Below are positions 1 through 64,000 of a DNA stretch of 64,000 nt, piece by piece. This stretch comes from Treponema pedis (lineage in GTDB: Bacteria > Spirochaetota > Spirochaetia > Treponematales > Treponemataceae), in assembly GCF_017161325.1 (NCBI RefSeq), contig NZ_CP045670.1, forward strand, positions 1,107,367 to 1,171,366, read 5' to 3'. A model generated the notes under the pieces. The model had not been told where the DNA came from, ran no database searches, and worked only from the letters and a program-made list of their open reading frames with translations. The first letter of the stretch is position 1, and each line of letters opens with the position of its first letter. A program made the position numbers and the translations under genes.

Positions 1-560
1 TTAATTGCGTGCGTAATGCTTTCCGCTAAGTCACAGATATCTGCGTTTGTACTGCGTATTTTCATCCGAGCAGTTAATCCTGCATCGGCATATTCTTTAC
101 GCGGAATATCTTTACAGATAGGTTTTACTTTTCGTATAAAACCTAAATCGATGGAATCGTCTTTATTCTTTAATTTTAACAGCCCTGTTTTTTTATCACG
201 AAGGATTGGTATACCATTCCAATCAGTTGCAGGCAATGTAAGCGTTTTATCCGAAGCTAAAAATGCGTATGCATCGGTTATTTCATAAACGGAAAAGCTC
301 TTCAATGAAGGTACAATAACCCAATTACCCTTATCCATTTCAGCGACAAACCTCCAAAGGTTATACCTGTTTTTCGGCAAAAACTCCCAGCGTTTTTGAA
401 ATTCCTCTTCAAAAAAATCCCAATCATTTTCCGATACCTTATTCAAAAATTCGGTATTACAAAAATCGGAAAACCCGATAGATAATAATCCGTTTTCCAA
501 CATCGGATAACTGATATTTTCTAAATATGAAATTCGATGTAACCAATATCTTCTTTTCAT
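1..560 (-). CDS. hypothetical protein, partial (start codon at 560, C-terminus runs off window at position 1)
   Basis: ATG at 560-558 on the minus strand with a GAGGAG-type SD (revcomp of tctcctc 568-574) about 8 nt upstream; frame stays open to the window edge; translation begins MKRRYWLHRISYLENISYPMLENGLLSIGFSDF...; no family recognised. The plus-strand ORF 16-288 in the track is its antisense shadow. Confidence 0.45.
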   Translation of the reverse strand, partial: MKRRYWLHRISYLENISYPMLENGLLSIGFSDFCNTEFLNKVSENDWDFFEEEFQKRWEFLPKNRYNLWRFVAEMDKGNWVIVPSLKSFSVYEITDAYAFLASDKTLTLPATDWNGIPILRDKKTGLLKLKNKDDSIDLGFIRKVKPICKDIPRKEYADAGLTARMKIRSTNADICDLAESITHAI

Positions 561-705
561 AGTTCTTTCTCCTCTTATTTTCTTTAATTATAATAGATTA
601 TAATAGATTTATTTTTCGCAACCATTAAAAATGATTTGTGCGAATTTCAATTTTTATGTATTGCATTTGCTCAACATGCGGCGGATTTCCCCGCCGCAAA
701 ACTGT

Positions 706-939
706 TTAGTTACGCCTACTCCAGCTTCTGCCGTCATTTATAGAGTAGAACAAACCTTTTTCGGTAGTTGCAAGGATTTCTTTTCCATTGTCGGTTAAAT
801 CCTGAAATGTACCTTGCGTAGAACTACCTGAATAACGAGTACTCCATGAACGCCCGGCATTTGTCGAGTATTCAAGTTTCTTTGCATCTTTGGGGTTGAT
901 TCGTATCAGCTCCTTTCCTCTGTTTAGTATCTGTGACAT
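706..939 (-). CDS. small protein with two BNR/Asp-box repeats (S-x-D-x-G-x-S/T-W motifs: STNAGRSWS, SINDGRSWS)
   Basis: 77-aa ORF; ATG 939-937 preceded by AGGAGG (revcomp of cctcct 945-950); GC-rich inverted repeat gcggcgg/ccgccgc at 680-700 just past the stop. Confidence 0.5.
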   Translation of the reverse strand: MSQILNRGKELIRINPKDAKKLEYSTNAGRSWSTRYSGSSTQGTFQDLTDNGKEILATTEKGLFYSINDGRSWSRRN

Positions 940-1208
940 AGATACCTCCTTAAAAAAAATCTTTATATTTACTCACTTCCGCCCGCCGTATACAGCCATG
1001 AAACGGCAAACAAAACGGTACGGCAAAAGTGTAAATACGGAATTGAGTATCTTTATTATTGTGATGATTATAAACAAGCGGGTCTATCAGGAAATGATAG
1101 AGCGTATAATTTTTAGAAATTATTTTGAAAGAAAAAAGCGGTTGCGAAAAATAAATTAATATAAAAAAGAAAGCAAATGCAAAAAAACTCGGAAAAGTGC
1201 CGTGGGGA

Positions 1209-1239
1209 TTGACAAAGGAATTTATATTTTCATAATTTG
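1209..1239 (+). promoter_or_regulatory. sigma70-like promoter (TTGACA 1211-1216, 17-nt spacer, ATAATT 1234-1239) firing into the heptamer repeat
   Basis: Near-consensus -35/-10 with 17-bp spacing read directly from the sequence. Confidence 0.3.
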
Positions 1240-1335
1240 CTTGCTGCTTGCTGCTTGCTGCTTGCTGCTTGCTGCTTGCTGCTTGCTGCTTGCTGCTTGC
1301 TGCTTGCTGCTTGCTGCTTGCTGCTTGCTGCTTGC
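1237..1335. repeat. perfect heptanucleotide microsatellite (TTGCTGC)x~14
   Basis: ttgcttgctgcttgctgc... uninterrupted for ~99 bp in the divergent intergenic region between the BNR protein gene and the DUF1667/FGGY operon. Confidence 0.95.
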
Positions 1336-1381
1336 ATTATAATTTTCTTCATTATGTCTATTTTAGCAAAATGCCGATGAT

Positions 1382-1410
1382 TTGTCAAGGTAATTTATAT
1401 TTTCTTTAAT
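1382..1410 (+). promoter_or_regulatory. second promoter-like box (TTGTCA-17-TTTAAT), a near duplicate of the 1209-1239 box
   Basis: ttgtcaaggtaatttatattttc matches ttgacaaaggaatttatattttc at 1211-1233 at about 20 of 23 positions; the two copies flank the microsatellite. Confidence 0.25.
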
Positions 1411-1631
1411 ACCTTAAAGCGGTCATTATGTGTATAGACGGTCATTTTTATGCTCTTAAGCACTGCAAGTAAGTACTTTAAAACCTGCCTATTTTGACAT
1501 TTTTGAGCGGTTTATGTCGCTTTACTGTTTTTCGTGTCCGCTTTGAGGCAAAAGCGTTTTTCTATTTAAAGATTTATGAGAAGTTTTTTTAACACTTAAA
1601 GACAAGACTTAAAGTATTATATTATAAACCC

Positions 1632-1666
1632 TTGACAAGAGCATTGTTTATTTTAATAATAAAAAA
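1632..1666 (+). promoter_or_regulatory. promoter (TTGACA 1632-1637, 17-nt spacer, AATAAT) for the DUF1667-FGGY operon
   Basis: Consensus -35 about 60 nt upstream of the AAGAGGAAG SD and ATG 1696. Confidence 0.3.
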
Positions 1667-1695
1667 AATAAGCTCTTTAAAAGAGGAAGTGCCTA

Positions 1696-2139
1696 ATGCA
1701 AATAAAAAACTTTACGTGTACGGCTTGTCCGCGAGGATGCGGGTTAACGGTTCGGATTGAAAATTCCGAAAAACAAAATTTAAACGAAATTACCGTTACG
1801 GGAAATAAGTGCCCCAAGGGAGAAACTTACGGAAAGCAGGAAGCCGTTTGCCCTATGCGAATGCTTACAACAACGGTTGCATGTATTGCAGGCGGAAACA
1901 AAAGACTGTCGGTAAAACTGAGCGGCCCCGTTCCTTTAAAATCTTTTCCCGAATATATGCGGCATATTCGCTCCGTTACAGTATTATCTTCGTGTAAAGC
2001 CGGGGACGTTATCGTAAAGGATTTTTGTGCGAGCGGAACCGATTTAATTGCAACCGGGTCTTATGATATTTCCGGTATAGTCTTGAATTCTTTAGACGGA
2101 AGTTCCGAAACCGGAAGCTCCGAAGGAGGTATTTTATGA
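1696..2139 (+). CDS. DUF1667-type small Cys-rich metal-binding protein (CxxCxxGC), usually partnered with GlpA-like FAD oxidoreductases
   Basis: 147 aa; CTACPRGCGL motif; strong SD; ATGA overlap with the downstream kinase. Confidence 0.6.
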   Translation: MQIKNFTCTACPRGCGLTVRIENSEKQNLNEITVTGNKCPKGETYGKQEAVCPMRMLTTTVACIAGGNKRLSVKLSGPVPLKSFPEYMRHIRSVTVLSSCKAGDVIVKDFCASGTDLIATGSYDISGIVLNSLDGSSETGSSEGGIL

Positions 2140-3695
2140 AAACGGTTTTAACTGTAGACTGCGGAACGCAAAGTTTACGCGCAATGATTTTCGATTTAAG
2201 CGGCAACCTTTTAGCTTCTTCCCGTATTCCTTATAAGCCTCATACTACTCCCAAACCGGGCTGGGCGGAACAGGAGGTAAGTGTTTATTGGAATGCCCTT
2301 AAAAATGCAATCGGTTTATTAAAAAAAGAAAATACGGAAGCTTTTAAGAATCTTTGCGGTATGGGTGTTACAACAATGAGGGCAACTACAGTCTTAATCG
2401 ATAAAGACGGAGAAGTATTGCGTTCTGCAATTGTTTGGCTCGACAATAGAACCGCCCGCGGACCGTTTCACCCTAACGGACTTATGCGTGCGGTTTTCCA
2501 TGCGGCAGGTTTATACGATGCGATAGTTACGGTTCAATCCAGTGCCAAAATAAATTGGATACGCGAGCAGGAGCCTGAAATTTGGAATAAAACTTGGAAA
2601 GTGCTTTTTCTTTCAGGTTGGTTTATTTATAAACTTACGGGCGAGGTGTGCGATGCTGCGGCTTCAATGATAGGATATGTTCCCTTTGTAAACAAAAAAC
2701 GGGATTGGGCTGAAAAACCTTCGATTGAACAGCTTTTAATTCCGTTGGAAAAAGAAAAACGGAACAAAATAGTGGAAAGCGGAACTCTTATCGGCCTTCT
2801 TACAAAGGCGGCTTCGGAAGAATTGGGTTTACCTGAGGGTTTGCCTCTTATTGCCTGCGGAAGCGATAAGGCTTGCGAAACCATAGGAGCGGGAGTTACG
2901 GATTCTTCCGTTGCTGCTTTAAGTTTCGGCACAATGGCTACAATAGAAGTTTGCGCGGACAAATATTTTGAATATAAAAAACTTTTCCCCGCTTATTGCG
3001 GCGTTATACCCGGCACTTGGCTTTCGGAATTGGAAGTGTTCCGCGGTTATTGGATGATAAGCTGGTTTAAAGAGGAATTAGGCAAGGAAGAATGTAGACG
3101 TGCGGAAGAGTTGGGCGTAATCCCCGAAACCGTTTTGGATAAACTTTTGGACGAGGCTCCGGCAGGCGGTAGAGGTTTAATGCTTCAGCCTTATTGGGGT
3201 GCAAGTATTTTCGATAAATATGCAAAGGGCAGTATAATAGGCTTCGGCGATGTTCACGGCAGGGGCGATTTATATCGTGCCATCATCGAAGGCTTGGCAT
3301 ATTCTTTGCGGGAAGGTTTGGAAATAATTGAAGCAAAAGGCAAGTTTAAATGTGAAAAGGTTGCAGCTTCGGGAGGAGCCTCTCAAAGCGATGCAATTTG
3401 TCAAATTACTTCGGATATTTTAAATAGAAGTTTGGTGCGATGTAAAATTACGGAAGCTTCTTCTTTAGGCGTTGCAGTTATTACCGCAGCGGGAATCGGA
3501 GCGTACTCTTCCATAGGGGAAGCTGCAAAACAAATGGTTGTTTACGAAAAAGAATTTATTCCGGGTCGGGAGCACAGAGAATTATATGACGGACTTTTTT
3601 CGGTTTATAAAAAAATATATCCGGCATTAAAAGATATTTGTAAGGATATTCAAAAAGTAACCGACTATCCGGAAACCAAAAAGATGAACGAATAA
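2136..3695 (+). CDS. FGGY-family carbohydrate kinase (glycerol/xylulose kinase-like)
   Basis: 519 aa; N-terminal VDCGTQSLRA FGGY signature; GGAGG SD. Confidence 0.85.
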   Translation: MKTVLTVDCGTQSLRAMIFDLSGNLLASSRIPYKPHTTPKPGWAEQEVSVYWNALKNAIGLLKKENTEAFKNLCGMGVTTMRATTVLIDKDGEVLRSAIVWLDNRTARGPFHPNGLMRAVFHAAGLYDAIVTVQSSAKINWIREQEPEIWNKTWKVLFLSGWFIYKLTGEVCDAAASMIGYVPFVNKKRDWAEKPSIEQLLIPLEKEKRNKIVESGTLIGLLTKAASEELGLPEGLPLIACGSDKACETIGAGVTDSSVAALSFGTMATIEVCADKYFEYKKLFPAYCGVIPGTWLSELEVFRGYWMISWFKEELGKEECRRAEELGVIPETVLDKLLDEAPAGGRGLMLQPYWGASIFDKYAKGSIIGFGDVHGRGDLYRAIIEGLAYSLREGLEIIEAKGKFKCEKVAASGGASQSDAICQITSDILNRSLVRCKITEASSLGVAVITAAGIGAYSSIGEAAKQMVVYEKEFIPGREHRELYDGLFSVYKKIYPALKDICKDIQKVTDYPETKKMNE

Positions 3696-3745
3696 TTTTT
3701 TGTACCGCCTAAAGGGCAATTTATATTTTTAAATTGCCTTTGATA
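3696..3745 (+). terminator. possible intrinsic terminator after the FGGY kinase gene
   Basis: 11-bp stem aagggcaattt/aaattgccttt with an 8-nt loop; U-tract weak. Confidence 0.25.
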
Positions 3746-3862
3746 AAAATAAAATTTTCTGAAAAAAAAACGTTTCTTGCAATAAATCATAGTTACGGAA
3801 AATACGATAAGTATAATAAAAATAAAGCTTTTAACTCGGCATAAAACACTTTTCCTTTCTCA

Positions 3863-3891
3863 TTGCCGATAATTTTCTTTTATGCTATACT
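3863..3891 (+). promoter_or_regulatory. promoter TTGCCG-17-TATACT for the U32 peptidase gene
   Basis: Spacing and boxes read directly; AAGGAA SD follows at 3946-3951. Confidence 0.3.
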
Positions 3892-3959
3892 CTTCTTGCA
3901 AGAAAAAATACTTAAATTGCCGGCGGGCATTTGTAAGTTTAAATGTAAGGAATAGATGT

Positions 3960-6184
3960 ATGAATATAGAACTTTTAGCACCGGCAGGGAATACGGAAGC
4001 TCTGGACGCTGCAATAAATGAGGGTGCCGACGCGGTATATTTGGGATTAAAAAGTTTTAATGCCAGAATGCGCTCTTCCAATTTTGCGTGGCCGCAATTT
4101 GAAGCCGCCGTTGAAACTCTTCACAAAAAAACAAAAAAGTTTATGTTACCGTAAATACGGTTTTAATAGAAAACGAAACGGAAAAAATGTACCGCTTTTT
4201 AAATTATTTAAATGCGGTAGGTCCTGACGGAATTATAGTGCAGGATTTGGGAATTGTGCAAATGGTAAAAACTTATTTTCCGAAATTAAAATTGCATGCT
4301 TCAACACAAATGAATATAGCCTCGGCAAAGGCTGCAAATGCTTTAAGCCGTTTCGGGGTTTCACGTGTAGTTCTTGCGCGGGAACTTTCGTTAACGGAAA
4401 TTGCAAGTATCAATTCGGAAACTTCCTGTGAGCTTGAAGTTTTTGTTCATGGGGCTCTTTGCATTTGTCAATCCGGCTTGTGTATGTTTTCTTCTTACCT
4501 CGGCGGAAAATCCGCAAACCGCGGAATGTGTTCGCAAGCCTGCCGCCGTTTATACAAAGCGCATACGCCTCAAGGGGATAAAGAAGGCTACTATTTTTCT
4601 CCGTACGATTTACAGCTTATCGACTATGTTCCCGATTTGGTAAAAGCGGGAGTCCGTTCGTTTAAGATAGAAGGAAGAATGAAAAGTGCCGAATATGTAG
4701 GTACCGCAGTTTCGGCTTACAGATATGTTTTAGATAATTGGGAAAAAGATAAAAAAACCGCAATTGAAACCGGACGAAGAATTCTTGCAAACGATTTTGC
4801 CCGCAAAAAAACTTCCTTTTTATTTATAAATTCAAAAGCGGAAAATATTTTAAATCCGTTACAGGCAGGCGGTACCGGAATTTTTTTGGGCACGATAGAA
4901 AAAACCGCCGATTTTAAAATTACCGAGGTTGCAGGCAAAACAAAAGAAGAACCTCTAAGAAAGGTTCATTATGTATTGCTCAAAGGCGGCGGTTATACTC
5001 CGTCCTTCGGAGATTCTATCAGACTTCATACAAAAGACGACAAGGGCAGAGAAAGCTGGAAACTTCAAGATATACGAGAGGAAGGCGGTAAAACGTGGCT
5101 GCAAGTTCCCGATAATTTCGGCATAGGCGACAGCGTTTATCTTTTGCAGACAAAAAATATGAGTAAACACTATCCGCAAATCTTACCTAAAAATTTATCG
5201 GCATACCGCCGCCGCCCTCTTGATGAAAAATTGCCCGAGCTGAAACTTTTTCCTGAAGGAAAAGCCGACGTAAAAGAAACGGTTCAGGGAAATTCCAAGC
5301 AAAAGAAAAACGGAAAAAAAGCCGATGTAAAAAACGTTCTGACAAAATCCAATGTAGATATTTTCCCCGACGGCTTTTACGTTCAAGTATCTTCAATTAA
5401 CAGTTTGCATACAATTCTTTCGGATAAACCGGTGCGGGTAATTATTAATTTAAACGAAGATACAAAAAAAGGTTTTGAAGAATTTTTATCGACGGGAAAG
5501 CCTTTGCCTTTTTCAAAAAAAGAAATTTTTATTTCACTTGACCCCTTTATGCCGCAAGATAAAATTGCTGAACTTGAAACCTTTTTACTTTATTTAACCG
5601 AAAGCGGCTACACTCAATTTGTTGTAAATAATCCGGCGCATATTACAATGCTGAAAAACAAAAAAGCTAATTTAATTGCGGGCGGATATCTTTACGGTTT
5701 TAACCGATGGGCTTTAAAATGGCTTCAGGAAAACGGCATTACGCAATTTACTTCTCCGATTGAAAATTCTCAAAAAAACTTGGAAGAGGTTTATGCCCCC
5801 GGAATGAGAAAACAGGTTTTAATACCGGTATTTGCATATCCCGCTCTTTTTAGAATGCGCTTTACCTTACCGGAAAGTTATAACTTTTTATATTTTTCGG
5901 ATAAGCAAGGAGAAGCCTTTAAAGCCTTTTCAACTCCGTCATCTTCTTTTGTATTGCCTGAAAAACCGTTTTCCATTACCGACAGAATTACGGCACTGGA
6001 AAAAAAAGGCTTTGCAAAATTTTTACTTGATTTTTCGCATACCGAAATCGAGCGCGGCGAATACCGCAAAATAATTGCCGCTTGCCGTAAAAATGAATTT
6101 TTGGAAGATACTTCGCGCTTTAACTGGAAAGAAGGTTTTTACGACCCCGTAAAAATAGAAGCAAGAAAAAAAATGCAAAGCTGA
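3960..6184 (+). CDS. peptidase U32 family protein (collagenase-like, with a DUF3656-type C-terminal extension), interrupted by a -1 frame change inside the A7-C-A6 tract at 4125-4138. N-terminal 65 codons 3960-4154, the rest in the 4115-6184 frame.
   Basis: N-terminus MNIELLAPAGNTEALDAAINEGADAVYLGLKSFNARMR is the canonical U32 start. It stops at 4152-4154. The -1 frame continues from 4115 as ...KKVYVTVNTVLIENETEKMYRFLNYLNAVGPDGIIVQDLG, which is the canonical continuation (track ORF 4187-6184 is the tail). One extra A in the tract gives a single ~740-aa ORF. Confidence 0.7.
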
Positions 6185-6222
6185 AATTTGTTTTAAAACA
6201 TACAAGAGCTTTAATATCGGGC

Positions 6223-7077
6223 TTACTCGTCCATACTCCCCGAACGTAAGCCCTCAATATCGAGAGTTATATATTTAAACCCCTTGCTCTTTATTTTTGA
6301 AATAATTTTTTTCTTTTGCTCTAAAAATTCTGTAAACAGGTTTTCAGGTATTTCAATACGTACTACAGGATTATGAAAACGTATACGGCATTCCGCAAAA
6401 CCGCTTTTGTGTAAAAACTTTTCGCTTTCTTCTATTTTTTTTAAAAGAGGTATATCCAAAAATGTTCCGTAAGGAAGGCGCGTTGCAAAGCAAGGTGCCG
6501 AGGGCTTTTTCGCAATGGAATTAAGCTCCAATTCTTCGGCAAGACTTCTTATTTCATTTTTTGTAAAGCCGCATTCGGCAAGCGGGCTTTTTATATTAAG
6601 CTCCTCCAAAGCTTTTTTCCCCGGACGATAAACCGAAAGGTCATCAAAATTCGTTCCGTCTATAATAGTACACAGTTTTTTTTCTTTACAGAATTTAATT
6701 ACATTTTTAAACATAGCTTTTTTACAAATAAAACATCTGTCTTTAGGGTTTTTAAAAAGAGCCTTAGGCATTTTTTCCATATCTACGGGAATAACAAAAT
6801 GATTTATTTTCAGTTCTTTGCATAATTTTTTTGCCGCAACAATTTCTTCATCGGAATAAAGAGGAGTTTTAAAGGTTACGGCATAAAATTTATTTTTAAA
6901 AAAATTCAATGCAAAAGTTTTTGTATAAACGGTTTTATTTTGTAAAAGCCGTGCGGTAACTCCTGCCAGTAAACCGCTATCGACACCGCCTGAAAGTGCA
7001 AGACATAATCCGTTTTGCAAGTATTCTAAAATAAGTGAAAGAAGTTTATTATATTTTATTTTAAGTTCGGAATTCAT
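6223..7077 (-). CDS. PP-loop ATP pyrophosphatase of the LarE/TIGR00268 type (ATP-dependent sacrificial sulfur transferase-like)
   Basis: SGGVDS PP-loop near the N-terminus; C-terminal ...YITLDIEGLRSGSMD typical of the family; Cys-rich middle (CFICKK). Confidence 0.55.
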   Translation of the reverse strand: MNSELKIKYNKLLSLILEYLQNGLCLALSGGVDSGLLAGVTARLLQNKTVYTKTFALNFFKNKFYAVTFKTPLYSDEEIVAAKKLCKELKINHFVIPVDMEKMPKALFKNPKDRCFICKKAMFKNVIKFCKEKKLCTIIDGTNFDDLSVYRPGKKALEELNIKSPLAECGFTKNEIRSLAEELELNSIAKKPSAPCFATRLPYGTFLDIPLLKKIEESEKFLHKSGFAECRIRFHNPVVRIEIPENLFTEFLEQKKKIISKIKSKGFKYITLDIEGLRSGSMDE

Positions 7078-7196
7078 TGCAAAACGAGCATAGCATATTT
7101 ATCGTAATTAAAGCAAGTATAAAGCTTTTATAAAAGAATGCTATAGCATAAAAAAAATTTTTATGCTAAACTGTTTTTTAAGAATCGGGGTATAAA

Positions 7197-9038
7197 ATGA
7201 ACAACTTAAAAAAATTACTGTCTTATATGAAAGGACAAGGCTCCTTGTATTTTACCGCATTGATGTTTACGCTTATTTCGCAAGTAATTGTTGCAATGCA
7301 GCCTCAACTAATTAAAATTACAATCGACTCCGTTTTAGGCGGTGCAGCCTTACCTGATGCGTGGCTTTCATCTTTTATTTCACCTTTTCAAAATCATTTA
7401 AACGGTTTTACCGGCCTTTTAATTATGGCGGCTTTTATAGTTTTTTTCTCTTTTATAAGAGGGGTATTTACCTTTGCAAGAATCAATCTTGCAAGCATTG
7501 CAACGGAGCGTTCAATAAAAAATTTACGGAATAAACTGTACAATCATATTCAGCTTTTACCTTATTCATTTCATTCAAAAGCGGAAACGGGAGATTTAAT
7601 TCAGCGTTGTACTTCCGACATAGAAACTGTAAGGCTTGCTTTATATTCACAAATTATGGATACGGTAAGCGCCGTGTTTTTAGTAATTTATACATTGTAT
7701 CTGATGTCGAGGACAAATACAAAGCTGATGCTTATCTCGCTTACGATTATGCCTATTACGTTTTTTTCTTCCGTAATATTTTTTAAAAAAATACAAAAAT
7801 TGTTTAAAAAAGCGACGGAATATGAAGCTGCGATGACAACGGCGGTTCAGGAAAACCTTACGGGGATACGTGTGGTAAAAGCGTTCACCCGTCATCAGTA
7901 TGAAATGGAAAAATTTAAAAAGCGGAGTGAAACGTATAGAAATCAAAATTTGAAAATAAATAAATGTTTTGCGGTCTTTTGGGGGCTTACCGATGCTCTT
8001 TCTCTTGGGCAAGTTTTCGGTATTATCTTATACGGAAGTCTTTTGGCATATCGCTCGGAAATCTCAGCGGGCGATTTGGTAGCCTTTATTTCGTACACCG
8101 GTATGCTTATATGGCCGGTGCGCCGTTTGGGAAGAATTATAAGTAATATAGGAAAAGCCTTTGTAGCGGTTGACAGGATTGAAAAAATCTTAAACGAAAA
8201 AGAAGAGGAAATTTTTCCTACAAACGAAAAACCTGAAATTAAGGGCAACATTATTTTTGACTCCGTTTCATTTACATATCCGCAAACGGATACGGCGGAT
8301 ACTGTAAGTAAAGAAAACGGAAGCGGTCAAGCTCAAGATAAAATAAAAAGCAAACCGGCACTTGATAATATTTCTTTCAGTATAAAAAGCGGAGAAACAA
8401 CGGCAATTTTAGGACCTACCGGTTCAGGGAAAAGCTCATTGGTTCATTTACTTGCGCGGCTTTACGAATACGATTCAGGCTCGATTAAGATTGACGGTAA
8501 AGAATTAAATACTATCGACAAGGGCTGGATACGCTCGCAAATCGGACTTGTTTTGCAAGAGCCTTTTTTATACGGCAGAACAATTATGGAAAACATAAAG
8601 CTGAGTAATCCGGATATTTCCGATAAGACGGCAAAACATTATTCCAAAGTTGCCTCTCTGGACGGCGAAATAATCAATTTTGAAAAAGGTTATGACACTC
8701 TTGTGGGCGAGCGCGGGGTTTCTCTTTCCGGAGGGCAAAAGCAGAGGCTTGCCATTGCGCGTACTCTTATAAAAGATGCTCCCGTTTTAATTTTTGACGA
8801 TTCTCTTTCTGCGGTAGACACTCAAACGGACATACACATAAGAGAGGCTTTGCATAAAGAAAAAGGAAACAAAACTATGATAATTATTTCGCATAGAATC
8901 TCGACTGTTTGCGATGCCGATAATATTATCGTTTTGGAAAACGGAAAAATAACTCAACAGGGAAAACACGAAGAGCTTATAAAGCGGGAAGGCTTATACA
9001 AACGTATTTATAAAATTCAATCGTCAATACAAAACTGA
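7197..9038 (+). CDS. ABC transporter permease/ATP-binding protein (exporter, fused TMD-NBD)
   Basis: 613 aa; six-TM N-half; Walker A GPTGSGKSS, LSGGQKQR signature, Walker B ILIFDD; ~23-aa low-complexity insertion (TDTADTVSKENGSGQAQDKIKSK) just before Walker A. Confidence 0.85.
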   Translation: MNNLKKLLSYMKGQGSLYFTALMFTLISQVIVAMQPQLIKITIDSVLGGAALPDAWLSSFISPFQNHLNGFTGLLIMAAFIVFFSFIRGVFTFARINLASIATERSIKNLRNKLYNHIQLLPYSFHSKAETGDLIQRCTSDIETVRLALYSQIMDTVSAVFLVIYTLYLMSRTNTKLMLISLTIMPITFFSSVIFFKKIQKLFKKATEYEAAMTTAVQENLTGIRVVKAFTRHQYEMEKFKKRSETYRNQNLKINKCFAVFWGLTDALSLGQVFGIILYGSLLAYRSEISAGDLVAFISYTGMLIWPVRRLGRIISNIGKAFVAVDRIEKILNEKEEEIFPTNEKPEIKGNIIFDSVSFTYPQTDTADTVSKENGSGQAQDKIKSKPALDNISFSIKSGETTAILGPTGSGKSSLVHLLARLYEYDSGSIKIDGKELNTIDKGWIRSQIGLVLQEPFLYGRTIMENIKLSNPDISDKTAKHYSKVASLDGEIINFEKGYDTLVGERGVSLSGGQKQRLAIARTLIKDAPVLIFDDSLSAVDTQTDIHIREALHKEKGNKTMIIISHRISTVCDADNIIVLENGKITQQGKHEELIKREGLYKRIYKIQSSIQN

Positions 9039-9183
9039 ACATACGTAAGATGTATAAAAATTTCAAATTTTAAGGAAACTTTCTTTGGGGCTTTATATTT
9101 AAAAATATATTAAAGATTATGTATTTTTTAGTAAAATAATATCAAATATTTTAATAATTTTATTATAAATATTAAAATTATGA

Positions 9184-9212
9184 TTGACTTTTTTATTCCG
9201 CTATATTATATT
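9184..9212 (+). promoter_or_regulatory. promoter TTGACT-17-TATATT upstream of a small ORF and the second ABC gene
   Basis: Boxes and 17-nt spacer read from the sequence. Confidence 0.3.
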
Positions 9213-9352
9213 ATTTATGTCGGACAACGAAAATTTTTATGTACAGGAAGGTATAAAATGTCGGGCGATACGGTAATGATGTACGGTTCCTGTCGTTTAA
9301 TAAATTTTCTTACGGCAAAAGCCTTGTAAATAAAAAAGTTAAGGAGAAAGAA

Positions 9353-10945
9353 ATGAAAAAATACATTAAAAAATACTTACCTGAAACCGTTTTCGTATGG
9401 TTTTTAGGCTGTATTTCTTCAGGCTTCAGTATTATCGGCAAATACTATGCAAAAGATGTCCTTGATTCCGTTGCTGCTCTTAACTTAAATCTTTTTTTTA
9501 GGGCGATTGCCGTTGTATGCTGTATTTATGCTGTAGGGTATCTCGTAAACTATATGCATGAAACAATTAGAACAAAAACCGTGCAAAAAACCTTATTGGG
9601 TATACGCTGCGGTCTTGCACAAAAAATATCATCGTCAACATATACCGGATTTCACAAAAAACATACGGGAGAATATTCTTCATGGTTTGAAGCGGATATG
9701 GGGTTAGTTGAACAAAACGGTTTAGTCCCCGTTTTTCAAATTGTAATTTCCGTTTCAGCTTTTATTATTTCCTTCGTATCTCTTATCAGTATTCATTGGA
9801 TTATTGCAGTTCTGGCGGTAATCGAAGGCGTTATTTTATTATTTTTACCTAAACTGTTTGAAAAAGGAATTGCCGCAGGTACTGAAAAAGTAATGCAGAC
9901 TATCGGTGTTTTTACGATACGCTTACAGGATTTACTTTTGGGTTTTGATACCCTTTTTTCGTTTAATAAGCGCAAGTTAATTCCCGAAGAAATTCATACC
10001 GTAGGTACCGAAAGAGCAAAGGATATGGTTAAACTGGTAAAAAAACATATTGTTTCCGCTATAATTATTGCCGCTGTAGGAATGCTGTTTTATCTTTCGA
10101 TAATAGGAGTTACCGGTTATCTTGCAATTAAAGGATTGGTTACAATCGGTACGATATTGGCAACGGCTCAAATTGCCGATACCTTGTCCAAATCCCTTTC
10201 CGAATTTTCAGGATATATTATAAAAATTAAATCCGTAAAACCTGTGTTTGAAAAATTTGAAAGTTTAGAACAGGAAAGTGTAAAACAATTATCGGCGCCT
10301 TCTTTTAAAAAAGATTTTTATATTCAAAATTTAAATTTCTCCTATGATAACGAAGGTAAAAAAATTCTTTCAAATCTAAATATGAATTTTGAATTGGGCA
10401 AAAAATACGGAATTATAGGAGAATCGGGAAGCGAAAAAACCACAATGTTTAAATTGCTTACCGGAATGTTAAATGAATACACAGGCGGAATTTATTATGA
10501 CGGCACCGAGCTTTTAAATCTTGATAAAAAAATCTTGCGTGAAAACGTTGCATATATAGACCAAAACGTTTATATCTTTAACCGTACTATCCGTGAAAAT
10601 ATTTGTTTGGGAAGTAATTTTTCAAATGAAGAATTGGAAAAGGCAATAAAAGATGCCGCTCTTGAATTCGTTATAAAAGAATGCGAAAACGGACTTGATA
10701 CGATAGTCGAACAAAACGGACAAAATTTTTCAGGAGGACAAAGACAGCGTATTGCACTTGCACGGGCTCTAATTCACGGCAGAAAAATTCTTTTAATTGA
10801 CGAAGGAACCTCCGCTCTTGATGAAAAAAACGCCTCCGAAATAGAAGAAAAACTTTTAAATAATAAAGACCTTACGGTTATAATGGTAAGTCATCATTTT
10901 TCGGAAGCGGCAAAATCAAAGTTAGATGCAATTTATAAAATATAA
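9353..10945 (+). CDS. ABC transporter permease/ATP-binding protein with a degenerate Walker A (GESGSEKTT), a likely heterodimer partner
   Basis: 530 aa; TMD + NBD; signature FSGGQRQR, Walker B LLIDEGTSALD; Walker A glycine before Lys replaced by Glu; AAGGAGAAAG SD. Confidence 0.8.
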   Translation: MKKYIKKYLPETVFVWFLGCISSGFSIIGKYYAKDVLDSVAALNLNLFFRAIAVVCCIYAVGYLVNYMHETIRTKTVQKTLLGIRCGLAQKISSSTYTGFHKKHTGEYSSWFEADMGLVEQNGLVPVFQIVISVSAFIISFVSLISIHWIIAVLAVIEGVILLFLPKLFEKGIAAGTEKVMQTIGVFTIRLQDLLLGFDTLFSFNKRKLIPEEIHTVGTERAKDMVKLVKKHIVSAIIIAAVGMLFYLSIIGVTGYLAIKGLVTIGTILATAQIADTLSKSLSEFSGYIIKIKSVKPVFEKFESLEQESVKQLSAPSFKKDFYIQNLNFSYDNEGKKILSNLNMNFELGKKYGIIGESGSEKTTMFKLLTGMLNEYTGGIYYDGTELLNLDKKILRENVAYIDQNVYIFNRTIRENICLGSNFSNEELEKAIKDAALEFVIKECENGLDTIVEQNGQNFSGGQRQRIALARALIHGRKILLIDEGTSALDEKNASEIEEKLLNNKDLTVIMVSHHFSEAAKSKLDAIYKI

Positions 10946-11065
10946 CCGTTTATAAAAATTCAATATTGCTTTGAACGGCTTTAGAGTCGATTTTTTTAAG
11001 GTTTAAATTCCTTTTATAAATATATATTGAATATTTTTATATTTTAGTTTACACTGAAATAAATT

Positions 11066-12892
11066 ATGGAAGAATTTGATACGATAGAAACCGGAAACGA
11101 AAAATTTAAAACCGGAGTTTGGAAAAAAGTTTTAAAAGAATTCGGCTTTTTTAAAATTTTACTTTTAGCAGGTTTGTCTATGGGCGGTTTAACCGGTATG
11201 CTGGAAATTGTCGAACCTAAATTTACCGCATACATAATAGACACCGTTGTAAAAGAAAAGAATTTAACAACCTTTGTTCCTGCAATTATTTTTACGGTAA
11301 TATTTTTAGCAGTTTACGGAATATGTGTTTTTTTCTTTGTAAAGTTTGCAGGCGATTTGGAAATAAAAATGTGCAATCGTCTTAGAATAAAATGCTTTAA
11401 TAAATTACAATCTCTTTCGCTTTCATTTTTCGATAAAAATGCCGTCGGCTGGTTAATGGCGCGTATGTCTTCCGATATAAACAAACTTTCGGGAATTGTA
11501 TCTTGGGGATTAACCGACATTTTATTCGGCGGCTGTTTAATGCTTTCGGTTATTGTTGCAATGTTTTCGGATAATATAAAACTTGCGCTTATCGCAATGA
11601 TAACCTTACCTTTAATTATTGTATTAAGCGTTTATTTAAGAAATAAAATTTTAATCGCACAAAGACGAGTGCGAAAGATAAATTCGCAATTAACCGCCGC
11701 ATACAACGAAGATATTCAGGGAGCAAAAACTACAAAAACACTTGTTCGCGAACAATTAAATGCAAAAGAATTTGAAGCAAAAACCGAAGAAATGAAAACA
11801 AGTTCAATCCGCGGTATTTTAATTTCTTCAGTGCTTATGCCTTCCGTCCAGTTAATAGGCTCCTTGGGAATAGGTTTAATGGTAATATACGGAGGAAGTT
11901 CCGTAATTTCAGCTGCAATTACGCTGGGAATGCTTGTAGCGTTTTTTTCTTATGTTACTCAATTTAACGGGCCTCTTGCCGAAGCTGCCGATTTGTTTGC
12001 GGAATTTATTTCCGCGCAAGCCGCTGCGGAAAGAATATTCGGGCTTCTTGAAGAAAAATCCGACATCATAGAAAAAAGCGAAGTTGTAAAAAAATACGGT
12101 ACGGCTTTAAATCCTACAAAAGAAAAGCGTCCTCCCGTTACTGGTTCGGTGCGGTTTGAAAATGTTTTCTTTTGGTACAAAGAAGGAGAGCCGGTTTTAA
12201 CGGATTTTAATTTATCGGTAACTGCGGGTGAAACCGTTGCCTTAGTCGGTGCAACCGGTGCGGGAAAATCGACGATTGTAAATTTATTTTGCAGATTTTA
12301 TGAGCCCAAAAAGGGTCGTATTTTGGTAGACGGAATCGATTACACCGATATGAGCGAAAACTGGATTCATGAAAACTTAGGTTATGTTTTACAATCTCCG
12401 CATTTATTTTCAGGCACTATAGCGGAAAATATCCGTTACGGGAAATTGGATGCAACCGATGAAGAAATTATAGAAGCTGCAAAACTGGTGGACGCTCATG
12501 ATTTTATTATGTCAATGGAAAAAGGTTACGATACGCCTGTAGGAGAAGGCGGAAGTTTACTTTCTACAGGACAAAAGCAGCTTATTTCTTTTGCAAGAAC
12601 TATTGTACGGAATCCGCGGCTTTTTGTTTTAGATGAAGCGACTTCTTCAATCGATACCGAAACGGAGCAAAAAATTCAAAATGCAATTTCCAAGGTTTTA
12701 TCCGGAAGAACTTCTTTTGTTGTTGCACACAGGCTTTCCACTATCCGCAATGCCGATAAAATTATTGTCGTTGAAAACGGCAAGATGCTTGAAGCGGGCA
12801 GCCATATCGAGTTGATAAAACAAAAGGGATATTATTATAAACTTTACTCAAATCAATTTATTGCGGAACAACAAGCGGCTCAATTGAGATAA
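11066..12892 (+). CDS. ABC transporter permease/ATP-binding protein (exporter, canonical NBD)
   Basis: 608 aa; Walker A GATGAGKST, signature LSTGQKQ, Walker B LFVLDEATS. Confidence 0.85.
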   Translation: MEEFDTIETGNEKFKTGVWKKVLKEFGFFKILLLAGLSMGGLTGMLEIVEPKFTAYIIDTVVKEKNLTTFVPAIIFTVIFLAVYGICVFFFVKFAGDLEIKMCNRLRIKCFNKLQSLSLSFFDKNAVGWLMARMSSDINKLSGIVSWGLTDILFGGCLMLSVIVAMFSDNIKLALIAMITLPLIIVLSVYLRNKILIAQRRVRKINSQLTAAYNEDIQGAKTTKTLVREQLNAKEFEAKTEEMKTSSIRGILISSVLMPSVQLIGSLGIGLMVIYGGSSVISAAITLGMLVAFFSYVTQFNGPLAEAADLFAEFISAQAAAERIFGLLEEKSDIIEKSEVVKKYGTALNPTKEKRPPVTGSVRFENVFFWYKEGEPVLTDFNLSVTAGETVALVGATGAGKSTIVNLFCRFYEPKKGRILVDGIDYTDMSENWIHENLGYVLQSPHLFSGTIAENIRYGKLDATDEEIIEAAKLVDAHDFIMSMEKGYDTPVGEGGSLLSTGQKQLISFARTIVRNPRLFVLDEATSSIDTETEQKIQNAISKVLSGRTSFVVAHRLSTIRNADKIIVVENGKMLEAGSHIELIKQKGYYYKLYSNQFIAEQQAAQLR

Positions 12893-12982
12893 AATACGTG
12901 GAGCATATTGGAAAGTTTACTTTGCAAGGCCTTACCTTATTCTATAAGCGTTTTCATTTGCGCTGCGAAAGCACAAAATCAT

Positions 12983-13030
12983 CAATCCTTGACATTCGAA
13001 AATGTCTTTCGGTTGATGATTTTATACCCC
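12983..13030. terminator. bidirectional hairpin terminator between convergent ABC and traB-like genes
   Basis: 10-bp stem aaatcatcaa/ttgatgattt enclosing an inner hairpin gacatt-cgaa-aatgtc, followed by a T-run on the plus strand. Confidence 0.35.
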
Positions 13031-13068
13031 CTTGTGTTTTTATGCAATCGACAATAATAATGTATAAT

Positions 13069-14259
13069 TTAAAAAGATAAATTTGCAATCAGCGCCGGGA
13101 CCGTAATAAAAGTGCCTATGGCGCTTCCCAGCGATGAAAGAATCAGCACCAGTAAAACCTTTGTAATTCTGTTTTTATACCAGCCTTTTACGGTTGAAGT
13201 ATCGGAGGTCAGATTTTCCATATCCCGGACTTGAGGTTTTTTTGCCCATGCCTGAACAAGCCCCGAAAGCATTCCTATACCCAAAAAGGGGTTTACGGTT
13301 GTAACGGGAGCGCCCAAAAACGATACTAAAATAGAAAGCGGGTGCCCCAAAGCGATAAGCGCTCCGATTGCGGCAAGACCGCCGTTCCAAAAAATAAATG
13401 AGGTAAGCATTTGCCCCGTCTTTGCTCCGCCGCCCTTGTAAAACCCTAAAGCAATTAAGGAGATAATTGTGATGGGGAATATCCAAGCCGCTATTTTACT
13501 TATTGCCGATTTAGGCGGAATAACTTCAATATCGGAAACATCGGTTGTTTTTGTTCCCTCTTCCAGCTCTTTTATAAAACGTTCCGTTCCGGGAAGATGG
13601 CCGGCTCCTAATACCGCAATAATTTTTTTTCCTTTACTTTCCCAAATTTTTGAAGCCAGATAACGGTCGCGCTCATCAATTAAAACTTCTTTTACCTTCG
13701 GAAGATACTCCGCCATTTCTTCCATCATATTATCCATTGCACTTTGGGTTTTTAATTTTTCTATTTCGGCTTCGTCCAGCTTTTCGTTTGAAAAGCCTGC
13801 ACTTAAAAGTGCCGCCAAAAGTTTTGACCTTCCCATTCCGCGGCTTTTTGCCCAAGCTCTTTTTAAGGTCGTATGAATGGGACGGTCTACCATTTCGGTT
13901 TTTATTTCGAGTTCTTGCGAAACTTCAATTGCGGCTTTCATTTCATATCCGGGTTTTACCCCCAAATCCGAGCCCAATTTTTTTTGAAACGATGCTAAAA
14001 CAAGATTGGCAAGAAGAAGAAAGCCCTTTCCTTCTTTAAGTATTTTGGAAATATCTATTTCCTGCCAACTCTTTTCCGAAACGAGAGCTTTGTAACGTGT
14101 TTCGTCCAGCTCTACACATACGCAATCGGGCATTTCTTCCCGAATTACAGTTTCAACTTCTTTTATACTTTCCTTTGAAACATGGGCTGTGCCTAAAAGT
14201 ATAATTTCTCTTTCTTTTGTTTGAATTCGCTTTAAAATTTTTGCATTAACTTCTTCCAC
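13069..14259 (-). CDS. TraB/GumN (PrgY-like) family protein
   Basis: 396 aa; N-terminal ILLGTAHVSKESIKEV...PDCVCVELDETR is the TraB family signature; C-terminal multi-TM region. Confidence 0.7.
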   Translation of the reverse strand: MEEVNAKILKRIQTKEREIILLGTAHVSKESIKEVETVIREEMPDCVCVELDETRYKALVSEKSWQEIDISKILKEGKGFLLLANLVLASFQKKLGSDLGVKPGYEMKAAIEVSQELEIKTEMVDRPIHTTLKRAWAKSRGMGRSKLLAALLSAGFSNEKLDEAEIEKLKTQSAMDNMMEEMAEYLPKVKEVLIDERDRYLASKIWESKGKKIIAVLGAGHLPGTERFIKELEEGTKTTDVSDIEVIPPKSAISKIAAWIFPITIISLIALGFYKGGGAKTGQMLTSFIFWNGGLAAIGALIALGHPLSILVSFLGAPVTTVNPFLGIGMLSGLVQAWAKKPQVRDMENLTSDTSTVKGWYKNRITKVLLVLILSSLGSAIGTFITVPALIANLSF

Positions 14260-15233
14260 AATGATTCCTTTTTTCCTATTGAATTAGCCTTTTCAAGAAT
14301 TAAACCTAAAAAAGCTTTTTTACCCGGGTATTTTTTTGCTTTTATAACTCCGCCTGCCATGTGAGCATGGCCTCCTCCGGAGCCTATTCCTTTTACGGCA
14401 CTTTGAATTATATAGCCTGCGTCCAAAGCCTTGTCGCGACTGCGTGCGGAAAGTTTAAATTCTTCGCCGCAGGTTTCTATTACAATTACAAAAGCGATGT
14501 CTTTTAGCCATAATAAAAAATCCGCAACAACGGAAAGTAACGCTCTGGAATAATCTTTTTCCAATTCTACAAGAAGAAAATTACCGATACGTATATAACT
14601 TGTAAAAGCCCTTCCTATTTCTTCAAGCTCGTTTACATTAATTGTAGTTTTAATCATTTGTTGTGTCGCTTGAACGTCGACTTTAAAATAAAGTTCGTAA
14701 TAAGCGTCCATATCCTCTCGGCTTACATGTCTTGATAAAAAATTCGTATCAAGCTGAATGCCCGTCATTAAGGCTGCGGCAGTTATTCCGTCATATTCTT
14801 TTCCGGCTTCCTTCCAATAAGACCAAATAATAGAGCAACAGGCCCCCATTTCAGGCCGTATATCGGTAAAGGCAGCCGTCGATTTTGCACGCGGAGGATG
14901 ATGGTCTATTACGCCTTTTAAAATTCCTCCGACGGTTTTTACCGTTCCTTTAAAAGGCGAGCCGTCTACTATGATAACTTGATATTTTTTTAAGTCTTCG
15001 ATTTCGTCTAAGGATATTAACCGCCGGTTTAAAAATTTTACAAATTCCGTTAAAGGCAAACTTTGAATCAGCCCGCCGTAAGCAATTTCGGTTTTATATC
15101 CGTAAAGCTCCAACAATACCGCAAGAGAGTATGCCGCCCCTATTGCGTCATGGTCGGGGAAGTCGTGAGTTTGAACCGATACGGGCATATCTTTTTCAAG
15201 TATGCTGCAAAGTTTTTCAAAGTATTTTTCCAT
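14232..15233 (-). CDS. nrnA: DHH-family phosphoesterase, NrnA-like (oligoribonuclease/pAp phosphatase)
   Basis: DHH motifs HDFPDHDAIG and DHH, DHHA1 GGGHAHMAGG. Confidence 0.75.
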   Translation of the reverse strand: MEKYFEKLCSILEKDMPVSVQTHDFPDHDAIGAAYSLAVLLELYGYKTEIAYGGLIQSLPLTEFVKFLNRRLISLDEIEDLKKYQVIIVDGSPFKGTVKTVGGILKGVIDHHPPRAKSTAAFTDIRPEMGACCSIIWSYWKEAGKEYDGITAAALMTGIQLDTNFLSRHVSREDMDAYYELYFKVDVQATQQMIKTTINVNELEEIGRAFTSYIRIGNFLLVELEKDYSRALLSVVADFLLWLKDIAFVIVIETCGEEFKLSARSRDKALDAGYIIQSAVKGIGSGGGHAHMAGGVIKAKKYPGKKAFLGLILEKANSIGKKESLWKKLMQKF

Positions 15234-15306
15234 AACTAAAACCTTTTAAAAAAGCAAAATAAAGCGGATTTAATTACCGTAGGGCACTAATGTTTTTTTT
15301 TAAAAT

Positions 15307-15822
15307 TTAAGATTCAATTCCGCGGCGTGCCTGTACCCCGTCATTAAAGTAATGCTTAATCATTTTCATTTCGGTTACAAGGTCCGCAGCTTCTATAATC
15401 TTTTTATTTGCATAACGTCCGGTTAAAATAAGCTCTACGGTATCAGGCTTATTTTTTATGATGTTTAAAATGCGTTCGATATCAAAAAGCCCGTAAAGCA
15501 AAGCAACATTCACTTCTTCCATAATTACTACATCGTACTCGCCGGACATTATAATTTTTTCTATTTTGTCCAAGCCTTCATTTGCACGGGCAATATCTTT
15601 TTCGCTTGGGTCATTGTGTACAAAATGAGCTTCTCCGTATTGCTCAATCACAAGATTGGGCAAATACTCGGGGGCTTTCAGTTCGCTATAGCTCATTCCC
15701 TTTAAAAATTGCCCGATATAAACTTTGTAGCCGGCACACACAGCCCGCAAAGCCAATCCGAATGCCGCAGTGGTTTTTCCCTTACCGTCGCCGGTATAAA
15801 CTTGAACATAACCTTTTTTCAT
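15307..15822 (-). CDS. cobO: cob(I)yrinic acid a,c-diamide adenosyltransferase (ATP:corrinoid adenosyltransferase, CobO/BtuR type)
   Basis: 171 aa; GDGKGKTTAAFGLALRA P-loop and overall CobA/CobO pattern. Confidence 0.85.
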   Translation of the reverse strand: MKKGYVQVYTGDGKGKTTAAFGLALRAVCAGYKVYIGQFLKGMSYSELKAPEYLPNLVIEQYGEAHFVHNDPSEKDIARANEGLDKIEKIIMSGEYDVVIMEEVNVALLYGLFDIERILNIIKNKPDTVELILTGRYANKKIIEAADLVTEMKMIKHYFNDGVQARRGIES

Positions 15823-15880
15823 ATCTACCTCACAAATAATATCAGGTTGCCGATTTGCAATTGTCCGTCGGCTTACCTTA

Positions 15881-16777
15881 TTAACCGTTTTTCAATTTTT
15901 GATAAAGAGAATCCAAATCATCTTTTGAAAAATAAGAAATCTCTACGGTTCCTTTTTTTAAAGTACCTTTTATTTGAACCTTTGTTCCGAGCGAATTTAT
16001 AAACTGCTGTTCTATATCTCGCAATTCAAAATTATCTTCGCCGCTTGAAGTTTTTTCTTTTTTGTCTTTTTTTGCAATTCTGCCTACGCCCGAATTAAAA
16101 TTTGCCGCCATAGCTTCGGTTTCCCGCACGGACAAATTCGATTCTATAATTCTGCCGAATAAAACCTGTTGGTCCGCCGGATTTACTACGGACAAAAGAG
16201 AGCGGGCATGTCCCGCCGAAATTTTATTTAACCGCACCGCTTCCTGCATTTCTTCAGGCAATTTTAAAATTCTTAAACTGTTGGTAATTGCCGAACGGCT
16301 TTTACCTACACGTCTTGCAAGTTCTTCGTGGTTAATATTCGAAATATTCATAATTTCCTGATATGCAAGAGCCTCTTCCAAAGCATTTAAATCTTCACGC
16401 TGAATATTTTCGATTAAGGCGACTTCAAGCTTTTTATTATCTGCAAATGAGCGCAAAATAACAGGCACTGTTTTTAAACCTAAACTTGTTGCAGCCCGTG
16501 TTCTCCGTTCGCCTGAAATTATAAAATAGCTTCCGTTTTCCGTTTGTTCGGCTACTATGGGCTGAATAATTCCGTGTTCTTTTATAGAAGAAGCAAGCTC
16601 TTCAATCGTTTCTTCATCGAAAGTTTTTCGGGGCTGGTACGGATTCGGTTTAAGTAAGCTCGGATTTAAGTTTATTATTGTTCCTTCCGCGGTTACTGCT
16701 GGTTCTTCAGAGAGTTCGGGGCTATTATCCGATAAAAGAGCGTCAAGGCCCTTGCCTAAAGCCGGTTTTTTAGACAT
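15881..16777 (-). CDS. parB: chromosome partitioning protein ParB/Spo0J
   Basis: Start chosen at ATG 16777 (MSKKPALGKGLDALL, AAGAGG SD) rather than the track start 16834; ParB box IIQPIVAEQTENGSYFIISGERRTRAA. Confidence 0.85.
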   Translation of the reverse strand: MSKKPALGKGLDALLSDNSPELSEEPAVTAEGTIINLNPSLLKPNPYQPRKTFDEETIEELASSIKEHGIIQPIVAEQTENGSYFIISGERRTRAATSLGLKTVPVILRSFADNKKLEVALIENIQREDLNALEEALAYQEIMNISNINHEELARRVGKSRSAITNSLRILKLPEEMQEAVRLNKISAGHARSLLSVVNPADQQVLFGRIIESNLSVRETEAMAANFNSGVGRIAKKDKKEKTSSGEDNFELRDIEQQFINSLGTKVQIKGTLKKGTVEISYFSKDDLDSLYQKLKNG

Positions 16778-17525
16778 GGAGCATAACCTCTTTTGCCAAT
16801 TTTTCGTAGCTTCTTGCACCGACGCATTTTGCATCGTAACTGCAAATAGGCAGTCCGTGGGAAGGCGCTTCGGAAAGTCTTACATTCCGCGGTATAATTG
16901 TGGCAAAGACCTTATCTTTAAAATAGCTTGAAACTTGTTGAACTACTTCCTGCGCCAAGTTTGTTCTTGAATCGTACATAGTAAAAAAAATACCGCCTAT
17001 TTGTAAATTCGGATTTATGCTTTTTTGAACGCGTTGTACTGTTTGAAGTAAAAGGGTTAACCCTTCAAGAGCGAAGTATTCGCATTGAAGCGGAATATAT
17101 ACTTCATCTGCGGCTGCAAGTCCGTTAAGCGTTAAAATCCCTAAGGACGGCGGACAATCTATTAAAATATAATCATACTCGCTTTTTACTTCCGCAAGGA
17201 GATTTTTTAAATAAAACTCCCTGTTTTGCTCATCGACAAGCTCAACGGTTGCTCCCGATAAATCTATCGAAGCGGGAACCGCAAAAAGGTTAGGTACGGC
17301 GGTTTGATAAACGGTTTTTTTAAATTCGCTTTTTTGAGCAAGAGCGTCATAAATAGTGGGACGTTTTTTTTGTACGCCCACACCCGATGACATATTCCCT
17401 TGCGGGTCGAAATCAATTAAAAGAGTTTTTTTTCCTGCCAATGCGATATACGCTCCCAAATTGATAACGGAGGTAGTTTTACCTACCCCGCCTTTTTGGT
17501 TTACAAAAACAAAAGTTTTTCCCAT
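16770..17525 (-). CDS. parA: ParA/Soj family partition ATPase
   Basis: MGKTFVFVNQKGGVGKTT deviant Walker A; start chosen at ATG 17525 (the track start at 17543 is a TTG). Confidence 0.85.
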   Translation of the reverse strand: MGKTFVFVNQKGGVGKTTSVINLGAYIALAGKKTLLIDFDPQGNMSSGVGVQKKRPTIYDALAQKSEFKKTVYQTAVPNLFAVPASIDLSGATVELVDEQNREFYLKNLLAEVKSEYDYILIDCPPSLGILTLNGLAAADEVYIPLQCEYFALEGLTLLLQTVQRVQKSINPNLQIGGIFFTMYDSRTNLAQEVVQQVSSYFKDKVFATIIPRNVRLSEAPSHGLPICSYDAKCVGARSYEKLAKEVMLHV

Positions 17526-17649
17526 AATTTTCAGTATACACAATTTTTAAAAAATATGTAAGATAGAAAGGTCATAAAAGAAAGAGTCCGAAAAGAAGAA
17601 GAGGGGCTTTTATCGAAGCAAAAGGGTTTTTTGCACTTTCGGGCGGTTA

Positions 17650-17696
17650 AATTAAATAAACCCCCGCCCTTTTATACGGTATAAAAAAGCGGGGGA
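17650..17696 (-). terminator. intrinsic terminator of the MCP gene
   Basis: 7-bp GC stem cccccgc/gcggggg (17661-17695) followed on the minus strand by a T-rich run. Confidence 0.45.
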
Positions 17697-17779
17697 AAAA
17701 AGTTTAAGCTTTTTAATAAAAACTTGAGGACCAGGGAAAATCAAGTCCCATAACCTTAAGTTTTTGCATTTTAAAATTA

Positions 17780-19870
17780 TTAAACCTTAAATTTATTTAC
17801 CTCTCGTACTAAGGATTCGATACTCATCTTATTTTTTTGAGTAATATCGTTTACTTCCTGTACCGCATTATTTATCTGAATAGCTCCTGAAGCCATCTCG
17901 TTCATACTGTCGGTTATAGTACGGGTTAAGCCGTCAAGTTTATTCATCTCTTCCGCAACGCCTTCACCGCCTTTAAGCATTTCTTCGGAACCGGCTTTTA
18001 CTTCTATTGTAACCTCATTTATGTTGCGTATTGCGCTTAATACTTCCTTGCTTCCGTTTGACTGTTCATGCATAGCCTCCATAATACGATTGCTCATTTC
18101 CTTGACGCTTTCCGCTAACGAAAAGATTGCATTAAACTTTTCTTCTACGGTTTTTGAAGCCTCAGAAAGGGTTTCAATTTCATTTGAAAGATTTTTTAAT
18201 GTCGATGTAATGGTTTTACCCTGTGCGGAAGATTCTTCCGCCAGTTTTCTGATTTCGTCCGCTACAACGGCAAAGCCCTTTCCCGCATCGCCTGCGTGGG
18301 CGGCTTCAATAGCCGCATTCATAGCTAAAAGATTTGTTTGGCTTGCTATGTGCTGAATAACGGAACTTGCTTCCATAAGAGAACCGGATTCTTCCGTAAT
18401 CTTTTGTGTTATATTATTGGAAGATGAGAGAGTGTCTTTACCGTCCGCCGTAGCTCCTGCCAAGGACTTAATAATACCGTCGCTTTTTTCTAAAGTTTGA
18501 GTAATTGAAGCGATATTGGCTACCATTTGTTCAACGGAGGAGGAGGACTGAGCAACCGAAGCTGCCTGAGTTTCAATACTGTTATTCAGTTGTTTTATAG
18601 TACGTATAATTTCTTCGATGGTAGCTGCCGTTTCGGTAACGCTTGCGGCTTGCGTCATAGTTTGGTGTTTTACACCGTCAATGTTTGCACTTATTTGGTT
18701 TATTGAGCTTGCGGTTTCAGTCATATTGCTTGCAAGAGCTTCGCCTATGCTTTGCATAGTATTGGAATTATTACTTACCGACTTAATTAGCGTTCCTATT
18801 TTTTCGATGGTTTTGTTAAAGTATTGGGCGAGGTCGGTAATTTCATCATTACCGTGCATAGGAAGACGTACCGTTAAATCTCCTTCACCTTGGGCTATAT
18901 CTTTTAATGCGTTTACTACGGTGTTTATAGGTTTTACTATTGTGTGCGCCGTAATGAAAACAATAACAAGGGCTCCAAGTAAAATAGAGATTCCTATTAT
19001 ATACATTGATTTTCTTAATGTTTGAATTGTCCCCATAAATTCTTCTACGGGGGCTGTTATAATTACAATCCAGTCCGTGGTTTTTACTTTTGCAAAAGAA
19101 GCTATTCTGTCTTCGCCGTTATGTGTATAATAACCGTAATCCTGTTCCGAGGTCATAGCACGGTCTAAAAAATTTGCAAGAGTTGTAAAAGAAGAATTTT
19201 GTTTTGCAGCTTCAATAAAGTTTTCTTGTTTTTTTACCAAATCGAAATCTTTGTGAGCAATCATTGTTCCGCTCAAACCTATAATATAGCAGTAACCTGT
19301 TTGCCCTACAACAATATCGTCAATTTGTTCCGAAAGCCATTGGGCATTGACCGTTGCAAGCAATACATATATTACTTTGTGATTATCATCGTAAATAGGT
19401 ACGGCAAAAGACATAATAAATTCTCCGCTGAAGCGGGAAACCAGCGGCTCGCTTAAAAAATTCTTTCCGGCTTTGGCGGACAGATACCAATCTCTGTCGC
19501 CAATGAAAACGGTTTGTTCGTTTTCGGCATAACGATTTCCGTTTAAATCGCATAGATTCAAATTTCTTATTTTATCATTAAAAGCGGCTTCTTTTTTTAA
19601 ATAAGCGGTTTTTTCGCGGTAAGAACTGTCGGTGTTTCTAAGTATGGGTGCCCTTGCAACACCTTCCAAAAATTGAAACATCGCGGTTATTCTTCCGTCT
19701 ATTATTTCCGCCGTGCTTGAAGATTTGGCAAGCAAGTGTGCCTGAACCCGTTCCGTTACCGCCTTTTTTGCTAAGTTAACTGACAGAAGGCCGAGAATAA
19801 CACCTGCAATTAAAATTAAAATTCCGAACACTATAACAAGTTTATTCCGAATAGAAAATCGTTTTGTCAT
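17780..19870 (-). CDS. methyl-accepting chemotaxis protein (periplasmic double-Cache-like sensor, HAMP, MCP signalling domain)
   Basis: 696 aa; two TMs bracketing a ~270-aa sensor; C-terminal highly conserved MCP domain (...[33 protein letters not shown]...); GAGGAG SD. Confidence 0.9.
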
Positions 19871-20404
19871 TTTATCTCCTCAATTTTAAGTTTTGTATTT
19901 ATTTAATATGTTTTTTATAAGCCTGTTGTAAAATCTTGTTTATGATTTTAATTTTCGACTTATATCTTTAAATACAATTACCCGTCTTCAATTTTTTGAG
20001 AAGCGTTTTTGTTTTCATCTAAACCCGTTAAGGTTTTATAAATCCCGAACTTCACAATACGGTCCCTCCGAAAAAATTACAGTGTTATAAAATACACCGT
20101 AATAAAAGAAGGTCTAAATTCCAAAGGGCATGACAATACGCTCTTGTATGACCTTCTAAAGTAAATTTAGAATTGGAGCTCTTCATTTTGAGACTTCCAA
20201 CCGGACGACTTTTTGAGATTTAACTACTTTTACATTGAGAAAATATACTATAAATATAATGACATTTATAATTTAAACTTTCAGGGAGGGCGGGGATACG
20301 GCACGAATTTTTTCGTTCATATCGGTTATTTCTCCTTTCGGTTTATACAATAATTATATACATATATCGGAAATTTTGCAAGAGTAAAAACAATATTTTT
20401 TGAT

Positions 20405-21277
20405 TTATTTTTCTCCTTTTAGTGCAAAGACGATAATACTTACGATAATTAATGTTCCGCCTATTATTGTGCCGGCATTTAAGGTTTCGCCCAAGGCAAG
20501 ATAGCTTAAAATACTTGCAATAAGCGGATTAACGAAAATGAAATTAGTAACGTCGCTGGTTTTTTCGGCAATTGCAATTCCTTTATTAAATAAAAAGTAT
20601 CCCAATGCGCTGGTAAAAATTCCTAAGTATATAAGACTTCCGATGTATTTTATGTCGGCAGTAAGAATTTGTTTATATCCGCCTGAAGAAAACGGCAATA
20701 AAATAATTGCGGCGCATATCATACTGTAGGTTACGATTTCTATTGAAGTATATCCCATCTTTGCAAGCTTTCTGCTTAAAATATTATATCCGCAAAAACA
20801 AACCGCAGCCGATAAGGTCCATAAAATACCTATGTTTATAGACAAAATGCCTTTCCAAAGTATAATAATTAAAACACCGCAAAAAGCGGTTAAAATTGAA
20901 ACATAGCCTATTTTACTTATTTTTTCTCCGTAAAAAAAAGAAGCTATTGCAGCCGTCATAATAGGGGTTGTGGCTATTATGATACTCGATGTTGCGGCGG
21001 TAATGCTTTTTAAACCTGTGTTAAACACTATAAGATATAACCCGAAACCGAGGGCTCCCGATAAAAAAAATAACGGAATATGTTTAGCCGTAAACGGTCG
21101 CCTCAAATTATTAAATTTACCTATAATTAAAAGAACAATACTTGCAATAGAACACCTGAGAAACCCTAAAACTTCGGCTCCGAAATGCCCTAAAGCAAAT
21201 CTTGAAAAAGGAAAAGATGAAGCAAAAAAAACGATTGCCGCAAAAGCGAACAAGTAAGACTTTAATTTGTTGGACAT
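20405..21277 (-). CDS. EamA/DMT superfamily transporter
   Basis: 290 aa, 10 predicted TMs, duplicated EamA domains. Confidence 0.75.
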   Translation of the reverse strand: MSNKLKSYLFAFAAIVFFASSFPFSRFALGHFGAEVLGFLRCSIASIVLLIIGKFNNLRRPFTAKHIPLFFLSGALGFGLYLIVFNTGLKSITAATSSIIIATTPIMTAAIASFFYGEKISKIGYVSILTAFCGVLIIILWKGILSINIGILWTLSAAVCFCGYNILSRKLAKMGYTSIEIVTYSMICAAIILLPFSSGGYKQILTADIKYIGSLIYLGIFTSALGYFLFNKGIAIAEKTSDVTNFIFVNPLIASILSYLALGETLNAGTIIGGTLIIVSIIVFALKGEK

Positions 21278-21721
21278 AATAACGCTCTTTATTTTAATAT
21301 GGATTTTTAATTGTAATTATGATACAATAAGGAAATAATGAAGTCAAGTATGAATATTATAGTCGTAAATATACCGGCTCCCATATTCATGCCGTTCCTC
21401 CGGTTCTTATCGTAACAGTTCTTCTTTTTATTCCGCAAGAGGTAAAATTTATAAAAAAATTATACTCCGGAAGATTACGAAGAAAATTTAAACATCGGGG
21501 AATTTTAAAACGGTTTTATAAAAACGGAAAATTAAAAAGCGAAACCGAATACGACAATGTCGGAAACATTTTGCAGGAATCCGATTTCGATAAAAACGGT
21601 GCCGTAATTTCCGTAAAGGATTGAGAATTTTTAATAATTTTTACGTTTACGGCTTGCACCGATATCGGAAAAGAGTTTATAATAAAATATATTTAAAATA
21701 AGTTTGGAATAGGGAAGATAT

Positions 21722-22378
21722 ATGGTTATAAAAAAAATGAAGCCTATCAGGGAACAGGTATACGACGGATTAAAAGATATGATTTTTAGCGGAAAAATTT
21801 CTTCAGGAGAAAGAATTGTAGAAGTGGATTTTTCCGAAAAACTCGGTGTAAGCAGGACGCCTTTGAGGGAAGCCTTGCGTATGCTGGAACTTGAAGGGTT
21901 TGTATCCTGTTCCGAAAAAGGCGGCGTTATAGTAAATTATATATCGGTTCAAGATATAGAAGAAATTTATTTGATAAGAGAAGCTTTGGAATGTATAGTC
22001 ATAAAAGAAGTTATAAAAAAATACAGCGAAAATATGGCGGCGGTTGATAATATTTTAACGAAAACCGCAAGTCTTATAGAAAATAAAGCCCCTTATGAAG
22101 AAATTATAGCTATGTTTGAAAAGTTTAATCAAACTCTTTACAACATATCCCGATTGAAACATGTTTCCAAACTTATAAACAATATGAAAGAATATTCAAA
22201 AAGATTCCGTCTTTTGTGTCTGCAAGACGAAACCCGCCTTAAAGAAGCCTTTGACGAGCATTGTAAATTGGTCGAGATTATTAAGAAAAAGGATATCGAC
22301 GAGGCCTTAAAGCTCAATAAAATTCACTTAAAAAAATCTATGAATTTTGTCTTGGAAAAAATGACCGAACTGAAATAA
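21722..22378 (+). CDS. GntR family transcriptional regulator (FadR/FCD subfamily)
   Basis: N-terminal wHTH ...FSEKLGVSRTPLREALRMLELEGFV; C-terminal all-helical FCD-like domain. Confidence 0.8.
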   Translation: MVIKKMKPIREQVYDGLKDMIFSGKISSGERIVEVDFSEKLGVSRTPLREALRMLELEGFVSCSEKGGVIVNYISVQDIEEIYLIREALECIVIKEVIKKYSENMAAVDNILTKTASLIENKAPYEEIIAMFEKFNQTLYNISRLKHVSKLINNMKEYSKRFRLLCLQDETRLKEAFDEHCKLVEIIKKKDIDEALKLNKIHLKKSMNFVLEKMTELK

Positions 22379-22413
22379 ATGTTTTTATTTCTATAAAATA
22401 ATATACCTGTTGT

Positions 22414-22471
22414 TGACAAAAGAAAAAAATTACTGTATTCTGTATACAGTATGCAGTATACAACTAGGAGG
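22414..22471 (+). promoter_or_regulatory. promoter (TTGACA 22414-22419, 16 nt, TATTCT) with a perfect palindrome CTGTATACAG (22440-22449) plus a second GTATACA copy (22456-22462); candidate GntR operator over the transcription start
   Basis: Read directly; palindrome sits between the -10 box and the AGGAGG SD of the transporter gene. Confidence 0.3.
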
Positions 22472-22475
22472 GTAT

Positions 22476-23306
22476 ATGGCGAAAAAGAATTTTAAGGAAT
22501 TGTTCGATATTCGGGAAGGTAAATGGGGCGGTTTAAATTTCCCAATCTTCTTATGCATGTTGGTTCTAACCTGTGTTACGATTTATGTTCCGTTCGGTGA
22601 AAAAGAATCCGGGTTTTTAAGGTCCAACTTTATATCAATATTCGCATTGCTTGCGGTTTTTGGTATTTTGTTCGGAGAAATAGGCGACAGGATTCCGTTT
22701 TGGAACAGTTATGTAGGCGGCGGTACGGTAATGGTTTTCTTTGCCGCTGCGATTTTCGGTACCTACAAACTTGTTCCCGAGCCGGTTATAAAATCCGTAA
22801 ATATTTTTTACGGCAAACAGCCGGTAAACTTTTTGGAAATATTTATTCCGGCGCTTATTGTAGGCTCCGTTTTGACAATCGACAGAAAAATCTTGATAAA
22901 ATCTCTAAGCGGTTATATTCCCCTTATAATAATAGGGGTAATCGGAGCTGCGGTTTCAGGTGTTCTTTCGGGGCTAATCTTCGGAAAAAATCCTATAGAT
23001 GTTATAATGAACTATGTTCTTCCGATAATGGGAGGCGGAACGGGTGCGGGAGCGATTCCCATGTCGGAAATGTGGGCTTCAAAAACGGGTAAGCCGGCAA
23101 GCGAATGGTTTGCATTCGCAATTTCCATACTTACTATTGCAAATATTATTGCAATTTTAACGGGTGCCGTTTTAAATAAGCTCGGAGAAAAAAGAGCCGC
23201 ACTTACGGGTAACGGCAATTTGGTAATGAATTCTTCCAATGAACAAATTAAGACTGAAGAAGCGTCCGTAAAATGTGAAATGATTGATGTTTTGCGGCTT
23301 TTGTAA
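22476..23306 (+). CDS. 2-hydroxycarboxylate transporter family (CitS/CimH-like citrate/malate:cation symporter), N-terminal domain half
   Basis: Start at ATG 22476 (MAKKNF, AGGAGG SD 22465-22470). Contains the first reentrant-loop motif PIMGGGTGAGAIPMS (GGxG) at about residue 185, as in CitS. Ends with TAA overlapping the next ATG (TAATG). Confidence 0.6.
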   Translation: MAKKNFKELFDIREGKWGGLNFPIFLCMLVLTCVTIYVPFGEKESGFLRSNFISIFALLAVFGILFGEIGDRIPFWNSYVGGGTVMVFFAAAIFGTYKLVPEPVIKSVNIFYGKQPVNFLEIFIPALIVGSVLTIDRKILIKSLSGYIPLIIIGVIGAAVSGVLSGLIFGKNPIDVIMNYVLPIMGGGTGAGAIPMSEMWASKTGKPASEWFAFAISILTIANIIAILTGAVLNKLGEKRAALTGNGNLVMNSSNEQIKTEEASVKCEMIDVLRLL

Positions 23307-23824
23307 TGACCGGTATATTGTTTATTGCAGCTCATATTTTAGGAGAGGTTTGGGAAAGTTTCGGATTTTCGTTCGAAATACATAGACTTGCCTTTTTAAT
23401 TATTTTAACTATGATTTTAAATATAGCGGGAGTAATTCCGCAAAAATTGAAGACGGGCGCAAAAATAATGCAAAACTTTTTTTCCAAATATACTATTTGG
23501 ATATTGATGACGTCCGTAGGTTTTTCGACCGATGTAAAAGAAATTTTAGCGGCTCTTTCTTTTTCAAATCTGGTAATAGCTCTTTCCATTGTTTTCGGAG
23601 CGGTAATTTTTATAATGTTTGTTGCTAAAAAAATGAAATTTTATCCTATCGAAGCCGGTATTACGGCAGGGCTTTGTATGGCTAACAGAGGCGGCGCGGG
23701 AGATGTTGCCGTTTTAGGCGCCGCTAACAGAATGGAGCTTATGTCTTTTGCACAAATTTCCTCGCGTATAGGCGGAGCTATGATGCTTATTTTGGGTTCC
23801 ATAATATTCGGAATTTTTGCATAA
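23306..23824 (+). CDS. 2-hydroxycarboxylate transporter family, C-terminal domain half (second GGxG motif: NRGGAGDVAV)
   Basis: 172 aa, multi-TM. With the upstream ORF totals ~449 aa, the length of an intact 2HCT protein, split exactly at the interdomain loop. Confidence 0.6.
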   Translation: MTGILFIAAHILGEVWESFGFSFEIHRLAFLIILTMILNIAGVIPQKLKTGAKIMQNFFSKYTIWILMTSVGFSTDVKEILAALSFSNLVIALSIVFGAVIFIMFVAKKMKFYPIEAGITAGLCMANRGGAGDVAVLGAANRMELMSFAQISSRIGGAMMLILGSIIFGIFA

Positions 23825-23853
23825 TCGTAAATTTAAACGGCAGGTAAAATTTA

Positions 23854-25227
23854 GTGAAAACTGTTAAAATTATGGAAACCTGTTTACGGGACGGTCATCA
23901 ATCGCTGATGGCCACCCGTTTAAAAACGGAAGAAATGCTGCCCATAGTTGAAACTATGGATATGGCGGGGTATTATTCTATGGAAATGTGGGGCGGTGCA
24001 ACCTTTGATGCCGCAATCCGCTTTTTAGAAGAAGACCCTTGGGACAGGCTTAGAGAAATTCGAAAACGTACGAAACATACAAAACTGCAAATGCTTTTAC
24101 GCGGGCAAAATCTTTTAGGGTACAGGCATTATGCCGATGATGTCGTAGATAAATTTATCGAAAAAGCCGTTTACAACGGAATTGATGTAATACGCATCTT
24201 TGATGCATTAAACGATATAAGGAATTTAAAACAAGCTTGCCTTTCCGTAAAAAAATATAAAGGGCATGCTCAGCTTACTATATGTTATACTATAAGTCCC
24301 TTTCATACAATTGAGTACTATAAAAAGCTTGCAATGGAAATGCAAAAACTCGGAGCGGATTCTATAGCGGTAAAAGATATGTCGGGAATCTTACTTCCCG
24401 ATGTTTCTTTTAAACTGATAAAAGAATTAAAAAGCGTTTTAACGGTTCCGCTTGAACTTCATACGCATGCTACGGCGGGTCTTGCAAGTATGTCTTATTT
24501 AAAAGCGGTTGAAGCCGGTGTTGATATAATCGATACGGCAATATCTCCGTTGGCGGGAGGAAGCTCTCAGCCTGCAACCGAAAGTATCGGACGGGCATTA
24601 CAGGAATTGGGATACGGCACAGGGTTGGACATGGATATATTAAAAAAAATAGCCGAATACTTTAAACCTATAAGAAATAAATATATGGAACAGGGTATTA
24701 TGAATCCGCAAGCCCTTATGACGGAGCCTTCTATCATAGAATATCAGCTCCCGGGCGGTATGCTTTCCAATATGCTTTTACAGTTAAAATCCCAAAAAGC
24801 TGAACATAGATATGAAGAGGTTTTAAGGGAAATACCCGAAGTAAGAAAGGATATGGGTTATCCTCCTTTGGTAACTCCCTTAAGCCAGATGGTAGGGACA
24901 CAAGCCGTTTTTAATGTGCTTTCAGGCGAGCGTTATAAAACGATAGCGAAAGAAATTAAGGACTATGTAAAAGGCTTGTACGGCAAACCTCCGGCAATTA
25001 TTTCGGCGGAGATAAAAGAAAAAATTATAGGGAGTGAAGAGGTTTTTACCGGAAGACCTGCCGATTTGATTAATAATGAGTACGATAAGTTAAAGGAAGA
25101 ATCAAAAGCTTTTGCAAAAACGGAAGAAGATGTTTTAACATATTCTATGTTTCCTAAAATAGCGCAAGGCTATCTTGAAAAAAAATATGCTCCTAAAATA
25201 AAAGAGCGGCATATTTATATTGTTTAA
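23854..25227 (+). CDS. oadA: oxaloacetate decarboxylase alpha subunit, carboxyltransferase domain only (PycB-like; no biotinyl domain)
   Basis: GTG start; METCLRDGHQSLMATRL (TIM-barrel HMGL-like carboxyltransferase); 457 aa, lacking the usual C-terminal biotin domain. Confidence 0.8.
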   Translation: MKTVKIMETCLRDGHQSLMATRLKTEEMLPIVETMDMAGYYSMEMWGGATFDAAIRFLEEDPWDRLREIRKRTKHTKLQMLLRGQNLLGYRHYADDVVDKFIEKAVYNGIDVIRIFDALNDIRNLKQACLSVKKYKGHAQLTICYTISPFHTIEYYKKLAMEMQKLGADSIAVKDMSGILLPDVSFKLIKELKSVLTVPLELHTHATAGLASMSYLKAVEAGVDIIDTAISPLAGGSSQPATESIGRALQELGYGTGLDMDILKKIAEYFKPIRNKYMEQGIMNPQALMTEPSIIEYQLPGGMLSNMLLQLKSQKAEHRYEEVLREIPEVRKDMGYPPLVTPLSQMVGTQAVFNVLSGERYKTIAKEIKDYVKGLYGKPPAIISAEIKEKIIGSEEVFTGRPADLINNEYDKLKEESKAFAKTEEDVLTYSMFPKIAQGYLEKKYAPKIKERHIYIV

Positions 25228-25241
25228 TTTAAGGAGAAATA

Positions 25242-25565
25242 GTGAAAGGTTTTTTAACGGAAAACGGATATATAGGTATTACCGAAGCCGTTTATATAAC
25301 ATCGGTAAGTATGGCCGTCGTCTTTGTTGTTCTTATTTTAATTTCGTTGATTGTTTCTTTTATGAAATACATTCCGAAGGAAAAAACCGTTTCGGATAAA
25401 AAATTAAAAAAAGAAACGGATACGAACACCGGAAAACACCGCATAAATTACGGTGATGAAAAAATAAGAGTTGCGGCCGCAGTTGCGGCAATGGAAGCCG
25501 CAGGGGAAAAAGACGGTGCCGTTATACATATACGTTCAGTAAAAGAATTGGGAGAAATAAAATGA
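25242..25565 (+). CDS. oadG: sodium-pump decarboxylase gamma subunit (OadG-like)
   Basis: 107 aa, single N-terminal TM (VYITSVSMAVVFVVLILISLIV), Ala-rich tail; AAGGAG SD, GTG start. Confidence 0.55.
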   Translation: MKGFLTENGYIGITEAVYITSVSMAVVFVVLILISLIVSFMKYIPKEKTVSDKKLKKETDTNTGKHRINYGDEKIRVAAAVAAMEAAGEKDGAVIHIRSVKELGEIK

Positions 25566-25921
25566 TAAAGGTTTATAAAATAAAAATCGATAACAAGGTA
25601 TATGAGGTGGAACTTGAATCCGTTACCGAAAAAGACGGTGTAATATCAGTATGCAATGATACGCCTCTTGAAAAAAAAGATAATTTTGAAAAAACGGAAA
25701 GCGCAGGCGGTATTGCGGTTGAAGCTCCTATGCAGGGCTTGGTTTTGGATATTTTTGTTTCCGTAGGAGATACGGTTTCGGAAGGAGAGGAGCTGATAGT
25801 TTTGGAAGCAATGAAAATGCAAACCCCCATTGTAGCTCCTCTTGCAGGAAGAATTAAAACAATATCCGTTTTAAAAGGCGAAAATGTAGAAACGGGCAAA
25901 GTCTTGCTTACCCTTGAATAG
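25562..25921 (+). CDS. biotin carboxyl carrier protein (biotinyl domain, EAMKM biotinylation site)
   Basis: 119 aa; VLEAMKMQTPIVAP motif; ATGA overlap with oadG. Confidence 0.8.
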   Translation: MIKVYKIKIDNKVYEVELESVTEKDGVISVCNDTPLEKKDNFEKTESAGGIAVEAPMQGLVLDIFVSVGDTVSEGEELIVLEAMKMQTPIVAPLAGRIKTISVLKGENVETGKVLLTLE

Positions 25922-27050
25922 GAATATCATTATGGAATTGATAAATACATTATATACGACAACAGGGCTTTATATGCTTACTCTTAATAAGGCGATTATG
26001 ATTATAATAGCCCTTGTCCTTATATATTTAGCAATAAAAAAAGGATACGAACCTTATCTTCTTTTGCCCATTTCTTTCGGAATGCTTTTGGTAAATTTGC
26101 CGGGCGTTCCGAATGCGGGTTTAATGGAAGAAGGAGGCCTTTTGTATTGGCTTTATAAGGGCGTAAAATTGGGTATATATCCCCCTATGATATTTTTGGC
26201 AATAGGGGCAAGCACGGACTTCGGGCCTCTTATTGCAAATCCTAAAAGTCTATTGCTGGGAGCCGCCGCCCAATTCGGAATCTTTGCAGCCTTTATAGGT
26301 TCGGTTATGCTGGGGTTTTCGGGTAACGCCTCGGCTTCCGTCGGAATTATAGGAGGAGCGGACGGACCTACCTCAATTTATCTTACTTCAAAACTTGCCC
26401 CGGAGCTTTTAGGCCCCATTGCCGTTGCAGCTTATTCTTATATGGCGTTAGTTCCTGTAATACAGCCTCCTATTATTAAACTTTTAACTACAAAGAAAGA
26501 GCGAAAAATAAAAATGGTACAGCTTAGAGAAGTAAGCAAAAGAGAAAAAATTTTATTTCCGATAATTGTTACGATAATTGTTATTCTGCTTATTCCGTCT
26601 TCATCACCGCTTATAGGAATGCTTATGCTCGGAAACCTTATAAAAGAATCGGGAGCAGTTCCCAACCTTGTGGAACATGCACGGGGAGCGATGCTGTATA
26701 TTATAACAATATGTCTGGGAACAACTGTAGGCGCTACGGCAAATGCGGAAACGTTTTTGACATTTGCTACAATTAAGATTCTTCTTTTAGGGCTTTTTGC
26801 TTTTGCCTTCGGCACTATAGGAGGGGTTGTTTTCGGAAAATGTATGTGCAAACTTTCAGGCGGAAAGATAAATCCTATGATAGGGGCTGCCGGAGTAAGT
26901 GCGGTTCCGATGTCGGCAAGAGTTGTACAAAAACTCGGACAAGAAGAAAATCCTTCCAATTTTTTGCTTATGCATGCAATGGGTCCTAATGTAGCGGGAG
27001 TAATAGGGTCTGCCGTTGCGGCGGGAACCTTATTGGCAATATTCAAATAG
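25914..27050 (+). CDS. oadB: oxaloacetate decarboxylase beta subunit (Na+-translocating membrane subunit)
   Basis: 378 aa polytopic membrane protein of the OadB/GcdB/MmdB pattern; alternative start ATG 25932 possible. Confidence 0.8.
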   Translation: MNRNIIMELINTLYTTTGLYMLTLNKAIMIIIALVLIYLAIKKGYEPYLLLPISFGMLLVNLPGVPNAGLMEEGGLLYWLYKGVKLGIYPPMIFLAIGASTDFGPLIANPKSLLLGAAAQFGIFAAFIGSVMLGFSGNASASVGIIGGADGPTSIYLTSKLAPELLGPIAVAAYSYMALVPVIQPPIIKLLTTKKERKIKMVQLREVSKREKILFPIIVTIIVILLIPSSSPLIGMLMLGNLIKESGAVPNLVEHARGAMLYIITICLGTTVGATANAETFLTFATIKILLLGLFAFAFGTIGGVVFGKCMCKLSGGKINPMIGAAGVSAVPMSARVVQKLGQEENPSNFLLMHAMGPNVAGVIGSAVAAGTLLAIFK

Positions 27051-27062
27051 AGGAGTAAATGT

Positions 27063-27347
27063 ATGGAATTAAAATTGACAGCCTGTGCGGGAAGTACGGA
27101 AAAAAGCGATATTTTAATATCCGTGGAACCTTGTGAGCGGGGGATAGAATTATCTTTAACGAGCAAGGTTATGGGACAGTTCGGTGAAAATATCCGAAAA
27201 ACCGTTTTGGAAACACTGGAAAAAATGTCGGTAAAAAATGCTAAAGTAGTTGCAGACGATAACGGAGCCATAGAAGCCGTAATAGAAAGCCGAGTGCAGA
27301 CCGCCGTTTTACGAAGCTGTGAAAGCACTAATTATCCGTGGAAATAA
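27063..27347 (+). CDS. citD: citrate lyase acyl carrier protein (gamma subunit)
   Basis: 94 aa; AGSTEKSDILISVEP contains the prosthetic-group serine context typical of CitD. Confidence 0.8.
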   Translation: MELKLTACAGSTEKSDILISVEPCERGIELSLTSKVMGQFGENIRKTVLETLEKMSVKNAKVVADDNGAIEAVIESRVQTAVLRSCESTNYPWK

Positions 27348-27361
27348 GAGGTAGATAAAAA

Positions 27362-28264
27362 ATGAAACTGAGAAGATCAATGCTGTTCGTTCCCGCAACC
27401 AAACCGGGGCCTATGCGGGACGCTTATGTGTATAAACCGGATTCGGTGATGTTTGATTTGGAAGATTCGGTAGCAATTACCGAAAAAGATTCCGCAAGAA
27501 TTCTATTTTACAATATGATGAAAAAATTCGGCTCTTTTTACAAAGAACTCGGAATAGAAACCGTAGTTAGAATAAACGCCTTGGATACGGAATTCGGCAT
27601 AGAAGATTTGGAGGCTGCCGTAAGAGCCGGAGTAGAGGTAATAAGAATACCCAAAACCGACTGTGCTGAAGATGTAAAAACGGTAGAAGCGCATATCGAA
27701 AGAATTGAAAAGGCTGCGGGTATTCCCGTAGGTACTACCAAGATAATGGCTGCAATAGAAAGCCCGCTTGGAGCGTTAAACGCCTTGGAAATTGCAAGGT
27801 CTTCTTCCCGACTGATAGGTATGGCCTTGGGCGGCGAAGACTACGTTACAAATTTAAAAACAACTCGTTCGGAAAGCGGTATAGAAATAATGACGGGCAG
27901 AGCAATGATAGTAATGGCTGCCAGAGCTGCCGGTATTGCGGCATTGGACTCGGTGTATTCCGATATTGAAAACGAAGAAGGTTTTATAAAAGAAGCCTCT
28001 ATGATTAAACAAATGGGCTTTGACGGTAAATCGCTTATACACCCTGCACAAATAGAGCTCATTCATCAAATATATACCCCTGATGAAGCCTTAGTAAAAA
28101 AATCGCTTAAAATTATAAGAGCTAAAGAAGAAGCGTTAAAAGAAGGTAAGGGCGTTTTTACCGTTGACGGAAAAATGATAGACAAGCCCATTATTGAAAG
28201 AGCCGAGCATATCTTAAATTTAGCGGCAGCCTCCGGGCTCAAACCGGAAGAGGAGGACATTTAA
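27362..28264 (+). CDS. citE: citrate lyase beta subunit (citryl-ACP lyase, HpcH/HpaI aldolase family)
   Basis: 300 aa; LFVPATKPGPMRDAYVYKPDSVMFDLEDSVA N-terminus typical of CitE. Confidence 0.85.
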   Translation: MKLRRSMLFVPATKPGPMRDAYVYKPDSVMFDLEDSVAITEKDSARILFYNMMKKFGSFYKELGIETVVRINALDTEFGIEDLEAAVRAGVEVIRIPKTDCAEDVKTVEAHIERIEKAAGIPVGTTKIMAAIESPLGALNALEIARSSSRLIGMALGGEDYVTNLKTTRSESGIEIMTGRAMIVMAARAAGIAALDSVYSDIENEEGFIKEASMIKQMGFDGKSLIHPAQIELIHQIYTPDEALVKKSLKIIRAKEEALKEGKGVFTVDGKMIDKPIIERAEHILNLAAASGLKPEEEDI

Positions 28265-28265
28265 A

Positions 28266-29810
28266 GTGAAAGAAAAAAGAGTAGATAAAAAATTGCTTTC
28301 TTCAATAAAAGGATATGAAAACAGACAGGCCTATGTTTCGCCGTTCGCTTTTCAACCTGAAGGAACAATGGAGGAAGGAAAGACTTTAAAAGACCGTGTA
28401 AGAAGATGTAAGGTGGTTGAAACAATTGAAGAAGCCGTTAAAAAAACCGGTTTAAAAAACGGAATGACGATTTCATTTCACCATCACTTTAGAGACGGCG
28501 ATAAGGTTCTTCCCATGGTAATGAATGTTCTTGCAAAAATGGGTTTTAAAGATTTGAGAGTTGCCGCCAGTTCTTTTACCGCAGCCCACGAATGTATGGT
28601 AGAACACATCGAAAACGGAGTCGTAAACAGAATAGAGTCAAGCGGTGTCCGCGGAAAACTTGCAGAAGCAGTATCAAACGGAATATTGGCTTCCCCTGCC
28701 GTTATCCGCTCTCACGGGGGGCGTGCAAGAGCCATTGTAGAAGGCGATTTAAAAATAGACGTTGCTTTTTTAGGCGTTCCGTCTTCGGATTGTATGGGCA
28801 ATGCAAACGGAGTTGTAGGTAAATCCGTTTGCGGTTCTTTAGGTTATGCAATGGTGGATGCCCGTTATGCGGAAAAGGTTATTCTTATTACGGATTGCCT
28901 TGTCGATTATCCCAATAATCCTATAAGCATACCGCAGACGGATGTGGATTTTGTAGTTAAGGTAGATGAAATAGGAGATTCCGAAGGTATTATGTCGGGA
29001 GCGACACGGTTTACAAAAAATCCGAAAGAAATATTGATAGCTAAAAATGCCGTAAAAGCTATGACGGCTTCAGGATACTTTACCGACGGATTTTCCATGC
29101 AAACCGGTTCGGGCGGAGCGGCTTTAGCGGTAACACGTTTCATAAAAGAAGAAATGTTAAAAAGAAACATTAAATGCAGCTACGCCTTAGGCGGAATAAC
29201 CGCCGCTTTTGCCGAATTATTGGAAGAAGGATTGGTTAAAGAAATTTTCGACGTTCAGGATTTCGATTTGGGCGGAGTGGAATCCCTTACAAAAAATCCC
29301 GGCCATAAAGAAATAAGTGCCGATTTTTATGCAAGCCCCTTTAATAAATCGGCGGCTGTAAATAAATTGGATTTTGTCGTTTTAAGCGCATTGGAAATAG
29401 ACAGGGATTTTAACGTAAATGTAATTTCAGGTTCCAACGGGGTAATTAGAGCCGCTTCGGGAGGACACTCCGATGCCGCAGCCTGTGCAAAAATGTCTAT
29501 AATAGTCGCCCCTCTTTTAAGAGGCAGGCTTCCTATAGTTATCGACCGGGTAACTACAATTGTTACTCCGGGAGAAACCGTAGATGTTCTTGTAACGGAA
29601 TTGGGAATAACCGTAAACCCTTTGCGTGAAGACTTAAAGACTAATTTTAAAAAAGCCGGTATAGAACTTATCGAAATGGACGAGCTTATCGAAAGAGCGA
29701 AATTTCTTACGGGAGAATCCGAAGCGATAGAATTCTCCGATGAGGTTGTTGCCGTAGTGGAGTACCGAGACGGTTCCGTTATCGATGTAATTAAAAAAGT
29801 AAAACAATAA
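28266..29810 (+). CDS. citF: citrate lyase alpha subunit (citrate CoA-transferase)
   Basis: 514 aa, GTG start abutting the citE stop; CitF-like throughout. Confidence 0.8.
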   Translation: MKEKRVDKKLLSSIKGYENRQAYVSPFAFQPEGTMEEGKTLKDRVRRCKVVETIEEAVKKTGLKNGMTISFHHHFRDGDKVLPMVMNVLAKMGFKDLRVAASSFTAAHECMVEHIENGVVNRIESSGVRGKLAEAVSNGILASPAVIRSHGGRARAIVEGDLKIDVAFLGVPSSDCMGNANGVVGKSVCGSLGYAMVDARYAEKVILITDCLVDYPNNPISIPQTDVDFVVKVDEIGDSEGIMSGATRFTKNPKEILIAKNAVKAMTASGYFTDGFSMQTGSGGAALAVTRFIKEEMLKRNIKCSYALGGITAAFAELLEEGLVKEIFDVQDFDLGGVESLTKNPGHKEISADFYASPFNKSAAVNKLDFVVLSALEIDRDFNVNVISGSNGVIRAASGGHSDAAACAKMSIIVAPLLRGRLPIVIDRVTTIVTPGETVDVLVTELGITVNPLREDLKTNFKKAGIELIEMDELIERAKFLTGESEAIEFSDEVVAVVEYRDGSVIDVIKKVKQ

Positions 29811-29873
29811 AATTTTATATCCGCACTGCAATTCGTTTAGAGGATTTCAGTGCGGATTAAATTGCCGTAGGTT

Positions 29874-30797
29874 TTAACTTTTTGCGTACTTTTGTATTTT
29901 TTTCCAAAGAAGGATAACCGCAATAAACATAACAATATCCCCCGATATTGAAAGCGTCGCTCCTTCCCGGGAAAAACCAGCTTCGATATCGCTTGCATCG
30001 AATGTCATTTCTCCCGCCGTTAAGTCGGATATAATACCTAAAAATAAATTGTTAAGCGAATGTAAAATAATTCCCGCTTCCATGCCTCCCGTAATATAAA
30101 TTAAAGCGCACCAAAGTATTGCGGAAACAAACAGCTCAAGTCCCACCCAAATATTTGCGGGGAAGTGGGCAATTGAGAACAAAAGTGAAAGAGTAAAAGA
30201 CATCAATATCCATGCGGTATTTTTGTTTTTAAACATAATACCGAAAACCTGTAAACCCCAACCGCGAAAAAGCATTTCTTCTCCCGCACACTGAAGAGGA
30301 GTAAAAAGCAGGGTAAGAAAAACCGCAAAAAGAGTTGACTTTGAAAAAATAAACTCGGGTATGCCGTCCAAAAAGGTTTGTCCTATTATACAAACCGCAG
30401 CTATCGGCGTTAAAACCGCAAGGCATATAAAAAACCAAGATAAGCGGAATTTACCGAATACCGATATTAAATTTCCGGCCTTTTTTTTAAAGACTATTTT
30501 ATTTGTAATCATACCTGTAGGAAATAACAAGAATAAAATAATATCGGTAAATTTATCCGAAAATGGAAAGTCTTCAGTATCGAAATTTAAAAATTGTGAA
30601 AAGGTATTTGAATTTCCGCTTATTTTTAATATAACCTCAATTATAATAAAAAAAATTGCAATCAGTATAAAGTAAACAAGTATATAAGCCGAAAGCGCCG
30701 CAACAACTCTTTTTTTTGAAAAGCCTTCGCTTTGTAAAAGCTGAATATAATCGGGCTTTAATTTAAGATTATACCCGTTTAAAGATTTTTCAGGCAT
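29874..30797 (-). CDS. CPBP family intramembrane glutamic endopeptidase (CAAX protease/Abi-type)
   Basis: 307 aa, 8 TMs; motifs GEEMLFRGWGLQ (EExxxR), FSIAHF, HSLNN. Confidence 0.75.
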   Translation of the reverse strand: MPEKSLNGYNLKLKPDYIQLLQSEGFSKKRVVAALSAYILVYFILIAIFFIIIEVILKISGNSNTFSQFLNFDTEDFPFSDKFTDIILFLLFPTGMITNKIVFKKKAGNLISVFGKFRLSWFFICLAVLTPIAAVCIIGQTFLDGIPEFIFSKSTLFAVFLTLLFTPLQCAGEEMLFRGWGLQVFGIMFKNKNTAWILMSFTLSLLFSIAHFPANIWVGLELFVSAILWCALIYITGGMEAGIILHSLNNLFLGIISDLTAGEMTFDASDIEAGFSREGATLSISGDIVMFIAVILLWKKIQKYAKS

Positions 30798-31453
30798 ATA
30801 GCTTCTCCGTAATTTTTATTTTGCAATTATATATTTTTTATTTGCGGCTGTAAACGGGAGCGGGAGGGAGGCCTTTTTATATTTTTTTTAAGTCTTCGGT
30901 TTAAGTTATTAAAAAAATTATCTATTAGCTTGAATATTATTTTTATTTTATGTAAAATAATTTTCGATTATTCTTAATATACGAAGCGTTTCAAAAAAGC
31001 GCTGCGGCATCGGGCAATAGCATTCGATATTCCGGTATTTAAGATAAATCTTTATCGGGTTCGACTCCCGCTATACATACCTTTAAGTATGGAATTTCAC
31101 GGTTGAAAGATATTGGGAAAGCCGGTCTCTTTTAAAACGGACCTCTTTTAAGCGGCTAATCGGTTTTCGGCACTTATGCGGAATTTTCCGAATAATGCAA
31201 ATCGGTAACGGGCTTTGAATTGCGGCGGATACCGAAATTGTTTACATCATTTGCATATTTTATACCGTGCCGGAAATGTGCCGGTTGCATTGTAACCGGT
31301 TACGGCGTTTCGGCTATGCCGTAAAATAAAAATAATGTTTGTAAATATTTCTTAAGCCGAAATCCGCCCCGCTTCGGTGAAAACCTGTTGCCGCTTTTTA
31401 TTGACACTGCCGGCTTGCTTTTAGGCAAAAGCCGTTTATTATGGAGGAGCAGT

Positions 31454-32548
31454 ATGCGTATACAATATGATGAAAGAGCCTTATTATTTAAACACGGAAA
31501 ATTTATAAAATTGCTGGGGCCTTGCTTTTTTTTAAATTTAAAAAACTACAAAATAGAAAAACATTCCGTTTACGAAGAGCTGTGCACGAATGCCGATAAA
31601 ACAACTCTTTTACTTAATAAAGACTTTACGGAACAAGTCGAATTTGTTGAATTACAGGATAATAACATCGCCTTATATTTTGATGACGGAATTTTTAAAG
31701 ATGTATTGACGGCAGGTAAACATATTTTTTGGAAAAATAATCACAAAAAAGAATTTATAACTGCGGATTTAAACAATCCCTGTATCGACACCGGAATAAT
31801 AAGTGAAGAAGTTATAAACAGTAATTTTTTACAAGATTATATTATACGCGAAACGGTGGAGTCTTACGAAAAAGGCCTTTTATTCATAGATAAAACTTTT
31901 ATCAAAATACTTGAGGCCGGCTCTTATTATTTTTGGAAAGGAAGCAAACTCGTAAATATCATTAAAGCGGATATGCGCTCCCGTCAAATTGAAATTTCAG
32001 GACAGGAAATACTTACAAAGGACAAAATTTCTCTTAGATTAAATTTTGTTTGTCAATATAAAATCGCAGACCCTATAAAAGCCTTAGCCGAAACGGAAGA
32101 CTATGAAAGTCAGCTTTATACCTGCTTACAGCTTGCTTTACGCGAATACATAGGAACTATGACATTTGATGAATTGCTTGAGAAAAAAGAAGAAGTCAAC
32201 AAGTTTGTAATAAATATACTTAAAACGCATGAAGAAAAACTCGGAGTAACGATTATCTTTTCAGGATTAAAAGATATTATTCTGCCGGGTGAAATACGCG
32301 ACATCATCAACCAAGTTTTAATTGCGGAAAAAAAAGCTCAGGCAAATGTTATTACCCGCAGGGAAGAAACCGCTTCTACGCGAAGCCTTCTTAACACTGC
32401 AAAACTGATGGAAGAAAATTCGCTTTTATTAAAATTAAAAGAGCTTGAATATATAGACAAAATAAGCGAAAAGATAAACCAAATATCCGTAACGGGCGGC
32501 GGACAGATACTCGACCAATTAAAAGAAATCTTTACCGGTAAACTGTAA
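31454..32548 (+). CDS. SPFH/band-7 (stomatin/HflC-like) domain protein without an N-terminal TM, with a triplicated N-terminal beta-hairpin module
   Basis: Start at ATG 31454 (GGAGGAG SD 31442-31448), not the TTG at 31388. SPFH core ...KDKISLRLNFVCQYKIADPIKA...IRDIINQVLIAEKKAQANVI...; three repeats of the ERxxLFxxGKxxKxLxxG-type strand motif before it. Confidence 0.7.
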   Translation: MRIQYDERALLFKHGKFIKLLGPCFFLNLKNYKIEKHSVYEELCTNADKTTLLLNKDFTEQVEFVELQDNNIALYFDDGIFKDVLTAGKHIFWKNNHKKEFITADLNNPCIDTGIISEEVINSNFLQDYIIRETVESYEKGLLFIDKTFIKILEAGSYYFWKGSKLVNIIKADMRSRQIEISGQEILTKDKISLRLNFVCQYKIADPIKALAETEDYESQLYTCLQLALREYIGTMTFDELLEKKEEVNKFVINILKTHEEKLGVTIIFSGLKDIILPGEIRDIINQVLIAEKKAQANVITRREETASTRSLLNTAKLMEENSLLLKLKELEYIDKISEKINQISVTGGGQILDQLKEIFTGKL

Positions 32549-32577
32549 TATAAAGACAAAATATATATTTTCTCCGA

Positions 32578-32606
32578 TTGTCATAATTCTTTTTTTTTGT
32601 TATTAT
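32578..32606 (+). promoter_or_regulatory. promoter TTGTCA-17-TATTAT for sppA
   Basis: Read directly; AAGGAG SD follows at about 32626. Confidence 0.3.
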
Positions 32607-32645
32607 ACTCCGAATATTATTTTTAAGGAGTAATTAGCTAATCTT

Positions 32646-34478
32646 ATGGACGACAACTCGACAAATCAGAGAAAAAAAGGCGGGTTTTTCAGAACCCTTT
32701 TTCGCGGAATAAATTTTATCCGATTACTTATAATTAACATTGTATTCTTTCTTTTCTTTTTCAGCTTTATGGGAATAATGGGCTCGGTGCCTTCACCTCA
32801 AAAAAAGACCTTTTCACGCATTATAGAAAATACGGTTTTAAGGGTTGCTCCGGTAGGCGTGGCAGCGGAAACCGAAGGCGATTTTTTCCCTTTTACATCT
32901 ATAGGTCTTTATAAAAATTCCGTTGTTTTAATAAGCGATTTAACAAAGGCAATTAAAAATGCGGCTTACGACAGACGGGTAACCTCGCTCTATTTGGATT
33001 TTTCGGAACTGTCGGGCCTTTCTTCGGGACACTTGGCGGAATTAGGCGGTGCAATTTCGGAGTTTAAAAAATCGGGCAAAAAGATTTATGCTTATTCCGT
33101 AAATTACGGAACATCTTCATTTTATCTTGCATCTTATGCCGACAGAATCGGAATCGACCCTTTAGGAGAAATCTCGTTTGCAGGGTTTAAATCCCGTCCC
33201 GTTTTTTACAAGGGTTTGGAAGATAAATTCGGCATTAAGTGGAATGTTTTACAGGCTGGGAAATATAAGGGTATGGCGGAAACCTATTCCCGCGAAAACC
33301 TTTCGGAAAATGTCCGCTCGAATTTAAAATCGGCATTTGACGCTTTATGGAATAAATACGTTTCCGATATTTCGGGCAATTTAAACATTGCTCCCGAAAA
33401 AATTAAAAACTTTGCGGAGCATAATTTCGCTATTGTAAAAAAGTACTCGGGAGATACCGCACGGGCGGCCTTGGAAGAAGGGCTTGTTACCGATATTGCT
33501 TCGGTAGACGAATTTGCGGTAAAAATCGGTTTTGCGGACGGTGAGACCTTTATGTCTTCGGTAAATACAATAAGTTACGGCGATTATAATTTAAACTTTA
33601 CCGAAATACCGTCAAAGAATTCGGTAGCCGTTATTTACTTAAACGGAGCTATTACGGGCTCTTCCAAAAATACACAGGAAGCGGCGGTAAGCTCAAAGCT
33701 GATTGAACTTTTCGATATGGCTCAAGATGACCCGTCCGTTAAAGCGATTGTTCTCCGTATCGACTCCGGAGGAGGCGAGGTTTTCGCTTCCGAAGAAATA
33801 CGCAGAGCAATCGAAAGAGCAAAAAAATCGGGCTTACCGGTTGTAGTTTCTATGGGTTCGGTAGCGGCCTCGGGCGCATACTGGATTTCCTCTTCCGCCG
33901 ATTATATCTTTGCAAGTCCGTATACAATTACAGGTTCAATCGGCGTATTGGGTACGGCACCCTCGTTTCAAACCGCATTGAAAAAACATCTGGGAATTAC
34001 CGCCGATTTGGTGTATGCGGGGCAAAAACCGGGCCATTCCATTTTTGAAGACCCCTCCGTCGAAGAACTTGATGCAAGGCAGCTTGAAATTATGCATATT
34101 TACGAAACCTTTATACAAACCGTTTCTTCAGGCAGGAACATACCCGTTGAAACTGTAGCGGACTTGGCAGGCGGCAAAATTTATTCCGGCGAACAGGCAT
34201 TAAAGCTGAAACTTGTAGACGAGCTGGGTTCTTTTAATGACGCCGCTTCTTATGCCGCAAAACTTGCAAACATTCAAGGCGGTTTTTCTATAAAACCGAT
34301 AAAAAAATCTCTTACGCTTACACAGGAAGTTATAAAAAATTTTTTAAACGGTGCCGACAGCTCCGTATTAAAACAACTTGGCTTTGCCGATTTATATGCG
34401 GCGTTTGAATTTTTAACGCTTAATTCCGAAAAAGGCATTTATCTTTATATGCCCGAAAGACTTATCTGGGAAAAATAA
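32646..34478 (+). CDS. sppA: signal peptide peptidase SppA, 67K type (protease IV; tandem ClpP/crotonase-fold domains)
   Basis: 610 aa; N-terminal TM; second domain GGEVFASEEIRRAIERAKKSGLPVVVSMGSVAASGAYWIS with the catalytic Ser/Lys context. Confidence 0.85.
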   Translation: MDDNSTNQRKKGGFFRTLFRGINFIRLLIINIVFFLFFFSFMGIMGSVPSPQKKTFSRIIENTVLRVAPVGVAAETEGDFFPFTSIGLYKNSVVLISDLTKAIKNAAYDRRVTSLYLDFSELSGLSSGHLAELGGAISEFKKSGKKIYAYSVNYGTSSFYLASYADRIGIDPLGEISFAGFKSRPVFYKGLEDKFGIKWNVLQAGKYKGMAETYSRENLSENVRSNLKSAFDALWNKYVSDISGNLNIAPEKIKNFAEHNFAIVKKYSGDTARAALEEGLVTDIASVDEFAVKIGFADGETFMSSVNTISYGDYNLNFTEIPSKNSVAVIYLNGAITGSSKNTQEAAVSSKLIELFDMAQDDPSVKAIVLRIDSGGGEVFASEEIRRAIERAKKSGLPVVVSMGSVAASGAYWISSSADYIFASPYTITGSIGVLGTAPSFQTALKKHLGITADLVYAGQKPGHSIFEDPSVEELDARQLEIMHIYETFIQTVSSGRNIPVETVADLAGGKIYSGEQALKLKLVDELGSFNDAASYAAKLANIQGGFSIKPIKKSLTLTQEVIKNFLNGADSSVLKQLGFADLYAAFEFLTLNSEKGIYLYMPERLIWEK

Positions 34479-34489
34479 GAGGTGAAAAA

Positions 34490-35596
34490 ATGGCTATAAA
34501 CTGCGGAATTGTCGGGTTACCCAATGTAGGTAAATCGACCATATTTTCGGCATTAACAAACGCTCCTGCGGAAGCCGCCAATTATCCGTTTTGCACAATT
34601 AACCCCAATATAGGAATTGTAAATTTGCCCGATAAAAGGCTGAAACTCTTGGCGGAACATTTTAACCCCAAGCGTGTTATACCGGCAGCCGTAGAATTTG
34701 TCGATATTGCGGGCCTTGTAAAGGGTGCCTCCAAAGGCGAAGGATTGGGCAATCAATTTTTATCGCACATACGGGAGGTGGGAGTTATAGCCCACGTTGT
34801 CCGCTGTTTTGATAATGACGATATAGTCCACGTTGCCGGAAAAATAGACCCTGTTGCCGATATAGAAACCATTAACATTGAACTTGCCCTTGCCGACTTG
34901 GCGAGTTTGGATAAGCGTACCGAAAGAGCGGAAAAAGCTATGCGCATGAGTAAAGAAGCTCAAAAAGAAGCGGCGGTCGTTATAAAGGCAATCGAAAAAA
35001 TACGGCCTCTTTTACAGGACGGAAAGGGCGCCCGCTTAGCCGATTTAACCGATGAAGAAAAAGATGCAATATACGACACACATTTAATTACAATGAAGCC
35101 TCAAATGTATGTCTGCAATGTTGATGAAAACGGAATGACCGGCGATAATGAATACGTACGGGCGGTAAAAAAAATTGCGGAAGCCGAAGGTGCGGACGTT
35201 GTAATAATTTGCGGTAAATTCGAAGCGGAACTTTCCGATTTGGAAAGCGAAGAAGAGCGCCTTACATTTTTAGCCGAAGCGGGCTTGGAAGAATCGGGCC
35301 TTTCGCAGCTTGCAAGGGCCGCCTATAATTTAATCGGGCTTAGAACCTTTTTTACCGCAGGAGAAGATGAATGCCGGGCTTGGACAATACATGCAGGAGA
35401 TACCGCCCCTAAGGCTGCCGGAGTAATTCATACCGATTTTGAACGCGGATTTATAAAAGCGGAAGTTTACGGGTTTGACGACTTTGTAAAATACGGCTCG
35501 GAACAAAAAATAAAAGAAGCGGGCCGCTACCGCCAAGAAGGCAAGGCCTACACAGTACGGGACGGAGATATTATATTTTTTAAATTTAACGTATAA
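34490..35596 (+). CDS. ychF: redox-regulated ribosome-binding ATPase YchF
   Basis: [24 protein letters not shown]1 motif; 368 aa with a C-terminal TGS domain. Confidence 0.9.
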
Positions 35597-35653
35597 GCCG
35601 GATTAAAATACTTAAAGATACCGCAATTATTTTTAATTTCGGTATCTTAAGCC

Positions 35654-35682
35654 TTGACAAAATCTGCCTTGCTTTTTATAAT
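35654..35682 (+). promoter_or_regulatory. perfect consensus sigma70 promoter TTGACA(35654-35659)-17-TATAAT(35677-35682)
   Basis: Exact match to both hexamers with the optimal 17-nt spacer. Confidence 0.5.
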
Positions 35683-35689
35683 GTTTACT

Positions 35690-35897
35690 ATGGTACAAAA
35701 AGATATTTATTTAGAAAAAAATTTAAATACTTACTCAAAAACCCCTAGACAAAAAGTGGGAAAATATCGTATAGTCCCCCCCCCCCCTCTATATCAAAAC
35801 AACACAGTCTATAAATTAACTGAAAACATAGATATTTTTCTTTTTAATAATAAACGCATAAGACGCTTTTTTTACTTTGTCTTATGCGTTTTTTTAT
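35690..35897 (+). ncRNA. candidate ~200-nt small RNA or 5' leader: consensus promoter, AT-rich body with a C12 homopolymer (35776-35787), strong intrinsic terminator
   Basis: Predicted TSS about 35689. Terminator: 12-bp stem aacgcataagac (35853-35864)/gtcttatgcgtt (35879-35890) followed by TTTTTTT. The only ORF through it (track 35654-36064) lacks an SD and reads through the terminator. Confidence 0.35.
35853..35897 (+). terminator. rho-independent terminator (12-bp stem + U7)
   Basis: See above; perfect 12-bp inverted repeat with a 14-nt loop, then ttttttt. Confidence 0.55.
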
Positions 35898-36060
35898 ATA
35901 TTTACCTCTTTAAAAATAAATCGACATTTTTATTTTTTAATTTTTTAAAGCGGTTTAACCCCTTGAGTTTTTACGGGGCAATCGGTGCAGCGTCTTTCGA
36001 ATATATCGGAGCTTACAAATATAGGAAAAAGCCGGCGGGCATAAACGCAAGGAGAAAAAA

Positions 36061-36702
36061 ATGAAACAAAGTAAAAGAAAATCTTTTGTTGGAGCGGTAA
36101 TTTTTACTGCATTGGTATTGGTTGCCGGACTTTTGGCAGGCTGCCCGAATGGTGCGCCTAAAAATACTAACACAAGTAATACAGGTAACACAGGCAATGC
36201 GGGTAGCACAGGCAACACAAGCAATGAAAATCAGAATAGTATTTTTAAACTTTACTATGGTACCATAGCCGGGTATACGTGCAAAAAAGAAGAACTTCCT
36301 TCCGTTATGGTAATACCGCATAAAGTAAGGGGTTGGGCTATTACAGGAATAGGCCAGAGAGTTTTTGAAAACTGTACGGGCATAACAAGCTTAGACCTAT
36401 CCGCCTGTACAGCCCTTTTTCAAATAGGCCATACAGCTTTTTCAGGCTGTACGGGCTTAACAAATGTGGACTTATCTGCCTGCACACTTCTTACCGCAAT
36501 GAGTTATGACGTTTTTTGCGGTTGTACAAATGCAGAAATAAAACTGCCTGAAAGCATAACCCTTATACTCGGTCATCCTTTTGGAAGCAAAGAAGATGAT
36601 TTTTGCAAAAAAGTTCTTATAAAATCGGGTCCGAATTTTGAAAGAATAAAGGAGCTTTTAGTAGAGTCAGGCTATCCTGAAGAAAGAATCGGACAGTATT
36701 GA
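36061..36702 (+). CDS. lipoprotein with BspA-type leucine-rich repeats and an N/T/G-rich low-complexity linker
   Basis: Signal peptide + lipobox LLAGC; linker NTNTSNTGNTGNAGSTGNTSNENQN; LRR-like segments ITSLDLSACTALFQIGHTAFSGCTGLTNVDLSAC; AAGGAG SD. Confidence 0.65.
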   Translation: MKQSKRKSFVGAVIFTALVLVAGLLAGCPNGAPKNTNTSNTGNTGNAGSTGNTSNENQNSIFKLYYGTIAGYTCKKEELPSVMVIPHKVRGWAITGIGQRVFENCTGITSLDLSACTALFQIGHTAFSGCTGLTNVDLSACTLLTAMSYDVFCGCTNAEIKLPESITLILGHPFGSKEDDFCKKVLIKSGPNFERIKELLVESGYPEERIGQY

Positions 36703-36923
36703 TTAACCCCTGCTGCCGTTTTAAAGACAAGTTTTTTAAAAGCGGCAGGTGTATAATCCTATCTTTATTAATCCTATGCTTTTTTAAGCTCTCAAAAAAG
36801 CATAGGGTGGAAGTAACTGAACTCATCTATGTTTATTTTTCCTTATTTTTAACTTTTACAGATGCGAATCCGCTCGGAAGCGCCGCTTTATTATTCCTCC
36901 TTTTTTTGCTATACTTATTTATT

Positions 36924-38321
36924 ATGGAAATATCATTGCAAAATATTAAAAATTTATCCGTTACGGTCATGGGCTTAGGCTTAAACGGAGGCGGCTCTGC
37001 AACCGCCGATTTTTTTGCACGGCATGGTGCAAGGGTAACGGTTACCGATTTAAAGCGGGCGGAAGAATTGGCTCCTTCAATCGAAAAGTTAAAAAAGTTC
37101 CCGAACATACGCTTTATATTGGGTGAACACCGCATTGACGATTTTAAAAATGCCGATGTTGTAATTAAAAATCCGGGAGTTAAACTTGAAGGGAATAAAT
37201 ATTTACAGGAAGCAAAACAAATCGAATCCGACATTTCCGTTTTTCTTGCAATGTCAAAGGCTCCTATTTTAGCGGTAACGGGCAGTAAAGGAAAATCGTC
37301 TACCGTGAGCGCTCTTTACTACGGTTTAAAAAAACTTAAGTTTAATGCTTTTTTAGGCGGAAATATTACGGTAAGCCCCCTTTCATTTTTGGAAAAGACA
37401 AACGGTGCAACACCTGTCGTGCTTGAGCTTTCAAGCTGGCAGCTTGCCGATTTAAAAAATGCAAATTCATTAAAACCTAAAATTGCAATTATCACTCCTA
37501 TAATGCCCGACCATTTAAATTGGTACGGCACAATGGAAAAATATGTTGCGGATAAAAAACTTATTTATAAAAATATGAATAATAAGGATTTTTTAATTTG
37601 CAATTATGATGATACATGGGGCTCTTCGTTTGCAGCTGAAACCGCAGCAAAAGTTTTTTGGTACGGCGAAAATAAATTGCCTGAAAATTTAAGCGGAGTT
37701 TTTTTCGATAAGGCCGGAAACGGGGTTTATAAATCGGCGGGCAACGGGGAGGATGAAACCGTACGGCTTCTTTCCGCAAATTGTAAAGTGCCGGGCGTAA
37801 AGTTAAAACAAAATGTTTTAAATGCCGCATTGGCTTTAGTTTTATACGGAGCGGAGCCTAGAGAAGTTTTTACCGTCATGAATGAATATGCGGGTATAGA
37901 ACACCGTATGGAATTTTTTTATGAAACAGACGGAATTAAATTTTATAACGATACGGCCGCAACGATACCCGAAGCGGTAACGGCCGCATTAAACGCTTTT
38001 ACGGAGTCTCCCGTTTTAATTTGCGGCGGTACGAATAAGTGTTTGGATTTTACTCCTCTTGCCGAAAATGCTCATCTTGCAAAAAGTGTATTTTTGCTTC
38101 AAGGCTCCGGAACCGATTTACTTATTCCAATGTTGGAAAAACGCGGAATTAAATATCAGGGTGCTTTTTCAAGTTTAGATGAACTTCTTTTAGCGGCAAA
38201 ATCCGAATTAAAATCCGGCGATACCGTTTTATTTTCTCCGGGGGCTGCAAGTTTCGGAATGTTTAAAAACGAATTTGACAGAGGAAATTGCTTTAAAGAA
38301 AAGGTAAAAGAATTCTTTTAA
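36924..38321 (+). CDS. murD: UDP-N-acetylmuramoyl-L-alanine--D-glutamate ligase
   Basis: Start chosen at ATG 36924 (MEISLQNIKNLSVTVMGLGLNGGG...); GSKGKSST P-loop; the track's 75-codon N-terminal extension (from 36699) is not MurD-like. Confidence 0.85.
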   Translation: MEISLQNIKNLSVTVMGLGLNGGGSATADFFARHGARVTVTDLKRAEELAPSIEKLKKFPNIRFILGEHRIDDFKNADVVIKNPGVKLEGNKYLQEAKQIESDISVFLAMSKAPILAVTGSKGKSSTVSALYYGLKKLKFNAFLGGNITVSPLSFLEKTNGATPVVLELSSWQLADLKNANSLKPKIAIITPIMPDHLNWYGTMEKYVADKKLIYKNMNNKDFLICNYDDTWGSSFAAETAAKVFWYGENKLPENLSGVFFDKAGNGVYKSAGNGEDETVRLLSANCKVPGVKLKQNVLNAALALVLYGAEPREVFTVMNEYAGIEHRMEFFYETDGIKFYNDTAATIPEAVTAALNAFTESPVLICGGTNKCLDFTPLAENAHLAKSVFLLQGSGTDLLIPMLEKRGIKYQGAFSSLDELLLAAKSELKSGDTVLFSPGAASFGMFKNEFDRGNCFKEKVKEFF

Positions 38322-38391
38322 TTGTAATTTAAATCCGTTTTAATTTCGTAAGCCCTAGTTTATTTTTTCTAATTTTGTTATATTATATATT

Positions 38392-39429
38392 ATGAAAAAA
38401 ATAATTTTTACTGTTTTATCCTGTGTTTTTATTTTCGTATTTTATTCCTGCAATAAAACCGAAAATAAACAAACCGACTCGCAAATGAATATTGCGGTTT
38501 TTTTGCCGGGCGTACGTGCGGGAAGTCCCGTGTATGAAATGCTTGCTTCCGGAGTGGAAGAAGCCGTCAATTTTGCAAACCGAAACGGAAAAAATGTAGA
38601 GGTAAAAATTTTGGAAGCCGGAACCAATCAGGCGGATTGGGGAACAAAGCTGACCTCTCTTGCAGTAGACGGAAAATACGGCTTAATTATTTCTTCCAAT
38701 CCTTCTCTTCCGCAAATAGCGGAACCTGTTTCAAAACAATTTCCGAATCAAAAGTTTTTGCTTTTAGACGCTTACTCGGAAGGAAATCCGATGATAACTA
38801 CTTTCCGTTATAATCAAAGAGAACAGGCTTATATTGCAGGTTATATTTCGGCGCTTGTAAGTTTAAGCAATATGAAATATGCAAATGCGGAAAAAAAACT
38901 CGGGCTTATTGCAGGTCAGGAATATCCTGCAATGCTTAACACTATTTTGCCCGCTTTTTTAGAAGGAGCAAGGGCTGCCGATAATGATTTTACCGTCGAT
39001 TTTAGAATTGTCGGAAACTGGTACGATGCCGCAAAGGGTGCGGAGCTTGCCCGTGCAATGTACGAAGACGGTGCCGATGTAATTATGCCTATTTCAGGCG
39101 GAGCGAATCAGGGTGTTCTTGCCGCCGCAAAGGAATTGGGTTTTTATGTTTCGTGGTTTGATGATAACGGTTATGCAAAGGCGGAAGGCTACGTAGTATC
39201 AAGCTCCGAAATGAAACAAAAACAATTGGCTTACGAACAAACCCTTAATTTTATCGAAGGAAGGTTAAACGAGGGTTCTTCAAATACGCTCGGCATTAAA
39301 GACGGTTATGTTAATTTTATTTCAGATGACCCTATTTATATAGAAACCGTGCCGGAAGAAATCCGCAATAAACAGGAAGCTATGTTAAAAAAAATAGCGG
39401 ACGGTTCTTTGGACCTTTCAATAAAATAA
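38392..39429 (+). CDS. BMP-family ABC transporter substrate-binding lipoprotein (PnrA/TmpC/Med-like, nucleoside-type)
   Basis: Lipoprotein signal MKKIIFTVLSCVFIFVFYSC; BMP family fold pattern; followed by a dual-NBD ATPase and two permeases. Confidence 0.8.
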   Translation: MKKIIFTVLSCVFIFVFYSCNKTENKQTDSQMNIAVFLPGVRAGSPVYEMLASGVEEAVNFANRNGKNVEVKILEAGTNQADWGTKLTSLAVDGKYGLIISSNPSLPQIAEPVSKQFPNQKFLLLDAYSEGNPMITTFRYNQREQAYIAGYISALVSLSNMKYANAEKKLGLIAGQEYPAMLNTILPAFLEGARAADNDFTVDFRIVGNWYDAAKGAELARAMYEDGADVIMPISGGANQGVLAAAKELGFYVSWFDDNGYAKAEGYVVSSSEMKQKQLAYEQTLNFIEGRLNEGSSNTLGIKDGYVNFISDDPIYIETVPEEIRNKQEAMLKKIADGSLDLSIK

Positions 39430-39446
39430 AACCGGCAGTTACGATT

Positions 39447-40973
39447 TTGAAAAAAAACGGAACGGCTGAATTAAGCGGTATTTGTAAAACCTATAAAACC
39501 GAAAATAAAACTACCGGAGAAATTTTTACAAATACCGCATTAACCGATGTTAATATAAAGTTTTTCACTTCGGAAATACATGCCTTGCTGGGCGAAAACG
39601 GAGCGGGAAAGTCCACTCTTGTAAATATACTTTCAGGACTTATCCCTCCTACAGGCGGCTTAATTAAAATTGCAGATAAAACGTACTCTTTTAATTCTCC
39701 TAATGATGCCTTAAATGCCGGAATTGCAATCGTGCATCAGCAGCCCCGCCTTGCGGAAAATGCAACCGTTTTTGAAAATATAATTATCGGTGCTCCCAAA
39801 AAGAATATTTTTTCCGTCTTAAATATTAAAAGCGAAAAACAAAAAATTGAAGATTTAAAGTCGCTTTGGAAAGTACGGCTTAATTTAAATGAATGCGTAA
39901 AAAATCTTTCATCGGATAAGAAATTTTATACGGCAATGTTTTCGGCTCTTTATAGAAATCCCGCATTTTTAATCTTGGACGAGCCTGCCGCAGTTTTTTC
40001 AAAAAACGGGCGTGCCGAATTTTTTACTTTATTAAAAACCGTATGCAAAGAAAAAAGCTTGGGAGTTATTTTAATTACACATAATGTTTCCGATGCAATA
40101 AACGCTTCGGATAAAATTTCGGTTTTAAAAAACGGGAAACTGCACGGGACTTTTTTGACTTCCGTTTTAATCGAAAAGAACGGTGCGGAAGATTTTATAA
40201 AAGAAAAAATGTTTTTAAAAAAAACGTTTTTAAATTTACCGGATAAAAAAAACGGGGACACTCTGAAATCAAAGATAAGTTTTACGGTTTCTCTTTGTTT
40301 TAATAAAAACAAAATTCCTTTTGTAAATAATTTTAAGTTACAGGCAAAGCAGGGGAAAATTACAGGTGTTATAGGTTTTCCCAACAGCGGTTTGGAGCTT
40401 TTGGAAAATATTATTTCTGGTATGAGTAATGTACAAATGTTAATGGCAAAAGAAGATTCTAAAAATAATTTTATTGAAATAAACACATTAAACGGCAATA
40501 CAATTATTCCGATAAAAAAAATAACGCCTTCCGTTTTATTAAAACATAAAATCGCCTTTATTCCTTCCGACAGAAATTACAGGGCTTCAAATTCCGTATT
40601 AACTATAGAGGAAATTTTAAACTGCTATAATTTAAAAAAGAATTTTTTAAATAAACGGGAGTTTTCAGCCTTTGCGGAGAAAATTTTAAAAGAAGAAAAC
40701 ATAAATGCGGTACCGGGACGTCTTGCAGGAACTCTTTCAGGAGGTCAGCTTCAACGTATTATTTTATCCAGGGCTCTTTCGGAAAATCCTGAAATAATTA
40801 TTGCCTGTGAACCTGCATGGGGCTTGGACGCTGCAACTACGGAAATGTTAATGAAAAAATTTCATACGGTTGCAGAAAACGGAAAAACCGTTATAATTCT
40901 AACAAAAGAATTTGATACGGCTTTATATAAAAATTATTTTGATGCCGTATATTTTTTAGGACGCGAAGATTGA
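39447..40973 (+). CDS. ABC transporter ATP-binding protein, tandem NBDs (second NBD lacks Walker A lysine)
   Basis: TTG start; NBD1 GENGAGKSTL; NBD2 signature LSGGQLQRIILSRAL and Walker B IIACEP, but the P-loop is degenerate (GFPNSGLE). Confidence 0.8.
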   Translation: MKKNGTAELSGICKTYKTENKTTGEIFTNTALTDVNIKFFTSEIHALLGENGAGKSTLVNILSGLIPPTGGLIKIADKTYSFNSPNDALNAGIAIVHQQPRLAENATVFENIIIGAPKKNIFSVLNIKSEKQKIEDLKSLWKVRLNLNECVKNLSSDKKFYTAMFSALYRNPAFLILDEPAAVFSKNGRAEFFTLLKTVCKEKSLGVILITHNVSDAINASDKISVLKNGKLHGTFLTSVLIEKNGAEDFIKEKMFLKKTFLNLPDKKNGDTLKSKISFTVSLCFNKNKIPFVNNFKLQAKQGKITGVIGFPNSGLELLENIISGMSNVQMLMAKEDSKNNFIEINTLNGNTIIPIKKITPSVLLKHKIAFIPSDRNYRASNSVLTIEEILNCYNLKKNFLNKREFSAFAEKILKEENINAVPGRLAGTLSGGQLQRIILSRALSENPEIIIACEPAWGLDAATTEMLMKKFHTVAENGKTVIILTKEFDTALYKNYFDAVYFLGRED

Positions 40974-41072
40974 AAAAGGTAAGGCTGCCGGCTTCGGCTC
41001 CGGCATTTTTTTTTAGGTATATTTGTAATTATAATTCTCATTGCGGTTGCCGCAAAAAATCCCGCCGAGGCA

Positions 41073-42014
41073 TTGCGCGAATTTTTTATTACACCTTTTT
41101 CTTCAGTTTGGTATTTCGGAAATATGCTTAACAAGGCATCTCTTTTTTTACTTGCATCATGCGGGGCCTTATTTGCATTTAAATGCGGAAGTTTTAATTT
41201 AGGAGGTGAGGGGCAAATTTATTTTGCAGGTTTTTTAACTTCGCTTTTATTGCAAGAGGTTTGGAGTTGCGGCCCCTTTGTTCAGTTTACGGTTTCGTTG
41301 TTTACAGTGTTTATTTTAACCGCATTGATAGGTTTTATTTCAGGTATTTTAAAAAATAAATTTAATGCAAATGAGCTTTTAACTTCATTTTTACTTTCAA
41401 GCGCCGTTGTTCCCGTATTGAATTATTTAATAAGCGGACCGTTCAGAGATACCGACGGAAATCTTTTGGCAATGCCTTCAATTAATGATGAATTTAAATT
41501 AACTCTTTTTTTTCCGCCTTCGACATTAAATGTTTCGTTTATTTTTGCAATTATAATCGCCGTATTTTTTATCCTGTTTTTTTCAAAAACAAAGTACGGT
41601 TATCATTTAAATATTTCAGGTAAAGCTCCGGAGTTTGCAAAGTTTGCAGGTTTTTCCGCAAAGGCTCCGAGCCTTGCAGGTATGTCCGTTTCGTCCGGTA
41701 TGCACGGGCTTACGGGTTTTTTTGCAATAACGGGAACTTGGCATTTTTGTCATTTGGAATTTTCTTCGGGAATAGGCTGGGCGGCGCTTGCAATAGCTTT
41801 AATTGCAAAGCAAAACTTTTTTGCAATAATTCCTTCCGCTTTGTTGTATTCTCTTATCCAAAGCGCCTCGGATACGGCTGTAATGTCGGGAAGTTTATTT
41901 TTCGATACGGCGGTATTTTTACAAGCGGCCGTATTCTTTTTTATATCGGCGAATTTTTTTAATCTTAAATTGTATAAAAAGTTTTTATATCTTAAAATGA
42001 GGAAGTTAAAATGA
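41073..42014 (+). CDS. ABC transporter permease (BMP-system)
   Basis: Polytopic membrane protein. The frame is open from 40983 and the upstream ~30 codons encode a plausible first TM (FFLGIFVIIILIAVAAKNPAEAL) with no canonical start codon, so the true start is uncertain. Confidence 0.7.
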   Translation: MREFFITPFSSVWYFGNMLNKASLFLLASCGALFAFKCGSFNLGGEGQIYFAGFLTSLLLQEVWSCGPFVQFTVSLFTVFILTALIGFISGILKNKFNANELLTSFLLSSAVVPVLNYLISGPFRDTDGNLLAMPSINDEFKLTLFFPPSTLNVSFIFAIIIAVFFILFFSKTKYGYHLNISGKAPEFAKFAGFSAKAPSLAGMSVSSGMHGLTGFFAITGTWHFCHLEFSSGIGWAALAIALIAKQNFFAIIPSALLYSLIQSASDTAVMSGSLFFDTAVFLQAAVFFFISANFFNLKLYKKFLYLKMRKLK

Positions 42015-42880
42015 GCGGTTTAATTTCTGCAATTCTTAAAATTTCAGCACCGCTTTTGTTTGCGGTAACCGGAGCTCTTATTACGGAATATTCAGGCGCT
42101 CTTGCCGTTTTTATGGAAGGAGCGATTATTCTTTCGGCTTTTTTTTGTACGCTATTTACAATTATTTCAGGCTCTCAAATTTTAGGATTTATTTTTGCTT
42201 CCGTTTTAACCTCGCTGATTCTTTTTGCTTTAGCCTTATTTACATTTAAAACAAAAGCAAATCCTTTTTTAACGGGGCTTTCTTTAAATCTTTTCGCGGC
42301 AGGTTTTGTTCCCTGGGCTTCCGAATTGTTTTTATCGAAGCGGGGTGTTATTTCCTTTGAAGAATTTTTAAGCACGCATAACTTTGTACCCGTAAATAAT
42401 TTTTTCCCGTTTTTTACGGCTTTATTTTTTTCCGTTCTATTGTTTTTATTTTTAAAGTTTACTTCTTCAGGAATTAGTTTAAAATATTCCGGGGAAGCTC
42501 CTGAAGTGTTAACGGCACGGGGAGAAAATTGCGAAAAATATAAAGTGCTTTCATGGACGGCAGCGGGTTTTTTTTCCGCTTGTGCGGGAGCCGTTCTCGT
42601 ATTCCGTCTTGCAGCTTATACGCCCAATATCAGTGCGGGAAGAGGCTGGACGGCGCTTGCCGCGGTTTTTTTAGGTAATAAAAATCCGCTTTTTTGCGCC
42701 GCCGCAGTGTTGATATTTTCTTCCGCAGAATATGCGGTAAATATTATGCAAGGGTCTTTTAAAATACCGTCCGGCATTTTACTGTCGTTCCCTTACGTTA
42801 TTGCGTTGATTTTATTCATAATTTCGCATGCGGTGAAAAAACGGAGGCTTATTTTATACAATGCAGATAGCATTGTATAA
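42011..42880 (+). CDS. ABC transporter permease (BMP-system, second subunit)
   Basis: 289 aa polytopic; ATGA overlap with the upstream permease. Confidence 0.75.
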   Translation: MSGLISAILKISAPLLFAVTGALITEYSGALAVFMEGAIILSAFFCTLFTIISGSQILGFIFASVLTSLILFALALFTFKTKANPFLTGLSLNLFAAGFVPWASELFLSKRGVISFEEFLSTHNFVPVNNFFPFFTALFFSVLLFLFLKFTSSGISLKYSGEAPEVLTARGENCEKYKVLSWTAAGFFSACAGAVLVFRLAAYTPNISAGRGWTALAAVFLGNKNPLFCAAAVLIFSSAEYAVNIMQGSFKIPSGILLSFPYVIALILFIISHAVKKRRLILYNADSIV

Positions 42881-42968
42881 AAACGCTGTCGAGTTTGCCT
42901 TTCGACAAACATCGGATATTATATGCCGTTTTTCAGCTTCGCTTGTTTATTTTATAGGGACGTAGAGC

Positions 42969-44348
42969 TTATACCAAATGTTTTTTTAAAATACGGATAG
43001 CCATTCCGGGATTTTCCGTTGCTAAAAGTCCCATTGCGGACAAGATATATTCTTTATCCAAAAGGAATTTGGGATTTTTAGGTTTTAAACTGAACGGATT
43101 GTCTTCACGGAAAGTACAGGCTTTCATAATTTCCGTATAATTAGGGTTGTAAACTAAAATACCGCCGGTACCTATTATGTAAGGCAGCTTTGTTAAATCC
43201 TTCCCTTCTTGTTGAAAACTTGCACCGCAGCCCGTATAAACGGGAGTTAAAGTTCCTACATGGCGACTCATAGAAACATCGGCGCAAACCTTTGCAACCG
43301 CACAATCAAAAGCCATATCTTTTTCGGTTTGTGAAATAAAATCGGTGTGCTCATTCCGTTTTTTTACTTCTTCTTCGATATTGAATTTATATTCTTTCGG
43401 AAGATAATGACGAAGTCCGTGCGGGCCTGAAACTTCGGCTACTGTGGGAAGAGAGTAGCGCATACCGAGGTCTCCTTCTACGGTACGTTTTAAAAACGCT
43501 TCCGGAAGCCCGTATAAAAAAACCGAGCCTTGAGTAGGGTCTCCGTCCGCCGCGGAATGAACATCGGTCGTAGCTCCTCCTATATCGAGAATAACCAAAT
43601 CGCCAAGACCGTCTTCCTCATCCGTTCCTTCGGAAAGTACTTGTGCCGCTTTTAACACGGCGGCAGGTGTCGGCATGAGAATATTATCAATTGATTTTTC
43701 AACATGCGACATTCCCTTTGCATGAATAATATTATGCATAAAAATATCGCGTATCGTTTCTCTGGCACTTTCAACATTCAGTTTATTTATTTTAGGCATT
43801 ACATTTTCGGCAATACGGTACTTAACCTTATCTTTAAAAACTGCAATAATTTCATCTTCGGCGCTTTTATTTCCCGCAACAACTACGGGAACTTTTACAC
43901 CGTAATCGGCAAGCATTTTTGCATTATGTGTTATGCACCTGCTGTCGCCTCCGTCCGTTCCGCCTGCAAGTAAAATAATATCGGCATTGGAATTGACGAT
44001 TTCTTCCGCTTCGCCGTTGTTTAAATTATGGCTGTAAGTATGGATAACTTTTGCTCCCGCTCCGAGAGCGGCGCGTTTTGCAGCTTCGCTTGTAAGTTCG
44101 GGAACAAGACCGATTGCAATTATTTTTAATCCGCCTGCTGCGGAAGAACATGCAAGACTTTTTACTACAGTGTAATCCGTGCCGGTTTTTTCGTGCAAAA
44201 GATTTATTGCATTTTTATAACCTATCATTACATCGGTTTCTACGGTCGTATAAGCCTTTGCCGTTCCCACTATTTCTTCTTTATCGGCATCTACAAGTGT
44301 AATTTTTGTATTTGTACTTCCGAAATCGACAAATAAATAACAGTTCAC
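42969..44348 (-). CDS. glmL: glutamate mutase accessory protein GlmL/MutL (ASKHA-fold ATPase)
   Basis: 459 aa; N-terminal LFVDFGSTNTKITLVD and a second ILDIGGATTDVHS actin-like ATPase motif; immediately downstream of glmS on the same strand. Confidence 0.65.
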   Translation of the reverse strand: MNCYLFVDFGSTNTKITLVDADKEEIVGTAKAYTTVETDVMIGYKNAINLLHEKTGTDYTVVKSLACSSAAGGLKIIAIGLVPELTSEAAKRAALGAGAKVIHTYSHNLNNGEAEEIVNSNADIILLAGGTDGGDSRCITHNAKMLADYGVKVPVVVAGNKSAEDEIIAVFKDKVKYRIAENVMPKINKLNVESARETIRDIFMHNIIHAKGMSHVEKSIDNILMPTPAAVLKAAQVLSEGTDEEDGLGDLVILDIGGATTDVHSAADGDPTQGSVFLYGLPEAFLKRTVEGDLGMRYSLPTVAEVSGPHGLRHYLPKEYKFNIEEEVKKRNEHTDFISQTEKDMAFDCAVAKVCADVSMSRHVGTLTPVYTGCGASFQQEGKDLTKLPYIIGTGGILVYNPNYTEIMKACTFREDNPFSLKPKNPKFLLDKEYILSAMGLLATENPGMAIRILKKHLV

Positions 44349-44354
44349 CTTAAT

Positions 44355-44780
44355 TTACGCTCTTGCACTTTCAGGAAAATCGGCGTGTAAATCGTTAATG
44401 GTGGTTTCCACGGAAGTTCCCGGAGGATATACATGGTCAAAGCCCATGGCTTCAAATCTTTTTTTTACTTCCGTAAAATCCTGTTTGCCTACTACAATGT
44501 TTCCGCCGACATAAAGCTTAATACCCTTTAAACCCGCTTCGTCGCATTTTTCGCGTAAACCCTTGCAATCCAATTCTCCTTGCCCGTAAAGGGAAGAAAC
44601 TAAAATTGCATCTGCATTTGTTTCCAGTGCGGCATTTATAAAATCCTCTTGCGGGCTTAAAACACCTATATTGACCACCTCAAAGCCGGCTTCCGTTAAT
44701 GAGTAGTCTAAAATTTTATTTCCTACAGCATGACAATCCGAGCCGATTACACCCAGAACAAGTTTCGTTTTTTTTGCCAT
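44355..44780 (-). CDS. glmS: methylaspartate (glutamate) mutase S subunit, B12-binding
   Basis: 141 aa; [18 protein letters not shown] with the DxHxxG cobalamin-binding motif; whole-length MutS/GlmS pattern. Confidence 0.8.
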
Positions 44781-44941
44781 TTCCGACTCCTAAATTTATC
44801 GTGTAAAATCAGTGTATTACTAAAAACGGAAAGTGTCAAGATATGAAAAATTTACGTATAATAAGCCGACATATTGAATAAAAAATAGTATAAGTGTACA
44901 CTATAACGATACTAAAATATTTTATATAAAGGATAACCTTA

Positions 44942-45463
44942 ATGAAAAATATAAAAATTAATTTTGATGTTTTGGAAATGATGGTTTTCTTTTGGGAAAG
45001 CGTTGCTTCAAAAGATAAAATCAGTGATGATTATTTTGTAAGCGTTGCCGAAAAGCCTCAAATGGAAGTAGTTTACGGAGAAGGATTTTCTAAAGATTCC
45101 GTTCGGAGGGTTCTTTCCGCCATCTCCAACAGAGAGCGTCTAAATGACCGCACACAGCAGGAAAGCCGTTTTTGGAATAACAATATGTGGATTTTGGAAG
45201 ATTTACAGACAATGCACAATATGATGGCTCCGATAAAAACTTTAAACTTAAAAGAGTTTATAGAAAAATATAAAGACAACAAATATGAAGAAATCGAAAT
45301 TATTTTTATTCCCGCTCATACGGAAGAGTATTACATAAAAGACAATAAACTTTATATCAATTTTTTTAAATTGATACCTAACTGCGATAATCCTACGGAT
45401 ATAAAAATTGCAGGTATGGAATTAAAAGAATATATAGACAAAAAAATAGCTGAAGCGGTTTAA
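44942..45463 (+). CDS. hypothetical protein (no recognisable domain)
   Basis: 173-aa ORF with plausible spacing upstream of an ABC exporter; family not recognised. Confidence 0.45.
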   Translation: MKNIKINFDVLEMMVFFWESVASKDKISDDYFVSVAEKPQMEVVYGEGFSKDSVRRVLSAISNRERLNDRTQQESRFWNNNMWILEDLQTMHNMMAPIKTLNLKEFIEKYKDNKYEEIEIIFIPAHTEEYYIKDNKLYINFFKLIPNCDNPTDIKIAGMELKEYIDKKIAEAV

Positions 45464-45525
45464 GATTTATAAGGTCTTCCGGTACTGTTTTTACGGTGCC
45501 GGAATTTATTTAAAGGGGGACGTAA

Positions 45526-47328
45526 ATGAGTGTTAAACGGCAGGAAAGTATCAAATACGGAATATTAAGCAATATTTTATTTATGCTTAAAAATGCTCAT
45601 CTTTATTGTAAAAGCGTTTACCTTCTAATTATTTTTGAAGCTTTTTTTTATGCTGCGGATAATGTTTTAAGTATATTTTTATTGCCGTCAATTTTAACTT
45701 TAATTCAAAATGGAGGCGGCGTACAGCCTCTTTTTAAAACTATAGTTTTATTTTCTTCCGGTATTGTTTTATGTAAAGGTTTTTTAGGCTATATCGAAAC
45801 AAACTCTCTTTTCGGAAGGGTGGAAATTAGAAGCCGCCTTGTTTTTTTACTCGGTAAAAAAGCGATGACAACATCTTATAATAATTTATATAAAGAAGAT
45901 TTTATCAATCATAAAAATAAGGCAATGCAAACTACGGACAGCAACAGTGAAGCCTGTGAAGCAATTTGGGATACTCTGTCAAGTCTTTTAAAATATATAT
46001 CAGGTTTTTTAATTTATATTATTTTGCTTTCTTCAATAAATTTTAAAATAATTGCGGCGGTACTTTGTACTTCCGTTATAAGTTTTATATTAACAAATGC
46101 GGTAAACACTTGGAAGTATAAAAATAAATCGGAAGAGGAAAAACATATTACAAAACTTCATTATATTACCGAGTGTAGTAAAAGTAAAGAGTTCGCAAAA
46201 GATATACGTATGTTCGGCATGCAAAATTGGTTTAAAGAGTTATACCTTAAGCATCTTAAACTTTATATGTATTTCCAATTAAAAGGAGAAATACGTTATT
46301 TTTTTGCAGACCTTTCAGATATTATTTTAACCGCATTAAGAAACGGCCTTGCTTATTATTGGCTTATTTCCTCAGTAATAAAAAATGCCTTAAGTATTCC
46401 GCAATTTATTTTATACTTTACGGCGGTAACGGTTTTTACTCAATGGATTATGGAAATATTAAATACGGTTTCAACCTTGCATAAACAGTCATTGGAGATT
46501 TCCTGTTTTCGGGAGTTTCTTGAATATAAAGAAGATTTTTTATTTGCAAAGGGTGAAGAGCTTCCCGTTTTAAAAGAAAATACAGTCGAACTTCAAAATA
46601 TAACCTTCCGTTATTCGGAAAACGGTACTTGCATTTTAGATAATTTTAATTTAAAGATTAAGCCGAAAGAAAAACTTGCAATAGTCGGATTAAACGGCGC
46701 GGGTAAAACTACATTGGTAAAACTTATTACGGGGCTTTACGACCCTAATGAAGGCAGGGTTTTATTTAACGGAAAAGATATAAAAACTTTTACCCGCAGT
46801 GAATATTATAAGTGTTTTAGCGCGGTATTCCAAGAGTTTTCAATTTTACCTGCCCCTATTTTTGTTAATGTTGCACAAGCTGAAGAAAGCGCCGATAAAA
46901 ACAAAGTTAAAGAATGTTTAGAACTTGCAGGTCTTTTAAAAAAGGTTTGCTCGTTACCTGATAAAGAAGACACGCGCCTTTGTAAAGATATTTTTTTCGA
47001 TGCGGCGGAATTATCCGGAGGAGAAATTCAAAAACTGTTATTGGCGAGGGCTCTTTATCAAGATAGACCTTTTTTAATTTTAGATGAACCTACCGCCGCC
47101 CTTGACCCCGTTACCGAACAGGAAATATATTCCAATTTTAACGGAATGGTAAAAGATAAAACTTCCGTTTTTATTTCACATCGTCTTTCTTCATGTAAAT
47201 TTTGCGATGAAATTATAGTTTTCGATGAAGGGCAAATCGTTCAACACGGGACCCATGAAGAACTTGTAAAAGATACGAACGGCGTATATAAAACTTTATG
47301 GGATTCGCAGGCCCGGCATTATTTATAA
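45526..47328 (+). CDS. ABC transporter permease/ATP-binding protein (exporter)
   Basis: 600 aa; Walker A GLNGAGKTT, signature LSGGEIQK, Walker B FLILDEPT. Confidence 0.85.
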   Translation: MSVKRQESIKYGILSNILFMLKNAHLYCKSVYLLIIFEAFFYAADNVLSIFLLPSILTLIQNGGGVQPLFKTIVLFSSGIVLCKGFLGYIETNSLFGRVEIRSRLVFLLGKKAMTTSYNNLYKEDFINHKNKAMQTTDSNSEACEAIWDTLSSLLKYISGFLIYIILLSSINFKIIAAVLCTSVISFILTNAVNTWKYKNKSEEEKHITKLHYITECSKSKEFAKDIRMFGMQNWFKELYLKHLKLYMYFQLKGEIRYFFADLSDIILTALRNGLAYYWLISSVIKNALSIPQFILYFTAVTVFTQWIMEILNTVSTLHKQSLEISCFREFLEYKEDFLFAKGEELPVLKENTVELQNITFRYSENGTCILDNFNLKIKPKEKLAIVGLNGAGKTTLVKLITGLYDPNEGRVLFNGKDIKTFTRSEYYKCFSAVFQEFSILPAPIFVNVAQAEESADKNKVKECLELAGLLKKVCSLPDKEDTRLCKDIFFDAAELSGGEIQKLLLARALYQDRPFLILDEPTAALDPVTEQEIYSNFNGMVKDKTSVFISHRLSSCKFCDEIIVFDEGQIVQHGTHEELVKDTNGVYKTLWDSQARHYL

Positions 47329-47340
47329 GGATTTTGATAA

Positions 47341-49092
47341 ATGGATAAACTTTTTCAAAAAAAATTAAAACGTCTTAAAACAAAATTAAAAAAAATCGGA
47401 CTTGAAAAAAAAGTTAATCTTTCCATTGATTTTAATTCCGTTGTTTTAACGGGAGACGTTTCTTCAATTGAGGAAAGAACTCTTGCAGGGTATGCCGCCG
47501 CCCGTTTCGGCTTTAAGGGAGTTGTAAACGATTTAACCGTAAACGGAAAAGGCGAAGAGCCTATGAGCCTTCCTTTAAGCGGCGGGAATTTTTTGCAAGA
47601 TAAAAAATTCGACGTTGTTATAATAGGAGGCGGGGTTATAGGCTGTGCAATTGCAAGAGAGCTTTCACGCTTTGATTTAAAAATTGCAGTAATTGAAAAA
47701 GAAAGCGATGTTGCAATGCAAGCTTCAAGTCATAACGACGGAATGATTCATCCGGGTTTTGCGGATAATCCTAAAAAGAAAAAAGGCAAGCTGAATACAC
47801 GCGGGAACCGTATGTATACAAAGGTGTCGGAGGAACTCGGTTTTGAAATAAACCGCTGCGGAAGTTTTCTGTTATTCTACACTCCTTTTTTAATTCCTCT
47901 TGTTCCTCTTATGAAATTGAGATGTAAATTAAACGGTGTTGACGGCGATTACGGTTACCGCTCCCGCTCCCAAATAAAAAAAACGGACCCGTATATGACC
48001 GATAAAAATTACGGAGGCTTTTGGCAGCCTTCTGCGGGAGTGGCATCTCCTATGCAAGTAACAATTTGCTATGCGGAAAATGCGGCTCAAAACGGAGTTG
48101 AGTTTTATTTTGATACGGCTGTTATCGGAATGAAGAAAACCGGTAATTTAATTTCGCAAGTGGTAACTACTTCAGGAACTTTCGACGCGGCTCTTGTTAT
48201 AAATGCCGCAGGCGTATGGGCGGATAAGGTTGCAGGTTTTGCGGGAGACCGATTTTTTTCAATTCACGGAAGAAAGGGAACGGACGCAATTTTAGATAAA
48301 CGTTTAGCCGGTATGCAAAAAACAAGCTCCGCAATGCCCAGTCTTTTAAAATTAAAAAAAGGGCATTCAAAGGGCGGAGGCATTATGCCTTGCGTAGAAG
48401 GGAATTTGTTAATAGGGCCTAATGCAATTGAAGTTATGAACCGTGAAGATTTTTCTACAAATATCGAAGCATTTAGCGATATAAAAAAACATTTAAACTT
48501 AAATGAAAAAGTTTCCGCTTCGGATATTATTACGTATTATAGCGGAGTGCGAGCATGTACTTGGGAAGAAGATTTTATAGTTGAAGCTTCGGAGCGTGTG
48601 GAGAATCTTGTACATGCGGCAGGGATTCAGTCTCCGGGTTTTGCCGCCGCTCCTGCAATTGCGGAAGACATTGTAAATATTTCCGTTTCGATTTTAAAAA
48701 AGAAAATGAAAGTGAACTTAAACAAAAATTTCAACCCGATACGTTCCGTCTCGAAACCTGTTGCCCGTCTTTCTTCCGAAGAGCGGCAAAAAATGATAGA
48801 AAGAAATCCTCTGTACGGAAAAATTATTTGTCGCTGCGAAGAAGTCAGTGAGGGTGAAATTCGCGATGCTGTAAATAATGTTTTAAACGTCGTTACCCTT
48901 GACGGAATTAAAAGAAGGGTTAGGGCCGGTTCGGGAAGATGTCACGGCGGGTTTTGCACACCGTACATTTTAAAGATAATATCCGAAGAAAAAAATATCG
49001 GAATTGAAAGTATTACAAAAAAAGGAAAAGGCTCGGAGCTTGTACAGCCTATAGAAGGGTTTGTACCCTTTGAAGGAAACAAAGAAATTTAA
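47341..49092 (+). CDS. FAD-dependent oxidoreductase (GlpA/L-2-hydroxyglutarate-oxidase-like) with an N-terminal BON domain and a C-terminal BFD-like [2Fe-2S] domain
   Basis: Rossmann motif VVIIGGGVIGCAIAREL; N-terminal NLSIDFNSVVLTGDVSSIEERTLAGYAAARFGFKGVVNDLTV fits the BON consensus; C-terminal ICRCEEVSEGEIRDAV...GSGRCHGGFC is BFD-like. Confidence 0.7.
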   Translation: MDKLFQKKLKRLKTKLKKIGLEKKVNLSIDFNSVVLTGDVSSIEERTLAGYAAARFGFKGVVNDLTVNGKGEEPMSLPLSGGNFLQDKKFDVVIIGGGVIGCAIARELSRFDLKIAVIEKESDVAMQASSHNDGMIHPGFADNPKKKKGKLNTRGNRMYTKVSEELGFEINRCGSFLLFYTPFLIPLVPLMKLRCKLNGVDGDYGYRSRSQIKKTDPYMTDKNYGGFWQPSAGVASPMQVTICYAENAAQNGVEFYFDTAVIGMKKTGNLISQVVTTSGTFDAALVINAAGVWADKVAGFAGDRFFSIHGRKGTDAILDKRLAGMQKTSSAMPSLLKLKKGHSKGGGIMPCVEGNLLIGPNAIEVMNREDFSTNIEAFSDIKKHLNLNEKVSASDIITYYSGVRACTWEEDFIVEASERVENLVHAAGIQSPGFAAAPAIAEDIVNISVSILKKKMKVNLNKNFNPIRSVSKPVARLSSEERQKMIERNPLYGKIICRCEEVSEGEIRDAVNNVLNVVTLDGIKRRVRAGSGRCHGGFCTPYILKIISEEKNIGIESITKKGKGSELVQPIEGFVPFEGNKEI

Positions 49093-49127
49093 AAATAAAT
49101 TTCCGCCTGCGCAGTACAAGTTCTTTT

Positions 49128-49985
49128 TTATATTTGTTTTACAATCCAATGCTTGGGATACTTCTTTTTTAACTCTTTATATTTTTGTTCTTTTAATTTC
49201 GGGTCATTTTCGAGTTGCCATGAATATACCTTAAACGGAATGAATTCTGGAAATGTGTCTATAAGAGTAGGTAACAGTTCGATAACATATTCTTTATTTT
49301 TTATTCCCAAATTCTCTTCCAATGCCCATAAAAATATGAGAGGATGAGCCGTTTCAAGTTTGAATCTGTAAAGGTATTCTAAAAGTACATTTTGCACATT
49401 GGTATAATTAAGATAGTGATTTTTTTGTGAGTTATATCCGTAATATAAGCATATACCGTAAATAAGGTCTCTGTTTTCGGTATCGATATTTACGGCAAGT
49501 TCAAAATTTTCTTTTATAAGTTTATTTAGTTTACCGCTTTCGTAAGGATTATCGTTGCCGTTAAAAATATCGTAAAAACTATTTAAAATTTTATCAACGT
49601 TATTTTTTTCACTTTTTTTTGTATGGTTTGAAAGGGATAAAACCCACAAAGGGATAACAGGACTGTGCGATATGATTTGTATTGTGCCGTCTCCGTTCAT
49701 ATCTAAAAAGAAAAGTTCTTGACCTTTTTCGTATCGGCTAACTCCTATGAGCTGTCCGCCTGCAAATAAAAAATTTGTATCTTTTTCGGAAGGTGTTTCC
49801 TGATAGCTTTTTACTTCTAAAGTCCCCTCAGGCATATCAAAGATTTTCGCTATTTTTATTGTATGTTTAGGGGGACTTTTTTTAATTCCCGATATGACAT
49901 CTCCTACATTAAAATAATGATTTTGTGCTGTAAGTGCCGTTATTACAAAACATAAGATAAGTTTAATAAAAATGCGTTTATTCAT
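49128..49985 (-). CDS. secreted hypothetical protein (signal peptide)
   Basis: 285 aa; N-terminal MNKRIFIKLILCFVITALTA signal; no family recognised. Confidence 0.5.
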   Translation of the reverse strand: MNKRIFIKLILCFVITALTAQNHYFNVGDVISGIKKSPPKHTIKIAKIFDMPEGTLEVKSYQETPSEKDTNFLFAGGQLIGVSRYEKGQELFFLDMNGDGTIQIISHSPVIPLWVLSLSNHTKKSEKNNVDKILNSFYDIFNGNDNPYESGKLNKLIKENFELAVNIDTENRDLIYGICLYYGYNSQKNHYLNYTNVQNVLLEYLYRFKLETAHPLIFLWALEENLGIKNKEYVIELLPTLIDTFPEFIPFKVYSWQLENDPKLKEQKYKELKKKYPKHWIVKQI

Positions 49986-50371
49986 ATTTCCCTCCGAAAT
50001 TTTACCGAACGGTTTTTATATCATATACCTTATATATACCGTTAAAAGCGGTATTTTTTAAAATTGTATATGTCGTATCAATATCCTTAAAGTATTAGTA
50101 TATCATAAAACGAAAAAAAATGCTATTCGGTTTATTGTTTTAGGAGGTGTTTTAATTTTTCAAAAACCGCATATTGTACGGTAAATCCGTTTAAGCATAT
50201 ATAATCATAAATTTTTTGTAAGAGGCTGTATTCTGCTATTAAAATAAGACCTTCTCTATTTAACCTCGGCATACTTTAAATTTAACGTAACTTTTCCGGC
50301 TCAGGCTCTTAAAATACGTTTAAAAATTCATATCTGGACACAAAGAGAAAAAAATGATAGTATAAAGAAAT

Positions 50372-51388
50372 ATGAGTGCTCAATTCCAAGAAAAAAATGA
50401 TGAAATAAGTTTGCTTGACTTATTTGTAGTTGTATTTAAATACAAAAAAATGATTATTCTTACGACTGTTTGTGCGGCCGTTTTTATCTTAATATATTCG
50501 GTTATTTCATTAATGCTTCCTCCTGAAAAATCGTTTTTGCCTAATGTATATAAGTCCACGGCTCTGATGCTTATAAAAACGCCCTCCGCCTCCTCGGCAG
50601 GAGGCTTATCGTCAAAACTGGAGTCAAGCGGTTTGGGTGATATAGCATCTCTTATGGGGTTCGGAGGAGCATCGGGACCTTCTTACAGTAAACTGGCGGC
50701 TTTTTTAGCTACTACTAATTCCCTCTTGGATGCGATAACTGAAGAATTCAATATTATTGAAAAGTATAAAATAGAAAAAAATCCTAAAACAAATGCAAGA
50801 AAAATTATATCGAGAAATTTAAAAGCGGCTTTAGACGAGAAAACCGGGGTATTTGCCATATCTTATGAAGATATCGACCCAGAATTTGCAAAAAACGTAA
50901 CTTCTTTTTGCGTAAAATATTACGACAATAAATTTATGGAATTGGGATTGGACCCCGATAAACTCGAAAAAGAAAATGTTGAAGCCGCCATTGCGACATG
51001 TTTAAATGATATAAAAACAATAAAGCTTAAAATTCAACAACTTGAAGAAAGGACCGCTTATAATTACAGTGCGAATATTTCCGAAATAGCCACCGAATCG
51101 GAACACTTAAGAATGGAACTTGAAACTCAAAAAAATATATACAGTCAGTTAAAAATAAAATTCGAAATTCTTAAAATAAAAGTAAGCAGCGAACACCCGG
51201 TTTTACAAGTTATAGAATACCCTGAAGTTCCGGAATCTAAGTCCAAACCGAGCAGGGGAATGCTTTGCATTATCGTAACTTTTACAGCCTTTCTTTTATC
51301 TCTTTTTATGGCCTTTGTATTAAATGCGGTAAAAAATATAAAAAACGACCCGGAAGCATTGGCAAAATTAAAAGGAACGAAAAAATGA
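50372..51388 (+). CDS. Wzz/chain-length-determinant (polysaccharide co-polymerase) family protein
   Basis: N-terminal EISLLDLFVVVFKYKKMIIL + TM, coiled-coil middle, C-terminal TM. Confidence 0.65.
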   Translation: MSAQFQEKNDEISLLDLFVVVFKYKKMIILTTVCAAVFILIYSVISLMLPPEKSFLPNVYKSTALMLIKTPSASSAGGLSSKLESSGLGDIASLMGFGGASGPSYSKLAAFLATTNSLLDAITEEFNIIEKYKIEKNPKTNARKIISRNLKAALDEKTGVFAISYEDIDPEFAKNVTSFCVKYYDNKFMELGLDPDKLEKENVEAAIATCLNDIKTIKLKIQQLEERTAYNYSANISEIATESEHLRMELETQKNIYSQLKIKFEILKIKVSSEHPVLQVIEYPEVPESKSKPSRGMLCIIVTFTAFLLSLFMAFVLNAVKNIKNDPEALAKLKGTKK

Positions 51389-52824
51389 AAAAATTGAAAT
51401 TTATATCCGCATTTTTAATCATAAGTGCTGTTGTATTAAATTTAAACGGTGAAGAAGCCGTTAACTTATCTACATCGCCTTCTCAGCATTCAGCTATTGA
51501 AGCTATGTCCAATCCCAACTATCTCGTAACCATAGGAGACGTTTACGAGCTCGGATACCTTGCAGGAGCAAAAGCCGTAACCTATAAAATAGTGGTGGAC
51601 GCTTCTTATAACGTACGCGTTGCAAATTTAACGATTATAAATGCCCGAGGATTAACCTTTTTACAGCTTAAAAGGCAAATTGAAAACATAATAGTTAAAA
51701 ATTATCCTATGAGCGGCGTACAATTTATTATGGTATCGCTGGGAGCTTTTACGGTTGCGGTAAGAGGTGAAGTAAAAACGGCCTTTGAAGCAAGCGTAAC
51801 GGGATTGGTACGTTTATCTAATGTAATTAAATCGGGCGTTACGGATTATTCGTCCATTCGGGATATTGAAATTCTTTCCGTTACAGGTACGAAAAAAAAA
51901 TATGATCTTTTTAAAGCAAAACGATACGGGGACTTTTCGCAAGACCCGTTTTTACGTCCCGGAGATACTGTTATAGTAAACAGAGTAAAACGCTCCGTTA
52001 CTATAGACGGAGGCATAGAAAGACCTGGAAAATACCAGCTTTTGGACGGTGAGGACTTAAAAGAGCTTATCGAAATTTACGGCGGAGGACTTGTCGAATT
52101 TGCCAACGAAAATAAGGTAACCGTTAAACACAATTCCAAAAGCACCGAATTTCCGTTAGGACAATCGGTAACTTTGGAAAAAGAAGAAGAATGGGCATCT
52201 TTTGAGCTTAAAAATTACGATTCGGTTTATGTTGAAAATTCCGCCTCATTAAAAGGCCTTGTCTATTTTGAAGGCTCCTTAAATTCGGCCGAAAAGGTTG
52301 TTCCCGTTCAGTTCACTATGGGAGATGATTTAGTTTCCGTAATAAGAGAAAGGCGGACTCTTTTTTCCTCTATGTCGGATACGAAAAACGCATATTTAAT
52401 GCGTAAGGGTCAAAAAATATATGAAAATTTTAACCGTATTTTTTACGACACGGAATATAGCGAAAAAATTCTTTTAGAGCATGAAGACAGAATTGTAGTT
52501 CCGTTTTTACAACAAGTTGTAATAGTGGCCGGAGCCGTAGTAAAACCGGGCTCATATCCTTACTCGCCGGGAAAGTCTTTTGAGTATTACGTATCCTTGG
52601 CTGGAGGATTTGACGTTACAAGAAACGTAGGTTCGGCAGTAGTTATAACCGACGCTTCAGGCAAAAAAATGAAAAAAACCGATGATATTTTACCGGATAC
52701 CGTAATAACTGCAAAATCAAACTCTTTTGTTTATAATTTCAGCAGGTATGCTCCCGTCGTATCAATAATTGCAACGGTACTCAGTATAGTTACATCAGTA
52801 ATAGCTCTTACACGAAATAGATAA
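51385..52824 (+). CDS. polysaccharide export protein (Wza-like, SLBB repeats)
   Basis: Start chosen at ATG 51385 (MKKLKFISAFLIISAVVL signal; ATGA overlap with the wzz-like stop); repeated soluble-ligand-binding beta-grasp-like segments; C-terminal TM. Confidence 0.6.
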   Translation: MKKLKFISAFLIISAVVLNLNGEEAVNLSTSPSQHSAIEAMSNPNYLVTIGDVYELGYLAGAKAVTYKIVVDASYNVRVANLTIINARGLTFLQLKRQIENIIVKNYPMSGVQFIMVSLGAFTVAVRGEVKTAFEASVTGLVRLSNVIKSGVTDYSSIRDIEILSVTGTKKKYDLFKAKRYGDFSQDPFLRPGDTVIVNRVKRSVTIDGGIERPGKYQLLDGEDLKELIEIYGGGLVEFANENKVTVKHNSKSTEFPLGQSVTLEKEEEWASFELKNYDSVYVENSASLKGLVYFEGSLNSAEKVVPVQFTMGDDLVSVIRERRTLFSSMSDTKNAYLMRKGQKIYENFNRIFYDTEYSEKILLEHEDRIVVPFLQQVVIVAGAVVKPGSYPYSPGKSFEYYVSLAGGFDVTRNVGSAVVITDASGKKMKKTDDILPDTVITAKSNSFVYNFSRYAPVVSIIATVLSIVTSVIALTRNR

Positions 52825-52852
52825 ATTTTAACCGAAATTAAGGAGTAAATAT

Positions 52853-53860
52853 ATGAGTTTTGTACAAAATATGAAACAAAAGGCAAAAGAATACGGCAAC
52901 CGCCTTGTTTTGCCTGAAGGAACGGAAGAAAGGACTTTAAAAGCCGCCCGCGCCATTGTAGACGAAAAACTGGTTTCGGAGCTTTTTTTAATCGGTAACG
53001 ACAGAGAAATCGTCGCCGCCGCCGGAAAAGCGGGGGTTAAACTTGACGGAATTACCGTCATTGAGCCGGTAAAATCGGAATGGCTTGATTCTTTTAGCGC
53101 CGCTTATTATGAAAAGCGTAAGGCTAAGGGTATGACCGAAGAGCAAGCCAAAACGGAAATGAGCTCCGCATTGGGTTTTGCGGCTATGATGCTTGTTCAA
53201 AATAAGGCGGACGCTATGGTAGCCGGAGCTTTTAACACAACCGCCGATGTTTTGCGCGCCGGATTGAAGGTTATAGGCACTCAAGCCGGAATGAAAACCG
53301 CATCTTCCTGCTTCTTAATGGATACTAAAAATCCCAATTTAGGTGCAAACGGAGTATTTATCTTTTCGGACTGTGCCGTAATTCCCAGCCCCTCTTCCGA
53401 ACAGCTTGCCGACATAGCCTGCTCCGCTGCTCAAAGCTGTAAAACCTTTACCGGTGCGGAACCTATAGTAGCAATGCTCTCGTTTTCCACCAAGGGTTCA
53501 GGCGGCGACAAAGACGAAAACATTTTACGGGTACGCGAAGCGGTAAAAATACTTAAAGAACGCAAACCCGATTTTATTTTTGACGGAGAAATCCAATTGG
53601 ATTGCGCAATCGTGCCTTCGGTAATGCAAAAAAAAGCTCCCGATTCTCCCGTAAAAGGAATGGCAAACACCCTAATCTTCCCCGATTTGGGCGCAGGCAA
53701 CATCGGGTATAAACTCGTACAAAGAATTGCCGGCGCGGAAGCTCTGGGCCCCTTCCTTCAAGGATTTGCAAAGCCGATTTCGGATTTATCGCGCGGCTGC
53801 TCGGTTGACGATATTATAACAACCTCTGCCGTAACCCTGGTTCAAGCGGGGAAAAAATAA
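52853..53860 (+). CDS. pta: phosphate acetyltransferase (short-form Pta)
   Basis: 335 aa; Pta/Ptb family pattern throughout; AAGGAG SD. Confidence 0.85.
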   Translation: MSFVQNMKQKAKEYGNRLVLPEGTEERTLKAARAIVDEKLVSELFLIGNDREIVAAAGKAGVKLDGITVIEPVKSEWLDSFSAAYYEKRKAKGMTEEQAKTEMSSALGFAAMMLVQNKADAMVAGAFNTTADVLRAGLKVIGTQAGMKTASSCFLMDTKNPNLGANGVFIFSDCAVIPSPSSEQLADIACSAAQSCKTFTGAEPIVAMLSFSTKGSGGDKDENILRVREAVKILKERKPDFIFDGEIQLDCAIVPSVMQKKAPDSPVKGMANTLIFPDLGAGNIGYKLVQRIAGAEALGPFLQGFAKPISDLSRGCSVDDIITTSAVTLVQAGKK

Positions 53861-53881
53861 TTTTTCCTAAAAATAAAATAA

Positions 53882-55732
53882 ATGGCTAAGTCCGTACATA
53901 CCTTAATTGCCGAAGCTGTAGAAGCGGGAAAAAAAAGAGATTATAAGACTTCCATTAAAATATTGGAAAATTTAGCCGCACAGGGCTTAGCCGAAACTTC
54001 TTCGCCCTTTGCCGCTGAAAAAAACGGCAATCCTGAAATATACTTATACCTTTCACGCAGCTGGGCTGCCGAAAAAAACTTTACGCGGGCAATTGCTTAC
54101 GGACGAGCCTATATAAAACGCTGCGGAAACGACGGTACCGGCTGGTTTTTCTTAGGAAGAAACTATATTCTGGCGGAGCAATTCGACAAAGCCGCATACT
54201 GTTTGGAAAAAAGCCTTAAAATAAACCCCTCAATTCTTGAAACACGCGCAATGCTCGGTCTTGCATATTTAAAAGGAAAAAAAGCCCGTCTTGCCCGTCA
54301 GGTTTTTGAACAAGCCCTAAAGTATGACCCCGGCAATATAAAATTGAACAACGGGTACTTAAACTCGCTTTTTATAGAAGCCGTGAACGAACTTAGAAAC
54401 GGAAGTCTTGATATGGCCTCCCAAATGTTCACTTTTGTAATAAACAACAAAATGGACGGTGTTCTTCCGAGATTATATCTTGCCCACTCATTAAAAATGC
54501 AAGGTCTCTTATCCGAAGCTCTCTTACAATACGAAGCCGCCTGTAAATTCGCTCCGGAAGATGCCTCTCTTAAATGGTACACCGCAATGATTAAAATGGA
54601 GCTGGGCGATGCGGCAGGTGCATGCGAGGATTTGGCGGGTTTAGGCATTCAAATACCTGATGACGGAATTTCGGGACAATTCTTTGCTCTTGGCGCCGTT
54701 AAAAAACACCTTGAATCCGGCAATTATTCACGGGCGGCAACGGCCGCAAGAATTTATATACGAACCTTCGGAAGCGACATCGAAATAAGACTGTTGGCAG
54801 CCGAAGCTCAACGCTTAATGGGCAATATAAACACCGCATTAAACCATTATAAATGCGCAATAGAGCATGACCCGCAAAGCCCGTATCCTCATTACGGTAT
54901 ACTGCTTTCTCTGCAAGAATCCTTCAGATGGGAAGAATTAAGCAGTGCAATTTTAAGGGCCGAAGCCGCAAATGTATGCGACGAAAATGAAATCTACTAT
55001 TACAAAATAATTACCGCAGCCCATATCGACAACCCTCCCGAAGAAGTTTTGCCCCACCTTCAAAGCTTAATTCAAAACGGAAGGGCGGATTGTGCAATCT
55101 TTAACGCAATGGGGTGTTCATATGTTAAACTGGATATGCCTGAACTTGCCGTCAAATGGTACGAAAAAGCCTTGCAATTAAATCCCAATGACGAAGAAGC
55201 CGCTATCGGAAAAATCGCATGTTTTGAAGCTCTGGATATGGAAAAAGAAGCTCACAGCCAATATACAAGCTGCCTAAAAAACTACAGCGGCAACATATAC
55301 CTTCGCCGCGACTTTATTCAATTTTTAGAGAAGGGTGAAAAATGGGAAGAAGCTGCAAACCAGCTTGAAATTCTGACGGGACAAACTGAAGGAGTAAACT
55401 TCGACCCGGAACTTGCATTATTCAGACGGAAAGCGGGACAATATCAAAAAGCGGCAATTTTATATAGAAAAATGCTATTGGCAAAACCTGAAGAGCGGAT
55501 TTTATTGCATAATCTGGTATTTTGTCTCGATAAAATGAAACAGACAAAAACAGCTCTGGAGCTGCTGAAAACAGCCCGTAAAACCTTCGGAATAAATGCG
55601 GATACGTTTTTAATTGAAGGTATTTTGCAAATGCGTTTAAAAAATAAAGAAGATGCGATACGGATTTTCCAGTACATTGCGGAAAAATATCCTCAAAACA
55701 GACACGCTGCGGAATTTTTAAAGAAAGTTTAA
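53882..55732 (+). CDS. tetratricopeptide repeat protein
   Basis: 616 aa of recognisable TPR units (W-LG-Y--A---Y-KAL-L-P). Confidence 0.7.
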   Translation: MAKSVHTLIAEAVEAGKKRDYKTSIKILENLAAQGLAETSSPFAAEKNGNPEIYLYLSRSWAAEKNFTRAIAYGRAYIKRCGNDGTGWFFLGRNYILAEQFDKAAYCLEKSLKINPSILETRAMLGLAYLKGKKARLARQVFEQALKYDPGNIKLNNGYLNSLFIEAVNELRNGSLDMASQMFTFVINNKMDGVLPRLYLAHSLKMQGLLSEALLQYEAACKFAPEDASLKWYTAMIKMELGDAAGACEDLAGLGIQIPDDGISGQFFALGAVKKHLESGNYSRAATAARIYIRTFGSDIEIRLLAAEAQRLMGNINTALNHYKCAIEHDPQSPYPHYGILLSLQESFRWEELSSAILRAEAANVCDENEIYYYKIITAAHIDNPPEEVLPHLQSLIQNGRADCAIFNAMGCSYVKLDMPELAVKWYEKALQLNPNDEEAAIGKIACFEALDMEKEAHSQYTSCLKNYSGNIYLRRDFIQFLEKGEKWEEAANQLEILTGQTEGVNFDPELALFRRKAGQYQKAAILYRKMLLAKPEERILLHNLVFCLDKMKQTKTALELLKTARKTFGINADTFLIEGILQMRLKNKEDAIRIFQYIAEKYPQNRHAAEFLKKV

Positions 55733-55816
55733 CCTGTCGAACCGCCCATACACGTTTATTTTAAATTGATATTTATGTTTTAAAAAGAAATCCCCTTGAA
55801 CCTCTTGAGTCCGTTA

Positions 55817-55870
55817 TTTTAACTGCGGGTTTGCCTTTCGGCAAACGTCGTGATTGTATGCCGTTTTTCA
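55817..55870 (-). repeat. inverted partial copy (~54 nt, ~90% identical) of the 165-bp repeat unit found at 63381-64000, flanked by a short inverted repeat (cttgagtc 55804-55811 / gactcaag 55881-55888)
   Basis: Revcomp of 55817-55870 reads gaaaaacggcatacaatcacgacgtttgccgaaaggcaaacccgcagttaaaat, matching the unit core including the GAAA-tetraloop hairpin. Confidence 0.6.
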
Positions 55871-55897
55871 TACTTACAGAGACTCAAGGGATAAAAG

Positions 55898-57736
55898 CTA
55901 TTTTTTCAGTTCTTCCAAAACTTTTTCAAGTTCGTCTACGATTTTTGCAAAGTTATCGCAGGCGGCCTGTACGGGTTCGGGGCTTGACATATCCACTCCC
56001 GCAACCCTAAGCGATTCAATCGGGTAGCGGGAACCGCCCGATTTTAAGAATTTAAAATAATCTTCACGCTCGGAACTGCCGCCCGAACAAACCCGTTCCG
56101 CAAGAGCCATAGAGGCTGAAATACCGGTAGAATATTTATAAACATAAAACGCTCTATAAAAGTGAGGAATACGTAAACCTTCCAAATCGCTTACATCTTC
56201 AAACACCATTTCGGGACCGAAATAAGTTGTCAAAAGTTTTTTGTACTCGCTTCTCAAATTGTCCACCGTAAGAGGAGTTCCGCTTTCAACGAGAGCGTGA
56301 GTTATCTTTTCGTATTCGGCAAACATAGTTTGGCGGTAAAGAGTTGCAAGCACATCGGACGCCCTTACACTTAAAAGGTAGGCTTTCATTTTCGGGTCGG
56401 AGGCGGTTTTAAGCATATACCTGAATAAAAGCTCTTCGTTAAATGTGGAGGCAACTTCAGCTTCAAAAATGGTATAGTGATAGCAGGGATATGGATTGTT
56501 GTGTGTAGAATACCATGAGTGCATTGAGTGCCCGCCTTCGTGGATAAGGGTAAACACATCACGTATAACATCTTCCTTATAGTTCATAAGAATGTATGGG
56601 TCACCGTCATACCCGCCGGCAGAAAAAGCCCCGGAGCGTTTTCCTTCATTTTCGTACTTATCGACCCAACCGTTTAAAAGTCCGTTGCGGATTGTTTTTA
56701 CATACTCCTCTCCCAGAGGTTGAAGAGCTTCCGTAATAATATCTACAGCTTCATTATAAGGTGTAATTTTTTTTACTTCGCTTACAAGCGGAATATACAC
56801 ATCGTAATGCCTCAGTTCTTTTACGTTTAAATTCTTTTTTATAAGCCCGTAAAATTTATAAAGAGGTGCCAAATTCTTATGTACGGTATCGATTAAATTA
56901 TCGTAAACCGAAACGGGTACCTTATCGGGATAAAGCGCACGTTCGCGTGCGGAATTGTATCCGCGTATTTTTGAAAGAGCAACATTTTGTTGAACCTGTC
57001 CCGTATATAAACTTGCAATAGTATTTTTATGGTTATTGTAAACTCCGTAAAGCTGCTTATACGCTTTTTCGCGCAAAGAGCGGTTAGGGTTTAACATCAA
57101 TTTCGAATATGAAGATTGGGTAAGTTGAATCTCTCCCTCTTCGGTTTCAATTTTACCGAAATCCAAATCGACATTGGTTAAAACCGAATAAGTTTGGCTG
57201 GGTGTTCCGTGAGGCTCACGTAAAAGGCTTAAAATCTTTTCTTCTTTGTCGGAAAGAGTATGAGGTTTTAAGTGAAGAGTTTTTTCAAGAGATACTTTAA
57301 AATCGGCAAAATCTTTTCCCGTAGGGCCTTCGGGGTCAATCCAAGAGCGGATTTTTTCTTCAGGGATTTCCATAATGGCGGGCATTAACCAGCTTGTTGC
57401 GGCGGAAAGTTCGGTAACCGTCATCATATATTTTCCCATACGCTGAATATTTTCCGCATCTCCCTCATTTGAAGATTTCATCAAAAATGCATAATTGCCG
57501 ACCTTTTCCGCAATACGGTCAACATTTGTAGAAGCTTTTAAGCAGGCAAGTAAGGTTGCCGCATCAATGGTTTCGGGTTTTGAAAAAGCTTCTTTGTATT
57601 TTAAGATTTCTTTTCCTCCGGCGGGAATGGAAGCGAGAGCGGCTTCCCATTCTTCATCATTTTTAAAAAGCAATTCAATGTTCCATTTATCGCAGGCAGC
57701 AATTTCGGAACGTTTCGGTGTAGTTAAGTTTTTCAT
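55898..57736 (-). CDS. pepF: oligoendopeptidase F (M3 family)
   Basis: 612 aa; HEGGHSMHS zinc motif; M3B pattern. Confidence 0.85.
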   Translation of the reverse strand: MKNLTTPKRSEIAACDKWNIELLFKNDEEWEAALASIPAGGKEILKYKEAFSKPETIDAATLLACLKASTNVDRIAEKVGNYAFLMKSSNEGDAENIQRMGKYMMTVTELSAATSWLMPAIMEIPEEKIRSWIDPEGPTGKDFADFKVSLEKTLHLKPHTLSDKEEKILSLLREPHGTPSQTYSVLTNVDLDFGKIETEEGEIQLTQSSYSKLMLNPNRSLREKAYKQLYGVYNNHKNTIASLYTGQVQQNVALSKIRGYNSARERALYPDKVPVSVYDNLIDTVHKNLAPLYKFYGLIKKNLNVKELRHYDVYIPLVSEVKKITPYNEAVDIITEALQPLGEEYVKTIRNGLLNGWVDKYENEGKRSGAFSAGGYDGDPYILMNYKEDVIRDVFTLIHEGGHSMHSWYSTHNNPYPCYHYTIFEAEVASTFNEELLFRYMLKTASDPKMKAYLLSVRASDVLATLYRQTMFAEYEKITHALVESGTPLTVDNLRSEYKKLLTTYFGPEMVFEDVSDLEGLRIPHFYRAFYVYKYSTGISASMALAERVCSGGSSEREDYFKFLKSGGSRYPIESLRVAGVDMSSPEPVQAACDNFAKIVDELEKVLEELKK

Positions 57737-57780
57737 ACTTTAATTATACACTAAGTATGTGTAATTGGCAAGAGAAAGAT

Positions 57781-57816
57781 TTAAAAATATCGGGCATAAA
57801 TAATGACGCCCGATAT
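57781..57816 (-). terminator. intrinsic terminator downstream of clpB
   Basis: 9-bp stem atatcgggc/gcccgatat with a T-run on the minus strand; a second small hairpin aacgg-caa-ccgtt at ~57850. Confidence 0.4.
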
Positions 57817-57859
57817 TTTTTATATTAACTTAAATCGTTTAAAAATAAAACGGCAACCG

Positions 57860-60439
57860 TTACCCTTTTTTAAAAGTTAATCCCGCTTCTCCCTTATCGA
57901 CAAAGATAGTAGAGCCTTCCGGGAATTTACCTTCAAGCACTTCACGTGCAAGTTTATTTTCAAGTTCTGCTTGAATTGCTCTTTTTAAAGGTCTTGCCCC
58001 GAACATCGGGTCAAAGCCTATGTCGGCAAGTAAATCCTTTGCGGCGTCCGAAACTTTTAAATTCAAGCGGCGGGCTTGAAGACGCTCCGCAACGGAAGCG
58101 AGCTGGATTTCGACAATCTTACGTATATGTTCTTTTTCGAGCCGGTTAAATGTAATAATTTCATCAATACGGTTTAAAAATTCGGGTTTAAAGTTAGCGC
58201 GCAAAATTTCGGTAATTTGCGGTTTTATACTCTTCATATCTTTTGCACCGAGAATAAATTCCGAACCGATATTGCTCGTCATAATTATAATCGTATTTTT
58301 AAAATCTATTATTCTGCCCTGTCCGTCCGTAAGTCTTCCGTCATCTAAAATCTGTAAAAATACATTAAACACATCCTGATGTGCTTTTTCGATTTCGTCG
58401 AATAAGACTACGCTGTAAGGACGGCGGCGGACGGCTTCGGTAAGCTGACCGCCCTCATCATAACCGACATATCCCGGAGGAGCTCCGATTAAGCGGCTTA
58501 CGGAATGTTTTTCCATATATTCGCTCATATCGATTCTTGTCAAGGCTTTTTCATCGTTAAATAAAAAATCCGCAAGCGTACGGGCAAGTTCGGTTTTACC
58601 GACACCTGTAGGGCCTATGCACAAAAAACTTCCCAAAGGACGGTTCATATCGGAAAGTCCCGCCTTGTTTCTGCGGATTGCGTCCGCAGTAACCCGTACG
58701 GCTTCATCTTGTCCGACAACTCGCTGTTGTAAAACCTTTTCCAAATCCAAGTATTTTTGCATTTCGCTTGCCATCATTTTTGCAACCGGAATCCCCGTCC
58801 ACATTGAAACTATTTTAGCTATATCTTCTTCGCAAACTTCTTCGCGCAAAAGCTGCCCTGCGGAACCCGCTTTTTTTTCAAGTTCGGCGGTAACCGCCGC
58901 AATCTTTTTTTCAAGTTCCGGGATTTTTCCGTATTTTAATTCGGCAGCCTTATTTAAATTTCCTTCGCGGCTGTAGCGAGTTTCTTCATTTCTAAGCTGC
59001 TCCAATTCTTTTTTATATTCACGGGATTCGTCTATGCGGGATTTTTCATTTTGCCACTGAGCCTGCATAGCATTCCGTTTTTCGCTTAGCTCTGCGAGTT
59101 CTTCTTCCACTTTTTTAAGCCTTTCTTTTGAAGCCGCATCGGATTCTTTACCGATAGAAACTTTTTCTATGTTTAATTGCAAAATTTTCCGTTCGACCTG
59201 GTCAAGCTCTACGGGCTGACTTTCAATTTCCATTTTAAGACGGCTTGCGGCTTCATCAACCAAGTCTATTGCCTTATCCGGCAAAAAGCGGCTTGTTATG
59301 TAGCGGTCGGAAAGAACGGCGGCTGCAATCAATGCTTCATCGCGAATTCTTACGCCATGATGCACTTCATATTTTTCCTGTAAACCGCGCAATATTGCAA
59401 TCGTATCTTCCACTGTCGGTTCCGGGCAATACACTTGCTGAAAACGGCGCTCAAGAGCGGCATCTTTTTCTATATATTTACGGTATTCGTTGAGAGTAGT
59501 AGCACCGATTGCTCGAAGTTCTCCCCGTGCTAAGGCGGGTTTTAAAAGATTTGAAGCGTCCATAGACCCTTCACTCGCACCGGCTCCTACCAGAGTATGA
59601 AGCTCATCTATAAATAAAATAACCTTGCCTTCCGATTTTTGCACTTCGGAAATTACAGCCTTAAGCCGCTCTTCAAATTCGCCGCGGAATTTAGCCCCCG
59701 CAACCAAGGCTCCCAAGTCAAGCGATAAAAGGCGCTTTCCTTTTAAGCTGTCGGGAACATCGCCTGAAACAATTCTCCGCGCCAAGCCTTCAACTATTGC
59801 GGTTTTTCCTACACCCGGCTCTCCTATTAAAACCGGATTGTTTTTCGTTCGGCGTGAAAGCACTTGCATAACACGTCTTATTTCTTCATCGCGGCCTATA
59901 ACGGGGTCTATTTTTTCCTGACGTGCAAGCTGTGTTAAATCGCGGCAAAATTTTTCCAAACTTTGAAATGTGGATTCGGGATTATCGGTTGTAACACGGT
60001 TATTACCGCGTATTTCTTTTAATGCGGAAAGAACCGCTTTAAAATTTATTCCGCGCGAGCGTAAAAGATTTCCCGCAGAATCTTGCGCTTCGGTTAAAGC
60101 TAAAAGAAAATGCTCTGTAGAAACGTAATCGTCTTTCAGTTTATCGGCATATCCTTCCGCATGGGCAAACACTTTTGCCAAAAGCGGCGACATATAAGTT
60201 TGTGCCGACTGTCCAGTAACTCGGGGCTTTTTATCGAGGATTTTATCAAGTTCATCTAAAATAGAATCAGGCTGAACGCCTATCTTTTCTACAATCGGCG
60301 GAACAATTCCGTCTTCCTGTTCCAAAAGAACATACAAAAGATGTTCGCTTTCAATTTGACTGTGGTCGTCCCGCTGAGCAAGGGACGAAGCTTCCTGCAC
60401 GGCTTCGCTTGCTTTAACGGTGTATTTATCCATATTCAT
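57860..60439 (-). CDS. clpB: ATP-dependent chaperone ClpB
   Basis: 859 aa; two AAA+ modules ([16 protein letters not shown]), coiled-coil middle domain. Confidence 0.92.
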
Positions 60440-60963
60440 ATAAAAGAATTTAATAAAAAAACGGAAGAAAGTAAAGAGTCGGAGGACTTAAAGATAAGTT
60501 CCGATATATTTTTATATATTTTTATTCTTTTATTGTAAATGGAATAAAGAATATTTTTTGCTTTTTCTTCCGTCGGATTTTCCCCCAGAAATTTGGGATA
60601 ACCTTTCCCCGAGGAAACTTCTTTTTTTATACGCTCGAAAATTATTTCAATATCCGTATCAAGTAAAACGGTTCTCTTGGAATTTTTTAAAAACTCTACG
60701 GCATCGGAATTTTCTGCAATGCCGCCGCCCGTGCATATAACCGAACTTTTGTCGGCGCAGTGTATGCTTATTTCTTTTAAAATATCGAACTCGGCTATAC
60801 GGAATTTTTTTTCACCTAAATTCTTATAAATATCGCTTATTTTAAGTCCGTATTTTTTTTCAAGCTCTGCATCCGTATCGAAAAAAAATGCGCCGCATTT
60901 TTTTGCAAGAGTTTTTCCCGTTTCGGTTTTGCCTGCACGGCTCATTCCGACTATAAAAAGCAT
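60436..60963 (-). CDS. aroK: shikimate kinase
   Basis: 175 aa; P-loop GMSRAGKT; 4-bp overlap with the clpB start. Confidence 0.8.
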
Positions 60964-61012
60964 TTGTTTTCTCCACTTGATTTTAATTTTTATTCATTAT
61001 ATTATAAATAAT

Positions 61013-61693
61013 ATGAAAATTATAGCCGTTATGTTGTTTTCTTTTACTTCGGCTCTTATTTTTGCATGGATAATTACGAAAAAAGAAAACTTGTCGATAA
61101 AGCCGTTATTATATATTTTTTTATTTTCATTTTCAGCTGTACTCATATCTATTTTAATTCAAACCGCTGTAGAGTTTTTCTTTTTCGATTTTCTGCGGAA
61201 AGCGGATTATATAAAAATTATTCTTTTCGAGAGTTTTGCAGCCGCAGCTCTGATTGAAGAATTTACAAAAACCGTTATTTTTTATGCCTTTGTAAAATTT
61301 TTGTGGTCGGATAAGATTACTAAGGTGGACGAAAATCTTCCGGGAGAAATGCGCGAGCAAATACGAATTCTTTTATTTCTTTCAATCCTTTACGGACTTG
61401 TTTTTGCCTCCTTTGAAACTCTGGCATATACTGTCCGCGAGGGAAAATTTATTTGGGCACGTCTTTTTACCTCAAATTTTTTACATGCGGCATTCGGCAT
61501 TTATTATTTGCAAATAAGTATGAGCCGCAAATTTAAAAAAACGATTTTACCTTTTTTTTCCGTTTGGATTTTACACGGCTTATATAATATGTTTTTATCT
61601 ATGGGGATTTTCTTTTCGGTGTTTTCATATACAATTGTTTTATTTTTAATCGGTAATGTTTTAAGGCAATATGACAGATTTAAAGAGAACTGA
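61013..61693 (+). CDS. PrsW-like intramembrane metalloprotease family protein
   Basis: Start chosen at ATG 61013 (MKIIAVMLFSF); motifs EEFTK, FETLAY, NFLHAAFG; multi-TM. Confidence 0.55.
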   Translation: MKIIAVMLFSFTSALIFAWIITKKENLSIKPLLYIFLFSFSAVLISILIQTAVEFFFFDFLRKADYIKIILFESFAAAALIEEFTKTVIFYAFVKFLWSDKITKVDENLPGEMREQIRILLFLSILYGLVFASFETLAYTVREGKFIWARLFTSNFLHAAFGIYYLQISMSRKFKKTILPFFSVWILHGLYNMFLSMGIFFSVFSYTIVLFLIGNVLRQYDRFKEN

Positions 61694-62492
61694 AAGATAT
61701 TCGGTTTTTTTGCAGAAGTCTTTCAGGATATTCAGCTTTCCAAAAAAATAAACCGTGCGGCGGAGCCGTAGGACCTGCCTCTATGCGGTTTTTATCGGAG
61801 AGTATTTTTTTAAATTCATTTTTTGAAAAACCTTTTTCTTCAAGCCGCAAAATTGTTCCGGTAATTGCTCTTACCATTTTCCATAAAAAAGCGTTTGCAC
61901 AAATTTCAAAAATCAAAAAACCGTTTTCGATAAAAAAGATTGAGTTTTTTATAAATCTGTGTTTACTTACACTTTGGTCTCCGGCTGCGGAAAATGCGGT
62001 AAAATCCATTTCGCCTGAAAGACAAGAAGCCATTTCGTTTAAAACCTCAAGGTCGGGATATCGTCTTATATGAAGACAATAGGGGCTTTCATGCGCAAAA
62101 ACGGTTTTGCCGCATTTTATAAAATAGCGGTAAGTACGCGATAGGGAATTAAAGCGTGCGTGTAAATCCGGAGAAACTTCCGCCGCATTTACAATGCGTA
62201 TATCTTTCGGCAAAATCGAATTTAATGCGGGAATAAAATTTTCAGCCTGCATACTTTTTATATCGGTAAAAAAATTTACGGCTTGCCCTACGGCATGTAC
62301 CCCGGAATCCGTTCTGCCGGAGCCTATTGTTTCTATATTTCGTTTATGGATTTTAAAAAGAGCTTTTTCCAATTCGCCCTGTATCGTTCGATAGGTTTCA
62401 TTCCCGTTCTTTGTCTGTTTTTGCCAACCGCAAAAATCGGAGCCGTCATAAGAAACGGTTAAAAGAATATTACGCAAATCTTCGGACTTCAT
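61680..62492 (-). CDS. truA: tRNA pseudouridine(38-40) synthase
   Basis: SYDGSDFCGWQKQ and GRTDSGVHA motifs. Confidence 0.9.
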   Translation of the reverse strand: MKSEDLRNILLTVSYDGSDFCGWQKQTKNGNETYRTIQGELEKALFKIHKRNIETIGSGRTDSGVHAVGQAVNFFTDIKSMQAENFIPALNSILPKDIRIVNAAEVSPDLHARFNSLSRTYRYFIKCGKTVFAHESPYCLHIRRYPDLEVLNEMASCLSGEMDFTAFSAAGDQSVSKHRFIKNSIFFIENGFLIFEICANAFLWKMVRAITGTILRLEEKGFSKNEFKKILSDKNRIEAGPTAPPHGLFFWKAEYPERLLQKNRISFSSL

Positions 62493-63373
62493 TATTCTTC
62501 GTCCGTTTCTTTTAATTCTACTTTTAAAGCGTCATAAAGGTCTCGTGCAGCCTCTAAAAGAGGACCGGGTTTTGATTTACTCGATTTTCCAAGCCCGAAC
62601 ATTTTTGCTAAAGCAAATTTTTGATACTCCATACGCTTTAATCTTGCTTCCATATCGGTTTTTTGACCGTACTTATACTCAAGTAAGGCAGAAAGATAAA
62701 TAATACCGTCATAACCGTAATTTTTATCAACATCGGGACCGAAAGATTTTAAACCTGCAATAATTTCTTTTCCGCCGCTTTCAAGCTCCAAGGCTCGTCT
62801 GTATAAAAAAGTCGCTTTCCGGTAAAACACATCGGAAACATATTTATAATTTTCTTCAGGGTATTTTTTCCCCAAATCGTCAAAAAGCCAAGCGGCTCTT
62901 ATTGAAGAAATTGCCTGCTTTATTGTGGGCGAAAATTTTTCTTCAAAAAGTTCGTAACACAAAATTGCCAAATAGTATGAAGCGGCTCCCTCATTTAAAC
63001 CTCTGGACTTGGAAAAATCCACATTATGAAAAAGCCTCTTTATTGAAGTATAGCGGGCTTCCATTTCATCAAACAGTTTTTCAATTACCGGTTTTGAAGG
63101 AATATTAAAGTCTTGAGGAAAGGCTGTAAAAAGGCATTTAGGACAAACCGTAAGATTATAAATTGCCGGATATACTTCGCCGTACTTTGCGGAAGGTTCG
63201 TATAAACGCCTAAGCTCATCGGTTAAATCTCCGGCAATCAATCTTCCCCCGCCTGAATGAAGTTCTTCCCGTTTAAATTTTGTATGGCATACGGGACATT
63301 CGATTTGTTCTTTAGAATAAAACGTAATACTTCCCGTTTTGGTTTCTTTTTCGGAATGTTTTCTTCCTAACAT
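62492..63373 (-). CDS. hypothetical zinc-ribbon (CxxC...CxxC) protein, DUF2225-like
   Basis: 293 aa; CPVC...CPKC N-terminal pairs; GGAAG SD; its 5' end abuts the repeat array. Confidence 0.5.
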   Translation of the reverse strand: MLGRKHSEKETKTGSITFYSKEQIECPVCHTKFKREELHSGGGRLIAGDLTDELRRLYEPSAKYGEVYPAIYNLTVCPKCLFTAFPQDFNIPSKPVIEKLFDEMEARYTSIKRLFHNVDFSKSRGLNEGAASYYLAILCYELFEEKFSPTIKQAISSIRAAWLFDDLGKKYPEENYKYVSDVFYRKATFLYRRALELESGGKEIIAGLKSFGPDVDKNYGYDGIIYLSALLEYKYGQKTDMEARLKRMEYQKFALAKMFGLGKSSKSKPGPLLEAARDLYDALKVELKETDEE

Positions 63374-63380
63374 GATATTC

Positions 63381-64000
63381 TCCCTATAAATTCATCAAGC
63401 GCAGATTTTATCAAAAATCGAGCATTGATGAATTTCCGCCGTTTTGCAAGAGCAGCTGAAAAACGGCATACAATCCCGACGTTTGCCGAAAGGCGAACTC
63501 GCAGTTAAAATTAAGCGACGCTATCTTAGGAGCTTAATTTTAACCTCCCTATAAAATAAACAAGCGCAGAAAATATCAATTTTCGAGCATTGTTTATTTT
63601 CCGCCGTTTTGCAACGGAGTGAAAAACGGCATATAATACACGATGTTTGCCGAAAGGCAAACTCGCAGTTAAAATTAAGCGACGCTATCTTAGGAGCTTA
63701 ATTTTAACCTCCCTATAAAATAAACAAGCGCAGATTTTATCAAAAATCGAGCATTGATGAATTTCCATCGTTTTGCAAGCACAGCTGAAAAACGGCATAT
63801 AATACACGACGTTTGCCGAAAGGCGAACTCGCAGTTAAAATTAAGCGACGCTATCTTAGGAGCTTAATTTTAACCTCCCTATAAATTCATCAAGCGCAGA
63901 TTTTATCAAAAATCGAGCATTGATGAATTTCCGCCGTTTTACAACGGAGTGAGAAACGGCATATAATATACGATGTTTGCCGAAAGACAAACTCGGCAGT
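63381..64000 (+). repeat. tandem array of at least 4 copies (unit 164-166 bp, ~85-95% identity, copy starts 63381/63546/63710/63876) of a structured repeat; array continues beyond the window. Each unit carries a promoter-like TTGCAA-17/19-TATAAT, a GAAA-tetraloop hairpin, a 12-bp hairpin and a 10-bp stem with compensatory substitutions.
   Basis: Direct comparison of copies. Stem aattcatcaa/ttgatgaatt (copies 1, 4) is replaced by aaataaacaa/ttgtttattt (copy 2). Inner stem gatttt/aaaatc becomes gaaaat/attttc. Hairpin gtttgcc-GAAA-ggcaaac. Stem ttaaaattaagc/gcttaattttaa encloses a taggag loop. Confidence 0.85.

Follow-up and report, generated by a model that had tools for sequence, protein, structure and literature searches.

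Judged from its sequence, the interval between ychF and an LRR lipoprotein gene in Treponema pedis appears, with somewhat better than even probability, to be the front half of a phase-variable, translation-coupled attenuator of that gene, in which the gain or loss of one C probably switches the downstream surface-lipoprotein gene on or off. The promoter, the poly-C tract and the hairpin of this arrangement all lie between the two genes, in a window of 64,000 nucleotides (the whole stretch of DNA that was analysed). An earlier note on this DNA had taken the transcript either for an independent sRNA or for a terminator-containing leader acting as an attenuator. The attenuator survives in altered form: in every downstream-intact copy of the unit a codirectional gene follows directly, but since the C tract sets the frame of an ORF that is kept open in all lineages, the unit is likely to switch by phase variation instead of sensing a metabolite or a condition.

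The cassette and its promoter

In the window, ychF (34490–35596) is followed by the LRR lipoprotein gene and then by murD, and the lipoprotein and the leader ORF product are both 100% identical to T. pedis proteins. The intergenic region between ychF and the lipoprotein gene measures 464 nt and has 31% GC. Within it, the 206 nt from 35690 to 35895 have 28% GC, in agreement with the earlier description of a promoter-to-terminator span of about 200 nt that is AT-rich and interrupted by a C12 run. The same description held the promoter to be an exact consensus and such a match to be rare, which was confirmed: TTGACA-17-TATAAT is matched at 12 of 12 positions, occurs only here in the 64 kb, and was found in 0 of 100 dinucleotide shuffles. 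The features of the locus are collected in Table 1.

Table 1. Sequence features of the leader and of the cassette that contains it, in window coordinates
Feature	Position	Strand	Remarks
Left TTAA	35647–35650	.	Insertion junction; empty site of other T. pedis strains reads ...CGGTATCTTAA/CCCCTGC...
Strain-variable insertion in the ychF/murD interval, 1,056 bp	35651–36706	+	Contains promoter, leader and LRR lipoprotein gene
Sigma-70 promoter TTGACA-17-TATAAT	35654–35682	+	Exact consensus, 12/12; -35 at 35654–35659, -10 at 35677–35682
ATG, predicted TSS and start codon of the putatively leaderless leader ORF	35690–35692	+	7 nt past the -10
Leader ORF, 124 codons	35690–36064	+	Spans poly-C and terminator; ends in a TGA that shares bases with the lipoprotein start codon (ATGA)
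Second promoter-like match TAGACA-18-TATAGT	35746–35775	+	Adjoins the C tract; 10/12; absent from other copies
Poly-C tract, C12	35776–35787	+	Encodes PPPP; sets the frame of the leader ORF
Two TAA stops in alternative frames	35812–35814, 35817–35819	+	In the conserved block TATAAAYTAA
Intrinsic-terminator-like hairpin and T7	35852–35895	+	13-bp stem, 14-nt loop; inside the leader ORF
Shine-Dalgarno (SD) sequence AAGGAG of the lipoprotein gene	36049–36054	+	154 nt beyond the T run
LRR_5 (BspA-type) lipoprotein gene, 213 aa	36061–36702	+	Lipobox LLAGC; proposed regulated gene
Right TTAA, insertion end	36703–36706		From comparison with empty-site contigs

The extent of the insertion was defined by comparison with ten contigs from further T. 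pedis isolates whose encoded YchF is identical. The cassette is present with the same sequence as in the window in six of them (L002, L005–L008 and L010) and missing from the other four (L001, L003, L004 and L009), which read ...CGGTATCTTAA/CCCCTGCTGCC... across the junction and go directly on into murD. Its edges lie 3 nt 5' of the -35 hexamer and 4 nt 3' of the lipoprotein stop codon, and the lipoprotein gene is its only conventional gene. The promoter is therefore the cassette's own first element and not an orphan, as the earlier note had called it. As the cassette is near-identical among the T. pedis strains that carry it, and strain-variable, the window by itself is low in evolutionary information. 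Hairpin and TTAA junctions were also considered as parts of an integron attC/cassette, a possibility rejected on inspection because GTTRRRY/RYYYAAC cores are absent.

The ATG downstream of the -10 lies 6 nt from it in 11 copies of the leader family described below, 7 nt in the window and in L002, and 10 nt in L026. An ATG placed 6–7 nt past the -10 and lacking an SD sequence suggests a leaderless mRNA, a class known from spirochetes such as Borrelia (PMC5314773); L026, given its 10-nt spacing, would not be strictly leaderless. The second promoter-like match in the window is probably a chance occurrence, and a promoter scan revealed no other good promoter between the terminator and the lipoprotein gene. 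The SD sequence that the earlier note had assigned to this gene is present, at a distance of 154 nt from the T run where 160 nt had been given.

Searches with blastn and nhmmer found no second leader copy in the 64-kb window, and a tRNA/tmRNA search gave no match. Rfam searches of the whole window at the gathering score, and of the leaders of the window, L024 and L027 by E-value, returned only noise, the best E-values for the leader (0.05–0.07) falling on unrelated eukaryotic or viral families; the leader thus corresponds to no known cis-regulatory RNA or riboswitch of Rfam. Three TD-1 RNAs lie at the far end of the window.

The leader family, its open frame, tract and hairpin

Five of the six frames of the window's intergenic region contain 8–14 stops each and the sixth contains none, extending from a TAA at 35648–35650, in the left junction, to the TGA at 36062–36064 (shuffle P ~0.003). 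The first ATG after the promoter, at 35690, falls in this one stop-free frame. The resulting ORF has been annotated from the TTG at 35654 as hypothetical protein TPE_1055. No SD-preceded ORF was found in the interval, and the only ORF, whether counted from 35654 or from 35690, runs through the terminator to 36064, both as noted before. When the tract length was varied in silico, C9, C12 and C15 gave an ORF of 123–125 aa through the terminator, and all other lengths from C8 to C16 stopped at 35814 or 35819, with the two TAA codons placed 37 and 32 nt 5' of the hairpin. A Pfam search with the leader peptide gave no match. The peptide contains a hydrophobic segment, FVLCVFLYIY.

Relatives of the leader were collected by leader-ORF protein search, hairpin-pattern scan, profile search and exact look-ups, yielding 14 DNA copies. 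The protein search returned a T. pedis paralogue (the TPE_0294 locus) and a metagenomic relative. The hairpin-pattern scan of a genome collection found T. putidum, one MAG and three chance matches and missed T. pedis itself, and the corresponding scan of metagenomes found one contig. The copies are those of the window, L002, T. pedis locus 2 (L023 and L024), T. putidum ATCC 700334 (L018), a Treponema MAG (L019) and the metagenome or read-assembly contigs L016, L022 and L025–L030. The leader, C tract included, thus occurs in T. pedis, in uncultured Treponema and in T. putidum, which is the outcome of a check on related strains that the earlier note had proposed.

The promoter is retained in 13 of the 14 copies in one common layout; the fourteenth, L016, is cut upstream, so that promoter and ATG are missing from the contig, and it was left out of the phase assignment below. 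Every copy reaching that far has TTGACA, a 17-nt spacer and a -10 reading TATAAT, TGnTAAGGT or TGnTATAGT. The downstream genes vary, encoding LRR_5 lipoproteins of 213, 301 or 341 aa, a protein of 51–60 aa or a small membrane protein, and every downstream-intact copy stands directly upstream of a codirectional gene with an SD sequence. Between ATG and tract the frame is open in every copy for 28, 35 or 46 codons (shuffle P 0.03–0.10 each), and the sequence of this segment in the window is unrelated to that of the other copies. On the 3' side of the tract exactly one frame is open per copy, for 276–332 nt (shuffle P 0.0007–0.01 per copy), ending anywhere from 11 nt inside the downstream gene to 48 nt before its start. 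The leader-ORF stop overlaps the downstream start in the window, and a gap of 1–3 nt separates the two in L026, L029 and L030. The other two frames stop 11–36 nt after the tract, in each case over 30 nt short of the hairpin; across the family, the stops of the predicted OFF state lie 32–58 nt upstream of the hairpin, which itself starts 64–80 nt past the tract and 162–200 nt from the ATG. In the window, and likewise in all in-frame copies, the leader ORF begins near the 5' end and spans the hairpin. By tract phase, the window, L002, L025, L026, L027, L029 and L030 are in frame, whereas the tracts of L018, L019, L022, L023 and L024 put the frame out of phase; the tract of L028 keeps the frame, but its leader is truncated just past this point. 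The in-frame share, about 40% of the DNA-level copies, equals the expectation for random tract lengths and therefore speaks neither for nor against the switch model. The earlier note had mentioned the ORF without giving it weight, although it proves to be the central element; it had missed that the ORF begins at the predicted TSS, that all lineages keep it open and that its frame is set by the C tract.

The tract shares several properties with simple sequence repeat (SSR) contingency loci. It is far longer than composition predicts: C12 is the sole G or C homopolymer of at least 8 nt in the 64-kb window (38% GC), in which 0.19 matches of C9 or longer are expected by chance. Its length is polymorphic, the 14 DNA copies having tracts of 8, 8, 9, 9, 10, 10, 10, 11, 12, 12, 14, 14, 15 and 16 C, and lengths of C8, C11, C12 and C14 between near-identical flanks are implied by ORF calls. 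At T. pedis locus 2, the tract is C14 in an isolate assembly (L023) and C15 in the T A4 genome (L024), and this is the sole difference between them, 174 nt upstream and 400 nt downstream being identical; length thus differs between isolates within identical flanks. At the window's own locus, both assemblies that span the tract have C12 (n = 2). A change in length shifts the reading frame, as the in silico variants above demonstrate. Of the six contigs with the cassette, five terminate at the tract or just 5' of it, and matching contigs from the same or other assemblies (L012–L015) begin just 3' of it. Contigs break at the tract in at least six draft assemblies; these breaks are only suggestive and could be a sequencing artefact. 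L005 terminates in a poly-G artefact.

In pairwise comparisons of the ORF, codon positions 1, 2 and 3 have even shares of the differences, and nonsynonymous differences outnumber synonymous ones about 3 to 1, indicating that the leader peptide is not under conservation at the protein level. When the T. putidum copy was randomly mutated to the observed divergence (15–31%), separately for each of four lineages, the frame remained open in 1–5% of trials. The leader ORF thus appears to be under selection, stops being excluded despite 25–30% divergence (P 0.01–0.05 per lineage); combined P values are overstated, because many copies are ~90% identical and only about five lineages are independent. 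Indels between the tract and the block TTTTTACGG measure 9, 12 and 3 nt. Farther 3', single-base indels switch the frame in some lineages, and each is still open to about the same point, so that the last ~25 leader codons are read in different frames by different lineages. Both sequence conservation and the open frame run 170–220 nt past the terminator, up to the downstream start. Since stops are excluded without a codon-position bias, translation itself and not the peptide appears to be what is selected, a pattern that fits an ORF selected for being translated and not for its product.

The hairpin, made of AAACGCATAAGAC (35852–35864) paired with GTCTTATGCGTTT (35879–35891) and followed by the T run (35889–35895), places an intrinsic-terminator-like element between the promoter and the structural gene. 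It stands where the earlier note had located it, together with its T7, but the perfect stem has 13 bp and not 12 (14 bp counting G.U), with a folding energy of -16.8 kcal/mol (z = -6.1). A simple terminator scan did not report it because its loop exceeds 8 nt. The stem is kept across lineages, with 93% of cells paired compared with at most 69% when the 3' arm was slid. Changes in the stem are one-sided, one pair varying between U-A, U.G and C-G and a second between G-C and G.U, and they keep pairing in the plus-strand RNA only. No double compensatory change was found in the hairpin alignment, and the evidence for the structure therefore consists of conservation and wobble-compatible drift. Energies range from -15.7 to -21.5 kcal/mol across copies, followed by U7 in most; L026, L029 and L030 have weaker hairpins, and L029 and L030 also have the shortest tract, C8. 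A stem ACCGCC/GGCGGT just 3' of the terminator is kept in the non-window copies and is partial in the window. A fold that would sequester the SD downstream of the terminator found no support: the copy in the window folds with z = +0.2, and the consensus fold leaves the SD unpaired. Structure prediction also gave no conserved long-range pairing.

Proposed switch and competing explanations

In the attenuator model, the strong constitutive promoter would produce an mRNA starting at or beside the AUG and hence leaderless, and a ribosome loading at this 5' end would translate the leader ORF, whose peptide sequence would be irrelevant, and pass over the hypermutable poly-C tract. When the tract is in frame, as at C12, the ribosome would trail RNA polymerase through the hairpin, covering the 5' arm during synthesis of the U tract, so that folding would be blocked, termination suppressed and the remaining leader protected. 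Translation would end at or near the lipoprotein start, as the overlap in the window suggests, and the lipoprotein would be expressed; the window would thus represent the ON state. After slippage by one C in either direction, the ribosome would meet a TAA 24–32 nt past the tract and more than 30 nt 5' of the hairpin, the hairpin would form, and transcription would end at the T run, leaving a 206-nt RNA in the OFF state. The tract would be read as a proline run in any case, and stalling there may add sensitivity to EF-P or prolyl-tRNA. The architecture and its conservation, the exclusion of stops without selection on the peptide, and the polymorphism of the tract are observed features of the family; from them we infer the TSS at the ATG, translation of the ORF, 5'-end loading with a trailing ribosome and the effect on termination.

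Work in E. coli has shown that an intrinsic terminator is repressed when placed in translated sequence past the first 100 bp, and that it reaches its maximal efficiency of ~0.9 when more than 30 bp separate it from the preceding stop codon (PMC4824070). It has also been reported that a polyproline stall 5' of an intrinsic terminator leads to EF-P-dependent read-through, and that most RNAs are not tightly coupled in E. coli reporters (PMC5021804). As poly-C encodes polyproline in every frame, this stall result suggests an optional physiological (EF-P) input to the switch. The lipoprotein gene has a good SD sequence of its own, and because no SD-masking fold is supported, the openness of the ORF past the terminator would rest on assumed Rho polarity or coupling.

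Several other explanations would account for part of these observations. The tract might act at the level of RNA or DNA without being translated, as a target of a G-rich sRNA or protein, in the manner of RepG at tlpB of H. pylori, as a Rho site, or as a partner of a G-rich stretch near the SD, its length tuning expression gradually. Poly-C is a classical Rho ligand, the tract does lie in the transcribed leader, and G-rich stretches (GGGTTGGGCGGGG, or GGCGGGC in the window) occur 20–60 nt 5' of the downstream start. Nevertheless, we consider this explanation unlikely, since it leaves unexplained the ATG at the predicted TSS, the fact that the frame is open both 5' and 3' of the tract, the placing of out-of-frame stops before the hairpin and the exclusion of stops, and since no conserved long-range pairing emerged from the predictions. 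A somewhat smaller probability attaches to the possibility that the product of the ORF is a genuine small (membrane) protein that evolves rapidly, made phase-variable by the poly-C tract and co-expressed with the lipoprotein, with a hairpin that is leaky or incidental. The conserved open frame, the hydrophobic FVLCVFLYIY segment and the annotators' choice of hypothetical proteins for TPE_1055 and TPE_0294 are in its favour, whereas substitutions are mostly nonsynonymous and free of third-position bias, the N-terminal part in the window is unrelated to other copies, the last ~25 codons change frame between lineages, and Pfam offers no match. Moreover, the most conserved 'residues' of such a protein coincide with the hairpin and T run, which are conserved as nucleotides.

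The independent sRNA that the earlier note had offered as one of two options, here of ~206 nt and running from promoter to terminator with the ORF features as by-products, we regard as distinctly improbable. A strong promoter and a strong terminator do bound a discrete RNA, which the OFF state would accumulate anyway, but conservation and the selected open frame continue for 170–220 nt beyond the terminator, all downstream-intact copies directly precede a codirectional SD-bearing gene, the promoter-to-tract segment is conserved between lineages only in being open, and Rfam has no match for it. Transcriptional phase variation of the kind attributed to T. pallidum tpr genes, in which the tract would alter promoter geometry, for instance that of TAGACA-18-TATAGT, is very improbable. 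The promoter-like match, at 10/12, does end exactly at the window tract, and poly-G tracts are cited as modulating tpr promoters in T. pallidum; against this, the match is missing from all other copies, no acceptable -35/-10 pair flanks the tract, and the tract starts 86 nt (window) to ~140 nt (other copies) downstream of the start site of the conserved promoter, outside the promoter elements and not in a spacer. There is scarcely any likelihood that the leader is chance or relic sequence in a recent cassette, with the lipoprotein expressed by read-through from the consensus promoter: the cassette is indeed strain-variable and near-identical among T. pedis strains, but none of the elements has been lost from the diverged copies of other loci and other species. 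The phase-variable, translation-coupled attenuator accordingly remains our preferred, if tentative, reading of the sequence.

Significance and relation to known systems

T. pedis, T. putidum and related treponemes cause digital dermatitis, porcine skin ulcers and periodontitis. To our knowledge, phase variation in Treponema has been documented only for the promoter poly-G tracts of T. pallidum. The literature searched contains no account of poly-C switching for T. pedis, T. denticola or T. putidum, the T. pedis genome papers mentioning homopolymers in general terms only, and it yielded no precedent for a terminator gated by a repeat tract within a leader ORF or uORF. There is about an even chance, in our estimate, that the family represents a portable and previously undescribed contingency-switch module, in which the frame of a leaderless, poly-C-bearing upstream ORF gates a terminator for any downstream surface-protein gene, possibly with an EF-P or proline input. 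If so, a repeat in a dispensable leader ORF gating a terminator would constitute a third route of repeat switching, besides repeats in promoters and in genes, and a natural example of leaderless translation enforcing transcription-translation coupling. The module is compact, at ~400 nt, and therefore directly testable. It also calls for caution in annotation, as the 'hypothetical proteins' TPE_1055 and TPE_0294 may be regulatory ORFs.

Elements of the proposed switch are found separately in several characterized systems. In Clostridioides difficile, the surface protein CwpV is phase-variable through a terminator in the 5' leader of cwpV, controlled by site-specific DNA inversion. As in the Treponema leader, an intrinsic terminator between promoter and surface-protein gene gates phase-variable expression, but the control by DNA inversion involves neither a repeat tract nor translation. 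The tlpB leader of Helicobacter pylori contains a G-repeat of variable length that is targeted by the sRNA RepG for post-transcriptional modulation. It shares with the Treponema leader a homopolymer of variable length in the 5' leader, whereas it needs the trans-acting RepG and does not depend on reading frame. Parallels for the tract itself are Neisseria opa, Haemophilus lic1 and the poly-G genes of Campylobacter, which likewise combine a slippable homopolymer, a frame shift, a surface-exposed target and length differences between isolates. Their repeats are part of the regulated gene itself, whereas the Treponema tract belongs to a distinct ORF farther upstream, the product of which is apparently irrelevant, and the effect on the downstream gene would be mediated by a terminator. 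Within the genus, the tpr and TP0126 poly-G tracts of T. pallidum are also G/C homopolymers upstream of genes for surface or outer-membrane proteins, and their length variation has been linked to expression (Giacani 2007, as cited); they act on promoter activity, whereas the poly-C tract lies 86–140 nt inside the transcript and within an ORF.

With respect to the proline run, Salmonella mgtL and mgtP and a synthetic polyPro-terminator reporter similarly have consecutive proline codons 5' of a termination signal, and stalling in such leaders uncouples translation from transcription and raises termination (Elgamal et al., PMC5021804). Those systems respond to proline or EF-P physiology by way of alternative RNA structures or Rho, while the proline run here is a by-product of the mutable C tract, and EF-P sensitivity of the Treponema leader is speculative. 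Functionally, the leader resembles that of E. coli pyrBI, where the leader ORF pyrL begins near the 5' end and runs through an intrinsic terminator and a closely following ribosome blocks the hairpin (as cited in PMC4824070 and PMC5021804). Coupling in pyrBI is set by UTP-sensitive pausing of the polymerase, and pyrL has an SD sequence; in the Treponema leader, which is apparently leaderless, precedes surface-protein genes and has no homology to pyrBI, the proposed coupling would be set by the frame of the poly-C tract. The proposed combination of a pyrBI-like leader ORF with a frame-shifting contingency tract would be new, and the leader is a sequence relative of neither.

Borders of the lipoprotein cassette

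The 1,056-bp lipoprotein cassette, a strain-variable insertion between ychF and murD, carries TTAA at both ends, and the empty site has one TTAA. This arrangement suggests either a 4-bp target duplication or microhomology; no terminal inverted repeats were seen at the cassette, and no transposase was seen with it. The insertion point lies immediately 3' of a 9-bp hairpin that directly follows ychF and has no T run, and a second long hairpin stands after the cassette. The latter is probably the terminator of ychF in T. pedis strains without the cassette, and that of the lipoprotein gene in the window. Elsewhere in the window, three TD-1 RNA motifs (Rfam RF03155; 97, 78 and 74 bits) are arranged in tandem, the last of them reaching the window edge.

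Positions of the features discussed
Feature	Source	Position
TTAA copies at cassette ends	window	35647-35650; 36703-36706
9-bp hairpin, AAGATACCG-N16-CGGTATCTT	window	35615-35648
Second hairpin, CCTGCTGCCG...CGGCAGG	window	about 36708-36750
Three TD-1 motifs	window, minus strand	63384-63999
Terminal G run	L005	4290-4340
C16 and CA repeat	L026	2255-2282
Loop insertion, GTGCGGAGGGTTTAATACCCCGACGC...	L027	about 690-800
Truncated leader	L028	2607-2660
C8 leaders	L029; L030	1069-1200; 640-770

Exchange of the gene behind the locus 2 leader

At locus 2 (TPE_0294 in T. pedis), the order of an Imm26-family immunity protein gene, a GNAT acetyltransferase gene and the leader is common across species (L018 from T. 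putidum, L023 and L024 from T. pedis, and the family contigs L025 and L028-L030). The gene 3' of the leader is exchanged between copies and encodes either a 301-aa LRR protein or a 51-60-aa protein, with the breakpoint at ...GAAAGATA, close to the end of the leader ORF. L028 comes from another Treponema and contains the Imm26-acetyltransferase locus; its leader breaks off directly past the conserved TATAAACTAAAT block, where unrelated DNA with a methyltransferase on the opposite strand takes over. This copy is a rearranged remnant that has retained C14.

Altered tracts and terminators

A GenBank draft contig of T. pedis with the cassette (L005) ends in about 54 Gs straight after TATAGT, at the expected position of the C tract. 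There is hardly any doubt that this G run arose as an artefact of two-colour sequencing, and it illustrates how difficult the tract is to sequence. In the most divergent copy of the leader family (L026), C16 is directly followed by (CA)5-6, which places two slippage-prone repeats side by side in the leader ORF. A single copy (L027) carries an insertion of about 115 nt within the terminator hairpin loop, which has a higher GC content, is apparently structured and leaves the leader ORF open. Rfam gave no significant match, and the inserted segment is perhaps a small mobile element. The shortest tract, C8, is in frame in both L029 and L030, where the hairpin is weakened by an A-C mismatch and additional G.U pairs and the U tract is broken by one C, features that may reflect decay of the proposed phase-variable switch toward a constitutive ON state.

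Follow-up and report, generated by a model that had tools for sequence, protein, structure and literature searches.

A strain-variable poly-C tract between a promoter and a terminator upstream of an LRR lipoprotein gene in Treponema pedis: a candidate contingency switch

Bovine digital dermatitis and porcine ulcers have as a main agent Treponema pedis, which is closely related to T. denticola and whose surface antigens are candidate vaccine and diagnostic targets. In a 64-kb stretch of T. pedis DNA (64,000 nt, called the window below, with all positions counted from its first letter), twelve consecutive cytosines are found 273 nt 5' of a gene for a lipoprotein with leucine-rich repeats. The question raised by this locus is whether the tract, C12, is a switch of the lipoprotein gene, and if so, by what route a change in its length could reach a gene so far downstream. 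We consider C12 a credible candidate for an on/off switch of a well-known general type. The particular route that we favour, in which C12 is a slipped-strand contingency tract controlling terminator read-through by reading frame, is proposed tentatively, at somewhat less than an even chance.

The tract was read directly from the window as an uninterrupted run of 12 C at 35776..35787 (+). The next bases are T-C, and the flanks are TATAG on the left and CTATA on the right. The G+C content of the window is 37.9%, and under an i.i.d. model only 7e-5 C runs of 12 or more are expected per 64 kb; therefore C12 is not a product of chance. No other run of C or G in the 64 kb exceeds 6 nt; the next-longest C run has 5 nt and the longest G run 6. 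Slippage-prone homopolymers are taken to be those of about 8 nt or more and far above chance expectation, and C12 is of this kind. An earlier reading made from the sequence alone (the sequence-only reading) had called a 12-nt poly-C non-random in DNA of about 38% GC, and these values confirm it. The frame-sensitive annotated ORF, the ATGA overlap, the strain-variable cassette and the coding of the tract as Pro-Pro-Pro-Pro, all described below, did not appear in that reading.

Upstream of the tract, a promoter (P1, TTGACA-17-TATAAT, 12 of the 12 consensus positions) is present at 35654..35682 (+), with a predicted start at about 35689-35690. No other perfect sigma-70 match occurs in the window, where 5 matches with at most one mismatch were counted against 0.7 expected. 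The predicted +1, 7-8 nt past the -10, coincides with an ATG at 35690. A second promoter-like site (TAGACA-18-TATAGT, 10/12), which is a consensus match only, occupies 35746..35775 (+), and its -10, TATAGT, ends at 35775, one base ahead of the tract. According to the predicted start, the tract lies within the transcribed region, directly after the second site and inside neither promoter. It starts 94 nt 3' of the -10 of P1 and ends 64 nt 5' of an intrinsic terminator. No homopolymer was found inside the spacer of P1 (35660-35676), which is fixed at 17 bp.

The terminator, at 35852..35898 (+), was obtained by fold prediction and corresponds to an inverted repeat (I6) with a 14-bp stem, a 12-nt loop and U7. 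Its dG is -17.6 kcal/mol with a z of -6.41, and 0 of 200 shuffles fold as well. It was missed by a simple scan because its loop exceeds 8 nt. As in an attenuator, it is located between the start of a leader ORF and the structural gene. A competing antiterminator helix was not found in the leader folds, in which no segment other than the terminator exceeds its shuffles in stability. Pairing of the 3' arm of the terminator with the start region of the lipoprotein gene (I4, 19 nt, 84%) was set aside, as the AT-rich DNA contains 95 inverted pairs, of which this is one, and the leader fold is non-significant. Between the terminator and the lipoprotein ATG at 36061, no sigma-70-like site was found. 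From the strong terminator and the lack of an intervening promoter, the lipoprotein gene appears to be dependent on read-through. The sequence-only reading had suggested that tract length could act on leader structure or termination; this would fit the anatomy, since a strong intrinsic terminator separates the tract from the gene.

With regard to structure around the tract itself, a local hairpin has a z of -0.19 and is no more stable than shuffles, and the notion of C12 as the loop of a stable hairpin is thus unsupported. In the MFE fold of the whole transcript from P1 to the terminator, C12 is placed in a 14-nt loop closed by TATAG/CTATA; this fold has an overall z of -3.75, for which the terminator is responsible. 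Around the tract, the leader is poor in G and without structure.

The gene downstream is TPE_1056 (WP_020964852) at 36061..36702 (+), which encodes 213 aa with a BspA-type LRR_5 domain (Pfam, E=8e-10). A Shine-Dalgarno sequence, AAGGAG, was read directly at 36049..36054 (+), 6 nt ahead of the ATG. The N-terminus of the protein has basic residues, a hydrophobic core and the lipobox LLAG|C of a lipoprotein signal peptide, and the protein is 100% identical to entries named 'leucine-rich repeat protein' or 'surface protein' [Treponema pedis]. This identity and three copies of TD-1 RNA at the end of the window assign the DNA to T. pedis. With the 12/12 sigma-70 site on one side and the LRR_5 match on the other, the earlier placement of the tract between a strong promoter and a BspA-type lipoprotein gene is upheld. 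The nearest homologues of TPE_1056 have 39-50% identity and come from metagenomic contigs of 42% GC, on which the neighbouring genes are different and Bacteroidales-like. At 8 loci of the nearest LRR_5 homologues, no runs of 7 or more C or G were found, so that a poly-C/G tract as a conserved feature of LRR_5 genes was rejected (absent at 8/8 loci). A search of genome contigs with the LRR protein gave no relative.

The tract is spanned by an open reading frame. A 124-codon frame at 35690..36064 (+) begins with the ATG at the predicted start, runs through both C12 and the terminator, and closes at a TGA whose overlap with the lipoprotein start reads ATGA. It is the core of a 136-aa hypothetical protein that is annotated from an upstream TTG in two deposited genomes, as TPE_1055 (CP004120.1) and as DYQ05_05035 (the DYQ05 genome). 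The gene caller left the ORF uncalled on the Logan contig of the T A4 reads. In this frame C12 is read as Pro-Pro-Pro-Pro (codons 30-33). When tract lengths from C8 to C18 were simulated, only lengths of 3n kept the frame open to ATGA. At the other lengths a stop is met 27 or 32 nt after the tract (35812..35819, +), upstream of the terminator by more than 30 nt from its stem, and the frame is 40-44 codons long. A tract in the 5' part of an ORF that truncates it at non-3n lengths has the position of an intragenic phase-variable tract.

The evidence that this frame is a gene is mixed. The G+C content of the region is 31%, and therefore a stop-free frame of 124 codons is unusual; the whole frame was open in 1 of 20,000 dinucleotide-preserving shuffles, and the part after the tract in 17 of 20,000 for the given frame and 70 of 20,000 for any frame. 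The codon-usage log-odds of the whole ORF amount to +3.7 bits, compared with a mean of 54 and a 5th percentile of 35 for windows of real genes. The 29 codons before the tract score +8.7 bits and are gene-like, their average per codon of about 0.30 being close to the 0.33 of the LRR gene, and the part after the tract scores -7.5. No homologue of the ORF beyond itself was found among 5.8 billion proteins, and a Pfam search of it gave no family. The ORF has no Shine-Dalgarno sequence, which means that its translation would have to be leaderless. The openness of the frame, rather than its product, may be what matters.

We then consider how the tract differs among strains. Loci were gathered from many assemblies by exact-protein look-up. 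In the finished genome of strain T A4 (CP004120.1) the tract is C12 followed by T-C. This genome was produced with 454 and Sanger sequencing and its homopolymers were corrected with 30 million Illumina reads (PMC3747143); the de novo Logan assembly of T A4 reads (SRR952247, which is T A4) has the same C12 allele. In SRR19906116 the sequence is TATAGT-A-C12-TATATC, with 13 instead of 14 nt between the flanks (net -1), and the lipoprotein gene that goes with this allele has a nonsense mutation. The right-hand contig at the locus in GCA_038397865.1 starts with C23 abutting TATATC, and its allele is thus at least C23. The left-hand contig of the same assembly ends with TATAGT and G54; this G54 was not accepted as real sequence and was treated as a signal-loss artefact at the tract. 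There are therefore at least three tract alleles among strains. The finished sequences all represent one allele by descent or copying, and the in-frame length has been observed effectively once.

The tract is also a breakpoint in nearly all draft genomes, with contig ends at it in at least 8 assemblies. In AOTM, AOTN, AOTQ, SRR954505, SRR954937 and SRR19906115 the contigs end 0-60 nt from the tract on either side. In three of these (AOTQ, AOTM and SRR954505) the break occurs though the flanks are identical to T A4. The broken T A4-like drafts come from MiSeq with Nextera XT libraries and T A4 from HiSeq (PMC3747143), and this difference means that a platform or library effect may partly explain the breaks. 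The breaks in drafts with T A4-identical flanks are suggestive of heterogeneity within a culture, a reading that is confounded by platform. The sequence-only reading had named invariance across strains as a check on its proposal; the length was found to differ, and assemblies break there. Wider scans added no alleles. A metagenome scan with both flanks and a gap of 2-32 nt gave 1 chance match in unrelated DNA. When contigs were scanned with the 22-nt left flank, the only hit was in a coding region ('KVGKYRI') of a Clostridiaceae MAG, where about 0.07 chance matches were expected, and a scan of viral sequences for the locus gave nothing.

From the comparison of assemblies, we also found that the whole unit is variable in its presence. 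The promoter, the poly-C leader with its ORF, the terminator and the lipoprotein gene together form a cassette of 1,052 bp at 35651..36702 (+); at least 6 assemblies lack it and at least 4 lineages have it. Its junctions carry two copies of TTAA, at 35647..35650 on the left and, by junction comparison, at 36703..36706 on the right. In four cassette-less loci (L006, L008, L009 and L014), position 35650 is joined straight to 36703 with a single TTAA. Immediately 5' of the insertion site is the terminator hairpin of ychF, a gene which ends at 35596. This hairpin (35615..35648, +; inverted repeat I10, 15-bp arms with 93% complementarity, 4-nt loop) occurs in strains with and without the cassette, and in the latter it directly abuts the upstream region of murD. 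The left end of the cassette is 3 nt before the -35 hexamer and the right end is the stop codon of the lipoprotein gene, which makes the cassette a complete expression unit.

The cassette appears to be young. Between T A4 and four de novo assemblies of other lineages, 1-2 differences were found in the cassette when 12-14 were expected at the rate of the flanks (P 2e-5 to 5e-4), which is a diversity about 10-fold below that of the flanks; differences reappear 2-4 bp beyond the right junction and 20 bp beyond the left one. The low diversity indicates that the cassette spread recently, with sharp boundaries. It contains two ORFs, the upstream frame and the LRR gene, and no transposase, and no terminal inverted repeats were found in it; its end folds are no better than shuffles. 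It was not accepted as an IS200/IS605-like or integron-type element, having no subterminal hairpins, attC-like end or inverted repeats.

The copy in the window itself calls for caution. Over more than 18 kb, the flanks in the window are 100.000% identical to two cassette-less de novo assemblies, GCA_050433605.1 and SRR24886678 (0 mismatches in the 7.1 kb that surround the locus and in 11.1 kb farther along). The window differs structurally from these two at 3 places in the 64 kb. Besides the cassette, they contain an additional 19.6 kb or more between window positions 50187 and 50239, and two ABC-transporter paralogues where the window has one, the gene there lying in a block at 98.7% identity. 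The cassette in the window has 0 differences from T A4 in 1052 positions, against about 11 per kb in the flanks. The record with the proteins of the window is 2,889,390 bp long and T A4 2,889,325 bp. Because of the cassette-less identical flanks, the structural differences and the 0/1052 count, the C12 cassette in the window was probably copied from T A4 when the genome was assembled along that reference. If so, the finding concerns T A4 and other cassette-bearing strains, in which the tract is real, and not necessarily the named strain of the window. Accordingly, we dropped the counting of the window and T A4 as two independent observations of C12. A very recent gain or loss, in the form of one flank haplotype with and without the cassette, was not retained either, as the window was the only case and L008 is not T A4-like.

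How could the length of C12 be transmitted to the lipoprotein gene? In the reading that we favour, transcription from P1 would start on or beside the ATG and give a leaderless mRNA, on which the upstream ORF would be translated and the tract decoded as four prolines. At a length of 3n, such as C12, ribosomes would trail RNA polymerase through 35852-35898 and suppress formation of the hairpin. The in-frame ribosomes would then finish at ATGA, and the lipoprotein mRNA would be both made and translated (ON). At 3n+1 or 3n+2, ribosomes would stop 27-32 nt past the tract, more than 30 nt before the hairpin; with this early release the terminator could form and the lipoprotein gene would be left untranscribed (OFF). 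Slippage at the tract would switch a population between these states.

Several published observations bear on the separate steps. Translating ribosomes repress intrinsic terminators near or inside ORFs in a position-dependent manner, and in E. coli, a terminator can remain active when it lies in the first ~100 bp of a coding region (PMC4824070). The predicted terminator here is about 160 nt into the coding frame, which is a borderline position for repression by ribosomes. Stalling at polyproline uncouples the ribosome from the polymerase and makes intrinsic termination more frequent (PMC5021804), some spirochete mRNAs are leaderless (PMC5314773), and the genus Treponema has homopolymer-tract switches of surface proteins (PMC7864442). 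A fuller scheme can be drawn, a phase-variable attenuator in which the frame switch of a leaderless ORF, the silencing of the terminator by in-frame ribosomes and the hand-over at ATGA are carried on a 1-kb cassette without transposase that would move between T. pedis lineages and insert at one TTAA site, and are made sensitive to EF-P in addition. That all of these elements hold together seems unlikely to us.

Other explanations have to be weighed against frame-dependent read-through. The tract may act in an untranslated leader or at the level of the promoter, with a graded change in transcript and an irrelevant ORF. The possible routes are altered initiation at the second promoter-like site, with a start inside the C run and reiterative transcription, pausing of the polymerase on the G12 template, and a C-rich, G-poor site for the loading of Rho. 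The TAGACA-18-TATAGT site that ends exactly at the tract points in this direction, as do the unstructured, G-poor leader, the lack of gene-like codon usage and homologues for the ORF, and the finding that upstream G tracts outside spacers alter mRNA levels (PMC7302503). However, the second site is just a 10/12 match with an 18-bp spacer, none of the specific mechanisms is backed by the sequence, and a 124-codon open frame that ends in ATGA is left unexplained; we hold this explanation to be improbable, at about one chance in a handful. The same low standing is given to the view that C12 is a hypermutable neutral passenger, a C run expanded by slippage in the non-essential leader of a recently acquired cassette, whose open frame is coincidental. 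No tract is found in any related system, the near-zero diversity of the cassette marks it as young and leaves little time for selection, and the allele of at least C23 looks like runaway expansion and not like tuned switching. On the other hand, it is improbable that chance would combine a site between the sole perfect promoter and a strong terminator with this frame arithmetic and an ATGA overlap, and comparable tracts are otherwise absent from the 64 kb, which argues that such tracts are not freely tolerated or created in this genome.

Two further alternatives take the leader as a functional unit of another kind. In other bacteria, RNAs such as RsaE/RoxS and RepG are known to target G-rich sequences with C-rich loops. 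The segment from P1 to the terminator could be a self-contained gene for a small RNA of about 207 nt or a peptide of about 41-44 aa, with the lipoprotein gene transcribed separately and C12 as an unpaired C-rich element free to bind G-rich targets, e.g. Shine-Dalgarno sequences. A perfect promoter followed after about 207 nt by a strong terminator is, as far as these predictions go, the classic anatomy of an sRNA, and the MFE fold (z -3.75) does place C12 in a 14-nt loop. Yet this z is driven by the terminator, the local hairpin at the tract has a z of -0.19, no conservation outside the cassette was seen in the collection scans, and no promoter for the lipoprotein gene was found downstream of the terminator. 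Rfam scans at gathering thresholds and at E<=1 gave nothing credible beyond noise, so that assignment of the locus to a known RNA family was rejected. We regard a small-RNA or peptide gene as distinctly unlikely, below either explanation of the preceding paragraph. Least probable of all, with only a slim chance, is that C12 was selected as four proline codons and that read-through depends on EF-P or prolyl-tRNA, in a physiological attenuator without a stochastic switch. Pro-Pro-Pro-Pro does stand 64 nt 5' of an intrinsic terminator in the same frame, and this is the arrangement in which premature intrinsic termination is seen in E. coli without EF-P (PMC5021804). Nevertheless, proline runs need no homopolymer, CCT and CCG are the commoner proline codons here, and alleles exist that break the frame or extend the tract greatly.

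If frame-dependent read-through is true, it would be a compact coupling of a mutational switch to transcription termination. Homopolymer switching in this group would extend the T. pallidum paradigm to cultivable, genetically tractable treponemes, so that the mechanism could be tested. A lipoprotein that is variable in presence and also switchable would be a poor vaccine target and a marker of immune or niche selection. There is a practical warning as well: the locus is missing or truncated in almost every draft genome, and in at least one 'complete' genome it seems to be present only by way of the reference.

In the literature searched, no paper was found on homopolymer switching in the T. 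denticola/T. pedis group or on TPE_1055/1056, and the combination of a mutational switch with transcription termination was not found described. The separate elements can be compared with known systems. In T. pallidum, poly-G tracts at tp0126, tprE/G/J, tprF/I and tprL vary in length within and between isolates and modulate transcription; at tp0126 the tract lies between -35 and -10 and alters promoter activity (PMC7864442). Both species have a G/C homopolymer upstream of a predicted surface-protein gene in the same genus. In contrast to the T. pallidum tracts, which are in the promoter and serve Tpr or OmpW targets, the T. pedis tract is transcribed, in an ORF and before a terminator, and its target is an LRR_5 lipoprotein. 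C12 is neither in a -35/-10 spacer nor overlapping a -35, as a promoter switch of the T. pallidum type would be. The mechanistic side of the T. pallidum analogy, on which the sequence-only reading had drawn, is thus not borne out by a locus with a spacer fixed at 17 bp and a transcribed tract.

Attenuators of the classical type sense charged tRNA and work through an alternative antiterminator hairpin. No antiterminator was found in the T. pedis leader, and the proposed input would be a heritable change of frame. The likeness to leader-peptide attenuation and EF-P coupling lies in a short frame and a terminator upstream of the structural gene; in the known cases, termination is decided by where the ribosome stands (PMC4824070, PMC5021804). 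The poly-G of uspA1, a surface-adhesin gene of Moraxella catarrhalis, is located 29 bp 5' of the ORF, its alleles differ between strains, and it gives graded high or low mRNA (PMC7302503). As with C12, the homopolymer is upstream of a surface-protein ORF and outside the -35/-10 spacer, whereas the T. pedis tract is 273 nt upstream with a terminator and an overlapping upstream ORF in between. The intragenic frameshift switches (the G tract of mid/hag in M. catarrhalis, and contingency genes of Neisseria, Haemophilus and Campylobacter) share a tract in the 5' part of an ORF with early stops at non-3n lengths (PMC7864442, PMC7302503). There the effector itself is frameshifted, while here the shifted ORF is a homologue-less upstream frame, and the separate surface gene would be reached only through polarity (termination or coupling). 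The fit of C12 to the position of an intragenic switch exists only by way of an upstream ORF whose coding status is doubtful.

In Bordetella, poly-C tracts of a length similar to C12 act on the fim surface-protein genes through slipped-strand mispairing. In Neisseria meningitidis, a poly-C tract, likewise of similar length, controls the surface-protein gene opc in this way (PMC7864442). The opc and fim tracts overlap or adjoin the -35 or an activator site, unlike the T. pedis tract, which is downstream of the promoter. In Helicobacter pylori, the C/U-rich loop of the sRNA RepG pairs with a variable G-repeat in the tlpB leader. This system resembles the T. pedis locus in having a variable homopolymer in a 5' leader and differs in that the repeat is the target and the C-rich element is in a conserved sRNA; no partner RNA or G-rich target is in evidence in T. 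pedis. By its length and its variation between strains, C12 belongs, at the sequence level, to the known class of homopolymer contingency tracts beside surface-protein genes. The lipoprotein locus is well defined and experimentally tractable, and the general phenomenon is a familiar one.

The cassette, which consists of the promoter, the poly-C leader, the terminator and the LRR lipoprotein gene, spans 1,052 bp (35651-36702) and has the junction TTAA at 35647-35650 and again at 36703-36706. The T. pedis lineages are split, some with the cassette and others with its exact absence. The SNP density inside the cassette is about ten-fold below that of the flanks, and the edges are sharp. A transposase, inverted repeats and end hairpins were all looked for in 35651-36702, and none was found. 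At the right edge, the cassette junction produces a 540-aa 'MurD' ORF (36699-38321, with a TTG start at 36699). In strains without the cassette, the murD call is 465-504 aa long, and a TGTATAAT-type promoter belonging to the gene itself lies downstream of the insertion site. The long N-terminal stretch added in the 540-aa ORF is probably an annotation artefact.

The window was also compared with two de novo assemblies, GCA_050433605.1 and SRR24886678, to which its SNP identity is 100.000% over more than 18 kb. Structural differences from both are nevertheless present in three places (35651-36702, 45746-47177 and 50187-50239). The cassette at 35651-36702 is in the window and absent from the two assemblies; only one ABC gene is found in the window compared with two in the assemblies, within a surrounding block that is 98.7% identical; and at 50187/50239 at least 19.6 kb of the assemblies is missing from the window. 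The chromosome of the window's genome differs in length by at most 65 bp from that of T A4, the finished T. pedis reference genome. Because SNP identity is accompanied by these three structural differences and by a chromosome so close to that of T A4 in length, the data suggest that the window's genome is a reference-guided assembly built on T A4.

Two contigs bear on the tract and the gene behind it. In L010 (GCA_038397865.1, contig JARGEW010000082.1), 54 G follow directly after TATAGT at 4287-4340 and then the contig ends, whereas the other strand-consistent contig of the same assembly has C23 at the equivalent place. The G54 is probably a two-colour-chemistry artefact that was retained in the deposited assembly. 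In L028, a Logan contig from SRR19906116, a C-to-T change at the equivalent of window position 36421 introduces a stop codon, at roughly codon 121, into the LRR lipoprotein gene and divides it into ORFs of 120 aa and 67 aa; the same contig carries the net -1 tract allele. The post-lipobox linker of the lipoprotein contains imperfect 9-nt periodic repeats (36167-36226) encoding NTSNTGNTGNAGSTGNTSN, which may form a second region of in-frame length variation.

Around the leader, the exact 13-nt repeat TTTACTATGGTAC occurs at 35684-35696, where it comprises the predicted transcription start and the upstream-ORF start, and at 36251-36263 within the lipoprotein gene; over 22 nt the two copies are 86% identical. 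Complementarity reaches 84% between the 19 nt at 35867-35885, which hold the loop and 3' arm of the terminator, and the opening 19 nt of the lipoprotein CDS (36061-36079, ATG included), a level statistically indistinguishable from chance in this AT-rich region. Such pairing could mask the lipoprotein start codon in read-through transcripts. The sole hint of another promoter 3' of the terminator is a weak sigma-54-like GG-N10-GC arrangement, CGGGGCAATCGGTGCA, at 35970-35990 upstream of the lipoprotein gene.

On the minus strand at 63384-63999 lie three tandem copies of the TD-1 RNA motif (Rfam RF03155), scoring 97, 78 and 74 bits, and the end of at least one draft contig (AOTM01000013.1) seems to fall close by.

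Follow-up and report, generated by a model that had tools for sequence, protein, structure and literature searches.

Several families of structured intergenic repeats that are co-transcribed with genes have been described in bacteria, among them Correia (Neisseria), ERIC, BOX and RUP (Streptococcus), REP/BIME and bcr1 (Bacillus cereus group), some of which carry promoters or affect mRNA stability. To our knowledge, no described repeat sits exactly at ribosome-binding sites, as the Treponema element considered here does. Two Treponema motifs, TD-1 and TD-2, were described by Weinberg et al. in 2007, who left their function open, stated that TD-1 was found only in T. denticola, and drew attention to seven TD-1 instances that overlap TD-2 in reverse complement (PMC1950547). 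Rfam places both in clan CL00124, annotating TD-1 (RF03155) as cis-regulatory and typing TD-2 (RF03162) as an sRNA. A literature search returned no experimental work on TD-1 or TD-2, and neither a description of a T. pedis repeat nor one of a repeat that targets Shine-Dalgarno (SD) sequences.

The window analyzed here is a 64,000-nt (64-kb) stretch of Treponema pedis DNA. Tandem Repeats Finder reported an array at positions 63380-64000 with a period of 164, 3.8 copies, 88% matches and a score of 981, and no other tandem repeat of comparable kind within the 64-kb window. The original prediction of a head-to-tail array of 164-166-bp units that is still running at the window edge is therefore correct, as is its placement against the start of a DUF2225 gene, whose ATG (63373, minus strand) lies 6 nt beyond the end of the array. 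The array and the genes that follow it comprise these features:

63874..64000, minus strand: unit 4, cut by the window edge; Rfam TD-1 at 63879-63999, 73.7 bits, model positions 7-120
63708..63878, minus strand: unit 3, chimeric; Rfam TD-1 at 63713-63840, 62.2 bits, E = 1.2e-09, with mismatches marked in H3
63544..63712, minus strand: unit 2, the best-preserved copy; Rfam TD-1 at 63549-63674 (minus strand), 97.4 bits; TD-2 at 63608-63712 (plus strand), 48.3 bits
63709-63667, 63666-63640, 63630-63603 and 63600-63553, minus strand: hairpins H0, H1, H2 and H3 of unit 2
63639-63631, minus strand: conserved single-stranded linker of unit 2, UGUAUUAUA, from the family ATTRTATG core
63549-63544, minus strand: GGGAGG of unit 2
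63381..63548, minus strand: unit 1, a full TD element (H0-H3) and gene-proximal; Rfam TD-1 at 63384-63510, 78.3 bits; nhmmer unit match 63548-63380
63380..63384, minus strand: GGGAG, the SD of DUF2225 and the last 5 nt of the repeat, seen in the sequence 6 nt before ATG 63373
62492..63373, minus strand: DUF2225 gene (ORF list; Pfam PF09986, E = 1.9e-58), its 5' region occupied by the array
61680-62492, minus strand: truA, directly after DUF2225 (Pfam PseudoU_synth_1)

Each array unit contains four hairpins (H0, H1, H2 and H3), except that unit 4 lacks H0 and the first bases of H1 at the window edge; the T. pedis array starts at AAAAAGGAGG and ends at TAGGGAGAATATCATG. The details of the units first reported hold up in the sequence: an outer 10-bp stem occurs in two forms (aattcatcaa/ttgatgaatt in copies 1 and 4, aaataaacaa/ttgtttattt in copy 2), as does an inner 6-bp stem (gatttt/aaaatc and gaaaat/attttc), and each unit has a gtttgcc-GAAA-ggcaaac hairpin, with a G.U on the plus strand (a C.A on the minus strand) in copies 1 and 3, together with a 12-13-bp hairpin that carries AGGAG in its loop and adjoins CCTCC. 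Copy 3 is indeed a chimera: the arms of its H3 outer stem come from different unit types, which leaves the stem broken, and an identical unit is found in strain L002 at 9491-9671. The short open reading frames within units are not kept from copy to copy, in agreement with the earlier statement that there is no conserved ORF.

The family was not recognized when the array was first noted, and an Rfam scan was proposed. That scan places the units in the TD clan and gives TD-1 matches on the minus strand for all four of them. At the Rfam gathering threshold for TD-1 (64.5 bits), units 2, 1 and 4 are above threshold (97.4, 78.3 and 73.7 bits) and unit 3 is just below (62.2), while the TD-2 matches on the plus strand are all below the threshold of 48.7 bits, with scores of 48.3 in unit 2 (0.4 bits short), 34.5 and 33.7. 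Because of these matches, taken with the overlap between TD-1 and the reverse complement of TD-2 noted in 2007, it is near certain that the array consists of four or more tandem copies of a Treponema TD element of ~160 nt that Rfam lists twice, and that in this window the minus strand corresponds to TD-1 (H1, H2 and H3) and the plus strand to TD-2 (the reverse complements of H2, H1 and H0). The alignment of copies suggests that TD-1 and TD-2 are two views of one ~160-nt element rather than two families. The array units share with TD-1 the same three hairpins, the conserved linker, the genus Treponema and the '5' regulatory configuration' toward genes, the array lying upstream of DUF2225 on the same strand and ending 6 nt before its ATG. 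They differ in that TD-1 is a single element, whereas T. pedis carries 3-8 units in tandem, and in that the full repeat has a fourth hairpin, H0, and flanking GGAG cores, all absent from the Rfam TD-1 model. The units are thus a rediscovery of Rfam families that date from 2007 and have been without a function for nearly two decades.

About 200 copies of the element were collected from T. pedis, T. putidum, T. vincentii, T. parvum and oral Treponema metagenome-assembled genomes. A pattern scan of genomes matched at least 120 loci, nearly all in Treponema, and an HMM built from the alignment gave 203 matches in 120 sources; roughly ten chance loci outside Treponema had no HMM match except for one that was marginal. 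Beyond T. denticola, the element is present in T. pedis, T. putidum, T. vincentii, T. parvum, Treponema sp. HNW, OMZ 840 and many metagenome-assembled genomes, so the restriction of TD-1 to T. denticola has to be rejected; the range of the family covers oral and animal-associated Treponema. The element is single at 111 of 139 sites. A phage origin was considered and rejected, as only 4 IMG/VR loci carry the element, with 2 distinct element sequences among them.

Across these genomes, the element is closely associated with SD sequences. An RGGAG follows H3 family-wide, and a unit's terminal RGGAG lies ~7 nt before an ATG. SD-like cores are found in the 5' flank at 68 of 109 sites, where 7.8% would be expected at random, and at 57 of 83 sites in the 3' flank, against a random 5.6%; the element is bracketed at both ends by SD-like GGAG cores that are direct copies of each other. 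Element and downstream gene share an orientation at 68 of 92 sites (74%), with a median gap of 19.5 nt, and the element faces away from the gene at the other 24/92. Fifty of the 92 sites lie between co-directional genes, where the element fills the spacer (with medians of 38 nt to the preceding stop and 19.5 nt to the start that follows). Of 79 terminal elements, 49 have a long ORF that begins no more than 45 nt past their 3' end, most often at 12 nt. At the locus under study, the ribosome-binding site of DUF2225 is supplied by the 3' end of unit 1, and both the SD and the AUG are predicted to be unpaired in the MFE and centroid folds of the region spanning unit 1 and the start. Ten genes downstream of the element were compared and have nothing in common functionally; among them are transketolase, glycine cleavage P protein, SufBD, chorismate synthase, glycogen synthase and DNA polymerase III delta'. 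The notion that the element marks a regulon was rejected on that basis.

The predicted structure is conserved throughout the family. Folding of one unit gives -55 kcal/mol for either strand, and its z score against shuffles is -5.3 (minus) or -7.4 (plus); the predicted fold of unit 2 has the four hairpins, -55 kcal/mol and z = -5.3. Among 93 distinct members, 87.7% of pair cells are paired, compared with 69.6% in shuffles (0/500) and 38-48% in slid structures. Two-sided changes occur at 37 of 53 pairs across the 93 elements, 882 cells are changed on both sides as against 307 in shuffles, and 18 of 19 RNAalifold pairs are compensatory. Covariation in H2 and H3 is as strong as in the other hairpins. 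The H1-linker core is conserved in sequence; the remaining stems merely covary. The earlier inference from compensatory stems to a structured RNA or a DNA cruciform thus stands as far as the changes being truly compensatory and the units highly structured, but an RNA made from one strand is not singled out by them. A loose count of wobble pairs gave 69 G.U against 36 A.C on the minus strand, G.U making up about 2% of roughly 3,300 pairs; when only isolated mismatches stacked between Watson-Crick pairs were counted, the figures became 34 G.U and 30 A.C (p = 0.7), the minus-strand bias was gone, and a strand call from wobble pairs was rejected. A call from folding energy was rejected as well: the plus strand is the more stable in 68/93 elements, by a mean of 2.2 kcal/mol, which is opposite to the loose wobble count and is probably caused by GNRA loop bonuses.

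Copy number and presence both vary. Extension of the array beyond the window, which the original prediction had proposed as a way of counting copies, was carried out through two other strains, L001 and L002, whose DUF2225 protein is identical to that of the window: the array counts 8.0 units in L001, which are 97% identical, and 3.0 in L002, as against at least 3.8 in the window. Several draft assemblies break inside the array; this fragmentation at the DUF2225 locus is of concern for Treponema genomics. DUF2225 orthologues in three relatives (90%, 79% and 78% identity) have no TD element upstream, a comparison weakened by the different upstream neighbors of the gene in those relatives. A blastn search with flanking sequence yielded a clean filled/empty pair in which a filled T. 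putidum site (L054), ctTAGGAGG[161 nt]GGGAGTATATG, corresponds to an orthologous empty site (L061), ctGAGGAGGGAATATATG, the 161-nt insertion lying inside the SD. This is the only pair with both flanks conserved, a follow-up tblastx search having returned filled/filled pairs and no further filled/empty ones, and a deletion between two GGAG copies would look the same.

It is well supported that TD is an intergenic repeat of modular, hairpin-rich build, scattered in many copies through the genomes of oral and animal-associated Treponema, and equally that its presence differs between species and that it sits, or lands, exactly at a gene's ribosome-binding site. The array is probably best explained as the tandem amplification of a structured repeat that is mobile and associated with SDs. 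On landing, the left GGAG would stay behind, and the new RGGAG at the 3' end of the element would serve the gene; in T. pedis, one insertion upstream of DUF2225-truA has probably then been amplified by unequal recombination to 3-8 units. The array would be transcribed with the operon as a long 5' leader of four-hairpin modules, in which only the last GGGAG would be followed by a start codon. The hairpins may be kept because the element needs a single-stranded form, whether for its own spread (as ssDNA or RNA seen by a putative recombinase), for mRNA stability or processing, or for both. The H1-linker core looks promoter-like whichever way it is read, with TTGCCT-17-TATTGT in sense and TAYAAT in antisense orientation, and some units may fire either way.

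TD resembles Correia, ERIC, BOX, RUP, REP/BIME and bcr1 in several respects: these repeats are ~100-200 bp long, numerous in each genome and strongly structured, are built of modular or chimeric units, lie in transcribed intergenic DNA and are distributed in a species-specific way. Unlike Correia and other MITEs, it has no terminal inverted repeats; it consists of four separate hairpins rather than one long palindrome, and its ends are direct repeats of an SD-like GGAG. Classification as a MITE was therefore rejected: the unit ends, GGAGGTTAAAAT... and ...TTTATAGGGAGG, are direct and not inverted repeats, a GGAG direct repeat flanks the insertion, and no parent IS was found. A possible lead, by analogy only, is the likeness to IS200/IS605 miniatures and REP/RAYT, which also lack terminal inverted repeats and have hairpins just inside both ends, and which share with TD a fixed 4-5-nt sequence on the left flank that recurs at the right end and a strand-specific use. 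The left and right hairpins of TD differ from those of IS200/IS605 and REP/RAYT in being dissimilar to each other. No Y1 (HUH) transposase turned up among the neighbors of the copies, and tblastn with an IS200 TnpA query gave no match in about 1 Mb of TD-bearing loci. More broadly, no transposase, recombinase or autonomous parent element was found near the copies, where only ABC ATPases recur as a neighbor protein family, and there was no split copy with a 5' part and a 3' part flanking a gene. The attC sites of Treponema integrons are likewise recombination sites that fold as single strands, in the same genus, and the H0 stem of the present array begins GTTAAAA and ends TTTTAAC. Treponema attC sites are, however, 63-68 bp long and clustered next to intI (PMC3607928), whereas TD is ~160 nt and dispersed among housekeeping genes; its GTT/AAC lies at the outer and not the inner stem ends, and other H0 types lack GTT/AAC. 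An integron attC identity was rejected on length, core arrangement and genomic context.

A bolder version of the mobile-repeat reading can be offered only tentatively: TD-1 and TD-2 may be one non-autonomous mobile element of an undescribed kind, which would home to the GGAG core of an SD, duplicate that core and rebuild the ribosome-binding site at its own 3' end. Its target gene may also gain a structured leader, along with a bidirectional promoter-like core, and tandem arrays would arise by repeated integration or by unequal crossing-over at the GGAG core. Confirmation would mean that a "candidate cis-regulatory RNA" is instead a mobile element by which translation-initiation regions are rewired, and would warn against inferring an RNA gene solely from covarying stems.

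The element could instead be a dedicated cis-regulatory leader, that is, a 5' UTR module on the minus strand. A protein would recognize it, or an RNase cut it, at the AUUGUAUG/AUUAUAUG linker between H1 and H2; the module would control how stable the downstream cistron is or how well it is translated, with tandem copies tuning the dose. The above-threshold matches on the minus strand, the co-orientation at 74% of sites with the element ending at the SD, the filling of spacers between co-directional genes at 50/92 sites, the contrast between a sequence-conserved H1-linker core and stems that only covary, and the free SD and AUG in the predicted fold of the DUF2225 start all agree with such a role. 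As the dedicated function of the element it is nevertheless unlikely, given that three relatives have DUF2225 orthologues without it, that the downstream genes have no function in common, that copy number differs among strains of one species, that 24/92 sites face away from the downstream gene, and that G.U shows no excess over A.C on the minus strand under strict counting. A leader role and mobility are compatible and not mutually exclusive; the maintenance of four hairpins across very divergent subfamilies exceeds what mobility usually needs and fits a real RNA function.

The units were originally proposed to be an array of sRNA genes on the plus strand, each with its own promoter-like box; in Rfam terms, each would be a TD-2 RNA gene giving a ~130-160-nt transcript. 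A promoter scan recovered two such boxes:

63609..63637, plus strand: sigma-70-like TTGCAA-17-TATAAT of unit 2, 10/12 matches
63938..63967, plus strand: sigma-70-like TTTACA-18-TATAAT of unit 4, 11/12 matches

In unit 2, the H2 loop contains the -35, and the -10 corresponds to the conserved linker in reverse complement. Units 1 and 3, with 19-nt spacers, fail the scan; a good sigma-70-like box is thus present in two of the four units, 2 and 4. Across the family, a -10-like TAYAAT (at least 5/6) is conserved in 89 of 93 members, and promoter-like pairs of at least 10/12 occur in 28/93 elements on the plus strand against 1/93 on the other strand; the -35 box, by contrast, is not conserved, reaching at least 4/6 at 16-18 nt in only 8/34 elements in subfamily A and 28/59 in subfamily B. 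Also on the side of an sRNA array are the capping of H1 by GNRA tetraloops (GAAA, GCAA) on the plus strand, with a lower energy there in 68/93 elements, and the sRNA typing of TD-2, which unit 2 approaches at 48.3 bits (threshold 48.7). TD-2 is nonetheless below threshold in all units, the -35 is poor in 26/34 elements of subfamily A, and no terminator-like sites were found in the units. The transcription start predicted just before the GAAA hairpin has lost ground: in single elements (111/139 sites) H2 and H3 would lie upstream of their own promoter, and a transcript would leave them out, yet both covary strongly. The TD-2 model itself begins at the -35 box, so that motif and promoter cannot describe one RNA. 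Finally, the orientation of the element follows the downstream gene and an SD on the other strand, and its presence varies by species and its copy number by strain, which is the behavior of a repeat or mobile element. What survives of the proposal is the structured units, the compensatory changes, the chimerism and the boxes of units 2 and 4; that the array is a set of sRNA genes is doubtful in light of the family, the strand, the -35 sequences, the tie to the SD and the variable presence.

A purely DNA-level element, whose palindromes would serve as a double-stranded or cruciform site for protein binding, recombination or replication without a role in a transcript, would account for stems that are nearly all Watson-Crick, for G.U and A.C being equally rare (34 and 30, strict count) and for both strands folding equally well, but is very improbable, as a symmetric DNA function does not produce the strong orientation bias and exact SD placement, and the loops and linkers are asymmetric and conserved. 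Two further array classes were rejected: a ToxI-like type III toxin-antitoxin array, whose repeats are about 36 nt and which precedes, and is conserved with, a ToxN/AbiQ-type endoribonuclease gene, on account of the 164-166-nt units, the downstream DUF2225-truA and the orthologues without an array; and a CRISPR array, as the units run head to tail without unique spacers.

Apart from the array, the 64-kb window contains three partial TD copies:

12935..13023, plus strand: TD fragment, H2-H3 part; HMM E = 2.4e-05, model positions 69-157
42848..42937, plus strand: truncated TD copy with H0, H1 and the linker, then broken off; HMM E = 6.3e-17, model positions 2-92
55807..55872, plus strand: TD fragment with H1 and the linker; HMM E = 6.1e-13, model positions 24-92

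The truncated copy at 42848..42937 sits between convergent ORFs, and the fragment at 55807..55872 between convergent pepF-like and TPR genes; the latter is found in all T. pedis strains examined, at a site common to L001-L006. A second small hairpin element was also seen, inserted at the conserved TTGAT loop of H3 and flanked by TGAT, an observation that points to a family of elements with fixed short target sequences in these genomes.

A single large array occupies the window, at 63380-64000 (Tandem Repeats Finder: period 164, 3.8 copies, 88% matches, score 981), and continues into the window edge. This bears out the original prediction of a tandem array of ~165-bp units, and reading of the sequence confirmed every unit feature it had described: an outer 10-bp and an inner 6-bp stem with two co-varying forms each, a chimeric unit 3, a GAAA-capped hairpin (with G.U in units 1 and 3), a hairpin with an AGGAG loop (stem of 12-13 bp) and TTGCAA/TATAAT-like boxes. 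The array does adjoin the start of a DUF2225-like gene, its end lying 6 nt before the ATG. The family had not been recognised; an Rfam scan of the window yields exactly three above-threshold matches, each of them to minus-strand sequence of the array and each to TD-1 (RF03155; 97.4, 78.3 and 73.7 bits, threshold 64.5). In a permissive scan, chimeric unit 3 scores 62.2 bits with TD-1, below the 64.5 threshold, and TD-2 (RF03162), of the same clan, gives weaker plus-strand matches (48.3, 34.5 and 33.7 bits, threshold 48.7). The array consists of clustered elements of the known TD-1/TD-2 type.

Both motifs were first described by Weinberg et al. 2007 (PMC1950547), who saw them in T. denticola only, mostly (for TD-1) upstream of varied, poorly characterised genes; covariation was reported alongside disruptive mutations, seven TD-1 instances overlapped the reverse complement of TD-2, and no coherent function was proposed (PMC1950547). 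A literature search found no experimental work on TD-1/TD-2 after 2007. TD-1 spans hairpins H1-H3 and TD-2 spans the reverse complements of H2-H0, which argues that the two Rfam families are two views of a single element.

Parts of the TD element, in TD-1 orientation
5' end: GGAG core
H0: stem of 12-13 bp, several unrelated sequence types
H1: CGAGTTTGCC-loop-GGCAAACRTCG, sequence conserved
Linker: single-stranded, ATTRTATG
H2: hairpin 3' of the linker
H3: about 20 bp, interrupted by an internal loop; apical loop TTGATA
3' end: TTTAT, then RGGAG

TD sites and neighbouring features
ATG 63373, minus strand: DUF2225 gene, 293-aa protein, truA directly downstream
42848-42937, 55807-55872 and 12935-13023: truncated TD copies in the window (HMM matches and sequence reading)
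L001 7119-7422 and L002 7935-8254, opposite orientation to the DUF2225 array: TD site between a PC4-like gene and pdxS
L016 about 1925-2000, L036 about 3225-3300 and 3447-3522, also L050, L103 and L104: nested ~71-nt element

Genome searches with a degenerate version of the conserved core gave at least 120 loci, nearly all in Treponema, the hosts among the matches listed being T. putidum, T. vincentii, T. parvum, Treponema sp. HNW, OMZ 840 and many oral metagenome-assembled genomes. An HMM made from 93 distinct full-length copies detected 203 TD copies in 120 sources among the matches listed; the chance non-Treponema loci listed gave no HMM match, one marginal match excepted. Outside T. pedis there were 111 singles, 26 doubles, one triple and one quadruple, and the DUF2225 array, with 3-8 units, is the largest seen. 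Four predicted viral contigs (IMG/VR, L136-L139) carry genuine TD elements (E = 1e-20 to 1e-28), apparently two distinct sequences; these contigs probably represent prophage regions carried by Treponema isolates.

Covariation was tested on a 93-sequence alignment with the four-hairpin structure. Paired cells amount to 87.7%, versus 69.6% in shuffles (0/500) and 38-48% with slid partners; both sides changed in 882 cells, versus 307 in shuffles. Covariation is seen at 37 of 53 pairs, and RNAalifold agrees (18/19 compensatory pairs). Watson-Crick covariation is symmetric between strands, and strand asymmetry was therefore sought by other means. On the TD-1 strand, a loose count with an unbiased hairpin aligner gave 69 G.U versus 36 A.C; restricted to isolated mismatches stacked between Watson-Crick pairs, the count was 34 versus 30. 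Folding energy is lower on the TD-2 strand in 68/93 elements (mean 2.2 kcal/mol), an advantage probably explained by that strand's GNRA loops, and a single unit folds near-equally on both strands (-55.0 and -54.9 kcal/mol). We conclude that TD pairing is selected; an RNA of one strand as the target of selection is not apparent from these data. Of the earlier proposal that selected pairing points to a structured RNA or a DNA cruciform, the selection stands and the strict count favours no single RNA strand.

TD elements are closely associated with ribosome-binding sites. The downstream gene is co-oriented with TD-1 at 68/92 sites (median gap 19.5 nt) and the upstream gene at 63 sites (median gap 38 nt). 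Among 79 elements that keep their 3' end and have no further unit after it, a long ORF begins within 45 nt of that end in 49, usually about 12 nt past the model end, after RGGAG. A Shine-Dalgarno-like core occurs in the 16 nt before H0 at 68/109 sites (7.8% of random windows) and in the 12 nt after H3 at 57/83 sites (5.6% of random windows).

One filled/empty pair has both flanks conserved: the filled site of T. putidum (L054) reads ctTAGGAGG-[161 nt]-GGGAGTATATG and the empty orthologous site of another Treponema (L061) reads ctGAGGAGGGAATATATG. The filled site thus has the element within its Shine-Dalgarno sequence, bordered by GGAG at either end. Upstream of DUF2225 orthologues (90%, 79% and 78% identity), the 141-362-nt intergenic regions gave no TD match, that of the closest (90%) reading ataAGGAGAgggtATG; this case is weaker than the first because the upstream neighbours differ in the relatives. 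In close species pairs, both members often have the TD site occupied. Searches of the TD-bearing loci gave no mobilising enzyme or parent element, so it is from comparative anatomy only that we infer TD mobility. The relative with the 90%-identical protein (L133, 5166-6882) has a Cas9 gene 0.4 kb downstream of DUF2225-truA, and the corresponding T. pedis region has none.

The window's DUF2225 protein matches one assigned to Treponema pedis at 100% identity. The rest of the array was read from contigs encoding the identical DUF2225 protein and, as predicted, it extends beyond what the window shows. The complete 3.08-Mb genome (L001) has 8.0 units at 97% identity, with two runs of three identical units, and L002 has 3.0. 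In L001, upstream pdxS ends in a strong intrinsic terminator, followed by about 130 nt of AT-rich DNA and then the array (start AAAAAGGAGG, end TAGGGAGAATATCATG). Just past the window edge, two tandem units form a second TD site between the PC4-like gene and pdxS, oppositely oriented, so that plus-strand promoter-like boxes (TTGCAA-17-TACAAT) face pdxS. In independent draft T. pedis assemblies and Logan contigs (L003-L008), contigs stop within the TD array or at the TD fragment downstream of pepF, and the repeat thus fragments short-read assemblies of T. pedis; the two Logan contigs share identical 7,573-bp extents.

The best-supported reading is a dispersed, insertion-polymorphic, Shine-Dalgarno-associated structured repeat, tandemly amplified upstream of T. 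pedis DUF2225-truA. The array would most likely form part of the transcript as a leader, its last unit providing the ribosome-binding site; the predicted fold leaves this site free. The plus-strand sRNA gene array first proposed, with a promoter in each unit, is possible for some units: the promoter scan accepts the boxes of units 2 (10/12 matches, 17-nt spacer) and 4 (11/12, 18-nt spacer) and rejects those of units 1 and 3 on account of their 19-nt spacers. It leaves unexplained the H2 and H3 covariation in single elements, the tie to Shine-Dalgarno sequences and the polymorphism. No terminator-like sites were found by the scan of the array. A ligand-specific riboswitch or regulon is disfavoured, as the ten downstream genes tested have unrelated functions.

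Promoter-like signals run in both directions. On the TD-2 strand (window plus), 89/93 elements carry TAYAAT as the reverse complement of the linker, with a -35 box of at least 4/6 at 16-18 nt in only 8/34 of subfamily A and 28/59 of subfamily B. The TD-1 strand carries TTGCCT-16/18-TATTGT or TATTAT (8-9 of 12 matches) in 67/93 elements, and in nearly all members of subfamily A. In gene-proximal unit 1 both the sense and antisense versions are poor. Judged from sequence, the conserved core could act as a promoter in the sense or the antisense direction, as a site of processing or protein binding, or as the recognition site of a mover.

Two of the three truncated window copies sit between convergent genes; that at 55807-55872 is bordered by an 8-bp inverted repeat (cttgagtc/gactcaag) and occupies the same site in all T. 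pedis strains examined. Several TD elements carry, within the H3 apical TTGAT/CTGAT loop, a second small element of ~71 nt (TCGCTATCCGCTTTAGCGGATA...AGAGCCGAAAGGCTCTGAT) that has two hairpins and is bordered by TGAT as a direct repeat; it resembles a further hairpin element that targets a fixed short sequence. Elsewhere in the window, a perfect intergenic (TGCTTGC) x 14 heptanucleotide tract (1238-1335) lies between TTGACA (1210-1215) and ATTATAAT (1336-1343); close to promoter-like boxes, it is a candidate for slippage and phase variation.
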